From contig NIVC01001382.1 in assembly GCA_002269645.1 (NCBI GenBank), positions 87,640 to 151,639 on the forward strand: a DNA stretch of 64,000 nucleotides, given 5' to 3'. Both the position numbers and the translations under genes were made by a program. Below are positions 1 to 64,000 of the stretch, in pieces (within the stretch, counting starts at the first letter, position 1; each line of letters starts with the position of its first letter). Origin of the DNA: Macrostomum lignano. Lineage: Eukaryota. Below the pieces are notes generated by a model that was not told the origin of the DNA, made no database searches, and saw nothing but the letters and a program-made list of their open reading frames with translations.

Positions 1-1282
1 TAGGGCCTAGGTTAAATAACTGGAATGTCTGGAAAGGGAATTCTCACTTTTCCAGAACATTGTAATACTTATTTGATTGTAGCACCTATATATTGGAGCA
101 CAATAAGATGACCCTGAGGCTATAACAGTATAACATAACGACATCGTCCCACCGGTTGTTATATAATTAGGAGCAATTAGTAATATCAGTGTAATAAAAA
201 ACTTTTGTATGTTACTGCCCATTCAAAAATAACTGGCCAGTTGGTCTAGCATAAATCAATATTGAGTTCACAGACAGAAATTCCACGTGCGAGCGTTTAT
301 GCATTCAAAAAATATTTTTATTTGCAATTTAAACACATTTAGAATGCACTACAATAAAAACTTTGCTAAAGCATGTTTTAGATATAAAATTTTATAATAA
401 TTAATTTTTGGTAAATAATATACATTTATATCGGATGAAATATTTTTATACATACGGCAAAGCATCGAAGGTTCTGGCGATACGTATTGATACGTAAATG
501 TGACTTGTTGCTGCTACAAAATGGTCCAAATCAGAATATTTTCAATGTTTTGTAATTTCACAAAATAGGGTACATAAAAAACCTGCTTTAAAAATTAAAA
601 ATTTGACAAAAAAAATTATTTTCCGAACGTTTCCGGTGATACGTATCTGTCGCCTTAATGATACGTCCCTTTTCTGTGCGGGATAGGCGTAGGAACTAAG
701 GGAGGAGAGTTGTGCCATGCCCCCACTTTTGAAGTGGGAAGGCTGTAATGGTATCTGGCCCCTCCACATTTTAAATGCAATATGTAGACTTTGTTCCTCA
801 TTTTTACTCTTATTTTTTGTTTTTACTGCTTTGCATGAATGTATTTTGCTGCAGGGCAACAAAACATAGCGCCTGCAGCGCCAAAATGAGTGGCGACACT
901 GCCGAGTGTCTGCTGCGCCCAAAAGGAATCCAGTGCCTATGGCACCAAAATGACTTCTAAGGATGTTATATTGTATTTCGTCAGATTTTCTAGGCAGTTG
1001 CTAAACCTAATCAAATCATTATGAAAACACTTGAAGACAACGCAGCAACTCTGCAGTCAGCTGGAGAATGTATTCTAGCTTGTTTGCCGCATCAACAAGT
1101 TTAAAAGGGCTTCTGAAGATTTTATAGTGTACTTCGTCAGATTTCCTGGACAGCCGCCAGACTCATTAGAATCATTATAAACTTTTAAACTAAATCATTA
1201 AAAATAAAGTTACTAGACAGGTTCACAAAGTTACTAGGTCCATAGAAGAAATTACTAGGTTCATAGAAAAAGTGGGGAGAAT

Positions 1283-1858
1283 GGGGGGGGGGTTCACTAG
1301 GCCGAAATTTCACTCTGCCGAAAGCATCTTCCTTCACAAGGCCGAAACTTCACTTTGCCGAAATCATTTTAGCATCGTCTTTCTCTAGGCCGAAACTTCA
1401 CTAGGCCGAAATGACTAGCACGCTCTTTCATAAGGCAGAAACTTCACTAGGCTGAAACTAACAAAATTAATTTAATTCACTTGATTACGTCTACATGTAC
1501 GATCCATATCCAGACCAGCAGCCGATTTCACAGTAGCGTAAATGTAAAACTGTAAATTGGCACTATCTATCAATCAATCAATCAATCCATCTTTTTATCT
1601 ATCTATCTATCCATCTTCAATCAATCTATCTTTCTGTCAATCTATCTATCTATCTATCTATCTATCCATCTATCTATCTTTTTTGGAGGCTTAAGTTCAC
1701 ATCCTCTTTCGACCATAGTAGGATGCTGCTAAAATGATTTTTCGGCAAAGTGAAGTTTCGGTCTAGTGAAGTTTCTGCCTTATAAAAGAGCGTGCTAGTC
1801 ATTTCGGCCTAGTAAAGTTTCGGCCTAGTGAAAAAGAGTGCTTTTCGGCGAAGTGAAA
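1283..1858. repeat. MITE-like element built from inverted arrays of short subrepeats
   Basis: Left arm repeats TTCACTAGGCCGAAA-type units (1293-1450); right arm carries the reverse complement TTTCGGCCTAGTGAA (1740-1858). The centre holds a microsatellite. No clear TSD. Confidence 0.55.
1566..1680. repeat. (TCTA/TCAA)n microsatellite
   Basis: Tetranucleotide run read directly. Confidence 0.9.
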
Positions 1859-2459
1859 TGCAACACTATTGACTGAATCTATTGACTTAAGTACTCAAGG
1901 CTCAATCATACTCACACTCTTCCAAGAGGGGCACCAAACAAAAACAACCAGCGGGCAAATTCGGCAAATCAACATTTTTTTATACACCTAGCAACAATTT
2001 CGGCCGAGCTTATAGTAGCGGCCTGCTGGCCAAGGCGCAGAGATGGAAAAATACAAACATTATGAAGTGGAACATCAGAACAAACAAATTCATGAAGTTC
2101 AGACGATGCAAAATTAAACACTGAAAAAGGAGCCACTGGGCTAAATAGAGGCTCGATTAAATTGCAATATTTTATTAGAACTTGACCAGTAAAACAGTCA
2201 CCAAGACAGTCAGTGATGCAAAAAATGAGCCTGAGCTTGTGAGGCAAAATGAGCTACATGTTGACAGCAAATTGTCTTTAGAAGTTGTACTCAAAACTTT
2301 CCCATCACTGGTCTTATTAGACTTAGATGAACCGACGTAATCTGGAGCAATAATAGATAGGGCATCGGAATCGGAAATTTAAATATTTTCCTCGGCTGCC
2401 GACTGCAATGAGTACAATAGCAGCTTTAACCAGACAAAATTCTCACATATTTGCCTTGC

Positions 2460-3512
2460 TTAAAAGCGACTGCCGAAGTGCATTCTGTTAAAAGAATACA
2501 TTGCAGATTCAAAAGGGAACATTGACGCTGAATAAACGGGTCCAAAACGCTCATACTGTGCTGGCAGATGGCTGAGCAAGTGGAAGTTTAAAAGCTGCAT
2601 TCGCTCGGAAAAAAACTTAGGGCTAAGTCGCAAAAACACTTTGCAAAGCTGCTTTAACGTAACGTAACACACGAGTTGGGTGAATATAGTAAGACATAAT
2701 AGAATGCAAAAGAAGCAACAAGCTTCTAAATTATTGGTCTTCAACTCGAGGTAAAAGAATGACAGGAAACAAATACAACGCAAAAAGTTTGTATTTTTTG
2801 GCCTTCCAAAGTGATAGCTTGCTTAATGGTGGAAAATTCGCGACGCCTTGAGGCATCTTCAGGCACTTAAGCTGGCTGTCGATGGCCTTGATTGAAGGAG
2901 TTCGAAGCACAAACCGGCAGTTACGGTTTTTAGAATCAGTTAAGTAACTTAAAACGTGCTTTACTTGGCCTTCCCATAAACAGTGCATCGGGTCGATGAT
3001 AAAATTATCGGGAAATTTTACAATCCGAAGCAAAGTAGCGGCCCGCTTCACACCAAAAAAGATTTCAATCTTTGAGTTTTCAGCAAATGCAAGTGCTTAT
3101 TGTGCATAACGGGAGTCCGTAATTCGATGCCTTCAACAGATGGAAATATTGTGACGGATCCTCTTTCGGAGACCTTGATACTTTTTCCTGGCAGTACAAA
3201 CTTTGGGCAAGCAAAATGCCCATTAAATTGCTTAATGCCAAACAAATGAGACAAAGCTGGTAGATCGCAAGTAAAAAAAGAGAAGTGCAGATAAAAGGAA
3301 ATATTTTTTACCTTAACAACTGATGGTAAACGATCAATAATTGTGGGTAGGTAAGTTTCAAAATCCCGCTCCCCACGACTGGCAAAAAGTGCAATAGTAA
3401 TTATATTCGCAAACTTCTGACGCAACTTGATAGGTAAATTAAAACAAATAGCACAAAATGGCCAAATAGACATATCCGCTGCTTTAAAGAAGTTGGCTCC
3501 ATCTGCAGACAT
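2460..3512 (-). pseudogene. EnSpm/CACTA-type (Tnp2-like) transposase, frameshifted fragments (copy 1)
   Basis: Consecutive minus-strand frames give DG..SIWP...NLP..LR, CDLPA...KQFNGHFAC, IIDPMHCLWEG and HLLSHLP....FGP...SMFPFE, the ordered motif set of this family. Coding may extend to ~1970. Confidence 0.82.
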
Positions 3513-4179
3513 TTAAGTATTAAATTTAGTGTTAAATTAAATTAAGAACAAATTTAGTGTTAAATAAGTTCAATTTAGTTAAAAGCTAAAAAGGTAAAAT
3601 CAGTTAAATTTTGTAACTAGTCTAGCTGCATGGCTTTATGAATTGCTGCTCTAGCTGATATATAATAATTTGATAACTAGCAATTTCAAAAGTTTTTGTC
3701 CTTATAAAAATAAAAACAGTTAAAACAAATTAGATAAGATGTGAAACAAAAGACAGGAGAACTGCTTTAAAAATAAATGAAGTAAAAAGTATATTTTCGT
3801 TACAATAGGTTTTGCGATGATAAATAAAGTACATTTAATAAAAGGCATTATATATTATAATTTGAAAAATTAGAAACTGATTTTTTTTAACTCGTATTTA
3901 AAATGCATTATTTTTAATTGACTTCCAGCTAGTCAACTAGCGGTTATAATGTCAAAATTTAGAATAATAAAACAAGGATACATACTTGTATTATATCACA
4001 GAATATTTCTTAATAAATTAGCACTGTGTATTCAAAGTTTTCTCCCACATTTTGTGAGACTAAATTCGCATTATAATTTAACTTCGAAATAATGCCTTTT
4101 TAATGCATTATTTGCCATTTAGCATTAAAAATGCATTTTTTGCATGATTCCCTACTAGGGTAACAGTCTTACTAATAAC

Positions 4180-4390
4180 TCACTTTTGAAAATTCGTGTG
4201 GTAAGTGCAGCAGCAGGCTTCGACTGGTGTGTCTCTATAAGGGAGCACATTGGCTGGTCGGAGGTTGCAGAACTTTGACAACCCAATTTTGGCATCTGAG
4301 TGTTGCTCCTGAAAGAGGCAGTGTGCTTCCTTCAGGCTAACAACCAGATAGCGCTTCTGCATGCGTTTTCCGGCGACATTAATAAATTAT
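4180..4390 (-). pseudogene. Transposase N-terminal fragment, probably Sola2-like
   Basis: QKRYL..SLKEAH..F...H...KIGLSKF..LRP..V.....CCC.YH.NF resembles the QKR/KIG.SKF..LRP/CxC.xH region I associate with Sola2-type transposases. The catalytic core is absent and the superfamily call is from memory. Confidence 0.4.
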
Positions 4391-4680
4391 TTTAGAATTT
4401 TAGGCGATTCAATGCCAGCCAGCTTCAGAACTACTGCAGCTGCAAGATCCCGAACCACAGCCACACGTCTGGCCGGCGTTGTTGGCATTGAGGTTAAGCA
4501 CCTGAAAATATATTCACTAACAGTTCTGAGTAACTTGTCATACAAATTTATACAATACACTCATGCAACATTAAAAGTTGTACTTGCTTGTTGACAGCAC
4601 GGGACTGAGCGTGTGCAAGCGTACTCTGACTCGGGTGTATTCGCGGCCTCTTCTTGTTGGGCTTGAGCAGCAGCCGCAAC

Positions 4681-4960
4681 CCCGTATAGCAAATTTACGT
4701 AACTTTACGTAAATGTTACGTAAATAAATTCGTAACAGGTTACGTAACAGTTACGTCACAAAGTGAAGCCTTTTTCATGTAACTTTACGTTAAAAAGTGT
4801 CGCCATATTTACGTAACTTTTATATGGATTTTATATGGATGGAAAATTTTTATTTACATAACAATTTTCCATTTTATTTACGCAACTTTACGTAACAATT
4901 GTCCATCTGATTTACGTACATTTACGTGACAAGTTTTCGTCAATTCACGTAAACTTATGT
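4681..4960. repeat. Cluster of TTACGT(AA) motifs after a CCC-start, possible EnSpm-type terminus
   Basis: More than ten TTACGT/TTACGTAA copies within 280 bp starting at CCCGTATAGC. No partner end found. Confidence 0.55.
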
Positions 4961-5499
4961 AACTATTATCTCTCCAATTGATGTAATTTTTCGTATCGAT
5001 TCTCCGTCTCACTTGCAGCAATACATGTACGTGACTATTCCTTAGCTGTGGGTATGGGAATTTACGTCTCAGACAGTTTTTTGTAGATCAATCAACAAGT
5101 TAAAAATAAGAAAAATAAAACTCATGGGTAGTACATTTTACTTGATAGCAACTGCACTGCTTGTGTGCAACTTATGTGCGCTCGAAGACAACTGACCTCA
5201 CAAAAAGATGGTTGTATAGTCAAGTCATGACAACTAATTTTTTGGTTTCTGATTTATTGGGTGTTAACTAATTTTTTGTTACAAAAATATGGTTTCACAA
5301 TTGCTTTCAAAAAGAGGAAGGTTGAAATAATTAAATTATTCGCGGTTGTCATTAGCGACCAGGAGACCTTTTACATTGGTATCGTCAGCGTTGGGATTAA
5401 AGCCGGATAAGTTTAAATAGCACACCAGTAGGAAGCAGTGGGATTTGATAAGTAAGCTTAATTAACTTGACACCTTTTACAAGAGCAGTTGAGATCAAA

Positions 5500-5762
5500 G
5501 GGGGCATCAAAAACCCTAAAAATCACTTTCTTTACACACATACCATAAACCCTAAATATCATTTCCCCTAAATTTCATATTCTCTAAAATCTTACAAGAC
5601 ACATCACGAAACCTAAATACCATAACCCCTAAATGTCTGGAATTTGGAATTTTGGATTTTAGATAATGTGATATTTAGGGGATATAATAATTTAGGGTTT
5701 ATGATGTACTCGTAGGTTGCTTTTAGAGAATGTGATTTTTAGAGTTTGTGATGATAGCGCCC
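5500..5762. repeat. Small MITE-like inverted repeat element
   Basis: Left AAACCCTAAAAATCAC / CCCCTAAAT units mirrored by ATTTAGGGG / GTGATTTTTAGAGTTT on the right. Confidence 0.45.
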
Positions 5763-5778
5763 CGAGATTAAAAAATGG

Positions 5779-5899
5779 TTACTCTGCCTCCTCGCCATCG
5801 CCAGTACCATCTGCGTCATCATCGTAACGCTCGCGCCACTCCTCCGCCCGCTTGGCGGTCTGGGGCATACGCTTCAATGCACCTTGTAGAACAAATAAT
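5779..5899 (-). other. Isolated putative terminal exon (LFVLQGALKRMPQTAKRAEEWRERYDDD...EEAE*)
   Basis: GC-rich open frame after a TTGCAG acceptor, ending in TAA at 5779-5781. Parent gene unknown, possibly a TE accessory ORF. Confidence 0.3.
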
Positions 5900-6212
5900 C
5901 TGCAACAAGAGAAGGCAATAGATAAAGCACTATATTGCATGTATATAAATACTCAAAATATTTATATAGTAAGTTATATCTATAGAAATGGATATAAAAT
6001 GCAATTAGCTATACAAAGCATTTTCTAATGACTAAAACAATCATTCCTTTAGTATTATTAAAAAAACGATAAAAGTAATAAAACAATAAAACGACAAAAA
6101 AGCTTAGGCTAGGTCTAAATAAAGAGAAATACATGCAAATTTAAGTTTTAAATATAATAGGCATAGGCCTATTTATATATATCTTTTTAATAAAGTTGAT
6201 AGTCTAATATCA

Positions 6213-6545
6213 ATGACAACCAACATGACAACTTTGGCATGCCATAGAAACTAACGACGTATTCCTAGGAACAATAACCGACCATTCTTTCCGCACAGCA
6301 GGCACTTGGCCTAGCGGAATGGTGACTTTATTACAAGTCCATTGAATACCTCACTCTCCCACTCAACCCAGCGCGAGCTCGAGTTGGCAAGGCGAAAAAA
6401 AGTTTGGCTTAACATTAACTTCTGCACGATAAGTACCGGTAGTGATAAGAACATAGTTTGGTTTACGAGGTACATTGAGCAAAAAGACGCGGCACATCGT
6501 TGGGTGATTGGCAACCAAAAACAATGGCAGATAATGAACGTTTGA
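6213..6545 (+). pseudogene. Hypothetical protein, frameshifted, convergent to the cluster
   Basis: Frames WHAIETNDVFLGTITDHSFRT... and ...RELELARRKKVWLNINF...HRWVIGNQKQWQIMNV* join with one shift. No recognisable domain. Confidence 0.3.
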
Positions 6546-6608
6546 AAAAAATTATTGTAACACTTTCCGATTCTCAGGTTGTACGATGCCCGGGGTCTAT
6601 GAAAAGTT

Positions 6609-7277
6609 CTAGCGCGCGCTCAGTCCAAGTTTGGTAGGTGGTTCCACCTCGCGCAAAACACCTTGTTTACGCACACGACGTTCTTCAAGCGGTTTTTTCG
6701 GTTGCTTTTGTTTCCGCTCAGCTCCACCAGCTCTGCGCTTGCGTCCTACCTTGATTTTTAACGGTGGAATCCAGTAGCAGCGGTCAAACGCCTGCTTGGG
6801 AGCTTCTATGAATTGCAATTGTTGAATTTTCGGCACCGCGGTTAGAACCGAGTCGTGAATCACCGCCGTATCTAGGGTGAACAGTACTCTATAGTAGCCC
6901 GTCTTGTTCTTCACAACTTGCCGCTCTTGTCGTACATTTTAAAGTCGTGAGCCAATCCAAATGCAGCGCTGTCACAGCCAAAAGTGGGGTTGTACCCCAA
7001 TAGCGCCATTCCTTGGATAGAGAGCTGGTGACACGGAATTGAACGCTTCTGGTATGCAGCTCTCCAAGTGCTTTTGGGAAAGAATGATGAATTCGTGACC
7101 TTCATTGTCGGTTCTCACACCCTTGAAAATCAGTACGGGCGTCGCATTGGCAAGATAGAGAGGACCCTCTTCGTCGTACTCCAAGTCGTACGTCTCCGTT
7201 GCATTGTAGCTTGGACCTCTCAACTTGAGAGAGAATAGGTCGATCCTTACACTATTGTAGTCTTGAACGGTATCCAT
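6609..7277 (-). pseudogene. Unknown ~220-aa protein with basic C-terminal tail (two frameshifts)
   Basis: aacATGG start at 7277. Frames 7277-6972, 7105-6911 and 6914-6609 can be joined into one protein ending GRKRRAGGAERKQKQPKKPLEERRVRK... Confidence 0.5.
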
Positions 7278-7322
7278 GTTGCTGCTGCTGCTGAGAGTGG
7301 GTCTCGCCCCCCTGAGCGCCTC

Positions 7323-7330
7323 CTTATATA
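7323..7330 (-). promoter_or_regulatory. TATA box for the 7277 ORF
   Basis: TATATAAG on the minus strand ~45 nt upstream of a Kozak-context ATG. Confidence 0.5.
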
Positions 7331-7518
7331 CCCTTGGGGCGGAGGGTAGGGTGGCTGGGCGTTTTTGTTATAGTCCTTTAACGACATTTTCCGGTGTTGG
7401 AAATCCGGAAAAAATATACCTTTTGTTTCGATCTTCTGGTCGAGGGGTTTTGGGTGTGTCATGAATGCAGCTGCAGTGGGGGATAATAGTCAGCTTCACT
7501 AGCACCGGTCTACTATGT

Positions 7519-7878
7519 TTAGGTAGCCATATCTTTTGGTGTTCCGTCACGAGGGAGCAAGCGGCTGGTGATTCCGGTACCGTATTTTCTCACGATGACC
7601 TCCTGTAATATCGGGGTAATTATCTGCTCCATTCTTTGAAGATTGGCTTTGAAATGCATCTTATCTCTAAATTAGAAGTCAATTCGGGCATCTGTATATT
7701 CTTGGGTGCTGTAAGGCCCTTGCCCAATTTCGTCTACCTCGGCATTAAAGGTGACTAATCGTTCGGGAATTGGTTTGCCGTGACAAATGCATAACCAGTC
7801 TGTGGACTTTTTCAGGGTCTCGTACTCTGCCCTTTCTTTGCTCGATAATAGCGGATAGTCTCGAGAAATCCAGCTCAT
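7519..7878 (-). pseudogene. Hypothetical protein (MSWISRDYPLL...), one in-frame stop
   Basis: The frame continues past TAA at 7672-7674 (FRDKMHFKANLQRMEQIITP...DMAT*). The start ATG overlaps a TGA stop (ATGA). Confidence 0.4.
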
Positions 7879-8251
7879 TCCTCTGACTCGTCAGATTCGT
7901 CGAGAAAGAAATAGTGGAAGAAATTGTCGACTCTATTCTTTTAACTGCCGCAAGTATTTTGTCTGACAGGTGAAATTCGCAGTCTCCTTTTACGTACAGT
8001 CGCTTCCCTTCGATAACTTTGATAGATGCGCCGCCTTCGAGATCGTAATATGTGCAGCTAATGCACAGAAATTTCATTCGATGCCATTGTGCTCGACTAA
8101 ACACGGCTCCTGGGCAGCTACAGTTTTGACAGTGGATGCGGAAACGCGGCTCGTTTGGGTCCCAATATCTCACTTCGAGCACTGCGTTGTCAACGTAGGC
8201 GTATACTATTTCCCATTGCCAGTACATTTTGATTTTGTTGAGAAATACCAA
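7876..8251 (-). pseudogene. Cys-rich hypothetical protein (CxxC...CxxC, putative Zn-binding)
   Basis: RIHCQNCSC...KFLCISC. Starts 10 nt after the Fic stop. The C-terminal frame is ambiguous: ...FFLDESDESEE* at 7876, or read-on to 7745. Confidence 0.45.
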
Positions 8252-8261
8252 TTTTATCTAT

Positions 8262-9028
8262 TTATAGGCTGCCGTCTGAACAGATTTCCAACCATTCCCT
8301 CCACTGTAGGACAGTTCTCTCAATTGATAAAAGTAAATACGCCGCTAGGAGCCCCCGGTTCCTGCTGCGCGCTTCGTAAAGACAGTTGAGATATGTGTCT
8401 CCATTAGCATACGCAAATGATACGGGTTCTGGCAGAATCCGCTTGAACAACTTTGATAATAACAGCCTAGCAGTTCTACCATTGCCGTCGCTAAAGGGGT
8501 GGTGAGAAACTTTTCTAGGAAATATGCTGCTGTCACTACTGCGTCTTGCAGGAATTGTGGCTCGTTTATGTCTCTAGTTAATTTTACCAGCTGCCGTTCG
8601 ATATTTTCTGGGGCGCTGTAATACACTGTAATACGCTGTAATACGCTGTAATACACCATAATGTGTGACATACTCGCACCTGCTGGCTTGGCGTGTTTAA
8701 TTCTATACGATCCCGCATTTGGGAGCAGTCCTCTGCACACGCGTGTGTGAAGTTGTCTAACTAACTCTGTGTCAATTAACCCCCTCGTGTCATTGAGGTG
8801 TTTTGCCGCACTCCATAGATTGGCTGTGACCATACAGGACCCTGTTTTTATCGCTTCTTCTGCTTCCTCCCTCGTTAACGATGCCTCTCTCTCCTCAATG
8901 TTTACTTCAGTTACGAATGCCAGCCGAGCCAGATGTGTGAATTTTAAGCGCTCCTTCTCGGTCAATCCCCCGATTCTTTTCCTAGTGTCCGATAACAATC
9001 TTTCAATGAGGGGTATTCTGTCGCGCAC
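8262..9028 (-). pseudogene. Fic/Doc-family (Fido) AMPylase, frameshifted just before the catalytic motif
   Basis: The canonical HPFSDGNGRTAR is encoded at 8466-8501 in the frame of ORF 8262-8450. The upstream frame (9028) has NIEE, ..VRQLH..V, G.YR and Y.AP..I...L Fic elements. Confidence 0.9.
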
Positions 9029-10015
9029 ACTCTCGATGCATAGGGCCTATCAGTTATATCCTCCTCCATGGTCTATATAGAGAAGTTTGTACACTGCTTC
9101 TATTTAATGGTTTGAAATGACACTGCGCGCGGTTGCTCTATCCCTCTGCAGCCCTGGGGGAGCTCTTTGTACGGCTCTCTCCGTGTGTGACTTACACACT
9201 GCCTCTCTGTCCCGTGCCTCCTGCTACAGGGGCTGCTTCCTCTCTTCGCGGGGTGTGTGACTCATACTACCTCTGTGTCCACGCCGCGTGCTGCGACATG
9301 CCAAGGCGGCTATCCAAACTCGTGCCTCCACGCACTCTCTGTCCCAACACACCCCTCTGACAGGGCTGCTCTCTGCCCCCCACATCCTGCTACAGGGGGC
9401 TGCTCTCTTTACAGGGCTGCGTCAGCATCGGGGTTAAAAAACCCCTTCCTACACCCCCCTACCGTATGGTGGCAAACTGCATGCACACGACATTGGTGGG
9501 AGGGGCGGGATTCCCCCTGCCGAATGTACACTCGCCGGAGGCCCACCCCGCTGGACGCCCACCCTGCTGGAGGTACACCCCGGGGGAGGTGGTACACCCC
9601 GAGGGAGCACCTTGCCGCGGTGCTAGAGGCCGGCATCAGCCCGACGGACCTTCCCAAAATCAACCGTTATACGAGTAGTTAATACGCTCGTATGTTATCA
9701 AAATCATTCTCGGCAAAAATGTTGCTTCTTCAGAATCTTTCAGCCACTACCGTCCAATTAGATCCGACTTCGAACTGACGGGAATTTCTTTTAGCAGAGG
9801 CGGGATATGAGGGGGGCTTGGGTCGCTTCGCTATGCTGGCTATGCTGGGCTGACATACCGCATGGACTCCATAGACTCCATGGTCCATAGAACCTAATAG
9901 GATCTAATACAAAGGAGGTCCATGCATGCCGCCAGTCACAGACAAAAAGTATGACGGGGTTTCAGGGTTTCAAACATGAAGCAAACAGGGGCGCCAGGGC
10001 GGCAATATACATACA

Positions 10016-10380
10016 ATAGAGGCGCTATAATACACACTAGAGGGGCGCCATAATACACTAGAGGCGCCATAAGACACACTAGAGAGGCGCCATAATATGC
10101 ACTAGAGAGGCGCCATTATATACACTAGAGGGGCGCCATAATAAACACTAGAGACTAGAGAGCCGCCATAATACACACTAGAGAGGCACCATAATACACA
10201 CTAGAGAGGCGCCATTATATACACTAGAGGGGCGCCATAATACACCCTAGAGAGGCACCATTATACACACTAGGGGGGCGCGATTATATACACTAGAGGG
10301 GCGCCATAATATGCTCTAGAGTAGAAAGGCGCCATAATATACACTGGAGGGTGCCATGATAATATACATTAGAGGGGCGT
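10016..10380. repeat. Degenerate ~22-24-bp tandem array (GAGGCGCCATAATACACACTA)
   Basis: Roughly 15 imperfect copies read directly. Confidence 0.85.
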
Positions 10381-11659
10381 AAGGGTTGTAACTTGTAAGC
10401 TCGTTCGAAAGGCAAAAAAATTATCTTGTGTAGGCCAGTGGCTGCTTTATCCATTTTATAAAAACTATAGAAACTGGAGAGGCAGGCAGCCCGGAGCTCA
10501 TAACATTCAAAGAGCAGTCAGAAGTGTAGCAGTAACTTCAGTAACTAAGAATAGGTTGAACCAAATTTAAGTTTTTCTCCGTGTGGTTTGGTGCCTCCTA
10601 TCTGCTGTCTGTAATTAATTCACAGCTTATCTACAACTTTTACATTCAGAGCTCCATACCACATGCTCACAGGATTTTTTGACTTCGAGTTGTAAAAGAC
10701 GATCGCAAACGAAGAAAAATTTGGTGGTGAGAATATTTGTGAGTGGATGTTGGCGCCCAGCAGCAGTTTTTCATTGACTCCAGGATTCGCGGGAAAATGA
10801 AGGAAGAATGATCGAGTGACAATAAAACTGTCATGGGAACACAGAGACGCGTCGAGGCGTTTATGATGCAGTGAATGTATCATCTGCAATAATGGGAAAG
10901 GTCGGGTTAGCTACCCGGAGCCAGCTGTCAATGCGGCCCGCCGCCCGTAGAAGTTTGGGGAGCCTGGGTTAGATGATTACTAATTCATGATTTGCCTCTC
11001 CCACGGAGCTCTGAAAAAGGAAACTGAAAAGAACGAAATCCTAACAACACCCATATATTATAGCAAATAGGGATGTGCCCCGATTACGCAGTAGATATGA
11101 AATTTGCTTGCAGAACCGAAAAGAAATATGAAGTTGTTAAAAGTTATATGTATTAAAGAAACAAAAGCTGATAGAGCTGAATAAACTCATAATGATACAT
11201 GTACAAATTAGTATTTAAAGAGTATGCAAGGGCTTCTAGACTTCTAGACTAGATTTAGAAGTCATTGAGGGTATGCTTTACACATTCATTAAAAATTATA
11301 TGGTTGTTTACTTTATGGGAGACCGAGTTGGAACAGAAAAGGAACCATTTCACAAAGGCCACTTTGATAGTGATCGCAAAAAAGCGGCCAGTGTAGTAGC
11401 AAGCGGTTGGGGAAGTATGTATCAATTTCATTTCGAACTGAATTGCGAGGGATAGCTATAGTGTGTGGAGCAACGCAAATCCTCTCGACATTTTTATAGC
11501 CACACCACACCAGCTGTTTCCTGTCTCGTCATCTTGACACAAAGAGACTAAGAGATCCAAGCAGAAAAAACAGTCTAGCATTATCGAGGTTTCAGTTTCT
11601 GCATATGTATTCGATATAATTGCCAGTGTCCCGGGATCCCAGGATTGCAAACCCTACTC

Positions 11660-11795
11660 ATAGCCTCTCATCTCGCCTCTCTTGTCATCTTTTATCCCCT
11701 CTTTCTTCTCTCTCCTTTCCACTATAGCTCTCATCTGGCCCGCAGCCATGAGCTGTCCTTATCTGGCCCTTAGGATAAAAAGTTGCCGACCCCTG
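11660..11795 (-). mobile_element. hAT-type MITE end (CAGGGGTCGGCAAC TIR); related copy at 19628-19800
   Basis: GTTGCCGACCCCTG at 11782-11795 and CAAGGGTCGGCAAAC at 19628 share ~70 bp of adjacent sequence in inverted orientation. Confidence 0.55.
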
Positions 11796-12653
11796 CCCTA
11801 CCCCAAATGATTGATCATGTTAGTAGGAAAAGACACTGCCCCCTTCTTTCATATCTACAGAACAACAACAGTATAATGAACCGGAGCCCCAAGGGAGTCT
11901 AACTAAATGTATATAATAATAAACGATAGTAGTTAAGACACTTTACATCCAAACTTTTTATAGTTTTACAAAACTCTTAGATATTAGGTTTTACTGACCT
12001 TATCTGCTACTGCTAGCTAGTACGCTCGTATGTTAAAGTACTTAGTAGAAAGTAGAATTTAGCAAGCAAGCAAAGAGATCGAGTTTCCAGTTTATTTTTT
12101 AGCATAGGTCTTTAAACGATGACAAATAATAGAGAGATTTGCATGCAGTGGCCTGACCCAGCAGCCAGGCGAGCAAGGGGCTTGCGTACAACGTTATAAT
12201 TTCTTCCTATTTCCTATCAACGTTACAATAGCTTCCATTTTACTTACTGGAAAGGAGGAAAAACATTTTCCCCACATACGCACTCTAGTTAGATTTCTTG
12301 GTCTGTGGTCTCTATCTCTATCGCTCGGTTGGGGGTTAGGGCTGAGGGAAGGTGGGTTAATTACCTTTGCAATATAATGAGTAGGCACCTTTTTTACAGT
12401 CATTTTGACAAAAAATAAGCCCATACGCAATACGGGATGCGCAGTCAAGTGGGAGTTCTTTGTCTGTGGAATATGGAAAATTGATCGATGACGGAAGCTA
12501 TGCTTACAAGCCCCACGTGAAAAGCAGACAATAGGAAGAGACAGTCAGTGAGCAGCATTAAAAAATAGGTCACCATAGACAAACAATAGATATTAAACAC
12601 AACTTTTGCTACCCGCCGCCGTCTTTACACGTACAGGAATTAGTTGATTAGAC

Positions 12654-14186
12654 CTAGTCACTTGACAGTGACACCAGTGGTACAATGAGGTAACAGTCTG
12701 GCTGCGGCAGCATTATGCACTTCGTCGTGGGCACTCCCGTAATAGTTTGACGCGAATCAGAATAGTAGCCGATCCGTAGGAGTGACGAAAGGTAGGGGTA
12801 GTTGTATAAGGTGCCGGTCAAGGTGAGAACAACTTCATAGAATTTTTTGTTGCCATGGACTGCGGCTATGCGCACTACATGGTCTCCAATCATGCAACAA
12901 TAATCGGGCGCATTTGAGCTGTATCGCAGAGATGATAGCGGACTCTTGCTTAGCAGGTCGCGGACATTAAGCATTTGCGTTAGCAAGTGTGAAGTGACAA
13001 AACGCGTCACTTGAAGCCGCTTCTCAATTTGTGATAAGTAGTTCTCAAAAGGGAACGCTGAGAAGTTGCTTAAGCACCCAAAAATTTGAACGAATTCAGG
13101 GAGATGCACCAGTACGTGGGTGTTGTGTCTCATGACGGTGTCACCGTACAGCTCGTGGGCTTGGGCGACAAACTCCTTCAGGCAAGTTGCGGCGTATTCA
13201 CACTTCAGGATTGATGCAGTAGTCGAATGACATAAACACATAGATTGCAAAATGTAAAAGAAGAAAGTTCTTGAAAAGTTGATCAGGAAAGAATCACCGG
13301 AACAGAACTATACCGAAGTAAAGAAAATAGTTTTTTTACTCAGACGCCTTGAAATGTGCTAATTCTTGGTCAATCCGACGAGGACGTCGCTGTAATTGTG
13401 ACGGAGTGAAGGGAGCAACCCTTACGATCTCCTCGGACAGCGCTGTGATTTCACCGGGCCTCAGTTTACAATGGCGGCCGTCATCTGTCGAGAACAAAAA
13501 GTGAAACAGCTTCCGCACTGTTCCAAGGCAGACAAGATGCATATAGTCCGGTGGTATGCACTTAGGGAACTCCAACCCCGGCAGTTGCATAAGTGGACCG
13601 GATCCGGCTCGCTGGTTTGACTCACTGCAATTTGAATGAGAAATGAAGTAAGAGAATGAGAGATGAAGGGAGGGGATGGGAGATCAAAGGGAGGAAATAG
13701 GAAATGAAGTAAGGGAATGAGAGATGAAGGGAGGGATGGGAGATCAAAGGGAGGAAATAGGAGATTAAGTAAGGGAATGAGAGATGAAGGGAGGGGACGG
13801 GAGATCAAAGGGAGGAAATAGGGAATGAAGTAAGGGGGTGAGAGATGAAGGGAGCTGGGGATGGGAGATCAAAGGGAGGAAGTGGAATTAACTGACCATC
13901 CTGCGCGATAATCTTCAGTTGTACGAGACTCTCCTGCTGTTTTTGGATAGACGATTCGTCTATCTACGGTATATGCGGGACTTTTGCAATAAAAGCAGCC
14001 GAAATGTGAATCTTCTGGCAGTTCTACGGACAACAGGTATTGTGCAAGGTGTTGCGGGTCGAACTCGTGATTTGCGGTTACGCTGTCAGCACAAGGAGGC
14101 AGTTCGTCGGGTTGGTTGTCAAGCAGTTCGTCGGGTATGTCTTCTACTTCATTTTGCTGTGCGCTTAATTTGGTATCTATTAGCAC
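12654..14186 (-). pseudogene. EnSpm/CACTA-type transposase pseudogene with one intron (copy 2)
   Basis: GCFYC...RTTEDYR | intron 13625-13896 (GTCAGT...TTGCAG) | SGPLMQLP..PPDYMHLVCLG, RRPR, HNTHVLVHL...FG.L.NFSAFPFENY. Has stops at 13336 and downstream, a frameshift, and an internal deletion before the CxxC. Confidence 0.85.
13641..13868. repeat. ~60-bp purine-rich tandem repeat (~4 copies) filling the transposase intron
   Basis: GAGATGAAGGGAGGGATGGGAGATCAAAGGGAGGAAATAGG... recurs at 60-bp spacing. Confidence 0.9.
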
Positions 14187-14665
14187 ATTACTAAATTCTC
14201 TCCTAGAGTTGGAATAAAAATCTTTCTCCTTTTAGTCATACCTTTGGATATAAAAGTAGGATCGATAACAATTGAGTGGGATAGACTAGAACTAAATGAA
14301 CTGGTTGAAAGTAGTATAGAATCAAGCTGTTTTACTGAAGAATTTAATTAAATTTGTTTAATTGGTTCTTTCGTAAGTTTGTATTAAAACTGAGTATAGC
14401 AAAAATATGCGGAATAACAGAATGAACTGAATCGAGAAGGAAAGACCATGTTCATTCAATCGAGGGTTCGTGATTGGAGCAGAAAAGCGAGCTTTTTACA
14501 GCCCACCAATTCTATTAGCCAAAAATTCTATTGGCACGCTATACATACGTTTGTATTTCAAGTATATCCAACTATAATCTGCAGTCTGTAGTCCAACCAG
14601 CAATCTTTTTAGTTCAAACTGTGTTTTAAATTCTAGAAACTATACTATTGTACAACTGTACAAGC

Positions 14666-14923
14666 ATGGAAAGCATCCGCTTCATAGTGTTGTTTCTAGA
14701 TGATAAGCAAGTAATTGAGGCAGGTTACAGTGAAGTTTCCCTATGTGAATTTCAAGAATTTACTGTAGAGACATGGGAGAATTTCGGCTCTTCGCAAAGA
14801 TTCTGTGATGAAAAACTGAAGGTTAAAGCCGAGTATGAATCTGAATGGTACGACACCGTCATCGTGCAAGTCGTACTTGATGACGCGGTGAACACTGAGC
14901 CAACGATTAAGTTTACTTATTAA
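14666..14923 (+). CDS. Short ORF, probable N-terminus of the EnSpm accessory protein
   Basis: MESIRFIVLFLDDKQVIE resembles the FVLVIFDDGSIE start seen at ~43730. Divergent from the copy-2 transposase. Confidence 0.35.
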   Translation: MESIRFIVLFLDDKQVIEAGYSEVSLCEFQEFTVETWENFGSSQRFCDEKLKVKAEYESEWYDTVIVQVVLDDAVNTEPTIKFTY

Positions 14924-15057
14924 ACTTAATAAGTCTTAAAAAGAAGAGCATATAAAGTGTTCTTAGATTGGTGCCTCGAGTGAACTGCGGTCAGCGAAAC
15001 CGGTTCATAACTTTAAAGGTGAGTAAAGCAAAATCTTGAATTGCAAAATTTCTCAGC

Positions 15058-16420
15058 ATCATCTCTCTGTCACTCAGCGTTGTCTCTCCATCACTCAGCG
15101 TTCTCTTTCCGTCACTCAGCATTATTTCTCTGTCACTCAGCGTTCTCTATCCATCACTCAGCGCTCTCTCTCCGTCACTCAGCGTTGTCTCTCTATCACT
15201 CAGCTTTTTTTCGCCGTTACAGCGTTCTATTTCTCCGTCACTCAGCGTTGTCTCTCCATCACTCAGCGTTCTCTTTCCGTCACTCAGCATTATCTCCCTG
15301 TCACTCAGCGTTCTCTATCCATCACTCAGCGCTCTCTCTCCGTCACTCAGCGTTCTCTATCCATCACTCAGCGCTCTCTCTCCGTCACTCAGCGTTGTCT
15401 CTCTATCACTCAGCTTTTTTTCGCCGTTACAGCGTTCTATTTCTCCGTCACTCAGCGTTGTCTCTCCATCACTCAGCGTTCTCTTTCCGTCACTCAGCAT
15501 TATCTCCCTGTCACTCAGCGTTCTCTATCCATCACTCAGCGCTCTCTCTCCGTCACTCAGCGTTCTCTATCCATCACTCAGCGCTCTCTCTCCGTCACTC
15601 AGCGTTCTCTTTCTCCGTCACTCAGCGTTCTCTCTCCGTCACTCAGCGTTCTCTTTCTCCGTCACTCAGCATTATCTCTCTGTCACTCAGCGTTGTCTCT
15701 CCATCACTCAGCGTTCTCTTTCCGTCACTCAGCATTATCTCCCTGTCACTCAGCGCTCTCTCTCCGTCACTCAGCGTTCTCTATCCATCACTCAGCGCTC
15801 TCTCTCCGTCACTCAGCGTTCTCTTTCTCCGTCACTCAGCGTTCTCTCTCCGTCACTCAGCGTTCTCTTTCTCCGTCACTCAGCATTATCTCTCTGTCAC
15901 TCAGCGTTGTCTCTCCATCACTCAGCGTTCTCTTTCCGTCACTCAGCATTATCTCCCTGTCACTCAGCGCTCTCTCTCCGTCACTCAGCGTTCTCTATCC
16001 ATCACTCAGCGCTCTCTCTCCGTCACTCAGCGTTCTCTTTCTCCGTCACTCAGCGTTCTCTCTCCGTCACTCAGCGTTCTCTTTCTCCGTCACTCAGCGT
16101 TCTCTCTTCGTCACTCATTATTGTTTCTCTGTCACTCAGCGTTCTCTATCCATCACTCAGCGCTCTCTCTCCGTCACTCAGCGTTCTCTTTCTCCGTCAC
16201 TCAGCGTTCTCTCTCCGTCACTCAGCGTTCTCTTTCTCCGTCACTCAGCGTTCTCTCTTCGTCACTCAGTATTGTTTCTCTGTCACTCAGCGTTCTCTAT
16301 CCATCACTCAGCGCTCTCTCTCCGTCACTCAGCGTTCTCTTTCTCCGTCACTCAGCGTTCTCTTTCTCCGTCACTCAGCGTTATCTCTCTGTCACTCAGC
16401 ATTATCTCTCCGTCACTCAG
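15058..16420. repeat. Minisatellite, 21/23-bp monomers with core TCACTCAGC and a 210-bp higher-order repeat
   Basis: About 60 monomers. A 10-monomer block with the diagnostic variant TTTTTTTCGCCGTTACAGC is duplicated (~15175-15594). Confidence 0.95.
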
Positions 16421-18309
16421 GGAGACAGCATTATCTGAGACAGCATTTTTCTATGGACCTAGTAACTTCTTCTATGGGCCTAATAACTCTATCCATGTGG
16501 CTAGTAACTTTATCTGAATCTAGTAACTTCTTGTATGAACCGAGTAACTCTGGGCCTCGTGGTTCCTAGAGTCTTTGTTCGTCGGCAGACTATGACTCAC
16601 ACGCACTCTAGCACTCTGATGATTCAGCGTCTGACCTTGCTCAGACTGACCTCTTGTCCGCGAACTCTTAGTGAACGGAGTGACTGGTTCCTCTATTTCC
16701 GGGTGGACAAGAGTCCCAAATAACTTTAACTTTCGGTAGCTTTCCGAGAATTGGCCTAAGGCTAAACTGCTTATTTTGCACCAGTCGAAGAGCAGTACCC
16801 TGAGATGGTCTGATAGAGCAATACCAATAATTTCTTGATGAGTTACGTTCCCCAATGTATCGATAATCAATTCCCAAACTAAATATGTCACGAAAGGTAG
16901 TTCGCTGCCACCAATCGAAGCTATGATCAAATGACTGAGCCAAAACCGCTATCAAAGAGATTTGAATAAATTGAGTTAGAACTAGAACTTAAATTAACCA
17001 GTAACTTAACGAACTATCAATTGCAATTATTAAACGATAAATTAACAAATATTGGAACTAGCGCACCAGCAGAAAATGATAATTAACCTTAACAAAATTA
17101 AAAGACAAAAACACAAAAATAAGCTCGGCCTCCTGTGTCCTTACTAACACAGTCTGTTAGAGCTAAGATTTAGTTGGCTAAACTAACTTAGTACTTAGGA
17201 GCAGTGCTCAACTAAGACTCAATAGTTACTAATAACTAGTCATGGACTAATAGTTTGTCAGGCACACCGGGCCGATCTTACAAGGCAATACTACACTAGA
17301 GCACACAGTCCGGGCTAAGTTGCAAACTCGGGGCAACCAGAGGAGAGTAAGCGCGGAAAAAGTGCGCGTGCGAGAGCGAGAGCCAATTCAAATTGGTGCG
17401 CGCGGTATTTATATACCCGCAGAATGAGTGCATTAAAACAACTGGTAGGCCTCTTGGCACAACGTTACAGTATCCTATTCGGTTTCGGATGTGCAAGAGT
17501 TCCTAGTGAATTAATTGCGCACGTTAGTATTTTCACTTGAGTCATTAATAATAAATAATAATTCGCGTAATTAACGATGAATTTCAGGAGCCCTACCACA
17601 CATATAGCTAGATTAAATTTTTGGTATATTTGCATTGACAATTTACTGTCTCTTCGCATGCCCAAAAAGGGTTTTTTGACGTCGGGTTTTAAAATACAGA
17701 AACAATATGATGAGAATAGAGAATATACTATGAAAATGAAGCATTTATGTAAGTGCTGTGTTACAGTGGGTATTGCAATCAATATACATGCATTCAGGGA
17801 CTACTCAAACACCGGGACGGGAAACTAGGAATTTTTTACGAGGCTGGTCTTTAGCAGCTGACGAGGCTGGCTGGCTTATTTTCATCCCTGCATGCATTCG
17901 TGTTTTAAGTGTGTTGCGTTCGAGAGCAGTAATTTTTCTACTCGTATAGCTAGCTAGCACAAGTACGAGCGTATACACAACATTCGCAGTATACTTTTAA
18001 TTGAAATATAATTTTGCATTGCTGAAAAGTAACAAGGGCGAACCTCGTGGGACTCACAAGTGCTGACTTTTACCCCTCTGCTTCCTAACTGCATGGCACT
18101 ATTGATGCTATCTTTAGAACTCCTTTGCTTTGGGGCCCAAATCCAAGTTATCTGCCCTCATAAGTATGAGCACCGAGCACCGAGTGCAAAATTTATCAAA
18201 GCAGAAGTGTACAACTTTAAGTCAGAGGCAGTCCAGTTGTATGTGCTATCGGAATAAAAATGGGGATACTTGGAGTGGACCTGTCACTACTAGCCCTGTC
18301 CCAGGGAAG

Positions 18310-18972
18310 GGGTGCTTTCACAAGGTCGAAATTTCACAACGTCGAAAAGTAAATTATTTCCCAAGGTCGAAACTTCACAAGGTCGAAATTTCACAACATC
18401 GAAAACTTTAGCAAGAGACTTCATAAGGTCGAAATTTCATAAGGTCGAAATTTCACAACATCGAAAACTCAAATAGCAGCCACTTTCACAAGATCGAAAC
18501 TTCACAAGGTCGAAATTTCACAACATCGAAAAATCTAGCAAGAGATTTCATAAGGTCGAAATTTCACAAGGTCGAAATTTCATAACATCGAAAACTCAAG
18601 TGCAGCCACTTTCACAAGGTCGAAACTTCATAAGCTCGAAATTTCACAAAGTCGAAAATTTTATCTATCAAGAACCATACAGTAGTTTTCTACGTTGTGA
18701 AATTTCGACCTTATGAAATTTCGACCTTATGAAGTCTCTTGCTAAAGTTTTCGATGTTGTGAAGTTTCGACCTTGTGGGGTTTCTACCTTATGAAAGTGG
18801 CTGCTTTTCGAGTTTTCGATGTTGTGAAATTTCGACCTTGTGAAGTTTCGACCTTGTGAAAGTGGCTGCTATTTGAGTTTTCGATGTTATGAAATTTCGA
18901 CCTTGTGAAATTTCGACCTTGTGAAAGAAGGTGCTTTCGACGTTGTGAAATTTCGAGTTTGTGAAACCCCCC
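18310..18972. mobile_element. Mutator-like foldback MITE
   Basis: 9-bp TSD CCAGGGAAG (18301-18309 / 18973-18981). Ends GGGTGCTTTCAC / GTGAAACCCCCC. Arms consist of AAGGTCGAAATTTCAC subrepeats in inverted orientation. Confidence 0.8.
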
Positions 18973-19799
18973 CCAGGGAAGAAAGCCTAGGGTAGAGTGA
19001 ACAAAGAGGCAGACCGGGGAAGGGGCATTGCAAAATTTTTATACTAAGGGTATCCCATAGTATTTTTTGCCGTTTGGCAGATGTTATCTCTAGCCGAGCT
19101 CGCAAGTAAAGTGGAAGAATGCTTTATGATATTTATACTGGTAAAACGAGCATACACAACAAACTGGGGGCTGAGTGGGGGGTTTTGGACCAACTTGCAG
19201 GAGGCTTGAGAGGGGGAGGGGGGAAAGGAAGTGAGGGAAAAAACCACACTCACCACACTCGAATACAAGCTTGTAAAAGAAACTGGCTTAGGCGTGATTG
19301 TATCCAATGCGAATGATTTACGCAGTATGAATATGTGATAACTCGAATATGAATTGAATGCTAGTGCTTCTCGGTCACAAATATGAATGGTATGACTGTT
19401 ATGGTTCTCAGTCCCGCCCTGATTGAACCAACTTTGACTCTTGCCTTCGTTGATCTTATCGCTCCCTTTTTTCACAATGAAAAACAAACGACTGTTTATG
19501 ATTTTCTTCCTCGTCTCTTATCTCCTCCCAGGGCATGTCTAGCTAACACACAGGCTTCCCCTATTTCATCGGTCTCTGATTTCGCTTACCGGTACTCTTT
19601 CCAGATTAGAAGCAATAACTTCTAGTCCAAGGGTCGGCAAACTATTTTACCCTAAGGGCCAGGTAGAGAAGAATCCAGCTCATGGCGGCAAGCCAGATGA
19701 GATTGGAAAGGACAGAAAATTAGAGATGAGAGAAGAGAGGAGATGCAGGAGATGAGACGAGAGGAGAGATATGAGATATGAAGAGAGGCGAGACGAAGT

Positions 19800-21519
19800 C
19801 AGACACACTTCGAAGCAGCTCATCCACGCCCTGGAATCCTCGATTTCAGAATAAACGGTTCCCTTTAAAGTTCTCGAATCAACTGGAAAATTAGCCCCAA
19901 AAAGTTGGCTAGCTTCAGATTTCTCTAAGCGCTACTTTGGTCATGTTGCACGAAATTTGCAGAAGAAGGAAAGCCGCAGCAAAAACGATTCGCTTGTTAC
20001 AACCGGAGGGGACATTCTTAAACAAAGTCAACTGTTCCTCGAAGCTTACATCAGCTCCGCCTCCATGGTCGAAGTCTTCGTCTTCGCGTTCGTAGGCCTT
20101 TGTCCGGTTGTCCGGTTCCTTAGTCCGAATGTCATCAGCTCCAGAGTCCTCCGCCAGTTGACCGCCACCGTAGGTTGCAGTCTGCGATAAAACAGCGAGG
20201 CAAAAGGCAATTTAGTTTCGTGTGAGTGTTATATTATTATTATCATTTGCAGAAAAGAGGAAAATACGACAAAGAGAGAGAAAACACTTACAGAATTAGG
20301 GATGACTGGCTCCTTAGGTTCAAGGCTCGTTGCAGACTGGTCATGGCTATCTTCACAGTCTTGTGACTCCCACACTTACTCCAAAGTCGGCCGAGCACAG
20401 ACTCGTTTGTAGTGTCGCAGACGTGTTTCCTCCTTCTTCTAGATCCCACTAGATGCCACCAAGTTGTCGCAGACCTAATCGTTCCTAACTGCGATTTCAC
20501 CGTAAAGCCACCGAGTCTTTACAGACTTTCTGGCTCTTATCACTAAGCTGCCTATTTCTAGTAGTATTGGCTGCCCTAAACTATGACCTTTCTCTAATTT
20601 CACACGATTTCTTTGAAACCTTGTGATAGCGTGTAGTGCCCGAGCGGTAAGACACTGTCTAATATCCTAGTTTAGTCCGAAAGTCTAGCGTTTTCCGAGG
20701 ATCAAGGGTGTCCAGCAGTAGCTAATTCACTCCTCTAATGCCTAATCTCCTAGCGCCTAATACCTATTATTAGCCAGTACGGCTTTCTTAGAGTCTGTAC
20801 GACCTTAATTTTCTCCTTATTTTTAGACCTCTATCTTGGATCTCCACGACCTCTGGTTTCTCCCTATTCAGATCCCTAGTTCTGGGTCTCCACGACCTCT
20901 GGTTTCTCCCTATTCAGATCCCTAGTTCTGGGTCTCCACGACCTCTGGTTTCTCCCTATTCAGATCCCTAGTTCTGGGTCTCCACGACCTCTGTTTTCTC
21001 CCTATTCAGATCCCTAGTTCTGGGTCTCCACGACCTCTGGTTTCTCCCTTTTCTGATCCCTAGTTCTGGGTCTCCACGACCTCTGGTTTCTCCCTATTCT
21101 GATCCCTAGTTCTGGGTCTCCACGACCTCTGGTTTCTCCCTATTCTGATCCCTAGTCCTGTATTCGTACAAATAACTAAGACTCGCAGGTTTCAACTTAC
21201 GTTTTGGTTTGAATGTCAAACGCTGCTTCTCCGATTGAGAGCGAGCTCGCGAAGATTCGCGGAAGAGCGAGTTACTTTTATTTTTGGTAAATTGTTTCGT
21301 TTATATAGGGGATAAAACTTAACTTGATTGGTTGAAATTAATTATAAAAAAATAGTTTACGAAATTTTAACAAAGTATTAAACTCCATTGGCTGAGATTA
21401 TTTAAAACAAAACAATTTAGGGATTTAAACAAGGAAATTCGCTGATTGGCTAAGTAAAATAGCTCATTAAACCCGCTTAAAACTACTATTAGTAAGAATA
21501 AAAGATCGACCCTATTACA
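19800..21519 (-). mobile_element. Truncated Gypsy-type LTR element (element C): LTR ~20465-21519, PBS, leader, gag stub
   Basis: Starts TGTAATAGGG at 21519. CCAAT boxes and TATA (~21300). Ends ...GCGACA followed by ACT-TGGTGGCATCTAGTGGGAT (tRNA-Leu-like PBS). The degenerate TVYSEIEDSRAWMSCFE gag-like motif lies at ~19810-19860. Shares a conserved block with the LTRs at 46.7 and 55.4 kb. Confidence 0.65.
20843..21156. repeat. 46-bp tandem repeat, ~7 copies, inside LTR C
   Basis: GATCCCTAGTTCTGGGTCTCCACGACCTCTGGTTTCTCCCTATTCA at 20871, 20917, 20963, 21009, 21055, 21101. Confidence 0.95.
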
Positions 21520-21886
21520 GTAGCCCTGCGGAAACATCGTTGTTGGGGAAGCTGAAAATGTAAAATAGAGATCGTATGGGAAACTGAAGTAAAATAGTAA
21601 AAAACGAGGGTTGGGGAGCAAGTGGAAATGGAGGAGAGTCGAGTTGGTCGACTTGGCTGTGAAAGAGAACAAAGGAATTGCTATCACTGCTCTTCAATAT
21701 GGAGCTCTATATCCGATGTTTGGCGCTGATGTGTCTGCCAGACAAATGCCTACTAATAACAGCCCTGTGAATATTGTGACTAACATTGAGATGACTGTCG
21801 CAACACCCGTGGACCTTTACATTATCTATGCATTTGAGAGGAAGGTGAAGCTTAACATGATCAACAATTCATCCAGTAAAGTTTAA
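21520..21886 (+). pseudogene. Polinton/Maverick (adintovirus-like) major capsid protein, C-terminal fragment
   Basis: GIAITALQYGALYPMFGADVS...VNIVTNIEM...VDLYIIYAFERKVKL fits the G.I...F...Y.xF.FD.S...V.I...Y....E C-terminus of Polinton MCPs. Cut on the left by LTR C and followed directly by a penton-like gene. Confidence 0.62.
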
Positions 21887-21905
21887 AAAAATTTTAGGAC
21901 AAAAA

Positions 21906-22793
21906 ATGGAAGCGATTGCTGAAAGACTAAATAATATTATTTCTCACTCTAAGGAGAGCAATCCTATTACAATAACTGGGGCGAATTAATGACTCAACGG
22001 GATATTTGTTCAAAAATTAGAGCAGGCAGTTCGCCTGGATCCAGGTGCTAATTACCATGTCTATCTTAACGACTTCACTGGTTGGTCAAACGTTCCCAAT
22101 GTGACGGCAGCAAATAATAAGTTTTATTACTAATGGAAAGGTGCGGCAGCAGAACCTGTGGTATTCCCTGTGAGCACGCAGTGTGGATACCTACAATTAC
22201 TTTCTAGAAAACGTCTTTACTAAAAGAGGCCATTTTGAGACACCTGATCCGATTAAGCCAGAACTGTTCCCTGTCAAACTAACCTATGATCTCACTGTAA
22301 TGAGAGTGGTCATGCAAGTTCACAAAGATGCGGAGGTTGAGTTTAAAGATGACACTTAGTATAGGGAATCGGGATTCGAAAAGAAAGTTTATAAGGTAGA
22401 ATCCACGGCGCGGACCGGCACTCAAGCGCCGAAATCATCGGGGGTCGTTTGTATGGCCCGGAAAAGTGTAAGCGGTTTGTTCTTAGCACCCAATATTGCA
22501 GACATTGTAAAGGGTTTGAATATTCTAATCAGAAGATTAGAATCTCAGTCTAGATCTCAGATCTCAGTCTAGATTGGGTATTTAAGGGAAAGCGAACGAA
22601 TATTTTGTACAACATCTCCAACTCTGTAGCTGGAGGACAAATACTGGTAGAGAAACCAAATCCAGTGAAAAGAGTTGCATTGAGTAATAAGGAGATTCAC
22701 GAGATTGTGCTACAGTTTGAGACTGAAGATGGGGTGGGCGTTGATTTCAACGGTGAAGAGTTTTTACTGACGTTGATAGTTGAGAGAAGATGA
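21906..22793 (+). pseudogene. Polinton/Maverick minor capsid (penton) protein pseudogene
   Basis: Rebuilt across frameshifts and stops: VRLDPGANYHVYLNDFTGWSNVPNVTAANNKFYY...FKDDT..GFEKKVY...PNIADIVKG...NILYNI..LVEKPNPV...IHEIVLQFETEDGVGVDFNGEEFLLTLIVE. Confidence 0.72.
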
Positions 22794-23712
22794 GAAATCA
22801 CAATTGTCTAATGATTTCTGCAGAGTTATAGTAGCTGTCGTAATCTTTTATGTTGGGGTTGGGGATTGGCGGCTGTTTAGGAGAAGGGGTGGGCTTTGTA
22901 TTGCATGCACCAAGTAAAGAACTAGTGAATGAAGACGCTGTCGTCTTCAAAGGTGGGACGATGGTTTTAATGTTTGTAACTTTTATGGCTATGACCTGTT
23001 TATTAAACCCAAATTAAGAACTTAATTAAGAAACTATATTGTGTTTTTATCTTTTATGGCTGTGACATATGAAGAACTAAAAAGCTTAGTTATAGGCTAT
23101 GACTATAATTTAATTTAAACAAAGTTTATACATAACTGTTGAAATATAATAATAAATAAAAAATAATTAAATAAATGCAGTTCTTACACTACTTAGTAAC
23201 AGAATTTAGCATTATTATTATTATTTAAAACTCAACTCATTTTACAAAACTTAAAGTATTCGATAAATAAAAAATTGGAAAATATATTACTGTAAAGATT
23301 CAAACTAAAAAAAGAGTGCATAAAGCAAATTAATATTTACAACAATAAATAACTATTCGTATAAATTACGAGCAGTACCCCCCTAAGATAAAAAGGCGGA
23401 CAACAGTTAAAACAAAGTTGACAGTTGTTTGATATTTTTATAAGATTGCATTTAAAACAAAAAATTCGTTACAACTAAAACATTTATAGCAAACTGCTGT
23501 AAGTAGTACGTACTGGATAAGAATAAATTTGCACAATTTAACAGCAAATAGGAAAATAAAGAATTTTTGTTTCCCGTTTTAATAAATTAAATGCCAAAAA
23601 AGTGGGTTTCGGACATAGAAAAAACATTGAAACAGACGCTTAGTTTAACTGACCTATGAGTTTAGCCCGCTAATTGCGTTGGCATTAAGTAAACAATTAA
23701 ATATGCTTTATA

Positions 23713-24567
23713 CACTCAGCAACATTTAAAACGCAACACTCTAACTAGAAGAAAAATCAACTCACTCAGAAGAGTCAAAGCGCATAGTCTATGGTTCAAA
23801 TCGAGCTTCAGAAACGCGTGTAGCTTCCTCTCGCAAGTAACAGGGCGTTGACTCGACGTGGCATTCCCAGAACAAGGCGTCGAAAAAAGTCCTGGGGAAT
23901 TTCCTGCCACGCGTTAGCAACAGCGTTTCGCAGTTCAGCGACTGTCTGCGGCGGATTCTGCGCCCGCTGCATGGCCCACAGTTCCCTGTTAGCGACATGT
24001 GCAGGACTCAGGCGCGGCCTCCTCCGCATTTTTCTTGACCGCAATCCTGCAGCGTGAATCCTGCGGCGAATCGTCTGCGCGCTGAGAACGTTGCCTCTGC
24101 GGCTTCTCTCTGCCCACATCAATCGCAGGAGTGTGGCATGCAGTGTGGGGTTTCCACGCACTATTCTCAGCAGGCGTCGATCTGCCCTCGCTGTTGTACT
24201 GCGAAGTTGGTGAAGCACCATACCTTTTCTCGCGTGAGCCACGCTTCCAGTGGCTCTGCTCTTCTGTAGCAGACGTAAAACTGTTGAAGGCGACCTCCCG
24301 AAGTGGTTCGCAACTGTTCGAAGAGTACAACCTGCTTCCAACATTCCGACTGCTCGCCATCTTTCCGCGTCTGTCATCTGTTGAACCATTCTCTCAGCTG
24401 GATCACTCTATCTGAAAACAGTCCATAGTCATCGCCCTGTTACTTGCGAGAGGAAGCTACACGCGTTTCTGAAGCTCGATTTGAACCATAGACTATGCGC
24501 TTTGACTCTTCTGAGTGAGTTGATTTTTCTTCTAGTTAGAGTGTTGCGTTTTAAATGTTGCTGAGTG
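23713..24567 (-). mobile_element. Non-autonomous Tc1/mariner element, 855 bp
   Basis: Perfect 135-bp TIRs (23713-23847 / 24433-24567) and TA duplication (23711-12 / 24568-69). Confidence 0.95.
23808..24389 (-). CDS. Tc1 transposase with in-frame deletion of the DDE core (193 aa)
   Basis: Paired-like HTH (AVGMLEAG..LRTVANHFGRS.STV), R.TT...DR, TIRRR...GL, then ELWA joined directly to PQTVAELRNAV..AW.EIPQ...LV..MPRR. No DE/D/E triad. Confidence 0.9.
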   Translation of the reverse strand: MVQQMTDAERWRAVGMLEAGCTLRTVANHFGRSPSTVLRLLQKSRATGSVAHARKGMVLHQLRSTTARADRRLLRIVRGNPTLHATLLRLMWAERSRRGNVLSAQTIRRRIHAAGLRSRKMRRRPRLSPAHVANRELWAMQRAQNPPQTVAELRNAVANAWQEIPQDFFRRLVLGMPRRVNALLLARGSYTRF

Positions 24568-24649
24568 TATATTTAGAGCATAAAAACATTTCAATGTTTC
24601 AATTTTAATTCAAGTGGGAACGCAAAACGGAGTCAACAGAATGAATGAA

Positions 24650-24830
24650 CCACTTCCTAGAATCGCTCATAAACCATCTCTATAATCGGTCATAATCCAC
24701 CCCTAGAATCGCTAATAAACCACCTCTAGAATTGCTAATAAACCACCCCTGGAGTCGCTCATAAACCACCCCTAGAATCGGTCATAAACCACCCCTAGAA
24801 TCGGTCATAAACCACCTCTAGAATCGCTAA
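24650..24830. repeat. 23-bp tandem repeat, ~8 copies
   Basis: ATAAACCACCCCTAGAATCGCTC units. Confidence 0.9.
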
Positions 24831-24848
24831 TCAATACAGTGCCCAACA

Positions 24849-25470
24849 CTATTGCACAACGCACCTACCCCCAGCCACAGCCCCAGCCCCAGTCCCAGAA
24901 TTATGAGAAGCAGCAGCAGCAGCAGCAGACGTCCGGACGGCAGGAGCAGTCGGGACGGCAGGAGCACTCGGGACGGCAGGAACAGTCGGGACGGCAGGAG
25001 CACTCGGGACGGCAGGAGCAGTCGGGACGGCAGGAGCACTCGGGACGGCAGGAACAGTCGGGACGGCAGGATCACTCGGGACGGCAGGAGCAGTCGGGAC
25101 GGCAGGAGCACTCGGGACGGCAGGAACAGTCGGGACGGCAGGAGCACTCGGGACGGCAGGAGCAGTCGGGACGGCAGGAGCAGTCAGGACGGCAGAAGCA
25201 GCCGCAGCTGGAGTAGCTGCCGCCCGTGCGGCAGCAGCACGTGCAATCGCCGCACGTGCTGCTGCCGCACGGGCAGTCGGCGCACTAACAGCTGCAGCAG
25301 TAGCAGCTGCAGCAGGAGCAGCTGTAGCAAGGGTTAGTTTTTTAGTCAGTTCATAGCACGAAAGACAACCAAGTGGGGAGGCGACTTTTCTTTCCAATTG
25401 CCAAAATATTGGCGCAACGCTTTTTCTGCCAGCTGGCAGACTTTTTGGCAGAACGTTGGCAACAAGCGCT
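24849..25470 (-). CDS. Putative terminal exon: Ala/Pro-rich repeat protein ending in CaaX (RCVVQ*)
   Basis: The frame is open for >600 nt below a TTAACAG acceptor-like site. Contains 18-bp units encoding APAVPT/APAVPS and ends GGT AGG TGC GTT GTG CAA TAG. Confidence 0.4.
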
Positions 25471-25507
25471 GTTAAATATTGAGAGAATACTGTGAGAATA
25501 CTGAAAA

Positions 25508-26661
25508 TGCTGTGTGTGGGCTCAGGGCCATAGACACCTGGGAACCACCACAGTAAGTTTATTTTATAATGTAGATCAGAGCAGAATTTAAAGAAAGCCA
25601 AGAGGCCTAGAAGACGCTTAGTGTGAGCGCTCTGAAATATGTTGTACTCGCGTGCTGCGATCTCGTCTTGCCCGGTCGTTTTGTTTTCCCCGGGTAGCGG
25701 GTTCGGTGCGGGACTGCCCCGGGCGCGCGGCGGAGGGATGGACGGAGGACGAACTCGGGGCTCGGGGTACTTCCGCGGTCAGCGGAGCGGATAGCCACTC
25801 AGAGCCGGCCCGGGAGTCACCGAGGTGAATGTGAAGGATTGGCCGGGGCGTACAGACACTCCGGAACAATCAAGAGATACGAGGTGATGGATTAGCCGGG
25901 GCGTACAGACACTCCAAGCCAATCGAAGAGTGCAGGTGAGCAAGGGGCCGAGTAGGTGAAGCGATGAGGCGGCGAGGATGGAGGGAAGACACGTGCAGAG
26001 AGCCCCAAAAAAACGCGAACGCAACCCGAATAAACGTAATTTAAGCTTACCGGGCGGGGTCAAACCGACTCATGCAACGCAGTTTATTTGGCCGTAGTAA
26101 CTGTTCTGGCAGCTCGGAGACGGCGGGTGGCACGGATTAGCTTGCTACGAAGTGTTCCGAAAGTTTACTGGGCTCGTGCAGTTTTGTACTTTTATGATAG
26201 TTTTCTTACTCAGTTGCTGGTGTAGCTCTAACCGCAAAAACCAAGCAGCGTGCCACCGGCCGGCTCCAAGCCAGCTAATAAATAGTATGCCAAAAAATGG
26301 GGGAGTGGGCCAAACCGGCCTGAGCGCAAATACTCACACAACAGAACCCCGCGAGCACCCCACCCTAGCCCAGCCAATCAAAACACGCGCTGGGTAAGGC
26401 TCTACGAACGAGGGGGGGGGTAGAAAAGCGAGGGTCTGCCGGCCCAGCCAGCCAATCAGAGCACACGCCGGCTGCCTAAAACCAAAGCCGGCTGAACCAA
26501 CTCAAACCAGCTAGGCCGGCAGACCGGGCGGTTCGCATGCACCAAAAAAACAAGTTGATGAGGTCATTGTGGCGCAGGCCACAACAAATATATGAGTACA
26601 AAACTCTCGCAATCGTCTGACAACAACCGAATGACTCAGTCTCCTTAGTGCATACATAGCA
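25508..26661 (+). repeat. 5' LTR of the Mag-like element, split by a solo LTR
   Basis: 25508-25639 plus 26587-26661 match 30594-30796. Confidence 0.92.
25640..26586. mobile_element. Solo LTR (947 bp) of an unrelated LTR element
   Basis: TGTTGT...ACAACA termini and 4-bp TSD AATA (25636-39 / 26587-90). Removing it restores CTGAAATATATGAG as seen in the 3' LTR. Confidence 0.9.
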
Positions 26662-26701
26662 GTGGCGTCGCAAGCTTTTGAACTTTGTCAACTTGCGAGA
26701 T

Positions 26702-27667
26702 ATGTCGAAGTCACCAGGAAAAGTACCTGGTAAGACACCAGTAAAGTCTCCAGTGAAGATTGCAGCAATAGCTCCGAGCATGCTCTCACAGGATGCGACT
26801 TTGTCGAACCAAAGCAGCCGTCCAACGTCGGGAATGGCCCAAATAGAGCGATTGGACGTGAACTCTAGCCTGGAGCGATGGATGGATCGCCTCGAGATCG
26901 CGTCGAAGTTCTTCAACTGGAGCGCGACCGACAAGGCTCAGGTGCTGCTTTTAAGACTCGCACCGCAGCTGTTTGAAAAACTGGCGGACTATCTGGCGCC
27001 CAAAAAGCCTGGAGATAAGAAATTCGACGAGCTGAAAACAGCGCTGGAGGAAATAATGCTGCCCAAAACGTACGTCCTTGCCGAAGGATTCAATTTTCAA
27101 AGTATAAGACGAGAACCAAACGAAAAAGTGCGAGTGTTCTCCGAGCGATTGATCAAAGCGGCAGAAAAGTGTGAGTTTCAAAACAAGGACGAAAGACTGC
27201 GTGATCAGTTCATTTGCGGCCTAAACAACCAATGAATTATTGGGAAGCTTATCGTCAAAGATCACAAGAAGCTCAGTTTTAAGGACGCAGCTAGCGAAGC
27301 AGAAGCGCATGCAAGTCTGTTGGAGACTCCTATTATGAAGAGTGCACCAAAAACTGAGGCTGGGTCCATCCTAAAGGTCGATTTATCGAAGCGTAGAACC
27401 GTCGAAAAGAAGAGCAATCAGACTCACGGAAAGGGTCTCGAGAAGGCGTGTCAAAAGTGTCGACGCGCACATGCCAGGATGCAGTGCCCCCCGTATGGGA
27501 AAAGTTGCAATAACTGCGGTAAGCCTAATCAATTTACGAAGGTCTGCAGAAATGGTGAGAGTAAAAGCAGGACATCAGGCGGAAATTCTGTACAACATGT
27601 AGCTGGGAGTGGAAACATTTTCGCGGCGGAAGCCCGAAGGTGTTGTCAGCGACAGCAGCCTCGATAG
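26702..27667 (+). pseudogene. gag: Gag of the Mag-like element (premature TGA at 27233)
   Basis: W..RLE...LLL.L, F....R...E.V..F..RL..AA..CEF..DERLRDQFI.G and two degenerate CCHC knuckles, all in one frame across the stop. Confidence 0.88.
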
Positions 27668-27682
27668 CCGATTGCTATCACG

Positions 27683-30533
27683 GTGAAGATTCTCGAAGCA
27701 AACAGAGGGCATCCCATCCGTTGCGAGCTCGATACGGGAGCTGGAGTGTCGATCTTGTCAGAAGCCTTGTGGAACCAACTTGGTCGCCCAACTCTAAGAC
27801 CTTCGGACGTAAAGCTGGGAGGCTATGCGAGTGACCATACGCTTCATGTATTGGGAAGGTATGAAGCAACTGTTGATATCGAAGGCAAATTTCGGTCAAT
27901 CAATTTGAAGTTGTGAAAGTGAACAAGAGCTACGCTCTTCTTGAAAGGGACGTGCCTTGTGTCCATCTGGAATCAAGTCAGGCTGTGGGAGAGGCGGCAC
28001 CTTGTGCATCTATGAAAGCGCATCTAGAGTTAAAGGCGGGCGCGACACCGAAGCACATAAAGGCAAGGCCTGCCTTCTGCCCAACGTGAAGCTGTTCGAG
28101 AGAGATAGATCGATTGCTCCAGGAGGGAATCATAGAGCCTGTACGTTTCGCAGAGTGGGCATCGCCTATTGTGGTCGTGCCGAAACAACGTGGAGGAATT
28201 CGGCTCTGCGTGGATTACAAAAGGACTCTAAACCCGCAATTGGTACCTGACAGTTACCTGATGCCGACTCCGGAAGAGGCGTTTTCAGTAGTATCTAGCT
28301 GCAAGCGATACACACTGCTCGACTTGGAGAAAGCCTACAATCAAATCGAGCTGGATGCCGGATCAAAGCCGCTAACAGTGATGTCAACACCATTTGGGAA
28401 TTACCAATATAACAGACTAGTGTTCGGGATAAAACGGCGCCGTCCATTTTCCAAAGATATATCTCAGAAGTAATTCAGGGAATCAATGAATCTATAGCCT
28501 ACATAGATGATGTGTTGATCGGTGGAAAGGATGAGGACGAGCTGTTATCAAGAGAGGAGGAGGTTCTGCAGCGGCTGGAAGCAGAGGGACTGCGTGTAAA
28601 TAAGGAGAAGTGCCAGCGGAATCAAAGCAGGATTCGGTTTTTGGGCCACATACTCGACAACGGCAACATTTACCCAGACAAAGAAAAAGTTAGTGCAATT
28701 AAAGACATGGAAGCGCCTAAAAACCTGGCTGAGCTAGAATCATTCCTGGGCTTAGTGGCATTTTGCTCGCGGTTCATTCAGAATTTAGGTGACCTGACTG
28801 CTCCGCTGATGCAGCTGAAGCAAAAAAATGTACCCTTCGAGTGGGGACCGAAACAGAGCAAGGCGCTGGAAAACCCCAAAGCTTCAATATCTAGAGATGC
28901 GCAGCTAACGGCCTATGATCCAGATCGGCCTATGGAGCTCGAGTTCGATGCTTCGCAGAAGGCCCTGGGAGGAATTCTGAGCCAGGAGGGTCGTCCAGTG
29001 CTCTACATCAGCAAAATATTGTCGAAGGCTGAGCGAAATTACTCGCAGATAGAACGTGAGGCGTTGGCCATAGTTTGGGGTGTTCGCAGATGCCATCGAT
29101 TCTTGTGTGGCAGGAAGTTTACGCTGGTTACCGACCACAAACCGCTGGTTTACATATTTGCCGTGGACAGCGAGCTACCTGCTCGTGTTTCAGTGAGATT
29201 GCAGCTTTGGTCGATTTTGCTTACGGCGTATGACTATGAAATCAAATATCGAAACACCAAGGCGATGTCATCAGATGCGTTGTCCAGACTAGTATCGCAG
29301 CATAAGAGTAAAGCAACTTTGGAGATTGGAAATGTAAATGCTTTCTGCACGCTGTTGCCAACTAAATTGATGATAAAAGCAACTCGAGAATGCAACGAGA
29401 TGCAGCGCTTGTTGAGTGCTATCAGATCAGGAAGTTTCAAGTCACCGAAGCTACGAGCCTTCAAGCCGGTCCGAGATGAGCTCGAGACAAGACGGTCTAA
29501 TTCTTCGAGGTCATAGAGTAGTGATACCTCGATCACTGCGTTGTAAGACGATCGGAGTGGTTCACCAAGCACACTTAGGAATAGTCAAATCTAAATCTCT
29601 GGCAAGAACTGAGTTCTGGTGGCCAGCGATGGACAAAGACTTGGAGAAAATCATTAGCAAGTGCTGGGTATGCCGATCAGCCAAACCACAACATAGAGTT
29701 TTTCGGACGCCCTGGCCGCAGGCTGCTGGGCCATGGCAGCGAGTTCAGAGAGTTCATGCAGATTTTGCAGGACCAATTCAGAAACAGTACATCTTGGTGC
29801 TGGTAGACGCATACACTGGTTACCCAGAGATTTACATCGTTAGTCGACCACAGTAATAGAACGTCTCCGTCGAACGTTTTTCCAGTTCGGAGTACCACAA
29901 ACTTTGGTTACCGACAACGGGCCGAGCTTTATGAGTTCTGAATTGAACCAGTGGCTCACGGAAATCGACTGCGAGCATCTTACTACGCCAGCATATCATC
30001 CGCAAAGCAACGGTGCGGCTGAACGGCTGGTAAGAACTGTGAAGGAGACAATAGAAGCAAACGGGTTCAGTCAGAAGACGATTGACCGTTTTCTTTTGTT
30101 TTATCGAGCATCGGCTGGCAGAAACGGTGTTTCACCTGCAGAGCAACTGTTTGCGAGAAGGATTCGGGTGCCGTTCACTGCTAGGCAGGTCGGTCTTGAG
30201 GAGCAGGTGATTTACAAGAACTTCCGAGATGCTGCGGTTCCGGCAAGAATTGTGCTGCAGCTAGGAAGGAGCATGGCGCTCATCAAGACTGAGAAACAGA
30301 AGCCAGTCTACCGGAGGGCTCATCTGGATCGACTGAGGCCATGCACTGACTCTGATCAACAGCCTGGAGGGCAAACGGATCAGACGGCAGAGCAGTCCGA
30401 TATCGACCAGCTGCCCAAGTCCGGGGAAGAGGGAGAGCCGGAGGACAAAGAGCATCTCCCATCGGAGGATCAAGGCCAGCCACGGCGCAGCTACCGACTG
30501 GCGCTAAAGCCACGGATTGACTATAGATTCTGA
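27683..30533 (+). pseudogene. pol: Pol (protease, RT, RNase H, integrase) with several frameshifts
   Basis: LDTGAGVS; WASPIVVVPK, RLCVDY, LDLEKAYNQI, YIDD; DAS, YSQIEREALA; HQAHLG, HADFAGP, VTDNG, PQSNGAAER. Confidence 0.93.
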
Positions 30534-30593
30534 TGTTGGCTTGAGCTTGCATTGTCTATTCACTAACTTGCGATACCCATTGTAAGGGGAAGG

Positions 30594-30796
30594 TGCTGTG
30601 TGTGGGCTCAAGGCCATAGACACCTGGGAACCACCACAGTAAGTTTATTTTATAATGTAGAGCAGAGCAGAATTTAAAGAAAGCCAAGAGGCCTAGAAGA
30701 CGCTTGGCGTGAGCGCTCTGAAATATATGAGTACAAAACTCACGCAATCGTCTGACAACAACCGAATGACTCCGTCTCCTTAGTGCATACATAACA
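30594..30796 (+). repeat. 3' LTR of the Mag-like element
   Basis: TGCTGTG...CATAACA immediately after the PPT. Confidence 0.93.
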
Positions 30797-31489
30797 GAGA
30801 GAAAATTTTTACTCCGCTGTGCTCTTTATATTGAAAAAAGACATGTCTTCAAAGGGTGAGCTCGTCTTTCGCTACAAGGAGTCAACGGCGAAGTTAACCA
30901 CTTTTACCACGAAATCGCTGCTGTTTGGCCTGAAACTGTATTGAAAGACTTTGATATCAACATTATTTTGAAGTCGATACCTATCGACTAGAAGTTTACA
31001 AAGGAACGGGACCTTTTCGATCTTCTAGACAAGTTGAACGCTGCAAGAAGAAGCCAGGAAGCCGCGGCTGCTTCAACTACGCAACAGGGGATCAAAGCCA
31101 ATCGAAAAAAGAAAATTGGAGAAGAAGAGCGAAATATTTTCTCGCGTGGTTACCCGCTCGCAAACGAGTCAAGAGTTGCCTTAACTAATATTATCATCGT
31201 TTGGTAATGTCTCTCATACTATTGTCCGCTGTATGAGAATTTTTGCGGAGCAATCTTATTATCATAAATATATCAGTGAAGATAGGTAAATTGAGTGAAT
31301 TGTGACTTGTGAGAAAAAAGCAAGTTCTTTCGTAGGATCAGCACCCCGGGTTTAGGGATTTAAAGTCTTAGGGATCTGGTTTCGCGTTGCGAATCGAATG
31401 TGGGGAGAAGAATGCAGATTATCTTCTGATTGTTTCGAAGATGCTATGGGTGGATGTCAGTGGATTATGTAGGACACCTTTTATGCTCT

Positions 31490-31695
31490 TATTCTGTCAG
31501 GGATAATATGGATGGATTTAATGGATTATGGATGACGTTTCGTAAGCGAGTTTGACCCTCTTTTTTTATTTTGTCGGGGATAATATGGATGGATTTAATG
31601 GGATTATGTTCCAAGTTTTCGAAGCAAGTGCAAACCCCCTTTTTCTGATTCTGTCGTGGATAATATGGATGGATTTAATGGGATTATGGAGGACG
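31490..31695. repeat. Three imperfect copies of GGATAATATGGATGGATTTAATGGGATTATG
   Basis: Copies near 31500, 31577 and 31658. Confidence 0.75.
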
Positions 31696-32905
31696 TTAAA
31701 AAAATTTCCCAGAAGCCCCCTCATGCATTCTACTTAGAAGCCTTTGTTTCTATACTTTCAGATTAAAAAGACAATTGATATGGAAAATTGGTACCATTTA
31801 TGATAAAAATGACTCTTGTCATCAGAAGCAAGCAGTGATGCTGATGCAATCACTCTGTTGAATCATGCAGAGGCAGTTCCACTGACTCCTTTGACCGGTT
31901 CTTCTTTCGAGCACGGTCTCGTGAGGCTTGATTGAGGGACAAACGTGCCTGCCCCCAAAGTGACAAGCCTCCAAATCGGACACGGAGGGCATCTTAGAAT
32001 GGGAGGGCAGGGTGGTATATGGGCAGTAAATGTCCTATACCTTTAAGACTGCTTGCAAGTCACACAATTGATAATGGAAATCACAAATATGACTTTACTA
32101 CTTTACATTTTCTAAATATAAAATAATACAGAGAAATAATCTGACTCTTCCACCAACAAAATTAAAATGTTCCAATTTGATATATATATTAACATATTAT
32201 TGATATACAAATTTAAAAATCTTATATATAGAGCCAATTATAATGTTATAATTATAAATTTTATAAAAAGGAGAAAACATCAATACAAAGAAAACTCACT
32301 CTTCAACTGAGAGATCAATTCAGATGAAGCTGGCTGAAATCCACCTTTCATTGGTGACTGTTCAAATCGATGGGTTGCAACATAATCAGGTCCCATCAAG
32401 CGATCAACCAAATTTAGTACAAACACTAGCAATTTAAGCCCCCCGTTGGGGGGCGCAAAAAACACAAATTAAGTGGTTTCCATTTTTGCCCAAGAGTCAT
32501 TATTTAACTAATTACGCCCCCCTTTGGGGAACAAAGAATGAATATAATAATTTTATTAATAATGTAATTTAATAACATACAATAATAATGTACACGTACA
32601 CTATTACATAAAATGTACATGTCCCACTCCATTCCAGATACCAGGCCTGTATAATATGTTGACATTCAATTAATTATAATAATTAATAATTTTTATTTTA
32701 TTATTCTACCGAATTGTTTGTTCTTTTTCAAGCTTTGTCGCAGTCGAGGTGTTGATTTTTTACTTTCAGCTTGATGATGGAATTGGCGTGTGTAGGAATT
32801 TATATTTTTTTATTTTAATATGCGTGTGGTAATTTCGCTTTAAGCACTTATTAGCGCAGTTTGCACTTCTTTTCAACAGGGAACAGGGAACAGAGAACAG
32901 TAGAC

Positions 32906-35900
32906 TAGGGGGCGACCCAGTCCCGGGCCCGGGCCCGAAAAGTCGGGAATCCCGACCAAAATCGTGGCCCGACCCGGGCCCGGGCCCGAACCTAAAAAAG
33001 TCGGGAAATCGGGACAAATCTTTTTTCCCTAAAGGCACTAACCGCGTGCGAATAAGAAAAAATTATTTTTCAACACATTCACACTAATTTACCCTTAATT
33101 CCAGCCCCAGGAAAATGCAACTGCAACTGCAAGGCATGACTGCATGAGGCATCTCTGTCTCTGGTCGGTCACTGACCTCACCTCGACCTCACCTGACCTG
33201 ACTGTGAGCGGTCTGTGATTCTATGAAGCTGTCGGTCACTCACTGTCACTGGTGACTGGTGTCAGTCAAGCTCAAGCCTGTCTGCCCTGCCCCGGCTGTC
33301 CGTGAAGTTCGGTGATGTCTGGTGCTGCTCCCATCCCGATTCCCGATGTCCAGTCCAGGTCCAGGCTGCCAAGTCCGAGTGCCGATGCCGACTCCCGTTC
33401 CCGTTCCGTCACCGTCCTGAGTCTTGGACAGCTGGACTCCTGTCCTGAGTCCTGACTCCCACTCGAGCTTGAGTCAAGTAACCCACTCACTTAACTAAAC
33501 AGTCAGATTCGAATTTTCGAGTGTACATGTACGACAATAAAATTACATACTGTTCAAAATTGATGATACATATCATACAATATACATACAATATAGATAT
33601 ATGTATATATATATATGTAATACTGATAGACTGATAGTGATATCATATCTGATACCGATTTATTGAAATTGACATCGTAAAAGATTACTGACTTCTGAGT
33701 TTTGACTTTTTCCTTTTTTATCACTTTCGTTTCGTCTGGACTCCTGGAGTGGAGAAGAGAAGTTGAGTGGAGGCCGAGGCCCGAGGGTGGACTGGACTGG
33801 ACTTTGAACTTTCTGGGCTCGTGGAGTGGAGTCGTGTCGTGTCTGAGGCGTGAGTCGTGACTTGTGACTGATTCGTGATTCGCGAGTTTTGTTTTGACCG
33901 TGACGGTGACTCGTGATTGTGTAGTGACTCGTGAGTCGTGATCGTGACTCCGTAAGTGACGGACTACAGACGGAGTGCTAAAAATTACAGCTATGACGCC
34001 TATGAGCTACAGGCTACAGCAGACAGACCAGAGTTGCATAAGTCATGACTTATGATTGATGACACGTTCGCGTGCAAAAGACAAATGACTAAATGAATGA
34101 GTCAATTCCTCAAATGACAATTGCGTAAAACTTTGATTTGACTAAAAAATTATTCGTAAAATTACACAAAATGGCAATGCAATTGTGCAAGCAAGGACTT
34201 TATTGATAAATTAAGGCAAGGCAAACGAGCCAGCAGAAAGAGTTAAGAATTAAGGAGCCTTAGACTTGGAGTTAGTAATACTTGTCAGTACTAGATGCTA
34301 CTATGTTTTCTTTAAAAGTTTTTTAGTTTTCTGTTATAAAATACTTTCTTAAAAAGTTTAAACCTAGTAGTACTAGTCGTAGTAGCATCATAGATTCATA
34401 GTACACAACACAAGATAAAACAAAGTACGACTCAAAGTAAACAAAGTACACAAAACTAAGTACGACGTACTACGACGACTACTACTAGTCTACGTCTACG
34501 AGTTTACGAGGTACGACTACGAGTAACAGAACAGTCACGGACTCACGGTCCCACGGAATAAATCGAATAGGAAAAAGGATGTAGGAAATTAGGAATAGAT
34601 TAGTCCGAGCTGATTATAATCACCGACTGACCGACCGGCTCACCTACACTTCATACAAGTACAATCCCTACGGCATACGCCCAGTGTTGCCACTCCAAAA
34701 AAGACCTAATTTAGCGCAGCACAGCACTAATTTTTGCTAAATGTTGCATATTTTCTTTCATTTAAAATCGCTTGCAGTTTGCACTATGGACGCGCATCAA
34801 AATTGGTTAAAATCAATTAACGAATAAAAACAGTGCAGCAGGTAGTTGGTTAGTGACAGGAGAGAGGGAGGGGAGGGGAGAGGCAGAGACAGGGAGGGGT
34901 AGAGAGAGAGGGAGAGAGAGACGGAGAGGGAGAGACGGGGCGACACATGCTAGGCTAAAATAGCGCCGTTATTTTAGCGAAACTTGTAGACATAATTGAT
35001 GAGCGGCAAATTAATTTGACAGAAAACTAACTTTTCAAGGGTAGAAGGCTTTAATGAAGCCCGGTTGTCACAGAAAACATTGGACGCGATACTAAAGAGC
35101 CGCTCGCTGGCGACACGTAGCAGGAACACAGCAGTAGTGGCGAACAATCGGCTTCAGAAGTTCCAGTTCAGCTTCAGGCTTAGCCCAAAAGTGTAGAGGG
35201 TTGCTGGAAAGAGGCTCCAGTTCGCTAGACCAGAAGCTAGCTAGCCTATTCTTCCAGACAGCCGACCTTTTCGTTTTGCGGCGGCGACGCAGTGCTGATG
35301 CTGATGAGCTCGACGTCGACGATGCATCAGCAGCTGTAGTAGATGCGCATGCGCGTTGTTGACTGTGTACGAGATGCAGAAGCTTCTGCGGCGGAGGGGC
35401 TGCTGCTGCTGGTGCCGAATCGTCGTCGCCATAGTCATTGTCACTGTTGTCGGAGTTGTCACGGGCACGGCCCACAAGAGCATCGTCCATCTTGTCGAGT
35501 TGGTGATCAATGGCTTGAAGAACTATTTCTGCAGCGCTTGATTTGTCAGGAAACCAATCGAGTTTAAAACGCGGATCGAGAGCAGTGGCAACCATCAGGA
35601 AGGTTGTGTTGCAGTTGCCACCGTCAAGGTCGAATTCGAATCGTCGATCAATTTCGTTTGACAAGATCATTTGAATATTTTCGATAGAACGCCTTGCTTT
35701 AGCCGACATCCCTGCTCGTACAGGAGTGACGCGTGCCAGAGAATTTTGCAGCAAACTCCCCAACGGAATCATCAATGACACTGATGAGTCTGCTTTGCTT
35801 ACCATAAGGGTAGCATCGTCGAAAACGCTTAGCAGCTCAATAATGCATTCACAGCATTGAAACTCATCCGGGCGGAGAGAAGTAAAGTTAGCTGCTTCCG

Positions 35901-38900
35901 TTGAGTAGATTCCAATTGCTCTTTTGAGCTCCAATATCCGCTGAAGCATGTGCAAAGTTGAGTTCCAACGCGTGGAAACATCAAGTATTAGAGCCTTTAT
36001 TTGGCGCTTGCTGTCACTGTCTTCCCTCTCAAGATCAAAAGTCTCAGCCTCAGGCTCAGCAGTTGCACTTGAACTCAAATAAAGATTCTTTTGAATCTCC
36101 TCAAATCTGGTGCATGCAGGCGATGAACGGTGAAAGTGGTGCACCATTTGTCGACAGGTGTTCAGAAGCTCTTTAATGTATTCATCATAATCCAGTGCAG
36201 CCTGCACAATTAAGTTCAGTTTGTGTGCAGCGCATCCAAAGTGTTCAACTTGCTGATCAAGGCTTAAATCTAGCACAGCTCTGCGCATGTTTGCTGCATG
36301 ATCAGTGACGGCGGCAATCGTTTTGTTTTCGAGATCCCACTCATGCAACAACTCTCTCAGCTTTTGACTTAGAAAAGCTGCTGTGTGATTCTCATCCAGG
36401 ATAGTAGCCGCCAAGACTGTTGAGAAGTTGGTCATGTCGGCTGAAATAGCATGAACAGTTAGGCTAATGATTGACTTTCGCTTCTCTGACCAAATGTCTG
36501 AAGTCACTGCAGCATCATCAACTTTTGCCAAGATAAGCCTGATGGCAGCAGCGACACCATCATACATTCCAGGTAGCCTGGTGCGGTAAAACTTTTCGGT
36601 TTTTATCTGGTAGCTTGGAATAGCTTCAGCCAATAGTCGCTGGAAGCCAGGCCCTTGAACAAATTTAAATGGCTGCTGATCAGTTGCAATCATTTCAGTT
36701 ATTAGCTGGTCAAAAATAAGTGACCTCTTGTGGTTAGCTGGCCACTTTGGCTTTGGATAGCAGTCCTCAATTGTTCGTTGCACTTGCTGTGAACTTGGAA
36801 CAGCAGTTGTGGTCATGGTAATGGCAGAGGCAGTTGCACTGTTGTCAATGGTCATTGTAGTACTAGCACTAGTACCAGCTCCAGCAGTTGCATATGAGTC
36901 ATAATATGACACTATGCTCTGCTGCCGCTGCCTTTGCACTTGTACTTGCAGTTGCAGATTGACTTCCTCTTCTTCTCTGATTTCAATTTTGTGCACTCTA
37001 GCAAGATGTCGTTTAAGTCCTGATGTGCTTGAATATTTTACAGCATACACTTGCTTACAAATTTTGCACTGAGCCTTTTGCTCACCCAAAACTTCAATTT
37101 TTTCATAGTGCTTCCAAACAGCAGAACTTGCCATGTAGATGAGCAGTAGCAGTTCAGTGTTAAGTGAAATTGCAGATCCAAAAGCTAGGCTGAAATTTTT
37201 TAATAAAAGTTTTTTGAATATTAAAAAAGAAAAATTATAGAATGTAGTAGGCTGTCAAAGTCACTAGCAATGACTCAATTCTTATATGCCATGGTCAATT
37301 GGTCAATTGGTCAATAACTCTATTGGTCACTGGTCAGTCATGCTTATACTCATACTAATAGTAATAGTTAATTAGATATAAAAATCTATTTAAAAATCTG
37401 TATTAGTTAATAACTAATACATACTACATGCTACATACGTCAGGTCACAGACTCACAGGCACATTATAAAATGAATAAATCATTTCAATTGTAATTTCAA
37501 GAATCAAGACAATAAGCCTTGACAATTAGCCTACAAGTCAAATTTAAAGCAATAGATGTCTACAAGACATAAAAAATTAAATAAGTTTAAATTCATCAAT
37601 AGTATAATATTTAGTTATAATATTAACAATTATATTTTATACTTTAAATAAACTGACAAAATTAAAATTTATTTACTAGTTCATAACCAGTGAAAATCTA
37701 AGGCCTGTCTAGGACCAGAGCTGATGCTGTGGGCTGTGGCTTTACATTTGCAATGCTGACTGAAAGACTACAAAGTTAGACTTCACTAGTCCAGTACAGT
37801 TCACAAACTCAGTATTTCTAGTATTTAAATTTTAAAATCACTGCTAGGCTAGTGCTATAAGTATCGAGTAATTATTACTGTCACTTTCGTTAGAATTATA
37901 CAGTGTAGTGTAGTGTACTCTAATCAATAATCATTTCATCGTCATCCGTCATGTCAGGTCAGTGGTCAGGACTCAGGACTCAGGATCAGGACAGCACAAC
38001 ACTCAGTTAAGCATCGCATCAGTAATAGTAATAGATTTAGTATATTTAGATGCTATGATGTGAAGTAGCAATATCATTGATTCGTAGTAGGCTCTTAGCG
38101 TGAGCGTCTGTGACCGTGAGCGTCAGCCACAGCCAGTTTCCACTTTCCAGGAAGATCGGATTTTTTTCCAGGAAGATAAAATTAAAACATAGTTTTGCAA
38201 TACTTTTTTGCAATATTGATTCCACTTTACACGCTGCAGGCTGCAGCCTAAAAGCAAAAATATGATTCTTTAAAAAGTTTATTTGTCATTTTTAAGCTTT
38301 TGTAAATAACATTTCCTATTTACATTCCAAGAAGGCTACCATTTTTCCAAGAAGTTTGCTATCTATTAGAGTTTGTAATCGTGTTCATATTTGTATCGTA
38401 GGTAGTCGTAGTCGTAGACTTGTAGTATCGTATTCGTAATCATATTCGTTTAAGTAGGTAGGTGAGCAGGTAGGCAGGTATCAGCTAATTACTTGTATTT
38501 CCATTGTCTGTTTGCCTGTTCTGTTGAGACAGTTGAGTGCTGTGTTGTGTTGTCACTTCACTTGTGTTCTGTTCTGTTATCTTGTCTTGTTGTCTTACTG
38601 AATACTGACTGTGTACATGGCTCTTTACATTGAAGCTATGTAAAGGAACTAAAAATTCAAATAAAAGAATCAATCAATTGATTTGGTTCTTACTTCCTTA
38701 CTGCTTCCAATGCCAAGTGCCTTACACTTAATGCTTCAGCTTTTCTTTTGCTTACTGCCACTGCCAGTGCCAGCCGCACTGCCGCAGTGACTGCTTGCCT
38801 ACCTCACTGCTTGTTAGTATCACTGTCACTGGCACACACACAGTACTTGTGCCACACACTCACACAGTGACATTGAATTTGAACTATTGAGTATATTGAT

Positions 38901-39338
38901 ATTTGAGTATTAAGTCTTTTAATGTAACTCTTATCTTATTCTGAAGTCTTAACTAATGTATTAAATAATAATAATGTTTATTGTATATTTATTATATTTA
39001 AATTTAAATATTTATTATATTTAATATAATATATTATATTTATTATATTTATATATTATTATATATTTAATATATTTATATATTATAATATATTTAATGC
39101 TTATCATATATTTATTATACATTTAATATATTATATTAAATTTAATATATTGATATATTTATTATATATTTAATAGTAATCCGCATATGCTAAAAGTATT
39201 AAGATTTATTATGATTTTTTTCCAATTATTGAGCTGTCCTAAAGATCTTGTCCCGAATTCCCGAGGCCCGACCCGGGCCCGAGTCCTCATTCCCGGGCCC
39301 GACCCGGGCCCGACTTTGGCCGTCCCGGTCGCCCCCTA
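32906..39338 (-). mobile_element. Full-length hAT DNA transposon (6433 bp)
   Basis: 12-bp TIR TAGGGGGCGACC / GGTCGCCCCCTA, 8-bp TSD CAGTAGAC (32898-32905 / 39339-39346), and GGGCCCGA subterminal repeats at both ends. Confidence 0.96.
34974..37134 (-). pseudogene. hAT transposase with BED finger; one frameshift before the catalytic Glu
   Basis: VWKHY...CKIC...GLKRHL..VH; TSDIWS; VTDHAANM; GCAAHKLNL; DVSTRWNST. After CVPAT a 1-nt shift gives VASERLFS...NRASLKPSTLEKLVF...FR* (stop at 34974-76). Confidence 0.93.
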
Positions 39339-39550
39339 CAGTAGACAAATGTGGCCGCAACGAGTCAGTTGCTAACTTCCAATGGTTTGATCATCAATCA
39401 GAATGGAGTGAAAATACAGCGTGAGAGAGAGAGAGAATAATATGGAGTGAAATAGAAACAGAGCGCTGGCCTTCAAGGTCCTCATTTGCGCCATACAGTA
39501 CAGTCGCACACACAATATAGGCTCAGGCGTACAGTACTGCACGCGAGACG

Positions 39551-39793
39551 CCCGTTTTCATGGGCCGGGTGCTCATGAGAAGCCCGTTTTCATGGGGTGA
39601 GTGCTCATTAAAAGCCTGTTTTTTTTGGGGTGAGTGCTCATGAGAAGCCTGTTTTCATGGGGTGAGTGCTCATGAGAAGCCTGTTTTCATGGGGTGAGTG
39701 CTCACGAGAAGCCCGTTTTCATGGGGTGAGTGCTCACGAGAAGCCCGTTTTCATGGGGTGAGTGCTCACGAGAAGCCCGTTTTCATGGGGTGG
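39551..39793. repeat. 32-bp tandem repeat, 8 copies
   Basis: CCCGTTTTCATGGGGTGAGTGCTCATGAGAAG at 32-bp spacing. Confidence 0.92.
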
Positions 39794-39829
39794 GATTTCC
39801 ATCCTCTTCTTCAGCCTGATGCTGAAACT

Positions 39830-40090
39830 CTGTTGCGTATTTATAAATATTTCTGTCAACAATAATGAGACAAATTTAGTCCATTATAAAACGCAGGTGT
39901 GAGGACACTGTTGACAATATACCAAAGGTCCTGAGACATTAACGACGGAGCAACTGCTGACGAGTTTGTGTCGTCCCTCCGTGAGCTGAACGACAGTTGT
40001 GAATCGGGCGGCACTTCATGACCCTCATCGTCACCGCACTCGGCAAGAACAGTTAGAATTCCGACGTACTGCGAAGGAAGAAATACTTGA
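39830..40090 (+). pseudogene. Highly degraded Gypsy gag-like remnant
   Basis: ATADEFVSSLRELNDSCE resembles the E...FV..LR.L...CE gag motif. Many stops. Confidence 0.3.
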
Positions 40091-41199
40091 ACGCATAATT
40101 CGTATACTGTTTTCGATACAATACACACTTACGTAGCATGCATTTACATAAATAAGATTATTATTTCATAGTATACAATATTCCAAAGTATTAAAAATGG
40201 CGAATAAAACCATTATCATGGTGAAATTGTGCTGCACTTATCAAAATTGCCAATGGCCAATCTAACCCAAACGAAACTTTAATATTTTATGTTCCGATGT
40301 TGACACTATACGAATAATCCGTCTCCACCACAATCAAAGCAATCCCAAATTGAACATTTTAGAATTTATCGTTTTATACACATTTGATTTGTTCTGAATT
40401 GACTGAAATACTGAAAAGGCGGTAATATTTTATATTTTATATTTTATAATATTTCTAAATGCAATCTGCAGTTTCTGTCAAAGAGGCCAATTTCATTTTT
40501 ATCGCACGTTTCCCAACATTTTCGAAGGAATACCATGCACAATGCTACTGAAGAGATCAACTTACCTGCTTGTTTCCACAGCGTAATCTGATCTTTCGTA
40601 GCCGGTCAAATGATGTCTGCATATGGGCTGGGAACTCCATGACGAAGGCTCCATCCCCGTTAGCTTTGCTTCCCGACTCTTTTGAAGGGCACTTTTAGCG
40701 CACTTAGCCATTGTAAATATAAATGTTTCTATCGGAACAATGTAAAAGTACGAACTACAATGTAAAATGGTAGGAGTGTAAGAACAGTCAGAGCATAACA
40801 GCTATAAAACGCTGTCTATCAACATACGCGACTCGATGAAAGCTTAGTAACGCAGTTCTCATTCTCACTACTTTGGATGCTGCGATCTTTTAGCATCCTC
40901 TCACACCAATGTACAGGAATATTCCTATGGTCTATGGTTGAGTGAGACGAAGTTGAGTCAGATGCATCAACTGCGTAAGAACACAATGCAAGAGATATAA
41001 TGGTGTATATGGTTTGAAAAACTGAGTAGCATCAGCTCAGAAATTGAAGAGAAATTGAAGTGTTGTATATGGCCATAGACGTATTATTATTTTTCGAGCT
41101 CTCACTGCAAGAAAAAATACACTAAATAGATAGGGAAAATACAGTTTTTTTATATTTAAGACCTTTACAATTGAAGCAGATAAAAGAAATTTTAACCAT

Positions 41200-41381
41200 A
41201 CAATCCTTGGCTGAGTTGCAATTTTTTGGTGAAAACGCGATCAAAATTGGTCAAGAATTGCAGTCTGTAGAGCGTTTTACACGGACAGACAGACATAGAT
41301 TAGAGATTTAGTATATGGGACCGTAGAGATTTGGTATATTTAGATAGACTAGCAATTTAAGCCCCCCTTTGGGGGGTGCAA
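41200..41381 (+). mobile_element. Possible Helentron/DINE-like non-autonomous element junction
   Basis: ACAGACAGAC microsatellite plus a TTAGTATATGG tail, followed by ACTAGCAATTTAAGCCCCCC.TTGGGGGG.GCAA, which also occurs at ~32427-32460. Confidence 0.35.
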
Positions 41382-41489
41382 GAATGACGCCAAGTCGTTT
41401 TTATTTTGGCCAATGAGTAAAAACCTTACTTATTATTCAAAATCCATTAATCAAAACTTACTTTTTCTCAATTTTGGCAAAAATTAATT

Positions 41490-42422
41490 GCCATGAATCA
41501 AAACCTTCACCAGCCAAAGTTTCCTTCATCAGCCAAAAAACCCTTTCTCATTCAGCAAATAGTACTTATCCTTTCAAGCACAAACTCTTAGGGCATATCG
41601 TCATTGGCCTGGGCATATTCTGGTCCGCAGCAGGAGCTCAATATGCCATAAGCCTTGATGACATCTCAATAATTTCCCCAGTAAACCTTGACAATTCAGC
41701 AATTCCCCTCAGTAAGCCTTGAAATCTCAGTAATTCCCCAGTAAGTCTCGAATCTCATTAATTCTTCCAGTAAGTCTTGAAGTCTAAGCAATTCCCCCAG
41801 TAAGCCTTGACATCTCAGCAATTCCCCCCAGTAAGCCTTGAAATCTCAGTAATTCCCCAGTAAGTCTCGAATCTCAGTAATTCCTCCAGTAAGTCTTGAC
41901 TTCTCACAATTCCCCCAGTAGGCCTTGACAACTCAGCAATTCCCCCAAGTAAGCCTTGACATCTCAGTAATTCCCCCAGTAAGCCTTGACATCTCAGTAA
42001 TTCCCCCAGTAAGCCTTGACATCTCAGTAATTCCTCCAGTAAGTCTTGAAGTCTAAGCAATTCCCCCAGTAAGCCTTGACATCTCAGCAATTCCCCCAGT
42101 AAGCCTTGACATCTCAGCAATTCCTCCCAGTAAGCCTTGACATCTCAGCAATTCCCCCCAGCAAGCCTTGAAATCTCAGCAATTCCCCGAGTAAGCCTTG
42201 AAATCTCAGAAATTCCCCCAGTAAGCCTTGACATCTCAGCAATTCCCCCAGTAAACCTTGACAATTCAGCAATTCCCCCGGTAAGCCTTGACAACTCAAC
42301 AATTCCCCCAGTTGCCATGAATCAAAACCTTCACCAGACAAAGTTTTCTTCATCAGCCCAAAACCCTTTCTCATTCAGCAAATAGTACTTATTCTTTCAA
42401 GCACAAACTCTTTGGGCATATC
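41490..42422. repeat. ~30-bp minisatellite (~21 copies) bracketed by ~110-bp direct repeats
   Basis: AATTCCCCCAGTAAGCCTTGACATCTCAGC units at ~41655-42312; 41490-41599 is ~95% identical to 42314-42422. Confidence 0.9.
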
Positions 42423-43155
42423 TTCGGGCTGCCATTAACATTGATACAATGTTTTTTCAATGGTTGAAAAAAGGTTGCTATTGGATGTTGAAATAACGTC
42501 GTTTTTGGCCCGCCTTTTTAAGATTTTTAAACGTTGGTGGCCAACGTTGGGATTAGATTAAAAAATAACCGTCTACCAACCTTTTTGCTACATGCCCCAC
42601 TGACTACTTATAGACATAGCTCTATAGTTTCAGAAAATAATTAACAGAAGAGTCTTTTGCTTTTATTTTTAGCAAAAGAGATTGATTGCAATTTTATTTA
42701 TTTAAAGTGGCGTAGTAAACTTATGGTTACGTCGATAATAGGTGTTATAAAATGAAACTCTGCTTGTATAAATTTGGTTAATATGTTTTGAAGTATAATT
42801 TATTAAAAGCATACTTTAGTAGGAAAGATTAAAAGACTGCATGAACACTTATATAGAAAGATGCGCTCTTACGCGGGCGGGCCCGTAAAATTGAACTTCG
42901 TTAATTAGTTGACCGAATTTTTGCAGTAGCTAAAATAAGCTCATATGGGAAAGTAGTGCTTGCAAACATGCTTACTAAAAGTAGTTAAGAGTTTAATTGT
43001 TTTTGTCGTCCAGTAAAAATTTGAGTTTCTGACCATTTCTGATAGAAGAACTAATATGTTTAAATAGATAATTTTTGTATGAGCATAGCAAGTACAATAT
43101 ACTTTACAAGCTATTTGATACGGATGGTGGATGTTGTTTATGTTATATAAGTGGC

Positions 43156-43770
43156 TTAGTCTGCATACATTTCACATAGAAGATCCCCATCCTCCTTGGT
43201 GTCCGCGTCACCGTCCTCAGCAGAATCACTCGAAATTGTCGAACCTTCAGCAGCTGCGGAACCAGTCTGGTTTCCAACAAGCAGCAACCTTTCGCTCTGC
43301 TTTCTGATTCGAGTGCCTGCGTGCCTTAGATGCTCGCCAACTGCGGCTTCGGCCGTTATTTTTGTGCAGTCACGGAAGACGCCAGAAGTTGCAGCTAAAA
43401 ACACAAGATTTTGAAATATATTTTAAGCAGTACCTTTGAGGGATACAACTGTGTAAGGCTAATCATATTTAACTCAGCTTTGTCAACTCGATTTAATACA
43501 GCTATATAATGTTGCAAATTGCACCAAACTGATTTATAGGAATCTTACTTACCATGGATAATAGGAAATAGACCGAGAGAGTCGAAGCTTCTCTTTGCGG
43601 CTCCTCGGCGAGTAGCCCCTTGCAGGCTAAACTGTGCTGCAAGGTCATCCGTCATGAGCTGTCGCAAAATGTTGGAAATCAAGTAATTTATGCTGCTCTA
43701 TGCTGCCATCGTCAAAAATGACCAGCACAAATTTTTTCTCCAAATGGGACATTTTCGGATGATTAGCTGG
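43156..43770 (-). pseudogene. Spliced EnSpm accessory (DUF4806-like) gene, internally deleted
   Basis: Exon ...ILRQLMTDDLAAQFSLQG...KRSF..LGL..IIH | intron 43395-43552 (GTAAGT...TTTTTAG) | AATSGVF...EAAVGEHLRHAGTR splices in frame. An N-terminal FVLVIFDDGSIE sits out of frame just upstream. Confidence 0.6.
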
Positions 43771-44932
43771 CTATTCTTAATTCTATGAAATAAAATGGAG
43801 CTAGGATGACACCTAAGGCTAAAGCACTTAAACTAGATTTGATGAGAATATTCTAACGACAAAAGATAAAGTCAATATGATTAAGTCAGCTAGCTGAAGC
43901 AAAATATACAAACAGTTTTCTTTTTACTCATTTACCACTTGCATATTGGCTTTAAAGTATATTTCCATCAGTCTTCACTCCTCAGTCAACCAATTAAAAT
44001 GAAGCAGCCCCCGGAATAAGGCCTCACCACCTGGTCAGTTGAACATTGGACATTGGACAAGCAAAATTGTACTGAAATTGTATCTTTCAGCAGCGGCAGA
44101 TCCAGGCTTTTTGCTTAGGGGCTGAGAATTACATGTGAGGGTGCCGCCTTTTGTCAGGCAGGGGCGCCTGGCGCCGCATCAGGTTAGAACCTATGCAATG
44201 AATGCCGTTTTTAGCGCTTGTAGCACCTTTTGGCGCCTGTGACCCTTTCTAGGACAACGGAGCAACCTCCTGTGACAGGGCGCCCACCTAAGACAGGCGC
44301 TGTTCGATTTGGGTGGCGGGGGGCAACTGGGCGGGTCAATAGGTCATGTGAATAAAGTGAGCAGTTGCTCAAACTCTTTCGTTCCTTCGTTATATGAGTG
44401 ATTCGCTCATCGTATTGCAGATCATTGTTGGTAAAATAAATAGGACAAAGTCATATCTTCTTTAAGGAACCAAAAATTTTTTTAGAAACCATAAAGCTAA
44501 GCCTTGGGGCTTGGGGAAACCTGGAGAGCCAGTAATTTATGACGGGGAGACATTTACTTCCTTAATCGTTTATCCTTTCATTGACAGGAAGGAAGCAAAA
44601 TTATTTAAAATTACTTGTAAAAGTTGTAACCTTCTTATGCCATGACTTCAATCTATCTGATTTCATCAAACCATCCAGACTCGATAGATCCCATGTCGTC
44701 ATATCTTATCTGCCATATTTCTATTTCTTCTGATTTGAATTTATGTACTTTTCTTAGTGTTGTACAAAGGTTATGTGAGAGTGAATGATTAGCAAACGTG
44801 AAACATGCAGAATCAATCAGCAGTAGATTCTAAGAACATCGCACGTTAAAAACAGCATTTTAAACATTCGAAAAGCGTGAAAAGCGAAGTAAGTACAAAG
44901 TATTAGAAGGCTGAAAATAAGAGTCAGATTTT

Positions 44933-46439
44933 TCAGCTTCGCATGGAGTGCAGTAGTGGGAAAGCGACTTGCTTATCTTTTAAAGGGATAAGCATTGCCT
45001 TGCAGAAAATATCTTCTTTTCGTAATAAACTGTAGCCGCTGGAAAGCTTACTCACAACGGATATCATATTGGTGTCAAAAGAGTTCACCGGAGTTACATA
45101 AAGAGGCTCTGCTTGCCTAAAACTACAAACATTCAGGTAGCAGGAATTATCAACAGTGGAAAGTATGTGAAAAACTCGACACACGAGCCCAGTTCGAGTC
45201 ATAAAATAGCAATCAGGCTTAGAAACCGATAGAAATGTTGACTTTAAAGGTAAGTCGAGGCGAGAAAAAGCTGTGGAAACTCGAACAGGCAGAATAGTGT
45301 TAGGCAGAGGCATGGGGCTGGACAGAGTAAACTGGGCTAATTGTACTTTTTCGACATGCTTTTTAAGAAAACCGAGCGTAACATCTCTCTCAGAGACTCG
45401 CTTTACAACTTGCTGAAGAGCCATGAAGGGACCACGGCAAAAGGCAGCAATGAAACGTTGAAAATTTTCGCCCCAAAAGCAGCTAAACTGCTCCAAGGGG
45501 CCAAATCGGCGCACATCAGCAGGGATATGGATGAGGGTGTGCAAATTGTACACTATGAATTCTTGCCCCCAAAGGCGTTGACAGCAACGAAGAATCCATT
45601 TCGCAAGGCTTTCGGCATAGTCGCAGTGCATGCTGCTCGTGATCGGATTCGAAAGCAGAAAGGAAAAAACGTGTAAGGATACAAACAGACTGTACATCGT
45701 GTCTGAAACAAGGCCTTGCAGGACAACAGGAGCCAAATACAGAATAAAAAGTCGAAACTCGACTGCCTTCCACTGCCCTAAAACATCCAATGATCGAGGC
45801 TTACGCGGGAAGTCATGGGTTATGCCTTGCGCCACAACTTCTAGTGCGCTGTTAATTTCACGCTTTGAGGCAGATGCAACACGATGAGGCACAACAGCTG
45901 AGCCTAGGTTGTTTAAGCACTTATGAACAACTCCTTCGTACAGTAGGTGCATTGGGTCTACAGGAAACGTTGAAATCATATCGATTGGCAATGCACAAAA
46001 TAAGCTAGCAGATGTAACGTGCTGTTTGTACAAATGATTTTGAGGACATTCGGGTGAACTAGCAAAACGGAAATCAGCATCAGTTCTAATTGGTGCATCT
46101 GTGTCGCAGAAAACAACTCTTCCATGCACATACTGACCTCGCACGGTGCACTTGTCACAAGCAGAATAGCCAGTGCAGTTTTTCGTACCTATTACAAAGT
46201 GCCTTGCAGGAGCATCACACATAACCATCTCTAGAACAAATGGGATGGTAACACCGGAATTAATATAGCCATTAGAGAGTAAGTCACTGAGTTCAGAGAT
46301 GCTATCCGACAAAAAATCAGAGGCAGACAAAGGCTTTTTTGAGCCACAATAAATTCCAATTACAAAATCAGAATGCGAGATTCCTTTCACTCGACCCCAT
46401 ATGGGCCACATTGTGGTATTGCAACTCTTATAAACCTTA
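44933..46439 (-). CDS. EnSpm/CACTA-type transposase, C-terminal ~490 aa intact, 5' end cut by an LTR (copy 3)
   Basis: WPI, GIYCG..KP, CDAPAR..K..TGYSACDKC, PVDPMHLLYEG, RKPRSL, WKAVEFRLF, YNLHTLIH, FGPL..FSCF.GEN in one frame. LTR begins at 46440. Confidence 0.9.
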
Positions 46440-47309
46440 TGTTGTAGGTGTCTTTACTATTATTGTATTCTTATTCCACTATGCCACCAAGTTGTTGCAG
46501 GCTTAAACTCTCTCTAGAAATTATCCTACCGCAGGCACCAAGTTGTTGCAGGGCTATACACTTCCTAATTTATAATTACGCTACGGAATCAAGTTGTTGT
46601 AACTTAAGATAGTTATTACTCCATAAAATTGCTTAGTCAATTGCTGCTTCTTAGAAAATATCAAGTCTAGAATTCTAATCTAAGGACTCCTTGAATCTAT
46701 GCAAGTCGCCCTGGTAGCAGTGTCGAGCGGCAAACACTGGTCTACATGTAGTTATGAATCTCACTACTATTATTATTACTACTATTAATTCCCTATATTT
46801 AGTTGCGGGCTCCCTGTGAAGGAGTTGCCCGACTCGTCAACCGTCTATTTCTGGCTTCTCACAGCTTTCCTGGCCTCTTACGGCTTTTTCTGGCTTCTTA
46901 CAGTTTTTCTTGGCCTCTTACGGCTTTTCTGGCTTCTTACAGTTTTTCTTGGCCTCTTACGGCTTTTCTGGCTTCTTACAGCTTTTCTTGGCCTCTTACG
47001 GCTTTTCTGGCTTCTTACAGCTTTCTCTCCTGTCTTGCTTTCCAGTGACTAAGACAACACGTTTTGCTTTTCTTGACCAAATCGAGGAAACGGCGGGCGA
47101 AGTTTCTAAAGCCCGAAAACGCTTGTATTTATAGGTTTACTGAGGGGGAGGACGGGTGCGCGGGACGTGGTTAAACAAAATATCAATTTAAACAAAATAA
47201 TTATTCTTCGCTATAACAAAATAATTCCGTAACTAAGAAATTTGGCGTAAATTCGAAATGGTATACGTATAAAAATATTGGGCCTGCCTCAACTGGCTTC
47301 CCTTCTACA
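46440..47309 (-). repeat. 3' LTR of element A (outer U3 boundary uncertain, could extend to ~47650)
   Basis: Ends ...CTACAACA at 46440. TATAAAT at 47127-47133. 18/36-bp repeats at ~46850-47025. Candidate start TGTAGAAGGG at 47309, with no obvious PPT. Confidence 0.75.
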
Positions 47310-47661
47310 TATTTATGAATAAACTCGTGAGTGAATAAATGTGTAGTTAAAGTGCAAGAGGGACTTTTAATCACACAACGTAGGCACTAAATAAAATTGG
47401 CTGACACTAAAACATTAAAACAGCACACAACATGGTAATATCAGTAATATAGTTAGTGGAAGAATTGAGCAAGGTTGGCTATTATTAAAAAGGGCATGAA
47501 GTTGAGCACACAAAAAGATGTTTGGCTAAATATAAAGTTGCACAAAGTTGAGCACACAAAAATTTTGGCTAAATAGGTATGCATGCAAAATTAGTGAAGG
47601 CTAAATAGGTATGCATGCAATGCGAAAAAATAACAGTACATGACAGTTCAATTATAGTCAC

Positions 47662-49068
47662 CTAATTATCGTTCAGATTAAATTCGTCCGGCAAAAGGTC
47701 GCGTAGAGGCCATCCGACTTGCTCGGCGAGCCACTTAATCTCGATGATAAGCAGCGTGCGAAAGTACGGCTGGCCAGCCGCATTCAGGTCATGAAGTACG
47801 TAGTTCACAGCGCGGCGCCAAGCCGCGACAGCTTGCTCAGGCGTGAACTCTTGGCGAAGCACAATGCAGGCTGGCCGGACCTGGGCCCGCTGTGGCAGCG
47901 GCCGGTCCAACCGCAAGTGGCCGATTCGCATTAGATATTCCTTCAGGGCAGCAATCAGTCGCTTCATTCTTGCCTGCTGTTCTGGCGACAAACCGTCCAT
48001 GATGGCGCTGAAGTCGGCGCCCATCGCAGCAAGCCTTTGGATGTCTTGGTTGCCGGGGGCAAACAAATAACTTGCAGCTGCACGGCAGGTTGACGCCTGT
48101 GGTGGCACTGCAGTCTGCGGTGGCGGCTGCTGATGCGACGGCGGTGGCTGCTGATGATGCTGAGACGGCGGTGGCTGCTGATGATGCTGAGACGGCGGTG
48201 GCTGCTGATGATGCTGAGACGGCGGTGGCTGCTGATGATGCTGAGACGGCGGTGGCTGCTGATGAGGCTGAGACGGCGGTGGCTGCTGATGATGCTGAGA
48301 CGGCGGTGGCTGCTGATGGTGCCGCGGCGGAGACTGGTGACGGCGCTGCGGCGGCGACTGGTGGCGGTGCCGCGGCGGAGACTGGTGACGGCGCTGCGGC
48401 GGCGACTGGTGGCGGTGCCGCGGCGGAGACTGGTGGCGGCGCTGCGGCGGCGACTGCTGACGCTGCTGTGGCGGCGGCCGCGGAGCCAGCCTGCGGTGCA
48501 CTGGCAGCTGCTGTCGGACTTCTGCTCGCGACGCCACACGCCGAGGCTGCGACCGCTGAGCCGGCCGCTGCTGCTGAGGCGGGGCAGCTAACATCAGTGT
48601 GGGCCGCGCGCCAGCCGGGTGCCTCTGCATAACCGTCGGCTTCACCACCACGGACTGCACCGACTTCACTCTAACGAGCTCCTGTCGTGCTGCCGGATCC
48701 TGGGATACTGGCAGCCTTGACGGGGCCGGCCTCTTCGCTTGTGTACCCTGATCCGTTTCTGCAGCAGGTCGCTTTGGCTTGGTGGAGGGCTCCGGTGGCT
48801 GCGAGGGCCCGGGCAGGTCAGCTGGCTGACGCTCCCGTAATGGCTCTGACGGCGGTGCCAGCGTCGGAGCAGGCTGCTGCGTAGCAGGCGGCTGCGACGG
48901 AGCCTCAGCTAGCTGTTCTTGCTCGTTTTGCTGCGCTGAACGCTCTGGCTCTGGTTGCTCAGTTTGCTCATCTTGCTGCATGGGCCAAGGCCCTTCAAGC
49001 TCTTTTAATAGATCGTCAAATTCACTACCGTCTGCTAAAATATTTAACTCTTCGTTTTCTTTATCCAT
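47662..49068 (-). CDS. Intact 468-aa accessory ORF in the env position: acidic N-terminus, Pro/Gln/His/Arg repeats, helical C-terminal domain
   Basis: ATG-initiated and uninterrupted, same strand as pol. Contains (HQSPPQRR/HQSPPRHR)n and (QPPPSQHHQ)n repeats. No signal peptide or TM segment. Confidence 0.8.
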   Translation of the reverse strand: MDKENEELNILADGSEFDDLLKELEGPWPMQQDEQTEQPEPERSAQQNEQEQLAEAPSQPPATQQPAPTLAPPSEPLRERQPADLPGPSQPPEPSTKPKRPAAETDQGTQAKRPAPSRLPVSQDPAARQELVRVKSVQSVVVKPTVMQRHPAGARPTLMLAAPPQQQRPAQRSQPRRVASRAEVRQQLPVHRRLAPRPPPQQRQQSPPQRRHQSPPRHRHQSPPQRRHQSPPRHRHQSPPQRRHQSPPRHHQQPPPSQHHQQPPPSQPHQQPPPSQHHQQPPPSQHHQQPPPSQHHQQPPPSQHHQQPPPSHQQPPPQTAVPPQASTCRAAASYLFAPGNQDIQRLAAMGADFSAIMDGLSPEQQARMKRLIAALKEYLMRIGHLRLDRPLPQRAQVRPACIVLRQEFTPEQAVAAWRRAVNYVLHDLNAAGQPYFRTLLIIEIKWLAEQVGWPLRDLLPDEFNLNDN

Positions 49069-49159
49069 AACGGATTTGCTCTTGACTGCTTCTTTATTGC
49101 TACTTAATTGCTGCCTTATTGCTCTGTTGAGGATGAGGAACTGATTGCGTCAGGGATCT

Positions 49160-49360
49160 CGCTTATATAGGTTTGCAAACATTCCACTTTGGGGGGTATC
49201 ATGTTTCAAGCTTATTCAAACAAACAATTATTTGTTTAAATGGCAGGTCTTCTCTCATTGGCTGATGATTCTTCCTTATTGGCTGTCGGCCTCTTCGCCT
49301 CTCTCCTCCTATCCACGGCCTCGAAATCCCTTCACTTCTACGCCTCCTCTCATTGGCTCT
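49160..49360 (-). promoter_or_regulatory. Internal promoter candidate for the accessory ORF
   Basis: Minus-strand CCTATATAAG at ~49162-49171 and three AGCCAAT boxes at ~49257-49357, between the integrase end and ATG 49068. Confidence 0.5.
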
Positions 49361-49394
49361 CACTCCTCCTTCTCCTTCCTTCCTTCTCCTCCAC

Positions 49395-52300
49395 TCAGAA
49401 ACTGAGATTGCCCAACAACGACAGCACAGTGGCCAGCCGCTTCAAGCAACAATAGCACTTGGGGGGCCTGACCTGCCTGCGTGTATTGTATCTCCTCTCT
49501 GAATTAGTTTCCTCGTGCTCATGCTCAATCTCATTGTTCTCTCTGGCATCTTCTGCATTGCTCATTATTCCTTCTTCTTCTACTGCACTCTCTGACTCTT
49601 GGCTCTCATCTTCGCTCTCAGTTGCTGGTTCCGTTTCGGACTCTCTCATTTGGCATTGCCATTGCACTCGCTCATCCTCAGATTCAGTGTCAGACTCAGA
49701 CTCTTCACTAATCACTACCTCCTTATGCTTCCTCGGCGGGTGGCTTCCCTTAGCTTTAGGTTCCCTCCTTGACTGATTTTTCTTCCGGTGCCTCTCCTGC
49801 TGGCTTCCCTTAATTGGCAATTCTGCGGTTGAATTAGGAACTAATGTTAAATTGTCCCTATGCACTAATAATTTATTCCCTACAAGCTCACCATCCTCTT
49901 CTTTCTGCACTCTAAACACTACGTCTGAGATCTGTTCGATCACTCTATAGGCGGCTCTCTTCTTTCTGTGAAATTTGTTAGACTCCTCATTGTCTAACTG
50001 CGGGTTATTTAATAACGCTAAACTCCCTACTGGCACTTCCTTAGGCTGTTTGGCTGTTTCAGTAATATTCTTTCTATTGTCAGCAACTTTCTCGAGCTTA
50101 TCTCTCACGATTTTTGTGGCAATTTCTAGCCTTTCGGCATGATCTGCGACATAGGCTGGATAGCCTGAGTACTGATTTGGCTGGCGAATTTGACTGTCTA
50201 TTGGCAAAACCGGCTCCCTTCCGAATAACAGGAAATGGGATGAATGGCCCGTGGTCTGGTTCACACTAGTGCGCACTGCAACAAGCGCTGCGGGAATCAT
50301 TAGATCCCAATTGCTATGATCCTTCTTAATTAAACAAGTAATGATAGATTTCACTTGCTTGTTAAACCTCTCTACCAAGCCGTTACTTTGGGCATGGTAC
50401 GGGGTGGTACAAGTGTGTTTAACATTGTACAAATCGCATAACGCTTTGAACTGTCTACTTGTGAAGGTTTTCCCATTGTCAGTATGTATCCAATGGCATT
50501 GACCATATTCACTGAAAATTCGCTCCTGTAGGATCTTAATCACTGTGTCAGACTTCTGATTACGGATTGGGAACGCGAATGGGTAGCGAGTAGTGCTATC
50601 AACTACAGTCAATACATAACGATGGCCTCTCCTGCTTTCTTCGAAATGGGGCCTATAATATCGATATGCAGGCGGTGAAATGCCTCGTTGACTGGGAATG
50701 ACTGCACTGGAGCCTGAATAGGGCATCCTCTTTTGCTTTCCAAACACGGAATACACTCAGATATATATTTCTCAATGGCTGTCACTAAGCCAGGTCTCCG
50801 AAATCTCTCTCTAACTCTTTGTACTGTCTTATCACGGCCCAAGTGTCCTGCTAGTGGGCTATCGTGCAGATCAGCCAGCACTAATTTGTCTAGCGACACT
50901 GGCAATACAATTTTGCTTACTCCTTCTTCTTCAATGACTATCATATCGCTTTCAACTTTCATTTTTTTCGTAAAATTTGCTTAACTGCTTTCATTTTGAG
51001 CTAATGCTATTTCGCTGGGCATTAACAATCTGCTCTCTCTGCAGGGCGTTGGGTAGGAATTCAACTAATAATGCTCCAAACTTCAGCGTACCATACTCCT
51101 CACTGTGCTCAGATTGTGGGGTGACTCTGCTCGATTGCGTAACGCAGGAGCTCTGTGTTTTCACACTATCAATCCTTACACTCTTCTCACCAGAGACTAT
51201 TTCATTCCTCTGTGGCTCAGGGGGCTTGGTCTCTCCTTTTAGCTCAGTGGGGGGCTGGGTCAGATTGCTTATGCTGTCCTTAGCCTTCCCATTCTGGTTG
51301 TGCTGTGCACACACGCGTTCGCTGGGGATATACATCTCTTTATCTGCTCTTATCTCTTGGTTCACTTCGGCTCTTACGCCTTTGCTGCTTATCTCTTGAC
51401 TCTTTGTCTCGGCTTCCGCCTTCTCATTGGCTTTACACTCTGGATGGGCAACCTCGGCTGGCCTTCGGGACAGGCTATCGGCATTTAAATGTTTCGCGCC
51501 ACTCCTATGCTCGATTTCAAATTGAAACTCGTTGAGGCGCTCAATCCATCTGCCTAAAATGCCCTGGGCTTCAGTCTGCCTTAATAACCAAAGTATAGCC
51601 TTATGGTCGGTCCTAGCTAAGAATTTCCTATTAGATAGAAGCGGACATGCCTCATGGCATCTACTAGAGCTAGCAAATCCTTTCGAGTTATGGGATAGCG
51701 TTTCTCTGACTCCTTCATAGCGCGGCCAAAATAGGCGATTGGTCTCTCGACACCGTCTGATTGGATTTGTCCCAAACAGGCACCTATGCGTCCATCACTG
51801 GCGTCTACATCGAGAACCATCTTCACCTTCTCATCGTCTATAAACTCAGGGTACGCTAGTACTTCAGTACTCATCATACGGGTTTTCAAAAGCTCAAACG
51901 CTTCATCATGCTTTGCTGTCCATTTTGCTTGGAAGTTTTGAACTCCCTTACGAGTCAATTGAAATAATGGGTGCGCCACTTCGGCGTAATTTTTCACCAA
52001 TCTACTATAGTAATTGCACAGTCCTAAAAAGCTTCTCAATTCCTTCACTTCCTTTGGCTTTGGCCAAGTTCTGATGGCCTCAATCTTGGCTTCGTCGGTG
52101 CGAATGCCATCTCTGCCTATTACATGGCCTAGATACTTGAGCTCAGAGTGAAATAAATTGCACTTCTTTGCTCTCAACTTTAAGCCTGCGGTGATCAGTC
52201 TCTGAAACACCTCTCTTAAACGAGACAAATGCTCCTCAAATTGCTTCGAATAAGTTACTATATCGTCAATATACGACATTGCAAACTTATGCTGGATTCC

Positions 52301-54034
52301 GGCTAGCACTAAGTTTATCAGTCTTTGAAATGTACCGGGCGCGTTGGATAACCCTTGCGCCATAACCTGGTACTCAAACTGTCCTCGCGTCAGAGTAGAA
52401 AACGCGGTCATGAACTTATGCTTTTCCTTTATAGGCACTTGCCAATAACCTGAGTTAAGATCTAAACTACTAAAGTATTTACTGCCAGTTAAGTTGGAGA
52501 AAGTTTCTTGAATATTGGGGAGGGGATAGGGAAAATAGTTAACTCTAGAGTTGAACACTCGGAAATCACTCACTATTCGGATGGTGCCATCCTTCTTTGG
52601 CACAATGACTAATGGGGTAGAATAAGTAGAATAGCAGGGGCGGATGAGATTCTTAGCTAGCATATCATCTAGCTGGGCGTCGACTTGCTTTTGGAGATGA
52701 GGGGGGATGCGGCGGGTAGGAATTCTAACAGGGGTCTCATCCTTCAGGGAAATTTCATGAGTGACTAGATGAGTCAGCCCCATGTCTAAGTCAGTCTGGG
52801 AGAATGCTTCTCTGTTCTCTCTCACGAGATCAAGTACTGTTTTTCGCTGACTCTCAGTTAAATCGGCACCAATACTAATTTCGCTCACCCAAGCATCTTC
52901 AGTTGCCTGAGCTTGATTGACACGTCCGGCGGGTTGTGCGGCGTCTTCGGCAGTTGTCTGCGGAACTGACTCGGCGATGGAGGGCGATGCTGACCAGTAG
53001 ACGAGGTCCTTGTTTCTCATGGGCTTGGCTAGGCCAATCAATGTCGACTTCGGCAGTCTCACGTCGACAGGGTGTCGATTCACAATCTCCACGATGGCAT
53101 TGCCGTCTCTCATGGTGACCAATGTCGGAACCATCTCCACTGTCAATTCCTTGGCTCTCACGCCTTCTCCAATCACTTCTACTGTCATAGGAGTGCCATG
53201 ATTGGGCTCATGGTCTTTCGCTAGCCTAATGGGAACTCTCAATGCACTATTAGCAGGTACTATAGCCTTTTCTCGAGTATAAACTCGGCAAATTCTAACT
53301 GTTTGGCGGGTGTACTGCATGGGCACACAGAGGCCTCTCTTTAGTACAAGCATGCCATTGTCTTAATCAATGCTCTTACAGTGGGCAAGGAAGAAGTCCA
53401 TGCCAAGAATGTTATCACATTCATAGCTGCACAGCAAAAAGCTGGTATCAATTTGGGTATCTCCGAATGTCACAGACACACTAGATTCTCCTTCTAGCTG
53501 CACTGAGGAACCATCAAATGTGGTAACTCTCTTATTGGTTTCTCGGATTTGCTCTGTCTTGATCACCTTGGACCATACTGACTTGCTCAAGAAGCAGTTT
53601 CCGGCTCCAGAGTCAAGTAAGAAGTCAATTTCTTGACCTTCATTGTCTCCAAGGCCAATTGCTTCACTACTTTTCTCGCTTATCAATTCAACTTTTGCTT
53701 TCTCAGCTGCTTTCTTAGCTTCACGATATTTCGCTTTGCGAGATTTCCTCGCCTTTTGCTTTGCACTTGCTGGCTTAGTCACTGGGGACTTTGTCAGCTC
53801 GGATGCTGATGCTTTCGCATCTGACTCACTCGGCTCTGACGCCAATAACTCAAACATATTAGGAGATAGCGCGATGGGGGACGCGCTGTTTACAGGTGCA
53901 TTACGCATTGGTGCTCTATACATGGGTGCATTACGCATGGGTGCATTACGCATTGGTGCATTACGCATTTGTGCATTACGCATTGAATTCCTGGAAACGG
54001 GACTTGTCGCCATTCTCCAGGGAGTGGGTTGCAA
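49395..54034 (-). pseudogene. pol: Pol of element A (PR, dUTPase-like linker, RT, RNase H, integrase), several frameshifts and stops
   Basis: FLLDSGAG; YSTPLVIVPKKDG, LDLNSGYWQV, YIDD; DVDASD, TDHKA, NADSLSRRP; HDSPLAGHLG, IDIIGP, TDNG, SNGLVER. Confidence 0.93.
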
Positions 54035-54119
54035 ACGGGTTTACGGGGGAAATGAGAGGCCTGAGTTTCGCTTTGGGATTTCCTAGAGGGACGTGGCCTC
54101 GAATACCGGCCCTCGAATC

Positions 54120-54939
54120 CTAGTTTCCCTGATAGAAATTGCGGGCAGGGAATCGACTCTGGTTGCTAAATCCAGGTCGCACTACGTTCTGTGTTGGCTT
54201 CCACGGAATCTGCCTTCTTATCTGCTGCTGCATCAGCGGGCGAATCTGTGGCTGGAACGCATGAACTCTTGGCTGATAGTATTGCGGCCTAGTCTGAGTA
54301 ACTGGCGGCTGCTGCTTTTCAGCTTGCAATTCCTGAATTAGCTTCTTTTGCTCTTCGAGCTCAGATTTCTGCTGCTTAACTAGCTTTTCTAGCTTGCTCA
54401 TCTCATCATCTTCGTCTCTCACAACTCTGACACAATTCTTATGCGACATATGCCAGGCTGCTTCTATTCTCCTAAGCATGCGTCTGGCCTCCTGCAGGCT
54501 ACTGGGCTGAGCAAAAATGAGTTTCTCCCGAGTATCGGAGGAAATTCTTACTCCCTTAATAAATTGCTCGATTACTTCCTCTTCACGCTGTTCTGCGTTC
54601 AAACGCCCTAGCTGCTAGTTCGATCAGAGCATCGGCGAACACGTCGGTTGCCTCCTTTCTACCCTGCATCCTACCTCTGAACTCCTCTCTGTACTCGGAT
54701 GAACTACCAATCCGGCCAAATCTTTCTATTAATCTCTCCTTAAACTCCTCATACGTCAAATCCTCAGGTAAATTTAAATCGATGTACTGCTGCAAACGCA
54801 GTTGATAGGTCTAGGTTAGCTAAAAGTTCAGTCTTTCTGTGCTCCTGATTCCTTCCTGATCACACCTTTGGTCGAATGCAGTCAACCAAATTCGCACATC
54901 CTGACTAGGAGTGTACTTTTGGATCTTTACATGCCTCAT
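54120..54939 (-). pseudogene. gag: Gag of element A (frameshifted; no CCHC knuckle seen)
   Basis: MRHVKIQKY...DVRIWLTAFD; TYEEFKERLIERFG; R.Q...E....F...L..LA..AF; EQFIKG; Q-rich tail. Confidence 0.8.
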
Positions 54940-54987
54940 AGGCCCTAATTCTAGCCTGTTCCTGCTAATAATTAAGTGCTGCCATTT

Positions 54988-55107
54988 GTACTCTCACGTT
55001 ATTCGCTGTACTCTCACGTTATTTGCTGTACTCTCACGTTATTCGCTGTACTCTCACGTTATTCGCTGTACTCTCACGTTATTCGCTGTACTCTCACGTT
55101 ATTCGCT
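54988..55107. repeat. 20-bp tandem repeat, 6 copies, in the element A leader
   Basis: GTACTCTCACGTTATTCGCT at 54988, 55008, 55028, 55048, 55068, 55088. Confidence 0.95.
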
Positions 55108-55145
55108 GTCTTTAGCGGTCGCCTTAGTCGGATTCCAATCCCTTT

Positions 55146-55157
55146 CCGCTGCCACCA
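55146..55157 (-). promoter_or_regulatory. Primer-binding site of element A, tRNA-Leu type
   Basis: Minus-strand TGGTGGCAGCGG is complementary to the ...CCGCTGCCACCA 3' end of metazoan tRNA-Leu(AAG/TAG) (sequence recalled). Confidence 0.75.
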
Positions 55158-55160
55158 AGT

Positions 55161-55920
55161 TGTTCTAGGGGAAACTCCTGTCCTTTCTAATAATGTCTCA
55201 CCGTGCCACCAAGTTGTTGTAGGGGATATTTCTGTCTGTTAAAATCCCACTGCTGTTACCAAGTTGTGGTAATTTTAGAATATCTATCACTCTAGTATAC
55301 TACTTCAATCATTTATTATTTCTAGGAAAAACACTAAATACGGAATCTTAGTCTAAGGACTCCTTGAAATTATGCAAGTAGCCCTGGTAGCAGTGTCGAG
55401 CGGCAAACACTGATCTAATTCATTAAATACTGTCTAATTTCTACTTCTAATTTCCAGTCATAGAGCGGCTACCCTGGGATGGAGTTGCCCAACTAAGCGA
55501 CCGTTTGTTTGCTCCTTTCTTACTGGCTTCTCACAGCTTATTCTTCTGGCTTCTTACAGCCCTTCCTTCTGGCTTCTTTCAGCCTTTCTCTCTTGGCTTC
55601 TTACAGTTTTTCTCTCCTTTCTGCTTTCCAAGTGAACTGAGCCAACACGAATTGCTTCTTAAGACCGAATCGGAGAAACGGCGGGCAAAGGAAAAACTGC
55701 CCGAAATCGCTTGTATTTATAGGATAGCAAGGGGAGGATGGGTGCGCGGGTCGGTGTATAACAAAATTCTTTTTATCAGTTTAAACAAAATATACTTTCC
55801 CATATAGAAATCTACCATTTAAACAAAACATCCCATTTAAACAAACTTCGTATTCAAGCGTGATTTGGCGTGAATTTAAAATAGAATATACGTGAACATT
55901 TCAGCGAGCCTTCCTCATTT
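55161..55920 (-). repeat. 5' LTR of element A (boundary uncertain)
   Basis: Collinear blocks with 46440-47300, including an identical 32-nt GCCCTGGTAGCAGTGTCGAGCGGCAAACACTG and TATAAAT at 55715-55721. Confidence 0.75.
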
Positions 55921-55930
55921 ATATAATTTA

Positions 55931-58420
55931 TTACCTAAGGAAACATGGTAATAAGTTTTTTATAACAAATAAAAACAATATTATTACTATTTTTGTTACT
56001 AAAATAATTATTGACATTTGTTCAACTGTTATCAAACTTAAATTTTCATTAAGTTCTGAACGACTGTCCTTCTCAATCAGATCGATTGACATTTCATGTA
56101 GCTTTGTGCGACCGAGATCACTATCATCCTGTGAGATCTGGCTTAAAAAGTAATTAAGCATGCGCAAAGTTAGGGCTAATTGATTTGGAGTCAGACTGGA
56201 CTGGTCGAGTCGGAACTGTTTCACAAGCCATTCTGCTGTACCTTTTTCTGGTGGTGGTAATCTTGAAAGCTTACTGTTGAGGAGATTGCAGTTGTCTATG
56301 GAAAAATCCTTCTCAGACAAAGCAGTTGGTACTACAACTTCTCCATGACCGAGCTCTTGAAAAGATGCAATCTCTTGGTCACGCTCAATCCTAGCTGGTT
56401 GATCGCTACTATTTAGCAATCGGACTAACACGTGATTCGTCGGGCTGACTCTATCCACTGACCTAGCTACAAAAAATTCTGAGTCTGTATTGAAAAGTTT
56501 AGAGGAGACTGTGCCACTCAGGTTTGGCACAGTGTCAATCACTCGACTCGGCACTAGGGTTTCCGAGTGAGGTGGTAGCTCAGAGGTACAAGCAGCCAAT
56601 ACACGGCGTATGCGAAACACCCCCTTATCGCCCTCGATCACAGGCACTGCTCCACCGGCCACGAGTACCTGGCCACAGGTGAAATCCAGCAGCACCTGGA
56701 AACCACGGAGGAAATCAATACCTAAGAGCGATTCAGCAGTGGATTCTTCGGTCACAAGGAAAACGTGATGTTTTTTAATCTTGCCTAGTTCAACTTCGCA
56801 GCGCAAAGAGCCTAAAATCTGGGTGGTGGACCCGTTGAAAGCCGTCGCCTTTGCGTCTTTGTGCGCTGGCGAAAAGATGTTGTTGATCGGATCGGCTTCA
56901 ACCAGTCTCTCCATGGCTTGCTTCCCCATCACGCTGGCGTTTGCCCCCGAGTCAAGGCAAGCCATGACTTGGTTGTCCCCGATTCGCAACTGGACAAAGA
57001 AGCTGGAATCCACCGCAGGCTCATCGGAACTAGTTTGGCCTAAATGCGTCTGATTGATCGATGGAATTGGCCTTACCCCACAAGCCTGATCGCGCTTCTT
57101 GCCCGAGTCAATTTTCCGATGGAATTGGACTCTTGTGCCTACGAGTTGGTGCTGGTCAGCCGAACGGTTCAAGGATTCAGACAGCTCACCACGGTGAAAG
57201 AAGAGCTGGTCGGGAAGTTGTTCTGATTGAATGAACCCGAAGTTCCCTTTCCAGGAAACAATTGAACCAACCTCCGACATATGCTGGGCCTGATTATTTG
57301 GAGGATGACTCTTAGCAGCGGTCTGGTGAGCTATTGGAGGTGATGGTGTGATGGGACAGTCGGCAATGAAATGGTCCTCACCACCGCACCTGTAGCATTT
57401 CCTTGATCTGGACACCGCTGTACCAAATTGCTGAGTTGCCCCGTGATTTGGCGGTTGTTTATTCTTGTGCTTGTTATGTGGCTTGTGTTGGTTTGAATTT
57501 TGGATTGACTTGTTAGATGGTTGTGGTTGATTGACAGCAACAGGCTTGGAAACTCCAGCCTGGTTCTGGAGTCGAAGGAGTCTCTCTAGCTCTTCTACTC
57601 TTGCCTCCAGAGACGCCTTCTCGGTTTCAAGGACACGGATATTCGCAGAGGAGTTTGGAGCGGGTTGCAGAAGTTGCTGAATACCAACGATCCTTTTGGC
57701 CTTCTTAACCAACTCGGCAGACGGGACAGTCTTAGCCTTTGCCCCACTAGACTCATCACTCACCCCTGCATCACTGCTCCAAAGCAAGAGTTTTTCTGCG
57801 AGCACCTTATCCCGAATGCCATGGCACAGCCTCGCTCGTAATAAAGGTTCAGCTTCAGTAGATGAGAGGTCTGCTAACCGGGCATAAGATGCTAACCTAT
57901 CGTAAAACTCGGCAATCGATTCGGTGCTGTTCTGGTGAGCGGCAACTAGTTCCATATAACTTTTCTCCCTAACGTTAGAGTCAGTGTAACGCGCTCTCAT
58001 AGACTTCAGTGCCTCTTCACAGGTCTGGTCCGTAAGATTGTTATTTAGAAAGTACTCCTGGCATTCTGGTGCCAGAAGGGACAGCAGGACTGAAGTCTGT
58101 TGAAAGTGAGGAACCCTATGAGCTTCAATGTAGGCATTGAACTGAGCTTCCCAGGCATCAAACTTCGTGGTGCAAGTGAACAACGGTGGCGGCCGAAGCT
58201 TAATGCATGTAGCTGTTTCCTTCTGTTGACTCTGGTAGAACGATTGAGAACGGGACTCTCTTGAGAATTGATTTTCTAACAACCGGTGCAGTGCAGCAAT
58301 GGTACTAGCAAGAAGTGGCTCTGAGTCTGTAGTGTTGCTTGACACAAACTTTCTTTCCTGAGCAGAAGCGGCTGGATTTGGAGAGCCAGCAGTGGCACCC
58401 CTGTCCTCGCGGTCACTCAT
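55931..58420 (-). CDS. gag: Gag-Pro of element B with CCHC knuckle, cold-shock domain, aspartic protease and dUTPase-like domain
   Basis: Likely ATG at 58420 (MSDREDRG). PPLF...FDAWEAQF; CYRCGGEDHFIADC (57356-57397); GSIVSWKGNFGFI...LFFH...VGTRVQF...A.GVR (57071-57280); CLDSGANAS; LLGIDFL. The last ~40 aa are read-through into flanking DNA. Confidence 0.9.
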   Translation of the reverse strand: MSDREDRGATAGSPNPAASAQERKFVSSNTTDSEPLLASTIAALHRLLENQFSRESRSQSFYQSQQKETATCIKLRPPPLFTCTTKFDAWEAQFNAYIEAHRVPHFQQTSVLLSLLAPECQEYFLNNNLTDQTCEEALKSMRARYTDSNVREKSYMELVAAHQNSTESIAEFYDRLASYARLADLSSTEAEPLLRARLCHGIRDKVLAEKLLLWSSDAGVSDESSGAKAKTVPSAELVKKAKRIVGIQQLLQPAPNSSANIRVLETEKASLEARVEELERLLRLQNQAGVSKPVAVNQPQPSNKSIQNSNQHKPHNKHKNKQPPNHGATQQFGTAVSRSRKCYRCGGEDHFIADCPITPSPPIAHQTAAKSHPPNNQAQHMSEVGSIVSWKGNFGFIQSEQLPDQLFFHRGELSESLNRSADQHQLVGTRVQFHRKIDSGKKRDQACGVRPIPSINQTHLGQTSSDEPAVDSSFFVQLRIGDNQVMACLDSGANASVMGKQAMERLVEADPINNIFSPAHKDAKATAFNGSTTQILGSLRCEVELGKIKKHHVFLVTEESTAESLLGIDFLRGFQVLLDFTCGQVLVAGGAVPVIEGDKGVFRIRRVLAACTSELPPHSETLVPSRVIDTVPNLSGTVSSKLFNTDSEFFVARSVDRVSPTNHVLVRLLNSSDQPARIERDQEIASFQELGHGEVVVPTALSEKDFSIDNCNLLNSKLSRLPPPEKGTAEWLVKQFRLDQSSLTPNQLALTLRMLNYFLSQISQDDSDLGRTKLHEMSIDLIEKDSRSELNENLSLITVEQMSIIILVTKIVIILFLFVIKNLLPCFLR

Positions 58421-58779
58421 GATCGGCTCGGCAACGAAGAGAAGGCAGCAAGAAAGAGAGAGAAGCGGAAAACGAGAGAAGAACAAAAGCAAAAGCACAC
58501 AGTGTCTGGCAGGACCTAATGCCCAACCTAAAGAATCTAAACTAAAATCACGCAAACCTAATGCTAACCTGCCAGACAAGAGCCCTAAAAGACACACACA
58601 GAGGGATTCATACCGGTTTACGAAACGTGATTGCGGGCTTAGCTGGTATCGTCGCTCGGACAGTCGTAGATGGCCTCTGGCGGATGCAGACTGCGTCTCG
58701 GCCGATGTGCAGATCGCTCCGGCCGATGGAGATCGTCTTTGGGTCACTTGCAGATAGCAGATCGCCTCAGCTCACCGCG

Positions 58780-59035
58780 GATCGCCAGAAATCGTCGCAG
58801 GTCGCTGCAGATCGCCGCAGATCGTCTCAGATCGCCGCAGATCGCTGCAGATCGCCGTAGATCGTTGCAGATCGCCGCAGATCGCCGCAGAACGTCGCAG
58901 ATCGCCACAGATCGCCGCAGATCGTCGCAGATCGCCGCAGCTCGCCGCAGAACGTCGCAGATCGCCACAGATCGCCGCAGATCGTCGCAGATCGCTGCAG
59001 ATCGTCGCAGATCGTCGCAGAACGTTGCAGATCGC
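58780..59035. repeat. 10-bp tandem repeat (AGATCGCCGC), ~25 copies, in the element B leader
   Basis: Read directly; variants AGATCGTCGC and AGAACGTCGC. Confidence 0.92.
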
Positions 59036-59105
59036 CACAAATAACAACGCAAATAGGCAGATGGGTGATCTAAGACCTCCGAGGAGCCGTGCGGGTTGAG
59101 TTGAG

Positions 59106-59122
59106 TCTCGGTGGGACCTCCA
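59106..59122 (-). promoter_or_regulatory. Primer-binding site of element B, tRNA-Gln type
   Basis: Minus-strand TGGAGGTCCCACCGAGA is complementary to the ...TCTCGGTGGGACCTCCA 3' end of metazoan tRNA-Gln (sequence recalled). Lies 6 nt from ...CGTCACA. Confidence 0.8.
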
Positions 59123-59541
59123 AATTTATGTGACGAATAAAGGCAGGAAGACGTGCAGTTTGTGTAGCGGTTAAATTTGATAATCTAGAGCCAGTAGCCG
59201 ACTTCCCTTAGCGTAAATTGCAGATTCAGATTTGGTATGTTGAATTGAAGGTTAGGTTTTGATTGGTAGCTGCTTAATTTTAGTGCGACTAAAGCAATTG
59301 AATGCGACGGCTAAGGGGCCCGCGAGAAGCGGAGCGAAAACTCAGGAGCGCAGGGGAGAGCGGCGACTGGATGCAAGCGTATATTTAATTGGTAAGGTAA
59401 ACAGATAACAAACAACAGCGACCCTAATCCAAAACCCAGACAAACCCCCCACGCGGCGCGCAATGTACATGTACAAATCAATCGATAAATATATCATACA
59501 AGAATAACATACGTCAGTACATGTACATAGGTAGAACTACT

Positions 59542-59943
59542 TTACGATAAATAATAACGATATGAATGAAATACCAATAATAGAATAAATACATACGAGG
59601 CTACAAAAACAAAGCAATTAACAGTAAAAATAGCGCGATAATAATACGTACGAATATTGTTAAAATAAATGGAAGAATACAGTAGTAGCACGGTATGCAT
59701 ATGAAAATAAAGAAATACGATACACGCGCTTCTACGAATCACACTGTCACATAACTCACCCTCTTGTTCTAAATCGTATAAACCATCCAACTCTAGGGGA
59801 TAAAGTTTTAGTTCATTTCCATCGTCGTATTTTAAATAAACTTCATCGATTATTCCATTCAAAATATGTTGTTTTATTATCTCTGAATTTTTAGCAACAG
59901 TTTCAAAAGTATCACTAACAGAAAAAGTGTAAACTCGGTTCAT
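59542..59943 (-). CDS. Hypothetical 133-aa protein, acidic N-half and hydrophobic C-half
   Basis: AAAATG start and an open frame in AT-rich DNA. No recognisable domain. Confidence 0.3.
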   Translation of the reverse strand: MNRVYTFSVSDTFETVAKNSEIIKQHILNGIIDEVYLKYDDGNELKLYPLELDGLYDLEQEGELCDSVIRRSACIVFLYFHMHTVLLLYSSIYFNNIRTYYYRAIFTVNCFVFVASYVFILLLVFHSYRYYLS

Positions 59944-60119
59944 TTTTAGTAACAGAAAAAAACCATTACAGACCCTTTGCGCCTGCGGCGCGGACTGGGG
60001 TTAGAGAGTGTTTGTGGGTGTTGGAAGAGATTGTTGCTGTTTGTTGCTGTTTGAATACCATACAAAATCGTCAGCAAACCAAAGCGAACGAAGAGAGCGA
60101 ATTTTCAGATACAAGGTAA

Positions 60120-60251
60120 TTTTATCCAATTCAAGGTGAAAGCACTCGTTTTGAGCGGAATGAAGCGAGGATGAGCGGAGCGAGTTGAGCGAAGTGAAGA
60201 CGAGCGATAATGGAGTGAAAAACGAGTGCTTTCACCTTGAATTGGATAAAA
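60120..60251. repeat. Perfect 33-bp inverted repeat around a GAGCG-rich 66-bp spacer
   Basis: TTTTATCCAATTCAAGGTGAAAGCACTCGTTTT (60120-60152) and its reverse complement (60219-60251). Confidence 0.9.
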
Positions 60252-60912
60252 ATCATTTGAATTCTGACCATGGTTTGCTGGCGATTTTGTATGGTTATAT
60301 ACTACTGCTATAGTAAGAAAGGCCGGAGTTTGCTGAGACGAAAGGTGGAGCCCTGCTAGGTGGGCTGATCGATATTTATTTATTTTGACTATGGATAAAA
60401 TCACGCCACCCGAGTGGAGTGGGGCTAGAGAATCGCCGCACTTAAAGTGCATGAATTTGTACATACTGTACGCAAGGCCGATGTACATATAAATCGGGCT
60501 CGCGCAAGCACTACATCTCTCCACGCGCGGATTAGTAACAAAGGGATAAAAACAAAATATTGTGACCAAAAAGTACATTGCACAAGTCTGCTACTGCAAA
60601 GCAATCACTGAGACTCATAAAAAGAGGCCGATTTCATAAAACAGCTAGCCGTAAGCCGTAAGCTGCTGCTCGTTAAGCTGCAACTTTCAGCAGTTGTTAA
60701 AAAAAAGCGTTTTATAAACGATTGCTAAAAAGCCGTGGTTTGTAAGCCACAGCTTATTTTTAACGACTTGCCTTAAGAGTCGTGGATTTGGCCATAGACA
60801 AATGTTTCACTGTTAAGATTCTTGTGTTGCTAACAAAGATGATTGAGGTCGCATAGCATGGAGTGCCAATAATTAGCGAAAAAGCAAAGCCGGTTGGATT
60901 AATGCGAGTAGA

Positions 60913-61573
60913 ATGGTTTCGACAGAGAGCAAGAAAATCTTTTTGACGGAGATGCTACGCAGAAGAGACGTGCTGATGGGAAGTTCAATGATCTAGCGGA
61001 CGGAAAATGAAAAAAAGTTGCAAGCGTGGACGGAAATAAAGTTCATCCTGGACGCTCAAGGCGTGAACAAGTCAATAATGCAGTTGCGCGACACACTATG
61101 GAAAAATCTACGACTGGCGGCACTCAAGAAAGTCGATGAATCGAGAAGGACTGGTAACGGTGGAGGCCACGAGAAACAGCTAAGTGAAATTGACAACTTA
61201 GTGCTGGATATTATTGGTCGCGGAAGCGTGGGCATGAACGGCCAGGCCGGCCGTCGAAGATTTGGAGATCTTTCATGATTGCAGTGAGAACGTTGGCGAC
61301 TCGCCGAGTCAACGAAGCTTGGAGTCGGCCACGTCGATGAGCCACGACAACGTTGGCGGCTCGCCGAGTCAACGAAGCAGTTCGACGTCCATGATGGCAC
61401 TCCTCGGGGAGACCTCTTCTACAAATGCGAGGCCTGGAAGGAAGCTATTGAAGCGTAAAGCTGTCTGCACCGGCGACAAGGACGAGAAAGAAGAGCTGCT
61501 GTTGGAAAACATTTGTCTGCGAAATGAGAAACTGAGGCTGGAGATAGCGATCCTTTACCAGAATAATTTCTAA
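60913..61573 (+). pseudogene. Harbinger Myb/SANT-like DNA-binding protein (frameshifted)
   Basis: K..KLQAWTEI...L...G..KSIMQLRDTLWKNLR..A.KK...RRTGNGGG...LSEIDNLVL.IIG. Confidence 0.8.
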
Positions 61574-61673
61574 TGAGTATGTACATGTAATGACGAAACT
61601 GTCTTTAGTTTTTACATTTCGCGTTGCTAAATTTCATGTTCTGCTATCAGCTGTTCAATTGTTTACGATTGTG

Positions 61674-61996
61674 TTACAAAGTTAAGAATGAAATGAACAA
61701 AACTAATATATGCAGAACGACACACGTTTTTATGATCTCAGCAGCAAGCACGGGCGTCGAAACTCGCAAAAATCGGAGGCACGGAAAGCGGAGTTTGAGT
61801 AGGCCAATGCTTCGCTTAACCAATGATCGAGTCACTTTAAGTGACCTGTTGAATGCCCGGGTAGCATTGGGCAGATTGTCCCCCAGAATCTCTGCACAAA
61901 ATCTGCAGTAACAGCGAAATTACGCCTGTCCAGGAAGACTCGAGCTCGTCTTCCTTCTTGCTCATTTAGTAGACCGTGTAAATGAAAAAAATTCAT
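61674..61996 (-). pseudogene. Harbinger DDE nuclease, N- and C-termini only
   Basis: RRARVFLDRRNF joined out of frame to ILGD..AFNRSL.VTR..V.RSIGLLKLRFPCL...II.TCVVLH. Confidence 0.75.
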
Positions 61997-62347
61997 TCGC
62001 TTGTCGTGTTCGAGGTTGGCTAGAAATTTACTGCTAAACAGACACTGCTCTTCAAACACGGCTAGTTTTATGAAATCGAAAATACTATCATTGCCCGAAA
62101 TATTTGTTCATGGCAATGACCTCCGGACAATGACCGGCCATTTTCTGGAGGTAAAAAAACAAGACTGGACAACAATACCATAGGCGAAAAAAGTAACACG
62201 AAGCGTGAAATTCTTATATTTATTGAAGTCCAACAAAAAATGTTCCAACAATAACACTGCTTAGTCAATTGAGTGCAAGTCTAACCTATGGTCATGTTCT
62301 CATCACGACAGCAGGAGAAAGTCCAGAAAATACGACGGTTGAGTCCA

Positions 62348-63803
62348 TTACTCAAATTTGCAACCATTGAATGAACAGTTGTGGAAACTGTACCTGACCG
62401 ACGGATTGTCATGACTGATGCCGGTGATCTGCACGGAAGACGACACAGGTACTGGCACCGGTGAACTCTCACGCAATGGAGTCGCAACAGCTTGTGAAGA
62501 ACCATTCAAATCAAGTGCCATAGAAACAGCCTCACTGGTAGACTGCAGCGAGCGATCACGGCGCTTGGACAGGTAACGGCGAGTTGTCCTCTCAGAAACC
62601 TGACCGGTTATCGACATGATGTCAGCCAGGTTGTACCCAGCAGCCTCTAGATCAGCAATCCTGCTCACTCTACAACAGAAATAAAGTATTGCATAGAAAA
62701 TATGCAACTGGTTTAAAGCAATATGAAGAAAAAGGCTTACCGAATGCAATGATTCGTGTACATCTTGGACAAACCGGCCTTCTCGCTCAAGTTTCGCATG
62801 AAACGCAGGAAGTAGTTCTCCCCGCGATTCTGCTTTGTTGAGAACATAGGCTGTCCATTGGAATCCGTGTTGGATAGTGGACGCGGAACAGATGGTTGTC
62901 CTTGGTTGTTGGAGGTAGCAGTTGTAGATATCTCCTCACTTTGGCCGTGTCGTAGATCCGAGCTTGTTTGTTGTCCGGCCTGGCCTTCGCCTTCACAGGA
63001 TCGGCTGACTTATTCTTCGTTGGCAGAGCAGGAAGACAGTAGTACTCCTTGCCGTCAGAATCCGTGTGCAATTCAAGCGAGTCCCTTTGTCTCAGGAACT
63101 TCAGATGCTCCTGGCCACGCTCTCCAAAGGAGTAAAGAACATAGAACAGAAATTTAGCCTGCTCGATTTCAGCCGTAGTCCCTTCAAAGTAGCACCGCAA
63201 CTTCTGCATGTCGCCTTCTTCAATTGGTTCATACTGCCTGGTGCAGCCACCATCTCGATGGAAATCACGAACCTTGACACGCAGCATCTCGTTGCAGGAA
63301 TTGAATTCCTCACCACCGATTATATCGACAGGCAGCTTCAGAACCATGCGTAGGAAACGCTGAATTCCAGCCCGGATACAGATGAGAGAGGCCGGCGAGT
63401 AGAACGAGCCATCCTGTTTCTTCAGCTTGAAGTAGAAGTACCGAAGATATTGGCTCAATGTAGGATTGTTGACATGCTGAATGTTGCGCAGATTCTCCCC
63501 TTCCAGGAAGTCTCGAAAACGTTGGCCATGCTGGTACATCTGCTTCCGAGTATCCTCAGGCAGACTCTCGATCTCGATTCTGTCCATCTCGGAAACGTCT
63601 ATCTTTTCATCTCCATCGATCATTGGCAGCCCAGTATCAGCTGGACCATTTTGGACATACTTCAGGAACGCATCGAAATCTTCGTCGTGCCGATCAACGG
63701 CAGAGGATTCCGAGAGGAAGTTCAGTTCATCCTGCGTGATGTTGCCGAGGTCCTCACACGGGAGGTTACCCCAATTAATATAATGTATTATCGGGTCGCT
63801 CAT
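62348..63803 (-). pseudogene. Crypton (CryptonA / DUF3504-like) tyrosine recombinase; one frameshift and one intron
   Basis: YSPASL...AGIQRFL; FGERGQE; TKN; a 1-nt shift near 62885 restores F.RP...YTNHCIR | intron 62670-62740 | VSRI...GY...MSITGQ.S...RRY; ends in F.NC.F. Confidence 0.88.
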
Positions 63804-64000
63804 GATGGACAGAAAACTCTTGAATCAACAGGTTTGGACAGACTACTTACTGCCTAGGAATCCCTCACACAAACCCCTTCACCCCCACTGAAAGTTTTGC
63901 CATAGACATTTCAACCCTCCATTCAATCAATAGGATTGTCATTGCCATGAACTCTCCACGCCTTTTGGCTTCGTGCCATAGACGTTTGTGCCTCCTCCTT

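Follow-up and report, generated by a model that had tools for sequence, protein, structure and literature searches.

Serial LTR ends and tRNA-Leu-type PBSs inside three divergent LTRs on a Macrostomum lignano contig

A broken Ty3/Gypsy-like element and three arrays

The window, i.e., the whole stretch of 64,000 nucleotides (64 kb) analysed here, carries on its minus strand a broken retroelement whose parts are listed in Table 1. The order of its pol domains is the one that defines Ty3/Gypsy elements. The element RT has 18 PDB matches, led by Ty3 RT (E 1e-64), an assignment made from PDB matches and not from a tree; the closest named relative among the 120 matches listed is a Macrostomum lignano protein with 58% identity. 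Two near-identical LTRs with a shared TSD, a further hallmark of Ty3/Gypsy, are not seen in this broken element: for the upstream LTR, neither a clean TG start nor a shared TSD was found, and there is no 5' start of the form TAAG followed by TG. Since the two LTRs are only 66-72% alike and a shared TSD was not detected, the element copy is best regarded as a chimera or as rearranged. They are too different for sister LTRs, and thus no intact copy with matched arrays is seen. Right behind the 5' LTR, at 55157, lies a PBS with 12 perfect nucleotides to the Leu-AAG-type PBS, the reference being the bee tRNA and not that of the host. The window holds neither the other side of the empty site nor any tRNA gene, no Rfam match reached the gathering score, and the downstream LTR has no AATAAA or ATTAAA downstream of its TATA box.

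Table 1. Features of the element, its LTRs and their arrays (positions refer to the window)
Feature	Positions	Strand	Remarks
Downstream LTR	46440..47330	-	TATA-like box 47126-47135; 5' boundary approximate only
Extra ORF in element	47662..49149	-	495 aa, Q/P-rich (Q/P/H-repeat), no Pfam family
pol	49395..54040	-	several reading-frame pieces; order protease, RT, RNase H, integrase (Pfam, ORF pieces)
gag-like region	54120..54985	-	assigned by position only; no Pfam match
Upstream LTR	55161..55900	-	66% (blastn) to 72% (ungapped columns) identity to downstream LTR
Insertion site	44933..46439	-	transposase-like ORF (by eye, no Pfam match); downstream LTR inserted in its 5' part
Array, downstream LTR	46440..46603	-	four att ends, three ACT+PBS, three spacers (21, 21, 23 nt)
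att ends, downstream array	46595, 46544, 46493, 46440	-	positions of terminal A
PBS D1	46574..46591	-	innermost, most decayed; 6/18 ungapped to Leu-type 18-mer
PBS D2	46523..46540	-	15/18 to Leu-type 18-mer
PBS D3	46472..46489	-	nt 1-8 perfect, then 1-nt gap; gapped score 12.5
Terminal att	46440..46448	-	integration end here; PBS-like sequence after it in other copies
Longest perfect match between upstream and downstream LTR	46708..46739	-	32 nt: 7-bp hairpin, then stretch complementary to ACT + PBS start (anti-PBS candidate)
Array, upstream LTR	55140..55273	-	atts 55265, 55215, 55161, each with ACT+PBS; periods 50, 54
Solo LTR, other family	20413..21519	-	TG...CA, 4-bp TSD CTAC; atts 20517 (decayed), 20465, 20413; periods 52, 52

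The sequence-only reading had pointed to TGTTG motifs at 46440, 46493, 46544 and 46595. All four are there, spaced by 53, 51 and 51 nt; on the minus strand each belongs to an LTR-end motif ending in CA, and the one at 46440 adjoins the flank. According to the same reading, the inner ends run ACAACA-ACT and continue into PBS-like sequence. The ACT and the three PBS-like strings quoted were recovered as described, whereas two of the ends read GCAACA. Four TGTTG at 48-56 nt spacing, observed once, occur in none of 100 Markov-simulated 64-kb windows, and the same holds for three CAAGTTG (observed 2, simulated 0/100). With at most two mismatches, the 13-mer core has 7 matches in the window as compared with a shuffle mean of 2.0 and a maximum of 6, and 7/7 are located inside the three LTR arrays. 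No extra decayed units were detected upstream of the downstream and upstream arrays (p 0.08-0.64). One profile match at 27777 was rejected as a further unit, being situated in apparent protease coding sequence.

The array is present in three divergent LTRs, with the same module and a period of 50-54 nt in 7/7 intervals. In the upstream LTR the last PBS points to the internal region, and the spacers differ from those of the downstream array. In the solo LTR a clear inner unit lies at a distance of 52 nt from the end, and another 52 nt inwards there is a decayed one; the latter ranks 14th of approximately 128,000 sites when scored with a profile made only from the other two arrays. Between the solo LTR and the other two LTRs, blastn aligns the array only. 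Two of the three LTRs stop at the last att and leave PBSs inside.

Several observations were made in the surroundings. Three CCAAT boxes, a TATA box and an Inr-like TCAGTT, all seen by eye at 49140-49340 (minus strand), precede the 495-aa ORF behind the integrase, which seems to have a candidate promoter of its own. Ordinary tandem repeats near the arrays (46848-47025 with a 39 nt period, 54987-55109 with 20, 20791-21206 with 46) each sit in an LTR or leader, upstream or downstream of the array. In the neighbouring Gypsy-like element a PBS-like site occurs only once, near 59125, and no array was recognised by eye; the gag-protease ORF of this element (55931-58771, minus strand) is broken off at the upstream LTR and shows behind the zinc knuckle a weak cold-shock domain match (E 1e-4, below the cut-off). 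At 9466-9520 (plus strand), two TGGTGG starts are separated by about 27 nt, and the second one follows CA-T and resembles a tRNA complement; they possibly represent a further LTR end with a doubled PBS. A two-exon ORF at 62348-63824 (minus strand) has by eye the look of a tyrosine recombinase (Crypton-like), its first piece being without Pfam match.

As for relatives outside the organism, no locus was recovered from viral contigs with the RT. The array pattern matched 61 metagenome and 3 viral loci; none of these 64 has a tblastn match to up to 6 retroelement proteins, and the viral ones are, by eye, not PBS arrays.

Cores, spacers and PBSs

Units of the downstream and upstream arrays are denoted by D and U. 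For their comparison a 20-nt core was defined, comprising the 9 nt of the att, ACT and the first 8 PBS nucleotides. Outer units of the upstream and downstream arrays agree in 16-19 of these 20 positions, and the att 9-10-mer is family-specific and common to the outer units of each LTR. The spacers are 20-24 nt long across arrays. Three out of 36 spacer pairs reach p<0.05, namely U1/U2 (0.002), the orthologous pair D0/U0 (0.016) and D1/S0 (0.04), and none of the 36 passes a Bonferroni correction. A similarity along the whole unit, as is typical of minisatellites, is not observed: 33/36 pairs are unrelated, all D1-D3 pairs included (p 0.17-0.47). This bears out the earlier proposal of att-end plus PBS modules inside the LTR rather than a generic tandem repeat. 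The relatedness of the U1 and U2 spacers (one of 36 pairs) suggests a duplication. No donor was found within the 64-kb window for any spacer.

Polarised decay, with the innermost unit being the oldest, had been proposed as a check, and the scores are compatible with it: the innermost core is the lowest-scoring one in 3/3 arrays (20.4, 21.4 and 11.3 versus 27-30, in-sample scores), which is expected about 1 in 18 times by chance, the D and U arrays being related and hence not independent. The length constraint on the units is modest, since 57-65% of ordinary 52-nt LTR windows, too, differ by no more than 2 nt in length between the upstream and downstream LTR.

The assignment of the PBSs to tRNA-Leu was supported and can be specified as Leu-AAG type, the reference pairing being printed for the bee tRNA and not for that of the host (PMC10886601). 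Without gaps, the PBSs match the Leu 18-mer of the sequence-only reading at 6 to 15 of 18 positions; nucleotides 1-8, which pair with the tRNA 3' end, show no difference in 4 of the 7 clear units, and several PBSs differ from the 18-mer at positions 8-12. In the supplement of PMC10886601, annotated Gypsy Leu-AAG and Helenus PBSs diverge after 9-12 nt, and thus the gapped inner PBSs need not be dead. A slicer-site lesion pattern in the PBSs was dropped as a candidate, since ordinary Gypsy PBSs share it. Phage tRNAs were of no help in assigning the isotype (the Leu-type pattern matched 6 loci, of which 3 were Tyr, 2 Met and 1 no call); one phage tRNA-Leu(CAA) has the D2 complement at its 3' end, but this is no guide to the host. 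The antisense mimicry of a tRNA end follows from any PBS.

Other copies in public sequencing runs

Logan contigs of 4 of the 24 runs listed were placed on positions 46250-47750, and one of these runs may be the source of the window DNA. Flank contigs end at 46439 in 4/4 runs, and the flank continues into other sequence without the LTR in 2/4; the end at 46440 is a real integration end. A joint 46545->46442 was found in 3/4 runs from three studies, with 30-43 letters on the short side, and a skip 46484->46536 in 1/4. Two further runs contribute loose ends that match: those at 46536 (runs X1 and X3) and at 46552 (X1) continue with the PBS and spacer of unit 3. Read from joints and loose ends, the unit order is D1-D3-D2, as opposed to D1-D2-D3 in the window. 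Whole units are thus arranged in another order in other copies, and the fixed order among copies that characterises a polarised memory array is not observed. Joints that skip 107, 153 and 159 nt possibly represent copies with fewer units; they were not counted, since the letters in between are not known.

Four contigs of run X1 continue past 46440, and their consensus ends in an ACT-TGG junction (agreement 0.59); in one run, what comes after the att at 46440 is in most cases another PBS-like site. The att that is terminal in the window is therefore PBS-flanked elsewhere. Other loose ends show further spacer types beside Leu-type PBS ends. Among the loose ends listed there is no copy that ends at an inner att with plain flank, so support for inner units as ends is indirect; likewise, no piece listed spans the whole array or confirms the order seen in the window.

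These data bear on the earlier suggestion that U5 has grown by repeated uptake of a PBS plus att and so keeps a record of priming sites. Its modules and the strongest decay in the innermost unit (3/3) hold. As a strict record it is not supported, because unit 3 precedes unit 2 elsewhere and U1 and U2 have related spacers. The succession of unit 3 and unit 2 in contigs of 3/4 runs argues for a shuffled cassette instead of a strict chronological record.

Origin and meaning of the arrays

The right end of an LTR is fixed by the place of tRNA priming, which is established knowledge and is outlined in PMC10886601. A PBS inside the LTR thus means that a more distal PBS primed, and the att at 46440, an end here and a PBS-flanked junction elsewhere, fits priming at such a more distal PBS. 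On balance, and judging from sequence, we favour the arrays as live ones in which whichever PBS primes would set the LTR end, and out-of-register template switching would add, drop and reorder units. A Ty3/Gypsy clade would accordingly carry a cassette array of family att end, ACT, Leu-type PBS and 20-24 nt spacer at a period of about 52 nt. Following the standard scheme of reverse transcription, priming at a distal unit would copy the upstream units into both LTRs. The 13-17 nt cores common to the units may act as register slips for template switches or for second-strand transfer, and such out-of-register events would duplicate, delete and reorder units; one duplication and one deletion could convert D1-D2-D3 into D1-D3-D2. 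Any unused unit would neither be refreshed from the tRNA nor tested by integrase and would decay, the innermost first. The likely benefit would be redundancy, i.e., spare priming sites and integration ends.

We count in favour of live arrays the 7/7 intervals, the family-specific att, the order D1-D3-D2, the X1 contigs past 46440 and the perfect PBS starts. The modest length constraint, the lack of a per-unit hairpin beyond chance and LTRs too different for sisters count against them. The shuffling of units could equally be due to unequal exchange at the DNA level.

The arrays may instead be a neutral relic of an old tandem duplication of the U5-end/PBS junction, where only the last PBS primes and the inner units drift. 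Related U1/U2 spacers, decayed inner cores and the weakness of length conservation alone would all suit this, as would the partial PBS duplication tolerated in 14% of HIV-1 isolates (PMC3185550). We nevertheless think it unlikely: drift does not readily leave outer cores nearly identical between upstream and downstream arrays next to unrelated spacers, nor the same period in an LTR whose body no longer aligns.

Still less probable is a polarised, CRISPR-like record to which a new att, PBS and spacer are added distally only, so that order equals age. The lowest-scoring innermost cores, the mostly unrelated spacers and the further spacer types at loose ends are what such a record would leave. 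It is already weakened by D2 and D3 occurring in both orders (window versus run contigs), by the lack of a spacer donor in the window and by the apparent duplication of U1/U2.

Little credence is given to the extra PBSs being decoys or tuning sites for 3'-tRNA fragments instead of priming sites. Such fragments repress LTR elements via the PBS without strict seed rules (bioRxiv 10.64898/2026.01.22.698655), and the differences at positions 8-12 could be read in this way; decoys, however, do not need att and ACT before every PBS, extra cis sites should add repression, and similar central differences occur in ordinary Gypsy PBSs (PMC10886601 supplement).

Very unlikely, finally, is a central role of the anti-PBS at 46709-46720, shutting one PBS as a structural switch or Tf1-like self-primer while extra PBSs keep one free: it is part of the longest block of perfect conservation, no other stretch forms a better duplex with D3, U2 or U3 (7, 8 and 3 of 200 shuffles as good), and it pairs with a PBS in both predicted folds; however, its pairing with D1, D2 and U1 is not significant (18, 20 and 30 of 200), another partner is better in the solo LTR (194 of 200), and whole-region folding is ordinary (z 0.38, -0.02 and -1.57).

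Two further candidate structures were considered. A hairpin in each unit between the 3' half of the PBS and the following att seemed promising on inspection and was rejected (Stouffer z -0.66; cognate versus swapped p 0.37). The 7-bp hairpin of Table 1 is predicted for each of the three LTRs (46708-46739, 55381-55412 and about 20634-20655, minus strand), the solo LTR with its non-aligning body included. CCGCUC is contained in its 8-nt loop, which is complementary to the central part of the Leu PBS; the hairpin alone is not significant.

No natural att+PBS array inside an LTR was found in the literature searched, subscription journals being outside its coverage. A 'multi-PBS' report on insect Gypsy elements may exist; it was not found in that literature and would lower the novelty. 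Among known cases, cultured HIV-1 mutants with multiple PBSs and the partial duplication of MAL come closest. HIV-1 with an altered PBS yielded multiple-PBS viruses in culture, which likewise have several PBSs per genome and arose in primer switching; they are transient forms of an engineered virus and not a natural multi-family trait, and the available portion of the source describes no fixed period or repeated att (PMC1084362). The 23-nt MAL-type duplication is a natural PBS duplication, yet it is partial, lies downstream of the PBS, lacks an att and, in the available portion of its description, is never in the LTR (PMC3185550). Drosophila gypsy with its 5' and 3' PBS, Ty3 with a bipartite and Ty1 with a multipartite PBS also bind the tRNA at several sites of one genome, of which one is close to the 3' end; their extra sites bind other parts of the tRNA, as far as the source text covers them (PMC1635307), whereas here every copy matches the CCA end and comes with an att of its own. 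Helenus TRIMs of animals have a 4-bp TSD like the solo LTR and PBSs resembling those of Gypsy (PMC10886601). Canonical Ty3/Gypsy (Metaviridae) elements with a tRNA-Leu-AAG primer share the TG...CA LTR followed by a few nucleotides and the PBS, and Ty3 provides the best PDB match to the RT; here, in contrast, the LTR itself contains 3-4 copies of the junction, about 52 nt apart and in variable unit order. Self-priming of the Tf1 type, with a PBS complementary to the 5' end of the transcript, does not apply, as the PBS matches tRNA-Leu-AAG and the complementary stretch lies about 400 nt behind the TATA box.

From live arrays a bolder, rather doubtful extension can be drawn: a whole animal Gypsy clade might, under selection, keep att+PBS modules that are interchangeable and recombine as a cassette with a fixed pitch of 52 nt. 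One module would be picked in each round, making LTR length, integration end and primer site variable, and a shared module pool would be swapped and reordered, possibly to escape PBS mutation or tRF repression.

LTR end and PBS are usually treated as single fixed landmarks. If the arrays are live, LTR length would be reset by primer choice, and genomic copies would record priming and strand-transfer events, providing a natural read-out of primer-site change and rescue as well as of how priming is traded off against tRF silencing. In practice, the calling of LTR boundaries and dating by LTRs would also be confused by such arrays.
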